Of a stretch of DNA of 11,415 nucleotides, positions 1-11,415 are shown one piece after another (within the stretch, counting starts at the first letter, position 1; the number at the start of each line of letters is the position of its first letter). The notes below the pieces were generated by a model. The model saw only the letters and a list, made by a program, of their open reading frames with translations, was not told where the DNA came from and ran no database searches. Source of the stretch: Thermotogota bacterium (GTDB taxonomy: Bacteria; Thermotogota; Thermotogae; UBA12178). Location of the stretch: contig DPRG01000050.1 in the NCBI GenBank assembly GCA_003538775.1, positions 1 to 11,415 of the forward strand, in the 5' to 3' direction. Made by a program: the position numbers and the translations under genes.

Positions 1-266
1 TCGGCGCCTCGCAAGACTTAAAAACCGAGATGTGTGATGAGGATAGAAAGACGAGAGATTCCAGGGCTGTTAAGCAGATCGTTTCAATAAAGTGCTGAAA
101 CAGAGGGTTTAATCTCCAAGTGAGTCGTTTTGCGGATGCGAGAGAGGATACAAGCGAGTGCGAGATGTAAGATCGTATACGCTTTTGCAACCTATCGTTT
201 GAAAGATCGACCATACTCCTGCTTTTCGATTTTTCGAACACACACTCACACTCAGAGCAGACGGAT

Positions 267-294
267 TTGTCCAGAAAGATCTGTGTAGTATAAT
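267..294 (+). promoter_or_regulatory. Putative sigma70-type promoter of proAB (-35 TTGTCC 267-272, 16-bp spacer, -10 TATAAT 289-294)
   Basis: Hexamers read directly in the sequence. They sit ~45 nt upstream of the proA GTG, which is preceded by a GAGGAGGG RBS at 325-332. Confidence 0.4.
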
Positions 295-339
295 TCCCAA
301 AATCATCTGAGGACCATCGGAATCGAGGAGGGAAAGCCT

Positions 340-1584
340 GTGAGTGAACTTCTCGAAAAAGCGCAACGTGTGAGGGAAGCGTGGGAGATCTTGAAAACGT
401 GCCGTGCGCAGGAGAAAAACGAGGCTATACTGAAAATTGCGGAAGCATTGGATGTCGAGAGAAAAGCGATACTGGAGGCAAATCAAAGAGATGTAGAAGC
501 TGCCAAGGAACGAGGCGTGAAAGCGTCGTTGATCGACCGACTCCTTCTAAATGAGAAACGAATCGACTCCATGATCGAATCCTGCGAAGTGGTCGTGAAG
601 TTGAAAGACCCTGTTGGAGAAATCATTGACTCCTGGGTGAGAGAAGACGGTCTGAGGATCAGCAGGGTCAGAGTACCTATCGGTCCCATAGGCGTTGTTT
701 ACGAATCCAGGCCCAACGTCACAGTAGAAACCAGTGTCTTGGCCATAAAAAGCGGAAACTCCATACTGCTCAGGGGAGGTTCAGACGCTATAAACTCCAA
801 CAAAGCCATCGTTTCTGCCATGAAAAAAGCCTTGAAGGAATCGAGGATACCAGAAAGCAGTGTGGAGTTCATAGAAAGCACCGACAGGGCTCTGGTTGGA
901 GAGATGATAAAGCTTGAGGGTTATCTCTCTTTGATCGTTCCTCGGGGAGGCTACCAATTGATAAACTACGTCCGCAAAAATGCGACCGTTCCAGTGTTGG
1001 AAACGGGTGTGGGGAACTGTCACATATACGTGGACGAAAGCGCTGATTTGGAGAAGGCGATACCGGTGATCGTCAACGCCAAGGTCCAAAGGCCTGGCAC
1101 CTGCAACGCTGCCGAAAAGCTTCTGGTGCATGAGAAAATAGCCAACATTTTTCTGCCCAGAGTTGTGAAAGCACTACAAGAGCACGGAGTGGAAGTGAGA
1201 GGCTGTGAAAAAACTCAAAAGGTAGTGAATGTCAAACCCGCTACCGCCATCGATTGGGAAACGGAGTATCTGGACCTCATCATCGCGGTGAAAGTGGTGC
1301 GCGACGTGAACGAAGCCATAGAGCATGTGAAACGCTATTCCACTGGACATTCGGAGGCTATCATTACAGAGAACTACTCCAACGCACGCAAATTCGTCGA
1401 CTCTGTGGATGCCGCAGCGGTGTACGTCAACGCCTCCACACGCTTCACAGATGGTGGCCAGTTCGGGTTCGGCGCAGAGATAGGCATCAGTACGCAGAGA
1501 CTTCACGCCAGGGGACCTGTAGGATTGAGGGAGCTCACCACTTATAAGTACGTGGTTCTGGGCGACTACCATGTGAGGGGATGA
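340..1584 (+). CDS. proA: Gamma-glutamyl phosphate reductase (glutamate-5-semialdehyde dehydrogenase)
   Basis: 414-aa ORF with a GTG start 7 nt after a GAGGAGGG RBS. The translation matches the ProA family throughout (VPIGPIGVVYESRPNVT, catalytic Cys in RPGTCNAAEKLLVHE, YSTGHSEAIITEN). From memory it is very similar to T. maritima ProA. Confidence 0.95.
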   Translation: MSELLEKAQRVREAWEILKTCRAQEKNEAILKIAEALDVERKAILEANQRDVEAAKERGVKASLIDRLLLNEKRIDSMIESCEVVVKLKDPVGEIIDSWVREDGLRISRVRVPIGPIGVVYESRPNVTVETSVLAIKSGNSILLRGGSDAINSNKAIVSAMKKALKESRIPESSVEFIESTDRALVGEMIKLEGYLSLIVPRGGYQLINYVRKNATVPVLETGVGNCHIYVDESADLEKAIPVIVNAKVQRPGTCNAAEKLLVHEKIANIFLPRVVKALQEHGVEVRGCEKTQKVVNVKPATAIDWETEYLDLIIAVKVVRDVNEAIEHVKRYSTGHSEAIITENYSNARKFVDSVDAAAVYVNASTRFTDGGQFGFGAEIGISTQRLHARGPVGLRELTTYKYVVLGDYHVRG

Positions 1585-1585
1585 G

Positions 1586-2653
1586 ATGGGTAAGATCGTC
1601 GTAAAAGTCGGTAGCAACCTGTTAGTAGATGAACACCACAGCCTCAACAAAACCTACATAGCGGAACTCTGCCGGGAAGTGGCAAAACTCATATGGGAGG
1701 GTCACAAGGTTGCCATCATCACTTCAGGTGCTCGAGCAGCTGGATACGGGTATCTGAAATCAAAACTCAAAAGTCCAGATCTCTATATGAAGCAAGCTCT
1801 CTGCTCGGTGGGCCAAGTTCAGCTGATGAAGGTCTACGAAAACGCCTTCGATTTTTACGGTATAAAGATCGCACAGATACTTTTGACCAGGGATACCTTC
1901 ACCAACAGGAAAAGGTATTTGAACCTTCGCAACACCTTGATAGGCCTTTCTGAAATCGGCGCTTTGCCAGTCGTGAACGAGAACGACGCCGTGGCCGTGG
2001 AAGAGATCACTCTTGGCGACAACGATATGTTGGCAGCGATGTTTGCCATTGCGTGGAACGCAGATTATCTCGTTTTGCTCTCCACAGTGGAAGGTGTCTT
2101 AAACGATCGAGGAGAAGTGATTGAGGTCTATTCCGAAAATGTGAAACTTAAGAAATTGGGAAAGAGCTCCTGGGGAACGGGAGGTATTCGAACCAAGATC
2201 GAAGCAGCTACAAAAGCATCCACTGCTGGTGTGAGATCGTGCATCTGCAACGGAGAGAGAGTCGAAAACATCTCTCGTTTTGTTGGCGGTGAAACCGTCG
2301 GTACGGTATTCGAACCCCGAATTGACCATCTCCGAGCGAAGAAAGCATGGATAGGCCTTCTATCAGAACCTTCGGGCAGGATCTGGGTAAACGCTGGAGC
2401 TGAAGAAGCTCTCAAAGATGGGAAAAATCTTTTACCAGTAGGGGTCACAAAGGTAGAAGGAGAGTTCGATGCAGGAGATGTCGTAGAAATATTGGGCGAG
2501 AGTGGAAAGATCGTCGGCAGGGGGATAGTGAATTTCTCATCCGATGAGATGGAAAAGATCAAGGGGGTCAAGACTAATCGCTTGAAGCAGATCTTGGGCT
2601 ATGATGCCAGCAAGACCGTGATACACATAGACAACATGTGGGTGATTGGCTGA
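1586..2653 (+). CDS. proB: Glutamate 5-kinase with C-terminal PUA domain
   Basis: 355-aa ORF starting 1 nt after the proA stop (TGAgATG). It has the N-terminal VVKVGSNLL kinase motif and a C-terminal PUA-like segment (GRIWVNAGAEEAL...GDVVEI). Confidence 0.95.
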   Translation: MGKIVVKVGSNLLVDEHHSLNKTYIAELCREVAKLIWEGHKVAIITSGARAAGYGYLKSKLKSPDLYMKQALCSVGQVQLMKVYENAFDFYGIKIAQILLTRDTFTNRKRYLNLRNTLIGLSEIGALPVVNENDAVAVEEITLGDNDMLAAMFAIAWNADYLVLLSTVEGVLNDRGEVIEVYSENVKLKKLGKSSWGTGGIRTKIEAATKASTAGVRSCICNGERVENISRFVGGETVGTVFEPRIDHLRAKKAWIGLLSEPSGRIWVNAGAEEALKDGKNLLPVGVTKVEGEFDAGDVVEILGESGKIVGRGIVNFSSDEMEKIKGVKTNRLKQILGYDASKTVIHIDNMWVIG

Positions 2654-2663
2654 ACGTTAGAAA

Positions 2664-2689
2664 AACGGGTGGTTTTTGCCACCCGTTTT
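2664..2689. terminator. Bidirectional rho-independent terminator (stem 2664-2672 AACGGGTGG / 2679-2687 CCACCCGTT, loop TTTTTG)
   Basis: A perfect 9-bp GC-rich stem with an A-run on the 5' side and a T-run on the 3' side. It lies immediately after the proB stop and abuts the stop codon (2689-2691) of the convergent minus-strand small gene. Confidence 0.7.
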
Positions 2690-2883
2690 CAGTTGTTGCA
2701 CTGTATGAAATAACTTATCGACCTGTTCCATGTCGCCTCTTGATCCTTTGTGAAATAACAAGCGGGAAGTTCGCCATGAGATCTGTGGTATGCAATACAC
2801 TCGCAGCAAATACCCTTCCTCGGACATGAGGGATACGAACAGTTACATCTTTCCAGGTTTCTTTCTTGGTTTACGCAGTTCAC
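2689..2883 (-). CDS. Small Cys-rich protein (64 aa; CxC-x5-CP-x5-CCxC...H...H...C; zinc-ribbon-like / 'cysteine-rich small domain'-like)
   Basis: GTG start at 2883 preceded by a GGAGGTGA RBS 7 nt upstream. Eight Cys and two His in 64 aa. It ends at the bidirectional terminator and is co-oriented with the upstream VIT1 gene. Confidence 0.55.
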
Positions 2884-2974
2884 ACTCTCACCTCCATTTG
2901 CGTTTATTATTGCACATCCAGAACAGTACCGAAGCAGTCTTTGATAACCTAACGATCAGGAATGTATGATGAAA

Positions 2975-3808
2975 TCATATCTCTATGTGGAAAAACCGCT
3001 TCACGAAAAGTCCTATGAAGAACGAAGCTGCGGCAACACCCATGCTTATGATGAACATCTCCAAGAAGTTCTTCTTGAATTCTTGATTTTTGACGACCGA
3101 TACGAAGAAAGTAAACACGGATATGACGAGAACGGCGTTTATCGCCGTCACAGTCAGTGCAACGAAGGGATTGGCAAAGATCAGGTAAGGGAAGGTCAAG
3201 ATTAGAACGGTGAAGATGTAAGCGATACCCGTATAAAGCGCAGATTTTAAGGGGTTCTTCTCGTTGCTCTCCGATTTCCTCGCCAAGTAATCCGATGCGG
3301 CCATCGATAAAGCTGCGGCTATACCGGTGATAATACCTGACAGAGCAACAATTGGAGTTTTCTGAATGGCAAGGGTTAGCCCAGCAAGAGCTCCTGTCAG
3401 CTCGACAAGCGCATCGTTCAATCCAAGAACCATTGAGCCTATATACTCGAGTCTTTCCTCGTTTAACAATCCGAGTAGCGTTTTTTCGTGCTCTTTCTCA
3501 TCTTCCATGATCTCTTTCAACAGCTCGTCATTTGATATTCCGTAAGCCATTTGAGCTCTATCTTCGTTTCTTTCCATGAGCTTCAAAGAGAAAGTTATTC
3601 CCAACAGTTTGGCAAGGACGAGATAGAAATATACCTTCAGCCCACTCGGCTTAACCTCTCTCCCAGTTTTATTTTTGAGCCTGTGATAATGGTCCAATTC
3701 GTCCGATGCTATCTTTCGAAGAATCTCCGAGTTGTTTGGATCCATCTTAGCAAGCTTGGTGTAAACAACATATTCTGTTATCTCGTTCTTTTGGAATTTG
3801 AGTAGCAT
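2975..3808 (-). CDS. VIT1/CCC1-family Fe/Mn transporter with N-terminal ferritin-like (rubrerythrin-like) domain
   Basis: 277-aa ORF with ATG at 3808 and an AAGGAGGT RBS 6 nt upstream. The N-terminal ~150 aa has di-iron-type ExxH signatures (SDELDHYHRL, EDEKEHEKTL). The C-terminal half is hydrophobic with about four TM segments, as in the CCC1/VIT1 family. Confidence 0.85.
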   Translation of the reverse strand: MLLKFQKNEITEYVVYTKLAKMDPNNSEILRKIASDELDHYHRLKNKTGREVKPSGLKVYFYLVLAKLLGITFSLKLMERNEDRAQMAYGISNDELLKEIMEDEKEHEKTLLGLLNEERLEYIGSMVLGLNDALVELTGALAGLTLAIQKTPIVALSGIITGIAAALSMAASDYLARKSESNEKNPLKSALYTGIAYIFTVLILTFPYLIFANPFVALTVTAINAVLVISVFTFFVSVVKNQEFKKNFLEMFIISMGVAAASFFIGLFVKRFFHIEI

Positions 3809-3898
3809 CGAGAAACCTCCTTGGAAGGGTTACCGTATTATACCAGTGTAGTGTTATAATTATTCTGAATCAAAAAATCGTTCTGGAGGTGCTATTAA
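3809..3898. promoter_or_regulatory. Divergent promoter region between VIT1-like gene (-) and EncFtn gene (+)
   Basis: Plus-strand extended -10 TGTTATAAT (3852-3860). Minus-strand TATAAT (complement of 3837-3842). RBSs are present for both flanking genes. An AT-rich palindrome ATAATTAT (3857-3864) overlaps the + strand -10. Confidence 0.4.
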
Positions 3899-4240
3899 AT
3901 GCCAGAGTTTGTCAATCCGTTCAGTGGGAAGGTTCCTGAAAGGAAACTCACTCTTTCTGAATTGATCAGGGCCATAAGGCTCAACATCGCGGCAGAGCAT
4001 GAAGCGGTTCATCTCTACATGGCACATGCAGAAGCGACGGATCATCCGCTGGCTAAGAAGGTACTCATCGACATTGCGAACGAGGAGAGGGTCCATATCG
4101 GTGAATTCACGAAGCTTCTGGAAATACTGACTAAAGACGAGGCCAAGTACATGGCCGAAGGAGCAAAAGAAGTGGAGGAGATGATGGAGTCTGAATCGGG
4201 TGAAGAACCGACGATTGGTTCGATGAAAGAAGGTGAGTGA
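3899..4240 (+). CDS. Encapsulin-associated ferritin-like protein (EncFtn/Flp) cargo with C-terminal targeting peptide
   Basis: 113-aa ORF with a GGAGGTG RBS 7 nt upstream. It carries the EncFtn-type metal-binding motifs (AAEHEAVHLY, NEERVHIGEF). The acidic linker ends in TIGSMKEGE, which resembles GSL-type encapsulin cargo-loading peptides. The stop codon overlaps the start of the encapsulin fragment. Confidence 0.8.
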   Translation: MPEFVNPFSGKVPERKLTLSELIRAIRLNIAAEHEAVHLYMAHAEATDHPLAKKVLIDIANEERVHIGEFTKLLEILTKDEAKYMAEGAKEVEEMMESESGEEPTIGSMKEGE

Positions 4241-4497
4241 TGATGCCGAACAAATTTTTAATGCGTGAGGGCGCACCCTTCAGTCAGGAATTCTGGCAAC
4301 TGCTCGATGAAACTGTGATGAACGTTGCCAGAGCCCAGCTCACGGGGAGGAAGATCGTTTCAGTTAAAGGTCCCTTTGGCCTCGGTTTAAAACACATCTC
4401 TCTTGGGGAATACGACAGTGGAAGAGTGATGTCCGATCACGCTGGTGACAAGGAGAAGACCTTGTACTCATACCCCGATATTTCTATTTCTAGCTGA
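4237..4497 (+). pseudogene. 5' remnant of a family-1 (HK97-fold) encapsulin shell gene, truncated
   Basis: The first ~60 codons (about 4240-4420) align with the N-terminus of T. maritima encapsulin as I recall it (FLxRxxAPxxxxxWQxxD...QLxGRKxVxVxGPxG......LGE). After that the frame reads into the antisense strand of the convergent GH13 gene and stops at 4495-4497. No room is left for the ~200 further codons an encapsulin needs. Confidence 0.6.
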
Positions 4498-5840
4498 GCT
4501 TCATTCTCATCTATGATAAACGGCTTTGCGTTGCCAACAAGGTCCACGGCTTTCCTATACTTGGGGTTCAGTTTCTCAATGTCGATCCTTGCGATGTCCC
4601 CTTTATCCGAGTTGTTGAGCACTATCATGATCGCCTGGTCTTCCGACTCTCTTATGTAGCAATAAACGCCGTTGTGGGAGTACAAACTCTGGAATCTTCC
4701 CTTTCTCAACGCAGGATGCCTCTTTCTCAGTCTAATCATAATCTTGTAAAGCTGCAGGAGTTCTCTATTTTGGCGCTTCTCATCCCATATGAAAGGTCTT
4801 CGACAATCTGGGTCTCCATCACCCTCCATTCCGATTTCATCACCATAATAGATAACAGGAGCACCGACATATGTCATCAAGAAAACTATCGCTAATTTCA
4901 TCCGCCTCACATCGCCTTTACAAAGCGAAAGAAACCGAGGTTTATCGTGACTTCCTAAAAGGTTGAACATGGCATAGTTCGCCCATTTGGGATAACTTCC
5001 TCGTAAAAAACGGATCCTACCGTCGAATTCCCGTGCATCGCACTCGCTTTTTGCGAAGAAATCGATTAAGCTTTCCCATAGCTTGTAATTCATAACCGCG
5101 TCTAAACAGTCCCCCTTGAACCACGATGAAGCTATTCCCATCACTTCTCCAACTACATAAGCATCGCTTTTTGTTTCTTTGGCGACCCGCCTTATGTCTT
5201 TCACGAAACTCGGTTCTAAGTACTCGGTGGTGTCGAGTCGCCACCCATCGATATCCGCTTCTTCTATCCAATATCTGACAACTCTCAGCAAATACTTGCG
5301 CGTTTCGGGATTATTCGTGTTGAATTCGGGCATGTTGGGGATCCCACCCCAACACATGTAATTGGGTTCAGGTTCTCTCACAATGGGGAAATCTTCGATC
5401 ACGAACCAGTCCCGGTATTTGGAGCGTTCACCCTTTTCCAATACGTCCTGGAAAGCGAAAAAGCGCTCGCCGCAATGATTGAACACGCCATCCAGTATTA
5501 TCTTCATGCCGCGTTTGTGAAGTTCCTTCACTAACTCTTTCAACACTTCCTTGCTACCGAATTGGGGATCTATTTCGAAGTAGTCTTCCGTATCGTACTT
5601 GTGGTTAGAGGGTGCTTTGAATATGGGATTTAGATAAAGCGCATTCACGCCCAGTTCTTCCAGATAATCCAACTTCTCCATGATCCCCACGAGATCGCCA
5701 CCGAAAAAATTGTGAGCCGTAGGTTTGTCACCCCATTCGGCAACATCGGCTGGGTCGTTGTTTCTATCACCGTTGTAGAAACGATCAGGAAAGATCTGAT
5801 AGAATATCGCATCTTTAACCCAATCTGGTGGTTTCATCAT
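4437..5840 (-). CDS. GH13 alpha-amylase-family hydrolase (cyclomaltodextrinase/neopullulanase-like, no signal peptide)
   Basis: All four GH13 conserved regions are present (ILDGVFNHCG, DGWRLDTTEYL, VVGEVMG, NLLGSHDKPR). The preferred start is ATG at 5840, which has a GGAGGTGGAG RBS upstream and forms an ATGA overlap with the malG-like stop. The 504-aa track ORF starting at 5951 is an upstream in-frame extension. Confidence 0.9.
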   Translation of the reverse strand: MMKPPDWVKDAIFYQIFPDRFYNGDRNNDPADVAEWGDKPTAHNFFGGDLVGIMEKLDYLEELGVNALYLNPIFKAPSNHKYDTEDYFEIDPQFGSKEVLKELVKELHKRGMKIILDGVFNHCGERFFAFQDVLEKGERSKYRDWFVIEDFPIVREPEPNYMCWGGIPNMPEFNTNNPETRKYLLRVVRYWIEEADIDGWRLDTTEYLEPSFVKDIRRVAKETKSDAYVVGEVMGIASSWFKGDCLDAVMNYKLWESLIDFFAKSECDAREFDGRIRFLRGSYPKWANYAMFNLLGSHDKPRFLSLCKGDVRRMKLAIVFLMTYVGAPVIYYGDEIGMEGDGDPDCRRPFIWDEKRQNRELLQLYKIMIRLRKRHPALRKGRFQSLYSHNGVYCYIRESEDQAIMIVLNNSDKGDIARIDIEKLNPKYRKAVDLVGNAKPFIIDENEAQLEIEISGYEYKVFSLSPA

Positions 5841-6748
5841 CCTTTCACTCCACCTCCAGTCAAACCAGAAATGATTTGATCTTGCAAGCTGAAGAAGATC
5901 ACGAGCACGGGTAACGAACCCAAAATCGCGGCAGCGGCAAACGTTCCCCAATGACGAGCATAATCCGTAGTAATAAAGAAATTCAGTCCTACCGCAAGGG
6001 TGTACTTTTTCGTACCTGTCAAGATAACGCTCGCAAGAAGGTACTCAGAATAATTTCCTATAAACGTGAGGATGAATATCACAGTCAGTATGGGGCGAGC
6101 CAAGGGTAAGATGATCTTCACAAACGCTTGGAAGCGCGTAGCTCCATCTATCAGAGCTGCTTCTTCAAGATCGTGGGGTATGGTGTCGAAATAGCCTTTC
6201 ATCAGCCACGTGTTAAAACCGAGGGCGCTACCAAGGTATACGAGTATCAACCCGGCGTGTGTGTTCAAACCCATGAAGGGAACGTATTTCCCGATCCAAA
6301 GGAGTAGGAGATAAAGTGCGACGAATGCCAGCATGACTGGAAACATTTGAACCAAAAGTAATGTCAAAAGCAAGGTTCTTCTCCCTCGGAAATGGAAACG
6401 AGAGAACGCGTAAGATGCCAAGGCGCATAAGAAAACTGCTATCGAAGAAGCGATTGCAGAAACCTTAAGACTGTTCCACAACCACAACATGAACGGGTAG
6501 CGATCATCGGTGAAAAGTACTTTGTAGTGTTCGAGTGTGGGATGCTTGGGAATCAGTTCTTGACCATACAATGTACCCCCTGGATTGATGGAAGCCGAAA
6601 AAATCCAAACGACAGGGAAGAACGCGAATGCGATTGCCGCAAATATGATCATATGCTGTATAACCTTTTTGAAAATCAGTGTTTTTTTCTTCAATTCCTT
6701 CCCTCCTACTCGCATGAGCTCGATAGATCCGCTTTTATAGAGACTCAC
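5837..6748 (-). CDS. malG: ABC sugar transporter permease, MalG-like
   Basis: Polytopic membrane protein with the EAA loop EEAALIDGATRFQAFVKIILPLARP. The start could be GTG at 6748 (overlapping the malF-like stop) or ATG at 6715. It ends in an ATGA overlap with the GH13 gene. Confidence 0.88.
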   Translation of the reverse strand: MSLYKSGSIELMRVGGKELKKKTLIFKKVIQHMIIFAAIAFAFFPVVWIFSASINPGGTLYGQELIPKHPTLEHYKVLFTDDRYPFMLWLWNSLKVSAIASSIAVFLCALASYAFSRFHFRGRRTLLLTLLLVQMFPVMLAFVALYLLLLWIGKYVPFMGLNTHAGLILVYLGSALGFNTWLMKGYFDTIPHDLEEAALIDGATRFQAFVKIILPLARPILTVIFILTFIGNYSEYLLASVILTGTKKYTLAVGLNFFITTDYARHWGTFAAAAILGSLPVLVIFFSLQDQIISGLTGGGVKG

Positions 6749-8267
6749 TCATCTCTTCCAACCGCTTGGTAAAACGGAAGTTTGCAGCACTTATCGAACC
6801 GATTATTAGAAATATGATGACAGAGATTGCCGCAGCGTAACCATATTGAGCTCCTGCACCACCAAATGCCAGCTTATAAGTGTAGGAAATCAGTATGTCC
6901 GTTGCACCTGCGGGGGTTTGTGATCCCGGAATAGGAGGTCCCCCACCTGTGAGCAGATATATTACCGTGAAGTTGTTGAAGTTGAACGCAAAACTTCCGA
7001 TCAAAAGGGGTGCTAAGGAGATCATCAACAGTGGAAGCGTAATGGAACGAAATCTTTGCCAACTACTTGCTCCGTCCACTCGCGCTGCTTCATAGAGTTC
7101 TGGTGAAATGCTTTGCAACGCTCCCAACGATATGAGCATCATGTAGGGAAAACCAAGCCATAAATTGACGATGAGCAAGGCAACCTTAGCCCAAAAAGGA
7201 TCTTGAAACCAGCTTATTCTTGTGGATAGGAGTTTTTGAAGGATGTCATTTATGACGCCAAAGTTCGTGTTGAAAAGCCCGCGCCAAATCAGGACAGAGA
7301 TATAACCTGGGATAACGTAAGGCACGATCAAGAGTGTTCGATACAGATACCTGAACCTCAGAGTGCTGTCGTTCAACAAGATCGCCAGTGTCAGTCCAAG
7401 AACAAATGTGGTGAAAACCGACAGTAGCGCCCACAAAAAGGTCCATGTGAAGACACGAAGGAAAGGGCCCGAAATTTGTGGGTTTCGAAGGATATCTATA
7501 AAGTTTTTGAAGCCGACATAGGCTCTGAAGCCAGGCGAAAGTTTCTCGCCGTCTGACGACACAAACGTTCCATTTACTGGTCTGTAAACCTTCCCGGTCT
7601 TGAGATTAATGAGTACATCGCTTTTCTCGTCGTAGCGGTACAGTGGTTTAAAAACTCGGAATTCATCGATGGAGTAAAACTTAACGATACCGTCGTTGTA
7701 CTTGAATGCCAGGTTTTGAACCTCGTTGAGATTTTGTATGATTTGTACTTTGCTCATCCTTTGATAACCATCAATCTCTACGATTTCACCATCTTGATAT
7801 ACGAATAATGGATCGTGCACATCTGCAAGTTTCAAATGATCACCTACTGATAAATAAGCTTTATTCGTTTTTCTGGAGACGAGCAGAACTCGCATATCTC
7901 CTTCCGCATTTTTGAAAATCAGGTACGAAAAACGTTCACCGTTTTCGGGCTGAAAATACTCATTCGTGAACTGGGAAATTACTTGAGACTTGGAGAGAAT
8001 GTTGCCTGTTCCGTAGTTCATAAAAGATATATTGATGTTGTATATGATCGGATAAACAACCATTAACCCAAATAACACCAATCCCGGTAGCAGATACCGC
8101 AAAGGATAGGCTTTCCTTAAAAGCAAGGCAGCGTTAAGTCCCACCAATCCAAAGATCAATACGAACAAAAGGCCCCAACCCTTTGCTTGATAAAGACCAA
8201 CGCAAGCCCATATACCTAAGGCGTCCACCGCACTTAAAACTATAATCTTCAAAAGGATAGCTATCAT
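6735..8267 (-). CDS. malF: ABC sugar transporter permease, MalF-like (large periplasmic P2 loop)
   Basis: 510 aa with an EAA motif (YEAARVDGASSWQRFRSITLPL). A ~200-aa hydrophilic insertion after TM3 is typical of the MalF subfamily. Confidence 0.88.
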   Translation of the reverse strand: MIAILLKIIVLSAVDALGIWACVGLYQAKGWGLLFVLIFGLVGLNAALLLRKAYPLRYLLPGLVLFGLMVVYPIIYNINISFMNYGTGNILSKSQVISQFTNEYFQPENGERFSYLIFKNAEGDMRVLLVSRKTNKAYLSVGDHLKLADVHDPLFVYQDGEIVEIDGYQRMSKVQIIQNLNEVQNLAFKYNDGIVKFYSIDEFRVFKPLYRYDEKSDVLINLKTGKVYRPVNGTFVSSDGEKLSPGFRAYVGFKNFIDILRNPQISGPFLRVFTWTFLWALLSVFTTFVLGLTLAILLNDSTLRFRYLYRTLLIVPYVIPGYISVLIWRGLFNTNFGVINDILQKLLSTRISWFQDPFWAKVALLIVNLWLGFPYMMLISLGALQSISPELYEAARVDGASSWQRFRSITLPLLMISLAPLLIGSFAFNFNNFTVIYLLTGGGPPIPGSQTPAGATDILISYTYKLAFGGAGAQYGYAAAISVIIFLIIGSISAANFRFTKRLEEMSESL

Positions 8268-8275
8268 GATTCAAG

Positions 8276-8308
8276 AAGTGATGACCCCGCGAGCCGGGGT
8301 CATCACTT
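8276..8308. promoter_or_regulatory. Intercistronic stem-loop between malE-like and malF-like genes (14-bp perfect stem AAGTGATGACCCCG / CGGGGTCATCACTT)
   Basis: The inverted repeat is read directly. It sits 27 nt after the malE-like stop and immediately before the malF-like start codon. Confidence 0.55.
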
Positions 8309-8334
8309 CCGTTTCACCCCTTTCTCGGCACTGC

Positions 8335-9537
8335 TCACTGGCACTTCAAGGTTTTCTTAATCGTCATTACCGCATTTTCAAGCGCTTCCTCTGGCGATTG
8401 CTTTTGACTGCAGAACAGGGTTATTGCATCTGCCCAAGCTGACCAGACGGCGCTCATCTCTGGAATCGCTGGCATCGGAATGCCAACGGCGATGTTTTCA
8501 GCAAATCCTTCGACAATCGGATCTTGTGCTACAACATCCAGAGCGGGCTTGTATGCAGGTACACGCGGATCCGCTTCATACAATGCAAGCATGGTATCCT
8601 TCGTCGCTACATAATCTTTCAAAAAGAAAGCAGCCAATGCCTTGTTCTTGCTGAACTTGCTCACCATGAATCCTTGAACGCCAACGAATGGCTTGGGAAC
8701 GTGCCCCTCCACGGTGGGAATTCTTGCAACTCCGACATCTATACCACTATTCCTCGCCCCTGCAACAGCCCAAGGACCTGTCAGTATCATACCAACCTTG
8801 CCTTCGTTGAAGAGGCTCGTCATCGTTTGATAGTCTATCCCTTCTGGAACTAATCCTTCTTTGAGCAGATCCAATAGGAGGTAGGCTCCTTTGATGGCTC
8901 CTTCGCTCGCCAAACCTATATCGCAGGGATTGAGTGTGCCGTCTGGGTTCTTTCCGAATATATACCCACCGTAAGCCGTAAAAAACGGGAAGCTGTGGTA
9001 AGGATCGGGTTGGGAAGCTTGCGTCAAGAATCCGTATTCCTTCTTTTCAGGATGTGTGAGTTTTCTGGCAATCTCTAAGAGTTCCTTCCAAGTTTTCGGA
9101 GGTGTTGGAACGAGTTTCCTGTTGTATATGAGCCCAATGGCTTCAGTAGCGTACGGCAACCCGTATATCTTGTTGCCGTAGGTGAACGCTTCTATGGCCG
9201 TTTTCACGAATTTGTCCTTGATCTCTTTCATGAAGTTCAGAGGCTCGATCAATCCATTGGCAACCAGTTGTCCCAGCCAGTCGTGAGCGCCTATTATGAT
9301 GTCCGGCCCTTCTCCAGCCGGTCCAGCAACGCTCAACTTATCTCTGATATCACCGAATGGCATTTCCTGGACTTCTACGGGCACACCGTACAATTCAGTA
9401 AATTGCTTACCCAAATCTTCAATGATCGGTTTTCTGAGCTCATCGGCCCAGATCAAGAGTTTCCCCACTTCCGATGCGAAGATAACCCCGCTCGCCACGA
9501 CCACCAAACCCAACAAGACGACCAAGAATCTCTTCAC
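8335..9537 (-). CDS. malE: Maltose/maltodextrin-type solute-binding protein (CUT1 family) with N-terminal signal peptide
   Basis: 400 aa with a GTG start at 9537 preceded by an AGGAGGTGA RBS. The N-terminus is hydrophobic (MKRFLVVLLGLVVVASGVIFA). Overall it resembles MalE-like SBPs (GKLLIWAD, GLPYATEAIGLIYN, motifs near the C-terminus). Confidence 0.88.
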   Translation of the reverse strand: MKRFLVVLLGLVVVASGVIFASEVGKLLIWADELRKPIIEDLGKQFTELYGVPVEVQEMPFGDIRDKLSVAGPAGEGPDIIIGAHDWLGQLVANGLIEPLNFMKEIKDKFVKTAIEAFTYGNKIYGLPYATEAIGLIYNRKLVPTPPKTWKELLEIARKLTHPEKKEYGFLTQASQPDPYHSFPFFTAYGGYIFGKNPDGTLNPCDIGLASEGAIKGAYLLLDLLKEGLVPEGIDYQTMTSLFNEGKVGMILTGPWAVAGARNSGIDVGVARIPTVEGHVPKPFVGVQGFMVSKFSKNKALAAFFLKDYVATKDTMLALYEADPRVPAYKPALDVVAQDPIVEGFAENIAVGIPMPAIPEMSAVWSAWADAITLFCSQKQSPEEALENAVMTIKKTLKCQ

Positions 9538-9620
9538 CCCAGTTCACCTCCTAAACCTAAACTTGAATATAATATGCAATGTCCGAAATCTTATGGTAAC
9601 TCACACTTTTCGATCACCGA

Positions 9621-10622
9621 TCACCTCCCTGTGGAACTTCTCACAATAAGCTTCGGTTTGAAGCGCACTTCATAACGTGGTGAATCGTCTCCTACTATCC
9701 TTTTTAAGAGAATAGTGGCCGCCTTCTTCCCCATTTCCACGATCGGCTGTCTAACTGTTGTAAGTCCAAGTTTTTCCGACCATTTCAAATCGTCAAATCC
9801 AACCACCCTCACATCAGTACCGAGCGTCAACCCCGATTCTTTTACGGCCTCCACAACTCCCATTGCGAGAGTGTCACAAACTGCAAAGATGTTTACAGGA
9901 AGCGTTGCCCTTTGGAGGATTTCCCTCGCAACGGTAAACGCCTCTGGGAAGCTTTCTCCAATCTCGAAAACATGAGAATTTGGAAGTGCGAGCCCCGCTT
10001 CCTTGAGAGCTTTTTCGAATCCCCGTCTTCTCTGTTCAAAAACACCACTGGCAAACTCAGGCTTGCCCTTTTCGCTTATGCTGATCAAAAACACTTCTCC
10101 TCGTTTCTCAAGCAAGTGCTTGCCAGCTAAATACCCGCCATACACGTTGTCAACGTAAACGGAATCGTACTTCTTGGAACACGCATCTACCAAAACAACT
10201 GGCTTTTTCGTCGGCACATGTCCTCCCTCAAACAGTTTTTCAGGAATGAGCGACACAAGAAGTACGCCATCACTTTGATAGGGAAAAGCGTTGGGATTAC
10301 TGTAGTCAACAAGCCGTCTTTTTGAAAACAATGGGTATATCGAACTGTCATACCAAGCATTGCTGAGCTCATCGTCTATTCCTTCGAATAAATATGCGTA
10401 GAATTCAGAACTCATGATGGGAAGAAAGATGGAAACCATATAGGTCTTGTTGGATGCTAAACTACGCGCAAATGGATTAGGACGATACCCAAGCTGTGCA
10501 ATAGCCCTGAGAACCTTCATCCGGTTCTCGGGTTTCACCGTCGGATTATTGTTGAGAACCTTAGAAACCGTTCCAAGGCTCACTCCCGCTAATCTCGCAA
10601 CATCTTTGATGCTCGGCTTCAT
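9621..10622 (-). CDS. LacI-family transcriptional regulator
   Basis: 333 aa with the N-terminal HTH IKDVARLAGVSLGTVSKVLNN and a periplasmic-binding-protein-like sugar-binding core. ATG at 10622 with a GAGAGGAGAG RBS. It is the first gene of the minus-strand cassette. Confidence 0.9.
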   Translation of the reverse strand: MKPSIKDVARLAGVSLGTVSKVLNNNPTVKPENRMKVLRAIAQLGYRPNPFARSLASNKTYMVSIFLPIMSSEFYAYLFEGIDDELSNAWYDSSIYPLFSKRRLVDYSNPNAFPYQSDGVLLVSLIPEKLFEGGHVPTKKPVVLVDACSKKYDSVYVDNVYGGYLAGKHLLEKRGEVFLISISEKGKPEFASGVFEQRRRGFEKALKEAGLALPNSHVFEIGESFPEAFTVAREILQRATLPVNIFAVCDTLAMGVVEAVKESGLTLGTDVRVVGFDDLKWSEKLGLTTVRQPIVEMGKKAATILLKRIVGDDSPRYEVRFKPKLIVRSSTGR

Positions 10623-10647
10623 CTACGGGATCTCTCCTCTCGCACGG

Positions 10648-10665
10648 AAATTAAACGTTTCATTT
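10648..10665. promoter_or_regulatory. LacI-type operator O1 (AAATTAAACGTTTCATTT, one mismatched pair)
   Basis: Palindrome centred on CG at 10656/10657, 26-43 nt upstream of the lacI-family start. It shares the AAACGTTT core with O2. Confidence 0.6.
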
Positions 10666-10762
10666 AAATGGTGGATGAAATATACATGCTCTATGCTGAA
10701 CGCTTTTCAAGGTCATAACTGATTTTGGCTCGCCACTTATCGCACTTTCTTTTTATGAGTAA

Positions 10763-10782
10763 TGAATGAAACGTTTCATTCA
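10763..10782. promoter_or_regulatory. LacI-type operator O2 (TGAATGAAACGTTTCATTCA, perfect 20-bp palindrome)
   Basis: Perfect dyad read directly in the sequence. Its centre is 116 bp from the O1 centre (~11 helical turns). A + strand TATAAT follows at 10787-10792. Confidence 0.65.
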
Positions 10783-10926
10783 AAATTATAATACAGCACC
10801 CGAGTTATGTCAAGGACATCTCGAATGCTGATCTACCCCCAGTTTTTCAGGGAGGCTTGGTTTTCAGCATGGATGGCCACATAACGACAAGATAAAGGAC
10901 TCAACTGTGAGAATCATTAAAATAAT

Positions 10927-10956
10927 CCCCTGGAAGACCATCTTCCAGGGGAGGGG
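10927..10956 (+). promoter_or_regulatory. Perfect 10-bp hairpin (CCCCTGGAAG-accat-CTTCCAGGGG) overlapping the SD (GGAGGGG) of the transposase gene
   Basis: Inverted repeat at 10927-10936 / 10942-10951. The 3' arm shares its G-run with the RBS, which sits 6-8 nt before ATG at 10963. A sequestered RBS is a common arrangement in IS elements. Confidence 0.5.
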
Positions 10957-10962
10957 AAAACC

Positions 10963-11415
10963 ATGAAGAAAAGAATCAATCCCAGAAGAATTATACTCAT
11001 TGTCAGGGACTTATTCAACCCTGTCCTTGGAAAACATGCTTTGAGGAACATGATCCTCTCCATGATAGCGATAGCTCTCAGTCCCAAGATGAGGGTAAAC
11101 GAAATATCTAGGCACTTGCCCACAAAAGTCAAAGGTGATAAGCACAAGCAAAAGAGATTACTGAGGTTTCTCGACAGAGGGATCCCCACCAGTGAGGTGA
11201 TGGAACTGTGGGCAAAGTATGTGCTGAACACACTGAAGCCAAGGGTCATCATCGTGGACGAGACAGACCTTCCGGGAGGATTCAAAGCGATAGTGGCTGC
11301 TGTTCCTTTCAGGAAGAGAGCGGTACCGATTTACTTCATGACATACAGCCATGAACAGATAGATGAGATGAAGTACCTCAGTTGGAACCAGATAGTGGAT
11401 ATGTTTGTAGATAAG
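10963..11415 (+). mobile_element. DDE transposase gene of an IS element (IS4/IS5-superfamily-like, family uncertain), 5' partial CDS running off the window
   Basis: Open frame of 151 codons from ATG at 10963 with no stop before the window end. It is absent from the ORF track because it has no stop in the window. The basic N-terminus (MKKRINPRRIILIVRDLFNPVLGKHALRN...) and the motif VIIVDETDL are consistent with the first catalytic Asp region of DDE transposases. The track's minus-strand ORFs here are antisense artefacts. Confidence 0.6.

What the first reader, a model, noticed from the sequence alone, without database searches (positions are those of the whole stretch)
2689..4240. Compact iron-handling island: Cys-rich mini-protein, ferritin-domain VIT1 transporter and EncFtn on divergent promoters
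Three genes that can bind or move Fe sit in one region. A ferritin-like domain is fused to a CCC1/VIT1 membrane transporter. An 8-Cys/2-His 64-aa protein is probably co-transcribed with it, since they are separated by a 91-bp gap and share the terminator. The EncFtn ferroxidase is transcribed divergently from a shared ~90-bp control region that has an AT-rich palindrome over the -10. The small Cys-rich protein is the least understood piece and might be a metal chaperone or redox partner.
Basis: partly seen in the sequence, partly recalled or inferred. Interest (0 to 1): 0.55.

Follow-up and report, generated by a model that had tools for sequence, protein, structure and literature searches.

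The report
Duplicated iron island missing its shell
This Thermotogota contig carries a second copy of a four-gene iron-handling cluster (caged ferroxidase, iron exporter, small cysteine-rich protein) whose protein-cage gene is reduced to a stub; every part belongs to a known family, and nothing outside this lineage links the small protein to iron.

Summary
The three genes are real and lie at the stated coordinates. The 64-aa ORF is a stand-alone member of Pfam DUF6485 (9 Cys; 8 Cys and His33 are conserved). The 277-aa protein is a full-length erythrin-VIT1 fusion. The 113-aa protein is an encapsulated-ferritin (EncFtn) cargo with an intact targeting peptide.

It is a 58-codon stub of the 261-aa encapsulin shell gene, cut off at the 3' end of an amylase gene. 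The stub appears in 23 independent contigs. Three independent MAGs also hold an intact paralogous island (shell<-EncFtn<->ErVIT1->DUF6485). The window is therefore most likely a shell-less duplicate whose EncFtn acts as a secondary cargo.

DUF6485 lies next to VIT1 only in this lineage. No VIT1 was found near it in 80 other genomes, no EncFtn locus out of 80 has DUF6485, and no domain fusions exist. In a sister genome the VIT1 gene is frameshifted while DUF6485 stays under purifying selection. A dedicated chaperone role is therefore unsupported.

The control region holds two back-to-back extended -10 promoters. The AT palindrome is at chance level and is not conserved.

Verdict: an ordinary locus made of known families, with a modestly interesting history of shell loss.

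The parts
2662..2689 (.). Bidirectional intrinsic terminator hairpin (11-bp perfect arms, 6-nt loop). It is shared by convergent proB (+) and the ErVIT1-DUF6485 transcript (-).
   Evidence: One search found the inverted repeat. One search gave -18.9 and -21 kcal/mol, z -4.3 on both strands. It is conserved in L081.
2689..2883 (-). DUF6485 mini-protein, 64 aa, GTG start. Family-conserved residues are C3, C13, C15, C20, C26, C27, C29, H33 and C42.
   Evidence: Pfam PF20095 scored 34.2 bits against a cut-off of 24. There are 99 homologues and the conservation comes. dN/dS is 0.09 against L081. The AF2 model has pLDDT 94.7.
2884..2974 (-). 91-nt spacer between ErVIT1 and DUF6485. It carries the SD GGAGGTG (2889-2895) and has no terminator.
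   Evidence: z +1.98, unstructured; SD. The equivalent spacer is 17 nt in the paralogue L084.
2975..3808 (-). Erythrin-VIT1 fusion (Er-VIT1), 277 aa. The N-terminal di-iron four-helix domain spans about residues 1-115, followed by a VIT1/CCC1 membrane domain.
   Evidence: Pfam VIT1 scored 60.5 bits. It matches Eucalyptus VIT1 6IU3 at 2.7e-5. It is full length compared with at least 7990 homologues.
3837..3845 (-). Extended -10 box TGGTATAAT of the ErVIT1-DUF6485 promoter (inferred).
   Evidence: one of only two matches in the window. The paralogue L084 conserves it as TGTTATAAT.
3852..3860 (+). Extended -10 box TGTTATAAT of the EncFtn promoter (inferred). It overlaps the non-conserved palindrome ATAATTAT (3856-3863) and a PerR-box-like 15-mer (3854-3868).
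   Evidence: for the box. L084 conserves it as TGCTATAAT. It lies within a 19-bp gap in the L081 alignment. The PerR-like match of 12/14 is not conserved.
3899..4240 (+). EncFtn (encapsulated ferritin / Flp cargo), 113 aa. It has the ferroxidase-centre residues and the C-terminal targeting peptide EEPTIGSMKEGE (4202-4237).
   Evidence: NCBIfam EncB_fam scored 7.5e-35. PDB relatives are EncC 7S8T at 6.7e-16 and P. furiosus 5N5E. It is 96% identical to the paralogue with dN/dS 0.013.
4243..4497 (+). Encapsulin shell pseudogene stub. The open frame is 84 codons, but only codons 1-58 (4243-4416) are homologous to the 261-aa family 1 shell. The tail overlaps the 3' end of the convergent amylase gene.
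   Evidence: Pfam Linocin_M18 matched profile positions 2-60 of 253, and NCBIfam encap_f1 matched 1-58 of 261. The same stub occurs in 23 contigs. L081 has an in-frame stop and a 1-nt deletion. dN/dS is about 0.74.
4437..5840 (-). GH13 alpha-amylase, first gene of the amylase-malGFE-LacI block that abuts the truncation point. It marks the boundary and is not part of the island.
   Evidence: Pfam Alpha-amylase scored 1e-81. The block is syntenic in L081 and L088-L093.

Best explanation
The window holds a paralogous, shell-less copy of a lineage-specific four-gene island: encapsulin shell <- EncFtn <-> Er-VIT1 -> DUF6485.

Shown:
- The shell gene was deleted beyond codon 58, at a junction with a maltodextrin-utilisation block.
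- The three other genes are intact and under purifying selection.

Inferred:
- An intact copy of the island lies elsewhere in the same genome.
- EncFtn made here is a decameric ferroxidase. It still carries its targeting peptide, so it is loaded as a secondary cargo into shells made from the intact paralogous locus, where Fe2+ is oxidised and mineralised.
- Er-VIT1 is a membrane iron (possibly manganese) exporter with a cytoplasmic di-iron domain, of the kind exemplified by MbfA. Storage and export are thus encoded side by side.
- The two units are driven by back-to-back extended -10 promoters whose -10 hexamers lie 12 bp apart. RNA polymerase occupancy, or one repressor bound there, would therefore affect both.
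- DUF6485 is co-transcribed with Er-VIT1. It is a general small cysteine-cluster (Zn or Fe-S) protein of anaerobes that was captured into this operon in this lineage. It is not a dedicated partner of the transporter.
For: Shell truncation: the stub aligns only to residues 1-58 of the 261-aa shells of L082 and L084. The same arrangement is seen in 23 contigs from independent samples. The syntenic sister contig L081 carries the stub with a stop and a frameshift.

Intact paralogue: L084/L085 encode a 261-aa shell, a 113-aa EncFtn, a 277-aa ErVIT1 and a 64-aa DUF6485. Three MAG accession series (HCZ, MDI35, MDK28; locus tags PWP37_98-101 and PWP37_1385-1386) each contain both loci. The two copies are closer to each other than to Pseudothermotoga for all three proteins.

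Targeting peptide: it is identical in both copies. Across 80 metagenomic EncFtn loci, a targeting peptide tracks with an adjacent shell (54 of 57 with a shell, against 3 of 14 without).

Precedent: secondary Flp cargos encoded away from the shell gene are documented (bioRxiv 10.1101/085266).

EncFtn<->ErVIT1 pairing: it also occurs in P. lettingae in a different genomic context and in L096, L099 and L103.

Storage-export logic: bfr and mbfA are reported as synthetically lethal in B. japonicum. This rests only on the title of a reference listed in PMC7714665; the paper itself was not read.

Promoters. Co-transcription.

DUF6485 independence: plus L081, where VIT1 is frameshifted but DUF6485 has dN/dS 0.09.
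Against: - That both loci sit in one genome rests on MAG binning, not on a closed chromosome. Two related co-occurring populations could have been binned together three times.
- No expression, metal-binding or packaging data exist.
- EncFtn conservation since shell loss is only weakly resolved. Most of the window-L084 divergence may predate the deletion.
- In the sister lineage L081 this copy is decaying: the EncFtn targeting peptide is lost to a stop, a 19-bp gap in the L081 alignment covers the EncFtn -10, and VIT1 is frameshifted. The window copy could be on the same path.
- The tight DUF6485-VIT1 spacing in both paralogues (17 and 91 nt) is compatible with a real functional link in this lineage.
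- NCBIfam's MbfA equivalog model does not match the Er-VIT1, so transport direction and substrate are extrapolated from the wider family.
Confidence: 0.55

Rival explanations
1. One reading: the three genes form one dedicated iron-handling module in which DUF6485 is a metal chaperone or redox partner that serves the Er-VIT1 transporter.
For: - DUF6485 follows Er-VIT1 with no terminator, at 91 nt in the window and 17 nt in the paralogue.
- Both paralogous copies kept the adjacency.
- Eight conserved Cys and one His suggest a metal cluster.
- The family is found in anaerobes.
Against: - None of 80 DUF6485 loci in other genomes has a VIT1, EncFtn or encapsulin within 6 kb.
- No neighbour is conserved.
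- None of 80 EncFtn loci has DUF6485.
- P. lettingae and Thermotoga Er-VIT1 genes lack it.
- Close Thermotogota relatives place it beside unrelated genes.
- There are no fusions.
- In L081 the VIT1 gene is broken while DUF6485 stays under purifying selection.
- The two paralogous adjacencies trace back to one duplication event, so they count once.
Confidence: 0.12
2. Shell-independent pair: after shell loss, EncFtn works as a free cytoplasmic ferroxidase or peroxide scavenger alongside Er-VIT1, with no encapsulation at all.
For: - Shell-less EncFtn-like genes recur. Thirteen of 80 loci have room downstream but no shell, and 10 of those lack a targeting peptide.
- L103 encodes superoxide reductase, then EncFtn without a targeting peptide, then Er-VIT1, directly in a row in a high-GC organism.
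- L110 keeps only an internal shell fragment.
- The EncFtn core (residues 1-70) has dN/dS 0.02 between the two shell-less genomes, window and L081.
Against: - The window EncFtn keeps a targeting peptide identical to its paralogue, which free EncFtn-like proteins usually lack.
- An intact shell gene appears in the same MAGs.
- EncFtn alone cannot hold mineralised iron in solution (PMC7762939; PMC8346489).
Confidence: 0.18
3. Decaying remnant: the whole duplicate is redundant and on its way to pseudogenisation. Its apparent integrity only reflects too little elapsed time.
For: - The orthologous locus L081 shows an EncFtn nonsense mutation before the targeting peptide, a 19-bp gap in the L081 alignment that covers the EncFtn -10, two frameshifts and a replaced 3' end in VIT1, and a stop plus a frameshift in the stub.
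- EncFtn residues 71-102 have dN/dS 0.82 and the stub has dN/dS about 0.74.
Against: - In the window lineage all three ORFs are intact and identical across many independent assemblies.
- Changes in the targeting-peptide codons relative to the paralogue are all synonymous in the window but non-synonymous in L081. This was read by eye from the sequences shown.
- Both promoter boxes and all SD sites are intact.
Confidence: 0.1
4. The two loci belong to two different co-binned Thermotogota populations, so the organism of the window has no encapsulin shell at all.
For: - All the evidence for one genome comes from metagenome bins.
- Both locus types occur in the same sample series, SRR238238xx.
- Synonymous sites between the copies are saturated, as would be expected for different species.
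Against: - Three separate MAG submissions contain both loci.
- The flanks are non-allelic: valS/mutS against amylase/mal on one side, and AI-2E/asparaginase against proBA on the other.
- The copies are each other's closest relatives for all three proteins.
Confidence: 0.15

Closest known systems
Family 1 encapsulin-Flp/EncFtn systems (Thermotoga maritima; Rhodospirillum rubrum; Pyrococcus furiosus fusion)
   Same: - The cargo gene is of the same family (NCBIfam EncB_fam; PDB relatives 7S8T, 5N5E and 2E0Z).
- It has a C-terminal TxGSx targeting peptide.
- The shell gene start lies 3 nt after the cargo stop codon.
- The intact paralogue and P. lettingae have the canonical cargo-shell operon.
   Different: Only the first 58 codons of the shell gene survive here. 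An Er-VIT1 gene is divergently coupled, an association the encapsulin surveys I read do not describe: 'transporter' occurs 0 times in PMC8346489, and no paper links encapsulin with VIT1 or MbfA beyond general reviews.
Secondary Flp cargos encoded away from the shell gene (Giessen & Silver survey, which counts 27 secondary Flp cargos). I recall that M. xanthus EncC and EncD are encoded away from encA, but I did not check that here.
   Same: A targeted EncFtn-type cargo with an intact targeting peptide is encoded at a locus without a functional shell gene, while a shell is encoded elsewhere.
   Different: Here the secondary status arose visibly, through duplication of the whole island followed by deletion of the shell gene, which leaves a datable stub. 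Packaging in trans is inferred, not shown.
MbfA, the membrane-bound ferritin / erythrin-VIT1 iron exporter of Bradyrhizobium japonicum and Agrobacterium tumefaciens
   Same: It has an N-terminal erythrin domain with Ex6Y/ExxH twice and a C-terminal VIT1 membrane domain (motif definition from PMC7714665).
   Different: - It does not reach NCBIfam's MbfA equivalog model; there was no hit at E<=0.1.
- It belongs to a shorter (277-293 aa) subfamily that is very abundant in anaerobes and archaea.
- It has a conserved hydrophobic stretch between erythrin helices 2 and 3.
- Regulation by Irr cannot apply.
- Its substrate and transport direction are untested.
Pfam PF20095 (DUF6485)
   Same: The match is above the gathering threshold, and the protein shares the family's C-x-C-x4-C-x5-CC-x-C-x3-H-x8-C signature.

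Membership tests
EncFtn / Flp cargo of family 1 encapsulins | Two-helix ferritin-like sequence with ferroxidase-centre Glu, ExxH and Tyr | tested here: met
   NCBIfam EncB_fam scored 119.5 bits against a cut-off of 90. The alignments to EncC 7S8T and P. furiosus 5N5E keep E33, Y40, E63 and H66.
EncFtn / Flp cargo of family 1 encapsulins | C-terminal cargo-loading peptide (TxGSL-type) | tested here: met
   The protein ends ...EEPTIGSMKEGE, identical to the paralogue that sits next to an intact shell. Of 57 shell-adjacent EncFtn, 54 have such a motif.
EncFtn / Flp cargo of family 1 encapsulins | Encoded directly upstream of a functional shell gene | tested here: not met
   The downstream gene is a 58-codon stub of a 261-aa shell. 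An intact shell is found only at the paralogous locus.
EncFtn / Flp cargo of family 1 encapsulins | Decameric ferroxidase packaged inside the shell | not testable with these tools
   This needs biochemistry or cryo-EM.
Family 1 encapsulin shell (HK97 fold, about 260 aa) | Full-length HK97-fold capsid protein | tested here: not met
   Only profile positions 1-60 of 253/261 are matched. The sister copy has a stop and a frameshift, and dN/dS is about 0.74. It is a pseudogene remnant.
Erythrin-VIT1 (MbfA-like) iron exporters | N-terminal four-helix di-iron domain with Ex6Y, ExxH, Ex6Y, ExxH | tested here: met
   E9x6Y16, E37xxH40, E82x6Y89 and E104xxH107 are present. Pfam Rubrerythrin scored 21.8 bits, just under the 22.8 cut-off.
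Erythrin-VIT1 (MbfA-like) iron exporters | C-terminal VIT1/CCC1 membrane domain | tested here: met
   Pfam VIT1 scored 60.5 bits against a cut-off of 28.1. The protein matches EgVIT1 6IU3 over TM1 and TM3-5.
Erythrin-VIT1 (MbfA-like) iron exporters | Equivalog of alpha-proteobacterial MbfA (NCBIfam NF045676, cut-off 450 bits) | tested here: not met
   The Er-VIT1 gave no hit to FeExpMbfA at E<=0.1. It has the same architecture but belongs to a different subfamily.
Erythrin-VIT1 (MbfA-like) iron exporters | Exports Fe2+ and protects against iron or peroxide stress | not testable with these tools
   This needs transport or complementation assays.
Pfam DUF6485 (PF20095) | Profile match above the gathering score and the conserved Cys/His signature | tested here: met
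   The match is 34.2 bits against a cut-off of 24. C13, C15, C27, C29, H33 and C42 are invariant, and C3, C20 and C26 are at least 90% conserved in 99 sequences.
   No VIT1 lies near any of 80 DUF6485 loci. No VIT1 is among the 148 immediate neighbours. No DUF6485 lies near any of 80 EncFtn loci. None of the 150 best of 564 cluster representatives, the only ones listed, is fused to another domain.
Fur/PerR-type operator in the divergent control region | Conserved 7-1-7 inverted repeat resembling TGATAATnATTATCA / TTATAATnATTATAA | tested here: inconclusive
   The window has TTATAATTATTCTGA, which matches 12 of 14 positions of the B. subtilis PerR consensus and is rare (0.2-0.8% of controls). 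It overlaps the -10 box, falls to 9 of 14 in the paralogue, and is absent in L081 and L096. The organism's own regulon motif is unknown.

The most novel reading that the evidence does not exclude
EncFtn and Er-VIT1 form a conserved functional pair, 'oxidise and store' against 'export', switched from one overlapping divergent promoter. The pair can work without any shell.

Recurrent shell loss would then mark a shell-independent role for EncFtn-like ferroxidases. The cases seen here are the window, L081, L110 and about 10 metagenomic loci without a targeting peptide, including a direct SOR-EncFtn-ErVIT1 row in an unrelated high-GC organism.

In this reading DUF6485 is a new metal-cluster accessory recruited to the exporter in this lineage.
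Probability: 0.1. Interest if true: 0.6.

Novelty: new member of a known kind. Interest (0 to 1): 0.3.

Why it matters
If the reading is right, the locus is a dated natural example of how a core encapsulin cargo becomes a 'secondary' cargo. The island duplicated, one shell gene was deleted, and the targeting peptide was kept where a shell survives elsewhere. In a sister lineage the peptide was lost.

The locus also documents a side-by-side arrangement of an iron-storage compartment and an erythrin-VIT1 exporter in the Pseudothermotoga group. The encapsulin surveys I could read do not mention this arrangement.

For DUF6485 the result is mainly negative but useful. Genome context gives no reason to call it an iron protein, so any functional work should start from its metal content rather than from this neighbourhood.

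Tried and rejected
- Conserved neighbourhood of DUF6485. Eighty genome loci were tested by tblastn, by neighbour clustering, and by a Pfam census of 148 flanking genes. Nothing recurs.
- Domain fusions of DUF6485. A profile search of 1.84 billion representatives found only 50-132 aa proteins plus one tandem repeat.
- Literature on DUF6485: none.
- Riboswitch or sRNA in the region: no Rfam match. No tRNAs.
- The AT palindrome as an operator was rejected. It is at chance level and not conserved.
- A Fur/PerR box by B. subtilis and E. coli consensus gave one rare but unconserved match, left as inconclusive.
- Mis-assembly as the cause of the truncated shell was rejected. There are 23 independent contigs plus a syntenic sister genome.
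- The generic sigma-70 scan found no promoter for either gene. The extended -10 search did.
- The idea that the Er-VIT1 is N-terminally truncated was rejected. It has the same length as its Pseudothermotoga orthologues, and all four motifs are present.
Full report
SOURCE AND LAYOUT. The window is an entire 11,415-bp contig of a Thermotogota metagenome-assembled genome (the 64-aa protein is named 'DHV12_03910 [Thermotogae bacterium]'). The gene order is as follows:
- proA, 340-1584(+)
- proB, 1586-2653(+)
- a hairpin terminator, 2662-2689
- the 64-aa ORF, 2689-2883(-)
- a 277-aa VIT1 protein, 2975-3808(-)
- a 113-aa EncFtn, 3899-4240(+)
- a short encapsulin-like ORF, 4243-4497(+)
- a convergent GH13 amylase, 4437-5840(-)
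- malG, malF, malE and a LacI regulator.

CHECK OF THE OBSERVATION. All three genes exist where stated.

The small ORF has a GTG start preceded by GGAGGTG. It has 9 Cys and 2 His, not 8 Cys, and it matches Pfam DUF6485 above threshold (34.2 bits against 24).

The 277-aa protein matches Pfam VIT1 (60.5 bits). It also carries the complete erythrin signature, E9x6Y, E37xxH, E82x6Y and E104xxH, as defined in PMC7714665. Its membrane half aligns to Eucalyptus VIT1 6IU3. It is full length relative to at least 7990 homologues of 277-293 aa.

The 113-aa protein passes NCBIfam EncB_fam (119.5 bits against 90). Its closest solved relatives are M. xanthus EncC and P. furiosus EncFtn.

The 91-nt gap is unstructured (z +1.98). 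The only terminator is the hairpin at 2662-2689, which is strong on both strands (z -4.3) and shared with proB.

The 90-bp divergent region is correct. Its 8-bp palindrome ATAATTAT is unremarkable, because 36% of shuffles contain one, and the paralogue has ATAATTTT instead.

The notable signal is two extended -10 boxes, TGGTATAAT at 3837-3845(-) and TGTTATAAT at 3852-3860(+). These are the only TGnTATAAT matches in the whole contig (0.17 expected). Both are conserved in the paralogous locus. Their -10 hexamers are 12 bp apart and back to back, so each promoter's upstream zone covers the other's -10. That geometry is what I infer to couple the two units.

The ORF after EncFtn matches only positions 1-60 of the encapsulin shell profiles. 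It aligns to residues 1-58 of the 261-aa shells of P. lettingae and of contig L084. Homology ends about 20 nt before the stop codon of the convergent amylase.

This is not a mis-assembly. The same stub-amylase junction is present in 23 contigs from an oil-facility metagenome, a JGI metagenome and several Logan assemblies. It is also present in a syntenic sister contig, L081 (QNAP01000082, 91.7% nucleotide identity).

In L081 the stub has an in-frame TAA and a 1-nt deletion. Its dN/dS against the window is about 0.74. The stub is therefore a pseudogene remnant.

A PARALOGOUS INTACT ISLAND. Contigs L084 and L085 encode a 261-aa encapsulin <- a 113-aa EncFtn <-> a 277-aa ErVIT1 -> a 64-aa DUF6485 with a 17-nt gap. 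Their flanks are different (valS/mutS on one side, AI-2E/asparaginase on the other).

Exact-sequence look-ups show that three separate MAG submissions each contain both the window-type proteins (HCZ06271-3; MDI3517471-2; MDK2865193-4; PWP37_1385/1386) and the L084-type proteins (HCZ07101-3; MDI3516125-8; MDK2863906-9; PWP37_98-101).

The two copies are each other's closest relatives:
- ErVIT1: 81% between copies, against 77% and 71% to P. lettingae.
- EncFtn: 96.5% between copies, against 91%.
- DUF6485: 83% between copies, against 73-80%.

Synonymous sites between the copies are saturated. The simplest reading is an old segmental duplication of a four-gene island followed by loss of one shell gene. 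Residual doubt comes from the reliance on binning, which I list as a rival.

STATE OF THE REMAINING GENES. Window against L084, EncFtn has dN/dS 0.013. Window against L081, residues 1-70 have 0.02 and residues 71-102 have 0.82. DUF6485 has 0.09, and the amylase and malE controls have 0.12-0.13.

The window EncFtn keeps EEPTIGSMKEGE, identical to the paralogue. In L081 a GAA->TAA change removes the peptide, and the codons after it have drifted.

L081 shows further decay. A 19-bp gap in its alignment to the window covers the EncFtn -10. Its Er-VIT1 is split into 67-aa and 154-aa pieces by a 1-nt insertion and a 10-nt deletion, and its 3' end is replaced. DUF6485 in L081 is nevertheless intact.

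HOW GENERAL ARE THE ASSOCIATIONS?

(a) DUF6485. It has 99 close homologues in Thermotogota, Spirochaetota, Cloacimonadota, Omnitrophota, Chlorobia, Desulfobacterota, Thermoplasmata and other anaerobes. The 80 sampled genome loci add further lineages, including Woesearchaeota. A profile search found 564 cluster representatives. The 150 best, which are the only ones listed, are all 50-132 aa, with no fusion apart from one tandem.

In 80 genome loci, no VIT1, EncFtn or encapsulin lies within 6 kb. The commonest neighbour cluster is a generic ABC ATPase, in 15 of 80. The 148 immediate neighbours fall into 122 Pfam families: MGMT 6, CobA 5, radical SAM 5, VIT1 0. A close Thermotogota relative, L001 (80% identity), has it between an MBL hydrolase and a 490-aa membrane protein that I read as Lnt-like, without a profile check. 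P. lettingae and Thermotoga Er-VIT1 genes have no DUF6485 next to them.

(b) EncFtn<->ErVIT1. The same divergent pair, with an intact shell, occurs in P. lettingae between purine and pyrimidine genes. The pair thus persists across three different contexts. Among 80 metagenomic EncFtn loci, an Er-VIT1 is adjacent in three different arrangements. L096 is divergent. L099 places it after the shell. L103 places it directly after an EncFtn that lacks a targeting peptide, preceded by a superoxide reductase-like ORF that I identified by eye. This is sporadic, but more than one would expect for one specific gene.

(c) Targeting peptide against shell. Of the 80 loci, 57 have an adjacent shell, and 54 of those have a targeting peptide. 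Fourteen have room downstream but no intact shell (13 with none, plus L110 with an internal fragment), and only 3 of these have a clear peptide. The window resembles those few exceptions, which fits the published category of secondary cargos.

DUF6485 ITSELF. The invariant signature is C13-x-C15-x4-C20-x5-C26-C27-x-C29-x3-H33-x8-C42 plus C3. That gives nine potential ligands, enough for two Zn sites, a multinuclear Zn cluster, or an Fe-S cluster plus extras.

I commit to 'small cytoplasmic metal-cluster protein of anaerobes, function independent of VIT1, co-transcribed here by lineage-specific capture'. I rate a dedicated VIT1 partnership at about 0.12.

REGULATION. No riboswitch or sRNA was found. 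The 15-mer TTATAATTATTCTGA over the EncFtn -10 matches the B. subtilis PerR consensus at 12 of 14 positions, which is rare in controls. It is not conserved in the paralogue, L081 or L096. P. lettingae has a different, longer spacer with a 14/19 Fur-box-like stretch. These consensus sequences are recalled from other phyla and are leads only.

COMPARISON WITH KNOWN SYSTEMS AND VERDICT. Every protein is a member of a described family. Secondary Flp cargos, and non-targeted components near encapsulin operons, are established concepts. EncFtn needs a shell to keep mineralised iron soluble. Erythrin-VIT1 exporters are known from MbfA, although this protein is not an MbfA equivalog by NCBIfam.

The additions here are the visible history (duplication, shell deletion, differential decay in a sister lineage) and the recurrent EncFtn-ErVIT1 adjacency. 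I did not find that adjacency described.

Interest is low to moderate.

Noticed in passing
window 4243-4497 (+): This is an encapsulin shell gene cut down to its first 58 codons and fused to unrelated sequence that overlaps the amylase 3' end.
   Followed up: yes
L081 5660-7400 (sister contig QNAP01000082): The orthologous locus is decaying. EncFtn has a stop before the targeting peptide, a 19-bp gap in the alignment to the window covers the EncFtn -10, and Er-VIT1 is split by a 1-nt insertion and a 10-nt deletion with a replaced 3' end. The stub has a stop and a frameshift. DUF6485 is intact.
   Followed up: yes
L095-L174 (80 metagenomic EncFtn loci): About 13 loci have at least 900 bp downstream but no shell gene, and 10 of them lack a targeting peptide. 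L110 keeps only an internal shell fragment after an EncFtn without a targeting peptide. Shell-less EncFtn-like genes therefore seem to be a recurrent class.
   Followed up: partly
L103 78-1599: A high-GC organism encodes a superoxide reductase-like ORF (judged by eye), an EncFtn without a targeting peptide, and a 306-aa Er-VIT1 directly in a row, followed by a nitroreductase-like ORF (also judged by eye).
   Followed up: partly
window 2975-3808 (-), residues 57-77 of Er-VIT1: A conserved hydrophobic stretch (LKVYFYLVLAKLLGITFSLKL, KD 1.62) sits between erythrin helices 2 and 3. It is also present in the L084 and P. lettingae proteins. It could be a membrane-inserted hairpin or a dimer interface.
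   Followed up: no
window 10963-11415 (+): An ORF of at least 151 aa runs off the contig end and has no Pfam match. The longest window-type contigs extend only about 270 bp further on this side. I suspect a repeat or mobile element, but did not test this.
   Followed up: no
window vs L081, 2689-4240 compared with 4437-9537: Synonymous divergence of EncFtn and DUF6485 (dS 0.43-0.53) is two to three times that of amylase and malE (0.16-0.21) on the same pair of contigs. This may reflect small samples, recombination, or exchange with the paralogous copy.
   Followed up: no
L082 5841-6000 (P. lettingae EncFtn/Er-VIT1 spacer): The 160-bp spacer is unrelated in sequence to the window's. It contains CATAATGATAATGAGTAAT, a 14/19 match to the E. 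coli Fur-box consensus.
   Followed up: partly
P0340 (128 aa, from the profile search): This protein has two tandem DUF6485 domains. It is the only multi-domain architecture among the 150 best cluster representatives listed.
   Followed up: no

What the first reader, a model, noticed from the sequence alone, without database searches (positions are those of the whole stretch)
3899..4497. Orphaned encapsulin cargo: intact EncFtn/Flp followed by a shell gene cut off after ~60 codons
The cargo gene keeps its ExxH ferroxidase motifs and a C-terminal GS-rich targeting tail (TIGSMKEGE). The co-transcribed family-1 encapsulin gene has a stop/start overlap at 4237-4243 and retains only its N-terminal helix region. 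That region is the part that normally forms the cargo-binding pocket. The sequence then reads into the antisense strand of a convergent amylase gene. Either the nanocompartment was destroyed by acquisition of the downstream cassette, leaving a free EncFtn, or a shell gene exists elsewhere in the genome. Both readings are biologically interesting because EncFtn is thought to depend on the shell for iron storage.
Basis: partly seen in the sequence, partly recalled or inferred. Interest (0 to 1): 0.8.

Follow-up and report, generated by a model that had tools for sequence, protein, structure and literature searches.

The report
Truncated spare encapsulin operon, cargo retained
This is a real, decaying stump of an iron-storage nanocompartment shell gene sitting behind an intact cargo (EncFtn) gene, but the same genome bins carry a complete second operon with a full shell, so the cargo is probably not orphaned here.

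Summary
Window 3899-4240 encodes an intact EncB/EncFtn-family cargo with its ferroxidase residues and a C-terminal targeting peptide. The next ORF (4237-4497) matches only positions 1-60 of family-1 encapsulin, then runs antisense into a convergent GH13 gene. It is not an assembly error: 23 contigs carry it, and seven near-identical ones from seven samples plus a second lineage (92% nt identity) show the same junction. The stump is a pseudogene: dN/dS about 1, a stop codon and frameshift in the sister lineage, and no C-terminal remnant in the window. 'Orphaned' is only half right. The closest full-length shell (P0026, 261 aa, 80% identical to the stump) lies in an intact DUF6485-VIT1-EncFtn-shell operon. 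NCBI accessions and locus tags put that operon in the same MAGs as this contig (PWP37_98/99 versus PWP37_1385/1386). The two EncFtn copies are 109/113 identical and share the same targeting tail. The roughly 10.5-kb window segment looks like an import from the Guaymas lineage, with an IS4 transposase gene on one flank. In that lineage no close shell homologue was found, the EncFtn tail is cut off by a nonsense mutation and VIT1 is decayed, yet the EncFtn core still shows purifying selection. This is ordinary gene decay with a useful natural comparison.

The parts
2689..2883 (-). Small Cys-rich DUF6485 gene, the outer gene of the conserved iron module
   Evidence: 81% aa identity to the DUF6485 (PF20095) gene at the same position in the intact locus L088. 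Block homology to L088 starts at 2696.
2975..3808 (-). Ferritin-like domain + VIT1 membrane protein (MbfA-like architecture), divergent from EncFtn; intact here
   Evidence: Pfam VIT1 60.5 bits; N-terminal Rubrerythrin 21.8 bits, just under the cutoff. 81% aa identity to the L088 copy. It is a pseudogene in sister lineage L015/L103.
3809..3898 (.). Divergent intergenic region with an extended -10-like TGTTATAAT (3852-3860) and a GGAGGTG Shine-Dalgarno (3886-3892)
   Evidence: Read from the sequence. TGCTATAAT is conserved in the intact L088 locus. The -10 stretch is deleted in L015. The consensus promoter scan found none, so the promoter is inferred only.
3899..4240 (+). EncFtn / EncB-family ferritin-like cargo gene, intact
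   Evidence: NCBIfam EncB_fam 119.5 bits > 90. PDB hits EncC and P. furiosus EncFtn. dN/dS 0.10 versus the sister lineage. 109/113 identical to the EncFtn of the intact operon.
4202..4237 (+). C-terminal targeting peptide EEPTIGSMKEGE
   Evidence: Aligns with the conserved tail of 11 relatives. Identical over 12/12 residues to the tail of the resident EncFtn P0122, including the Leu->Met change.
4243..4422 (+). Remnant of the family-1 encapsulin shell gene (codons 1 to about 60: N-terminal helix and first P-domain/E-loop elements)
   Evidence: Pfam Linocin_M18 profile positions 2-60 of 253. 80% identical to residues 1-56 of the full-length shell P0026. dN/dS 1.07 versus sister; stop at codon 21 plus a 1-nt deletion in the sister lineage.
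4423..4436 (.). Breakpoint interval between the shell remnant and the 3' end of the GH13 gene
   Evidence: Shell homology ends at 4410-4422. GH13 stop codon at 4437-4439. No repeat at the junction.
4423..4497 (+). Non-homologous read-through tail of the remnant ORF, antisense to the GH13 3' end
   Evidence: No similarity to any encapsulin. Overlaps the GH13 gene by 61 nt.
4437..5837 (-). Convergent GH13 alpha-amylase/cyclomaltodextrinase-like gene, first gene met of a LacI-SBP-MalF-MalG-amylase cluster (to 10622)
   Evidence: Pfam Alpha-amylase 276 bits. Malt_amylase_C matched to position 74 of 75, so the C-terminus is complete. Gene calls.
10963..11415 (+). IS4-family transposase ORF running off the contig; marks the right edge of the roughly 10.5-kb segment shared with the sister lineage (285-10816)
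   Evidence: NCBIfam transpos_IS4_2 on the longer L001 copy. Homology limits. All assemblies break at the same place.

Best explanation
The locus is a second, degraded copy of a four-gene iron-handling module: DUF6485, a ferritin-like/VIT1 membrane protein, EncFtn cargo and a family-1 encapsulin shell. An old rearrangement joined codon ~60 of the shell gene to the 3' end of a maltodextrin gene cluster. The remaining stump is a non-functional pseudogene that merely happens to remain an open reading frame in this strain.

Shown:
- The truncation is real, and it is shared with a second lineage from Guaymas-type hydrothermal sediments.
- The stump evolves neutrally while EncFtn is under strong purifying selection.

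Inferred:
- The ~10.5-kb segment (proAB, iron module, mal cluster) carries an IS4 transposase gene on its right flank, and every assembly breaks at both of its ends. It was imported from the Guaymas-type lineage into an oil-field Thermotogota genome.
- That genome also has its own complete module, with a full 261-aa shell next to valS.
- EncFtn from this window keeps a targeting peptide identical to that of the resident EncFtn. It is therefore most likely made from its own promoter and packaged in trans into the resident shell as an extra ferroxidase cargo, much as M. xanthus EncA loads both EncB and EncC.
- In the donor-type lineage no close shell homologue was found. There the targeting peptide has been cut off and VIT1 has decayed.
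For: Reality of the junction:
- 23 contigs carry the EncFtn gene; the seven retrieved, from seven samples, all have the 85-aa stump beside it and are at least 99.9% identical to the window.
- The junction is colinear in L015/B41_G15 at 91.7% nt identity and in independent assemblies L103-L105.

The stump is a pseudogene:
- dN/dS is 1.07 (6 syn, 23 nonsyn), versus 0.10 for the EncFtn core and 0.06-0.16 for three of the four mal genes checked (amylase 0.12, MalF 0.16, SBP 0.13). The 0.06 MalG value rests on an uncertain start, and the LacI fragment was cut out of frame, so its value is not usable. Fisher p = 2e-4 for stump versus EncFtn core.
- The sister lineage has a TAA at codon 21 and a 1-nt deletion.
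- Family-invariant residues are changed: D14G and K34R.
- There is no C-terminal remnant in the window.

A shell in the same bins:
- P0026 is full length, with 210 bits on encap_f1.
- It is the closest relative of the stump, at 80% identity.
- It lies in the operon DUF6485-VIT1-EncFtn-shell-valS-mutS.
- Accessions pair up in three series. Window EncFtn: HCZ06273.1, MDI3517472.1, MDK2865194.1, tag PWP37_1386. Intact EncFtn and shell: HCZ07102/3, MDI3516127/8, MDK2863907/6, tags PWP37_99/98. Only the PWP37 prefix firmly ties both loci to one MAG; reading the MDI, MDK and HCZ series as three separate bins that each hold both loci is an inference from accession numbering.
- GC is 46.2% versus 46.6%, and tetranucleotide r = 0.89, closer than to the other relatives compared apart from the sister lineage L015.

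Ancestry of the segment:
- Window versus Guaymas lineage is 92-95% nt identical, but valS-mutS of the oil-field versus Guaymas lineage is 73% nt / 85% aa identical.
- Window block versus resident block has dN 0.10-0.12, the same as ValS/MutS between the lineages.
- Homology ends at 285 and 10816, with a transposase beyond.
- No Guaymas-type ValS or MutS was retrieved from the oil-field samples.

Trans-loading plausibility:
- EncFtn is 109/113 identical to the resident copy, and the tail is 12/12 identical.
- Multi-Flp loading of one shell is documented for M. xanthus (PMC10402063).
Against: - 'Same genome' rests on MAG membership and composition, not on a closed genome. No contig bridges the IS flanks; the longest contig is 11.7 kb.
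- MAGs from similar pipelines can repeat a mis-binning.
- None of these MAGs appeared among GTDB species representatives in the EncFtn scan, which could reflect quality filtering.
- Sample lists from the contig look-ups are collapsed, so co-occurrence could be confirmed directly only for SRR2147318.
- Expression, decamer formation and packaging were not tested.
- The promoter is only a conserved extended -10-like motif.
- The uneven synonymous divergence (EncFtn dS 0.53 versus 0.2 in the mal genes) is unexplained.
Confidence: 0.7

Rival explanations
1. Truly orphaned cargo. The window contig belongs to a separate organism, an oil-field relative of the Guaymas lineage, that has no shell at all. 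It is merely co-binned with the organism that carries the intact operon. EncFtn would then act as a free soluble ferroxidase, perhaps together with the adjacent VIT1-type iron transporter.
For: - The segment is 92-95% identical to the Guaymas lineage, whereas housekeeping genes of the co-binned genome are only 73% nt identical to that lineage.
- The Guaymas lineage itself shows that a shell-less state exists, and its EncFtn core stays conserved there: 0 nonsyn versus 12 syn in codons 18-75 on that branch, and 4 syn versus 0 nonsyn after tail loss.
- No contig physically links the two loci.
Against: - One locus-tag prefix (PWP37) and three NCBI accession series (HCZ, MDI, MDK) hold both loci.
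- No Guaymas-type ValS or MutS was found in any retrieved oil-field assembly, although the 11-kb contig is assembled in more than 20 of them.
- The targeting tail is intact and identical to the resident EncFtn tail, including a Leu->Met change absent from the Guaymas lineage and from the more distant relatives used as outgroups.
- GC and tetranucleotide composition match the co-binned genome.
Confidence: 0.2
2. Assembly or sequencing artefact. A chimeric join or a frameshift error hides a full-length shell gene.
For: The window is a short MAG contig that ends in a repeat.
Against: - Seven retrieved assemblies from three assembly sources (ENA, JGI, Logan) show the identical junction; 23 contigs carry the EncFtn gene.
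- The junction is conserved in a lineage that is 8% diverged.
- tblastn with seven full-length shells finds nothing beyond codon ~62 in any frame.
Confidence: 0.01
3. The 84-86-aa N-terminal piece is a functional small protein, for example a soluble decoy or chaperone that binds the EncFtn targeting peptide through the N-terminal helix that normally forms part of the binding pocket.
For: - The ORF is open and translationally coupled to EncFtn in this strain.
- In full-length shells the N-terminal helix plus the P-domain form the targeting-peptide site (PMC10402063).
Against: - dN/dS is 1.07; the sister lineage has a stop and a frameshift.
- Two family-invariant residues are changed.
- The binding pocket also needs P-domain parts that are missing.
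- The last 25 codons are antisense read-through of another gene.
Confidence: 0.04

Closest known systems
Family 1 (classical) encapsulin Flp/EncFtn operons, e.g. Rhodospirillum rubrum EncFtn-Enc and the Myxococcus xanthus EncA/EncB/EncC system
   Same: - The cargo is an EncB/EncFtn-family two-helix ferritin-like protein with the E/Y/E/H ferroxidase residues and a C-terminal T-[IV]-G-S-[LM]-K targeting motif.
- The cargo gene sits directly upstream of the shell gene, translationally coupled to it.
- The best solved matches are M. xanthus EncC (cargo) and EncA (shell N-terminus).
   Different: - The shell gene here stops being a shell after ~60 codons.
- The functional shell is at another locus in the same bins.
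- The module additionally carries a divergent ferritin-like/VIT1 gene and a DUF6485 gene.
Cargo encoded away from its shell gene (M. xanthus EncC and EncD; proposed BfrB in M. tuberculosis)
   Same: - A cargo with a targeting peptide that would have to be loaded by a shell encoded elsewhere.
- Two Flp paralogues sharing one shell, as for EncB and EncC (PMC10402063). BfrB is mentioned in PMC8346489. The distant genomic position of encC and encD is from my own knowledge of McHugh et al. 2014.
   Different: Here the arrangement arose by decay of a second complete operon, apparently acquired horizontally, rather than by dispersal of cargo genes. Loading has not been demonstrated.
Family 4 'A-domain' encapsulins (truncated HK97-fold proteins)
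   Same: A short, ~100-aa protein derived from the HK97/encapsulin fold that sits next to an enzyme gene (PMC8346489).
   Different: - Family 4 keeps the A-domain and is a conserved family (DUF1884).
- This stump keeps the N-terminal helix region only, matches Linocin_M18 positions 2-60, evolves neutrally and is broken in the sister lineage. It is a remnant, not a family.

Membership tests
EncFtn / EncB-family encapsulin cargo (NCBIfam NF058679) | Profile score above the curated cutoff | tested here: met
   119.5 bits versus cutoff 90. The older TIGR04535 model gives 87 bits, below its cutoff of 125.
EncFtn / EncB-family encapsulin cargo (NCBIfam NF058679) | Ferroxidase-centre residues (R. rubrum E32, Y39, E62, H65; PMC5012862) | tested here: met
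   E33, Y40, E63 and H66 are present. They are aligned with P. furiosus EncFtn and M. xanthus EncC and are invariant in the 12 sequences.
EncFtn / EncB-family encapsulin cargo (NCBIfam NF058679) | C-terminal targeting peptide (GSLK-type) | tested here: met
   The tail is PTIGSMKEGE. 11 relatives have PT[IVLF]GSL[KR]. The Met variant is shared with the EncFtn of the intact operon.
EncFtn / EncB-family encapsulin cargo (NCBIfam NF058679) | Decameric ring, ferroxidase activity, packaging into a shell | not testable with these tools
   Needs biochemistry and native shell purification.
Family 1 encapsulin shell protein (Pfam PF04454, NCBIfam NF041155) | Full HK97-fold length (about 260 aa: N-helix, P-domain, E-loop, A-domain) | tested here: not met
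   Only profile positions 1-60 are matched. NCBIfam gives 53.5 bits, below the cutoff of 100. There is no remainder in any frame of the window.
Family 1 encapsulin shell protein (Pfam PF04454, NCBIfam NF041155) | Sequence descent from a family-1 shell gene | tested here: met
   Pfam E 3e-16. 80% identity to the N-terminus of the full-length P0026. The gene has the same position after EncFtn as in L008-L012, L088 and L117.
Family 1 encapsulin shell protein (Pfam PF04454, NCBIfam NF041155) | Purifying selection / intact ORF across relatives | tested here: not met
   dN/dS is 1.07. The sister lineage has a stop plus a frameshift.
MbfA-like ferritin-domain/VIT1 iron transporter (neighbouring gene 2975-3808) | N-terminal ferritin-like (erythrin) domain plus C-terminal VIT1 domain | tested here: inconclusive
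   Pfam VIT1 is met at 60.5 bits. Rubrerythrin gives 21.8 bits, just below the 22.8 cutoff. The NCBIfam FeExpMbfA model gave no hit.

The most novel reading that the evidence does not exclude
In the Guaymas-type sister lineage, EncFtn works without any nanocompartment. That lineage shares the truncated shell, yielded no close shell homologue in a 5.8-billion-protein search, and has lost the targeting peptide to a nonsense codon. Even so, the 102-aa ferroxidase core still shows only synonymous change (0 nonsyn versus 12 syn in codons 18-75, and 4 versus 0 after tail loss). This would be a natural, selected, shell-independent EncFtn. The copy in this window would be the same gene re-recruited as a trans-loaded cargo after transfer into a shell-bearing genome.
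Probability: 0.25. Interest if true: 0.6.

Novelty: new member of a known kind. Interest (0 to 1): 0.38.

Why it matters
EncFtn is held to be unable to store iron without its shell (PMC5012862, PMC8346489). A pair of lineages carrying the same shell truncation is therefore a ready-made natural experiment on how far the cargo depends on the compartment. One lineage has a full shell elsewhere and an intact targeting tail. The other has no close shell homologue and has lost the tail, yet keeps a conserved ferroxidase core. The locus also shows that encapsulin modules can move between Thermotogota lineages on transposase-associated segments. Finally, it shows that gene-neighbourhood surveys can miscall such loci, either as 'orphan cargo' or as shell hits: the stump carries a significant Linocin_M18 Pfam match. 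Beyond that it is ordinary pseudogene decay and does not reveal a new system.

Tried and rejected
1. Assembly chimera or frameshift. Rejected.
2. A search for the missing C-terminal 200 codons elsewhere in the window, for example beyond the mal cluster as if the cassette had been inserted into the gene. Nothing scored better than E = 0.16.
3. A word-indexed homologue search with the 86-aa stump alone found only itself. It was superseded by a profile of seven full-length shells.
4. An attempt to find the other half of the gene upstream of valS in the Guaymas lineage. dnaK-hsp20-clpB lies there instead.
5. Two scans of metagenome contigs. That collection does not contain the window contig itself, so the absence of P0026 from it says nothing about co-occurrence.
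6. Repeats or IS ends at the breakpoint. None were found.
7. tRNA and Rfam scans of the window. Both were empty.
8. The consensus promoter/terminator scan around the junction was uninformative.
9. Gene conversion between the two EncFtn copies as an explanation for the shared Met in the tail. No tract of raised nucleotide identity is visible, so the question is left open.
10. One Pfam call failed on a bad frame and was not repeated. DUF6485 is assigned through the L088 homologue instead.

Full report
**What is in the window.** The window is an entire 11,415-bp MAG contig. NCBI calls it 'MAG TPA: Thermotogae bacterium', and the stump has locus tag DHV12_03930. Gene order:
- proA (340-1584, +) and proB (1586-2653, +)
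- a small Cys-rich DUF6485 gene (2689-2883, -)
- a ferritin-like/VIT1 membrane protein (2975-3808, -)
- EncFtn (3899-4240, +)
- an 86-codon ORF (4237-4497, +)
- a convergent cluster of GH13 amylase, MalG-like, MalF-like, sugar-binding protein and LacI regulator (4437-10622, -)
- an ORF that runs off the right end (from 10963, +)

**Checking the observation.**
- The 113-aa protein passes the NCBIfam EncB-family cargo model (119.5 bits, cutoff 90). Its best solved relatives are M. xanthus EncC and P. furiosus EncFtn.
- E33, Y40, E63 and H66 correspond to the R. rubrum ferroxidase-centre residues E32/Y39/E62/H65 (PMC5012862).
- The tail EEPTIGSMKEGE aligns with a conserved EEPT[IV]GSL[KR]EGE tail in 11 relatives. 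It also matches the published Gly-Ser-Leu-Lys localisation motif and the M. xanthus TP core TVGSL (PMC10402063).
- The next ORF matches Pfam Linocin_M18 only over profile positions 2-60 of 253 (E 3e-16) and encap_f1 over 1-58 of 261. It matches residues 4-58 of EncA and 2-56 of the T. maritima shell.
- tblastn with seven full-length relatives finds shell homology from 4243 to 4416-4422 and nothing else in any frame of the window (best other hit E = 0.16).
- The GH13 stop codon is at 4437-4439, and its C-terminal domain is complete (Malt_amylase_C matched to position 74 of 75).
- The breakpoint therefore lies within about 4423-4436. The last 25 codons of the ORF are antisense read-through. No repeat or IS end sits there.

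**Artefact excluded.**
- The EncFtn gene is carried on 23 contigs in ENA, JGI and Logan assemblies. The seven retrieved all have an 85-aa Linocin fragment and the convergent amylase next to it. They are 99.95-100% identical to the window, and all break near the same two ends.
- The junction is also colinear, at 91.7% nt identity, in a different lineage. Examples are Guaymas MAG B41_G15 (L015) and three further independent assemblies (L103-L105).

**The stump is a pseudogene; the cargo is not.**
- Window versus L015, Nei-Gojobori dN/dS:

| Region | dN/dS |
|---|---|
| Stump, codons 1-62 | 1.07 (6 syn, 23 nonsyn) |
| EncFtn, codons 1-102 | 0.10 |
| Amylase | 0.12 |
| MalF | 0.16 |
| Sugar-binding protein | 0.13 |

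- A MalG value of 0.06 rests on an uncertain start codon. The LacI fragment was cut out of frame, so its value is not usable.
- The difference between stump and EncFtn core is significant (Fisher p = 2e-4).
- In the sister lineage the stump has a CAA->TAA stop at codon 21 and a 1-nt deletion, both present in independent assemblies.
- In the window the stump has changed two residues that are invariant in seven intact shells, D14G and K34R.

**Where the shell is.**
- A profile of seven full-length relatives was searched against 5.8 billion proteins. One protein, P0026 (261 aa), is far closer to the stump than anything else: 80% identity over residues 1-56, with the next best at 63%.
- P0026 is a complete family-1 shell (210 bits, profile 1-261 of 261).
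- It sits in DUF6485 - VIT1 <- -> EncFtn(P0122) - shell - valS - mutS on 38-42-kb contigs. These include SRR2147318, the run from which the window-type contig L001 was also assembled.
- Exact-sequence look-ups give paired accessions:

| Protein | Accessions | Locus tag |
|---|---|---|
| Window EncFtn | HCZ06273.1, MDI3517472.1, MDK2865194.1 | PWP37_1386 |
| Window VIT1 | HCZ06272.1, MDI3517471.1, MDK2865193.1 | PWP37_1385 |
| Intact-operon EncFtn | HCZ07102.1, MDI3516127.1, MDK2863907.1 | PWP37_99 |
| Shell (P0026) | HCZ07103.1, MDI3516128.1, MDK2863906.1 | PWP37_98 |

- The shared PWP37 prefix places both loci in at least one MAG. The parallel numbering of the HCZ, MDI and MDK series suggests three bins, but that reading is an inference from accession numbers.
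- GC content is 46.2% versus 46.6%, and the tetranucleotide correlation is 0.89. This is higher than to the other relatives compared, apart from the sister lineage L015 at 0.96.

**Ancestry of the segment.**
- The window block 2696-4410 is only 75% nt identical to the intact block.
- Synonymous sites are saturated. dN is 0.10-0.12 for VIT1, DUF6485 and the stump, and 0.025 for EncFtn.
- That is the same divergence as between housekeeping genes of the oil-field genome and the Guaymas lineage: ValS and MutS dN 0.10, 85% aa and 73% nt identity. Accessions RKX... and MCD... tie the P0132-type ValS/MutS to the Guaymas-type MAGs.
- Yet the window segment 285-10816 is 92-95% identical to the Guaymas lineage.
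- Homology stops abruptly at both sides. An IS4-family transposase ORF follows on the right.
- In the Guaymas lineage the proA side continues into chromosomal genes.
- Guaymas-type ValS and MutS variants were found only in other samples: SPET22 ERZ234995xx, SRR140000xx, SRR137760xx, SRR21418560, ERZ650341, ERZ27227314 and JGI 3300016457/3300017593. None came from the oil-field runs.

The simplest reading is that a ~10.5-kb Guaymas-type segment, already carrying the truncated shell gene, was transferred into the oil-field genome, which has its own intact module. The alternative is a separate organism that gets co-binned. That would require its 11-kb contig to assemble in more than 20 data sets while none of its housekeeping genes appear. 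I give it about 0.2.

**How it most likely works (inference).**
- EncFtn has a strong Shine-Dalgarno sequence and an extended -10-like TGTTATAAT. The motif is conserved as TGCTATAAT in the intact locus.
- The protein is 109/113 identical to the resident EncFtn, with an identical 12-residue tail. This includes a Leu->Met change that the Guaymas lineage and the outgroups lack.
- It is therefore expected to form the usual decamer and be loaded in trans into the P0026 shell as an additional ferroxidase cargo. This parallels EncB plus EncC in the M. xanthus EncA shell (PMC10402063).
- The stump, even if translated through the ATGA-type overlap, lacks the P-domain parts of the peptide-binding pocket and shows no constraint.

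**The sister lineage as a natural control.**
- In the Guaymas lineage VIT1 is broken by stops, frameshifts and a 3' deletion.
- The -10-like element upstream of EncFtn is deleted.
- EncFtn carries GAA->TAA at codon 103, which removes the targeting peptide.
- No second EncFtn was found in B41_G15. No shell 67-99% identical to P0026 exists in the protein collection. More distant shells are not excluded.
- Even so, parsimony with seven outgroups places 0 nonsynonymous and 12 synonymous changes in EncFtn codons 18-75 on that branch.
- The two Guaymas sub-lineages, both already tail-less, differ by 4 synonymous and 0 nonsynonymous changes in codons 1-102, against 8 differences in the 190 nt of the stump.
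- This is weak but consistent evidence that a free, tail-less EncFtn is still selected. Alternatively, decay began only recently.

**Comparison with known systems and novelty.**
- Cargo and stump both descend from a classical family-1 Flp/EncFtn operon (PMC8346489).
- The stump is not a member of the shell family in any functional sense, because the length, cutoff and constraint tests all fail. It is unrelated to family-4 A-domain encapsulins, which keep a different part of the fold.
- Cargo encoded away from its shell is known. M. xanthus EncC and EncD are examples from my own knowledge of McHugh et al. 2014, and BfrB in M. tuberculosis is mentioned in PMC8346489.
- Literature searches for orphan or pseudogenised EncFtn/encapsulin loci found nothing specific.
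- The finding is a new member of a known kind, with an evolutionary twist. It is not a new system.

**Uncertainties.**
- There is no physical linkage between the two loci.
- The sample lists returned by the look-ups are collapsed.
- The ancestral arrangement at the breakpoint, and hence the role of the mal cluster in the truncation, is unknown.
- The uneven synonymous divergence (EncFtn 0.53 and VIT1 0.62 versus about 0.2 in the mal genes) is unexplained.

Noticed in passing
window 10649-10668 and 10765-10784: Two near-perfect palindromes, AAT[TG]AAACGTTTCATT, lie 116 nt apart just upstream of the LacI-family regulator gene. They look like LacI/CcpA-type operator sites for the mal cluster.
   Followed up: no
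window 10963-11415 (+), and window 1-284: - An IS4-family transposase ORF runs off the right end.
- Similarity to the sister lineage stops at 10816 on the right and at 285 on the left.
- Every independent assembly breaks near the same two ends. This suggests repeats on both flanks of a ~10.5-kb mobile or imported segment.
   Followed up: partly
window 3852-3860: An extended -10-like TGTTATAAT lies in the divergent VIT1/EncFtn intergenic region. It is conserved as TGCTATAAT in the intact operon L088 but deleted in sister lineage L015.
   Followed up: partly
window 2975-4240 versus 4437-9537, compared with L015: - Synonymous divergence from the sister lineage is uneven: dS 0.53-0.62 in EncFtn and VIT1 versus 0.16-0.23 in the mal genes.
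- Nearly all EncFtn changes map to the sister branch: 20 syn + 11 nonsyn there versus 5 + 2 on the window branch.
- The cause is unknown. It could be recombination, a different donor, or rate heterogeneity.
   Followed up: partly
L015 449-1180; L103 7275-8005: In the Guaymas lineage the ferritin-like/VIT1 gene next to EncFtn is a clear pseudogene, with in-frame stops, frameshifts and loss of the last ~40 codons. The DUF6485 gene appears to be lost.
   Followed up: yes
L008-L012, L088, L117 (loci around EncFtn): The divergent pair of ferritin-like/VIT1 and EncFtn-shell recurs in several Pseudothermotoga-like MAGs. Its flanking genes differ from one to the next (pur operon, valS-mutS, others), so the module seems to relocate often.
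   Followed up: partly
L003, corresponding to window 1613: One Logan assembly has a 1-nt insertion in proB, giving a 275-aa call. This is either a strain variant or an assembly error.
   Followed up: no

Follow-up and report, generated by a model that had tools for sequence, protein, structure and literature searches.

The question posed by this locus is which protein acts at two related palindromes located upstream of a maltodextrin uptake operon in an uncultured Thermotogota bacterium and whether both palindromes contribute to the control of that operon. The window, i.e., the whole stretch of 11,415 nucleotides that was analyzed, has identical copies in oil-production-facility metagenomes, and a search of genome contigs with the LacI protein encoded in it yielded two related MAG contigs. 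The whole cluster is carried by the minus strand in the order lacI-malE-malF-malG-GH13 and comprises the following genes:

9621..10622, minus strand: LacI-family repressor gene (333 aa; PF00356, PF13377), the first gene of the operon
8335..9537, minus strand: malE, maltose/maltodextrin-binding protein (NCBIfam MalE equivalog, 294.5 bits; cut-off, 291)
6735..8267, minus strand: malF, permease (NCBIfam MalF, 437 bits; cut-off, 392; MalF P2 domain found)
5837..6715, minus strand: malG, permease (NCBIfam MalG, 278 bits; cut-off, 261)
4437..5837, minus strand: GH13 alpha-glucan hydrolase gene (PF00128 at 1e-81), the last gene of the operon

The top NCBIfam matches of the GH13 product are the MalZ-like and cyclomaltodextrinase models, each below its cut-off, and the enzyme appears to resemble a maltodextrin glucosidase or a cyclomaltodextrinase. 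GH13 is followed by convergent genes. A three-ORF cluster downstream of the operon (positions 2975-4497) has a rubrerythrin-VIT1 fusion (2975-3808, minus strand), a 113-aa ORF with a weak Mn_catalase/ferritin-like match (3899-4240, plus strand), and an 85-aa ORF with a Linocin_M18 (encapsulin) match (4237-4497, plus strand); the latter match is far below the full length of the shell protein, so this ORF may be a fragment. A pair of adjacent genes at positions 340-2653 (plus strand), encoding an aldehyde-dehydrogenase domain (414 aa) and an amino-acid-kinase domain combined with PUA (355 aa), looks like the proline-biosynthesis genes proA and proB and is unrelated to the operators.

The region upstream of lacI contains the following features, listed in the direction of transcription:

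10808..10813, minus strand: -35 hexamer TTGACA of the lacI-mal promoter, part of a 12/12 consensus match
10785..10790, minus strand: -10 hexamer TATAAT, separated from the -35 hexamer by a 17-bp spacer, part of the same 12/12 match
10763..10782, no strand assigned: O1, promoter-proximal operator TGAATGAAACGTTTCATTCA, a perfect 20-bp palindrome in the sequence
10666..10762, minus strand: inter-operator leader of 97 nt without a detectable function of its own (neutral drift, no Rfam match, ordinary fold)
10648..10665, no strand assigned: O2, putative auxiliary operator AAATTAAACGTTTCATTT in the 5' leader, an 18-bp dyad with one mismatched pair
10634..10638, minus strand: Shine-Dalgarno sequence AGGAG of lacI, read from the sequence, 11 nt before the ATG

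The original prediction described a perfect palindrome and a degenerate copy of it, separated by 116 bp from center to center, with the copy immediately upstream of the regulator gene, and the coordinates bear this out. The centers of O1 and O2 are at 10772.5 and 10656.5, respectively; O2 lies 10 nt upstream of AGGAG, and its center is 34 nt before the ATG and at approximately +122 from the inferred start. Because the genes are on the minus strand, O1 is the promoter-proximal site and O2 the gene-adjacent one. When the window was shuffled 2,000 times at the mononucleotide level, a perfect palindrome at least 20 bp long arose in only 21 cases, and the next longest palindrome in the window after O1 is 12 bp. 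The expected number of second copies of the 16-mer core with at most one mismatch is 2e-4 per window and 6e-6 per 341-bp intergenic region. Judging from these shuffling and copy-expectation figures, both sites are far beyond chance. On the gene strand, O2 reads AAATGAAACGTTTAATTT, with A replacing C, and keeps 13 of the 14 core positions. A weak operator-like dyad, CATGAAGCGGTTCATC, which matches 12 of the 14 core positions and is located at 3998-4013 within the 113-aa ferritin-like ORF, is probably a chance match.

Assignment of these sites to the “LacI/CcpA type” holds in its first half only. Both O1 and O2 are of even length and are centered on CG. The same holds for the palindromes used by nearly all surveyed LacI-family regulators, and over 75% of the surveyed sites are found 30-140 bp ahead of the start codon (PMC4052901). 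CcpA is likewise a LacI-family regulator that binds a palindrome with a central CG, but the register is wrong for cre. The 12-bp core of the sites is TGAAAC|GTTTCA, with the TG/CA arms one base nearer to the central CG than in cre, and, because of this shift, the cre consensus TGNAANCGNTTNCA misses O1 and O2 even with one mismatch allowed (TGnAAnCGnTTnCA also remains unmatched at this threshold). The genetic setting differs as well: here it is a local operon, whereas CcpA-cre control extends over a global regulon.

The original prediction overlooked a promoter that directly abuts O1. The TTGACA-17-TATAAT sequence at 10813-10785 matches the sigma-70 consensus in 12 of 12 positions and is the sole such match in the window; the other promoter-like matches in the operon do not exceed 9/12, and their frequency is at or below the chance rate. 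O1 starts 2 bp past the -10 box and therefore covers the likely transcription start; assuming that transcription begins 7 nt after the -10 box, O1 would span approximately -4 to +16, and the leader, with O2 inside it, would be roughly 155 nt long. Promoter scans reported no second promoter ahead of O2, and the only candidate for this role, TTGAAA-20-TATATT, was rejected because its spacer is too long. The 83-bp gap between lacI and malE (9538-9620) has no site even when up to 4 mismatches in 16 positions are allowed, in agreement with the earlier statement that no equivalent site exists there. A separate strong promoter with an operator before malE was also looked for: no comparable promoter was found there in the window or in the relatives, the sole strong promoter being the one that precedes lacI. 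Hence, the suggestion that the whole cassette is transcribed from the regulator's promoter is plausible, and co-transcription of the operon, judged from the arrangement of these signals, is probable.

An 18-codon ORF in the leader (MTLKSVQHRACIFHPPFK; 10660-10716, minus strand) has its stop codon inside O2. It was rejected as a leader peptide gene, as it is not preceded by a Shine-Dalgarno sequence and a 1-nt indel breaks the frame in the close relatives L096 and L102; this ORF is probably non-coding.

Comparison of the upstream regions of seven ortholog lineages, whose LacI proteins share 58-82% identity, sets the promoter and the operator apart from the rest of the region. The mean column identity of the alignment is 35%, and the only invariant blocks are CTTGACA, which is also kept in the 94-95% identical relatives, and ATGAAACGTTTC. 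Every lineage has a promoter with an 11-12/12 match and a -10 box that reads TATAAT, TATTAT, or TATACT, and the operator 14-mer starts 5-16 bp past the -10 box in all seven. The exact 14-mer ATGAAACGTTTCAT is found upstream of lacI in six lineages, the seventh having a copy with two mismatches, and among the 94 loci examined it is confined to the ortholog loci. In every lineage, lacI is the first gene; transporter or GH13 genes come next, after a gap of 32-83 bp that contains neither a site nor a conserved promoter. Because the promoter-operator module is conserved and nothing comparable precedes malE, autoregulation of lacI-malEFG-GH13, as envisaged by the original prediction for lacI-malEFG-amy, is well supported. 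The 94-95% identical relatives, which belong to the same 90% cluster as the window, have a homologous leader with both operators. O1 has the sequence GAATGAAGCGTTTCATTT in these relatives, which makes the perfect symmetry over 20 bp a peculiarity of the window's lineage.

In three relatives, the same kind of module precedes another gene. The gene for a GH97 alpha-glucosidase-family enzyme next to lacI carries TTGACA-17-TATAAT-ATT-GATGAAACGTTTCATC, with the 14-mer ATGAAACGTTTCAT 4 bp past TATAAT:

L008, 940-1033: GH97 promoter-operator
L009, 771-864: GH97 promoter-operator
L095, 922-1015: GH97 promoter-operator

Since this module is the same as that of lacI, a small alpha-glucan regulon is indicated, with GH97 as its second predicted member. 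An exact copy of ATGAAACGTTTCAT was also seen in the 79%-identity lineage (L010, 167-182), 359 bp upstream of the lacI operator; it adjoins a called 77-aa ORF and has no obvious promoter nearby. In the window, the place of GH97 is taken by a gene for an IS4-family transposase (weak NCBIfam match, 1.9e-11), which starts at 10963 on the plus strand, is divergent from lacI, and runs off the window; it is also found at L003, 3-650. A perfect hairpin with a 12-bp stem (10926-10952) overlaps the ribosome-binding site of the transposase gene, and three short assemblies that cover this locus break off at approximately 10934-10935, as expected for a repeat boundary. Because four relatives (L001, L008, L009, and L095) carry GH97 in place of the transposase, the insertion sequence appears to have replaced or displaced this gene, about 110 bp upstream of the -35 box of lacI.

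None of the 80 metagenome loci with distant LacI homologs (27-46% identity) has a copy of the 14-mer, which is an uninformative control because the chance expectation is only ∼0.001. A few of them carry another motif, a TGGAAACGTTTCCA-like sequence with a 14-bp core. In L018 (sites at -60 and -44 from the start of the homolog) and L027 (-72 and -56), whose homologs are 39-45% identical, TGGAAACGTTTCCA-like sites come in pairs 16 bp apart, with a longer half-site register and a two-site geometry other than that of the Thermotogota clade.

The regulator has a typical LacI-family organization, with an HTH_LacI domain (PF00356, 3e-18, residues 4-49) and a sugar-binding core that resembles periplasmic binding proteins (PF13377, 1e-22). 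It aligns end to end with the structures of PurR, CcpA, and RbsR and ends level with the dimeric PurR and CcpA; in sequence, the solved structure closest to it is 2h0a, a Thermus regulator core, and CcpA also ranks among the better matches in the PDB. The hinge reads ARSLA, and its Leu55 is invariant and occupies the position of the leucine lever, which in PurR and LacI inserts at the central CpG. Residue 307 aligns with residue 306 of LacI, and the protein ends at residue 333, i.e., at approximately LacI residue 332, leaving the 28 C-terminal residues of LacI unmatched. The tetramerization helix of LacI comprises residues from about 340 to 357, so the regulator has no counterpart of this helix. 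None of the NCBIfam equivalog cut-offs was reached, which excludes Cra, CcpA, MalI, GalR, PurR, and RbsR as assignments: the Cra models NF008452 and TIGR02417 gave 47.6 bits (cut-off, 385) and 58 bits (cut-off, 389), respectively, the CcpA model TIGR01481 gave 136.7 bits (cut-off, 442), and the MalI model gave 69 bits (cut-off, 310), and no NCBIfam MalR model scored at all. Thus, there is no orthology to MalI of E. coli or MalR of Firmicutes, and a functional analogy to them is suggested by the gene context only. The ortholog group is confined to a few uncultured Thermotogota lineages, and the next relatives, from Thermus and Deinococcus, share at most 45% identity.

These observations are best accounted for by an autoregulated lacI-malE-malF-malG-GH13 operon in which a dimer of the regulator bound at O1 represses the consensus promoter, O2 serves as an auxiliary site, and an alpha-glucan sugar acts as the inducer; we assign this reading a probability of roughly 80%. 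The sigma-70-type promoter at 10813-10785 would drive the minus-strand operon and, in the absence of the inducer, a dimer of the LacI-family protein encoded by the first gene would bind O1 over the transcription start and block binding of RNA polymerase, formation of the open complex, or promoter escape. The assignment of O1 as the operator of the local regulator at the transcription start has strong support from the conserved geometry, and binding of both O1 and O2 by this regulator is predicted from co-occurrence of the motif upstream of every ortholog. The weaker O2 would most likely add to repression, either as a roadblock to elongation or by holding the repressor near O1; a phased loop would be unneeded. 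Gene context suggests that an alpha-glucan-derived sugar, probably maltose or maltodextrin, would free the repressor and thereby jointly induce the genes for the transporter, the hydrolase, and the repressor itself.

Two of the alternatives concern the way in which the palindromes are read. They could be bound by some other protein, such as a global catabolite regulator that resembles Cra/FruR or CcpA and recognizes TGAAACGTTTCA. The likeness to Cra/FruR is striking at the DNA level, as the 12-bp core TGAAWCGWTTCA is present here, the O1 core TGAAACGTTTCA is that of O1 of E. coli fruB, and the O2 core TTAAACGTTTCA is that of the single operator of P. putida PfruB; given such a Cra-identical core, a second protein of the same specificity might be encoded elsewhere in the genome. 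However, the motif tracks the LacI ortholog group in every lineage, always at its own promoter; the adjacent protein is not an equivalog of Cra or CcpA, being far below both cut-offs; and the literal cre 14-mer is not matched by the sites. Besides, the genes serve maltodextrin uptake (malEFG and GH13) and do not belong to a fructose PTS, a sugar is presumed as the effector in place of fructose-1-phosphate, and local autoregulation is the norm of the family, with 72% of 1303 surveyed LacI-family regulators being autoregulated (PMC4052901). Control of these sites by a global regulator is therefore quite improbable. Even less credible is an action of the palindromes in the leader RNA instead of as protein-binding DNA, with hairpins that would serve as an attenuator or a riboswitch-like element or would mask the ribosome-binding site. 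O1 and O2 are indeed mutually complementary, and O2 is the partner of the leader's 5' end in the minimum-free-energy fold, but the stability of this fold is ordinary (z = +0.59, with 139 of 200 shuffles at least as stable), Rfam gave no match with E < 0.5 on 9400-11415, and a leader RNA element was rejected on these two grounds. Further, the transcript would include just roughly half of O1, the pairing is impossible in the single-operator orthologs, and the leader drifts neutrally, all of which makes an RNA-level role extremely unlikely.

The remaining alternatives, which concern the second site, lead away from the autoregulated operon with an auxiliary O2 in opposite directions, one giving O2 a greater role and the other giving it none. 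The original prediction took the in-phase spacing as a sign of DNA looping, i.e., of O1 and O2 being bridged by the repressor in a loop of ∼11 turns that ensures tight repression, with the in-phase distance of 116 bp selected for. At 10.5 bp/turn, this distance does correspond to 11.05 turns. E. coli LacI offers a partial parallel, with the primary operator lacO1 placed over the transcription start and a weaker auxiliary operator farther downstream, within the transcribed DNA. LacI, however, is a tetramer, held together by its C-terminal helix, and its gene does not head the operon that it represses, whereas the regulator described here lacks this helix and is encoded by the first gene of its own operon. 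A dimeric repressor of the family, GalR, forms with HU a loop of 113 bp and 11 turns (PMC4693257), close to the 116 bp seen here, and in E. coli fruB two operators with the same core, located in one regulatory region, are bound cooperatively by Cra (PMC4050194, PMC10760178). Nevertheless, the gal loop encloses the promoters that its operators bracket (PMC4693257), whereas O1 and O2 are both downstream of the -10 box, so a loop between them would not enclose the promoter. The spacing between the two operators is 116 bp in the window, 114 bp in L100, 111 bp in L096 and L102, and 77 bp in L013/L014 (11.05, 10.86, 10.57, and 7.33 turns, respectively), so helical phase is not conserved, and the DNA between the operators drifts neutrally and tolerates indels in the close relatives. 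With five of the seven ortholog lineages repressing, or being built to repress, with a single operator, with the phase drifting, with both sites past the -10 box, and with no tetramerization helix, phased looping is unsupported, and we consider it improbable. The same low standing is given to a bolder version of cooperation, according to which this Thermotogota-specific LacI clade is the missing type of maltodextrin regulator of the phylum and, in the lineage of the window, has evolved a two-operator lock, with two dimers cooperating across the leader through GalR-like stacking or HU despite loose phasing and the lack of a tetramerization domain.

The opposite possibility is that O1 is the sole working operator and O2 is a decaying relic, left, e.g., by a past rearrangement in which the operator was duplicated, and hardly affects expression, if at all. 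It is consistent with the C-to-A change in O2 at a position that is C in six of the seven promoter-proximal operators and with the absence of O2 from five of the seven ortholog lineages (58-82% identity), which have the promoter-proximal operator only. In the 94-95% identical relatives, O2 carries other mismatches, one or two of them, with identity at 11-12 of 14 positions, and such differing mismatches gather at an approximately neutral rate, the identity of the inter-operator DNA among close relatives being 0.82-0.87, compared with 0.87-0.90 at the 4-fold sites of lacI. Given the five lineages without O2 and the near-neutral change in close relatives, conservation cannot show that O2 is functional. 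On the other side, the chance expectation of 6e-6 in the intergenic region means that O2 arose from a real operator, it retains 13 of the 14 core positions, and its variant half-site TTAAACGTTTCA is identical to that of a high-affinity P. putida Cra operator with a KD of ∼26 nM, although this is an analogy only. An independent lineage, L013/L014 (73% identity), also has a second site in the leader, 77 bp downstream, and tests for tandem duplication were not significant: an alignment of the 120 nt upstream of O1 with the O1-O2 interval scored 28, not convincingly, as 20 of 1,000 shuffles scored as high or higher, and an alignment of the last 60 nt scored 19, which was at least equaled by 105 of 1,000 shuffles. 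Two other derivations of the inter-operator DNA were tried and rejected: as a decayed copy of the ribosome-binding site and 5' coding region of lacI, it scored 15, below the shuffle mean of 17.2, and its homology to the inter-operator DNA of L013 was not significant (183 of 2,000 shuffles at least equal). A relic O2 is accordingly an unlikely outcome, if one to be taken more seriously than a loop, and a role of O2 as an auxiliary site, acting as a roadblock or raising the local concentration of the repressor, is more economical than a phased loop.

The autoregulated operon with O1 as its main operator fits among the local LacI-family sugar repressors of Thermotoga and other bacteria (PMC3750489, PMC4052901), which have the same domains and an even, CG-centered site near the start codon of their own operon. 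Like the regulator described here, they are autoregulated, and their genes are grouped with those for an ABC-type sugar transporter and a glycoside hydrolase. Unlike the catalogued local repressors, this regulator is below all NCBIfam equivalog cut-offs and is found in a few Thermotogota lineages only. The locus is thus a conventional LacI-family control region and brings nothing new on the mechanism of LacI-family repression. What it provides is an operator motif, ATGAA(A/G)CG(T/C)TTCAT, and a promoter geometry for a previously unnamed LacI-family regulator, whose predicted targets are maltodextrin uptake and, in relatives, GH97, in uncultured Thermotogota sampled from oil reservoirs and hydrothermal settings. 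The reconstruction of the carbohydrate regulons of T. maritima assigned no regulator to the maltose/maltodextrin pathway (PMC3750489), and the clade therefore fills a small gap for other members of Thermotogota. The motif and geometry could be used for better annotation and as a compact thermophile promoter-operator module for engineering.
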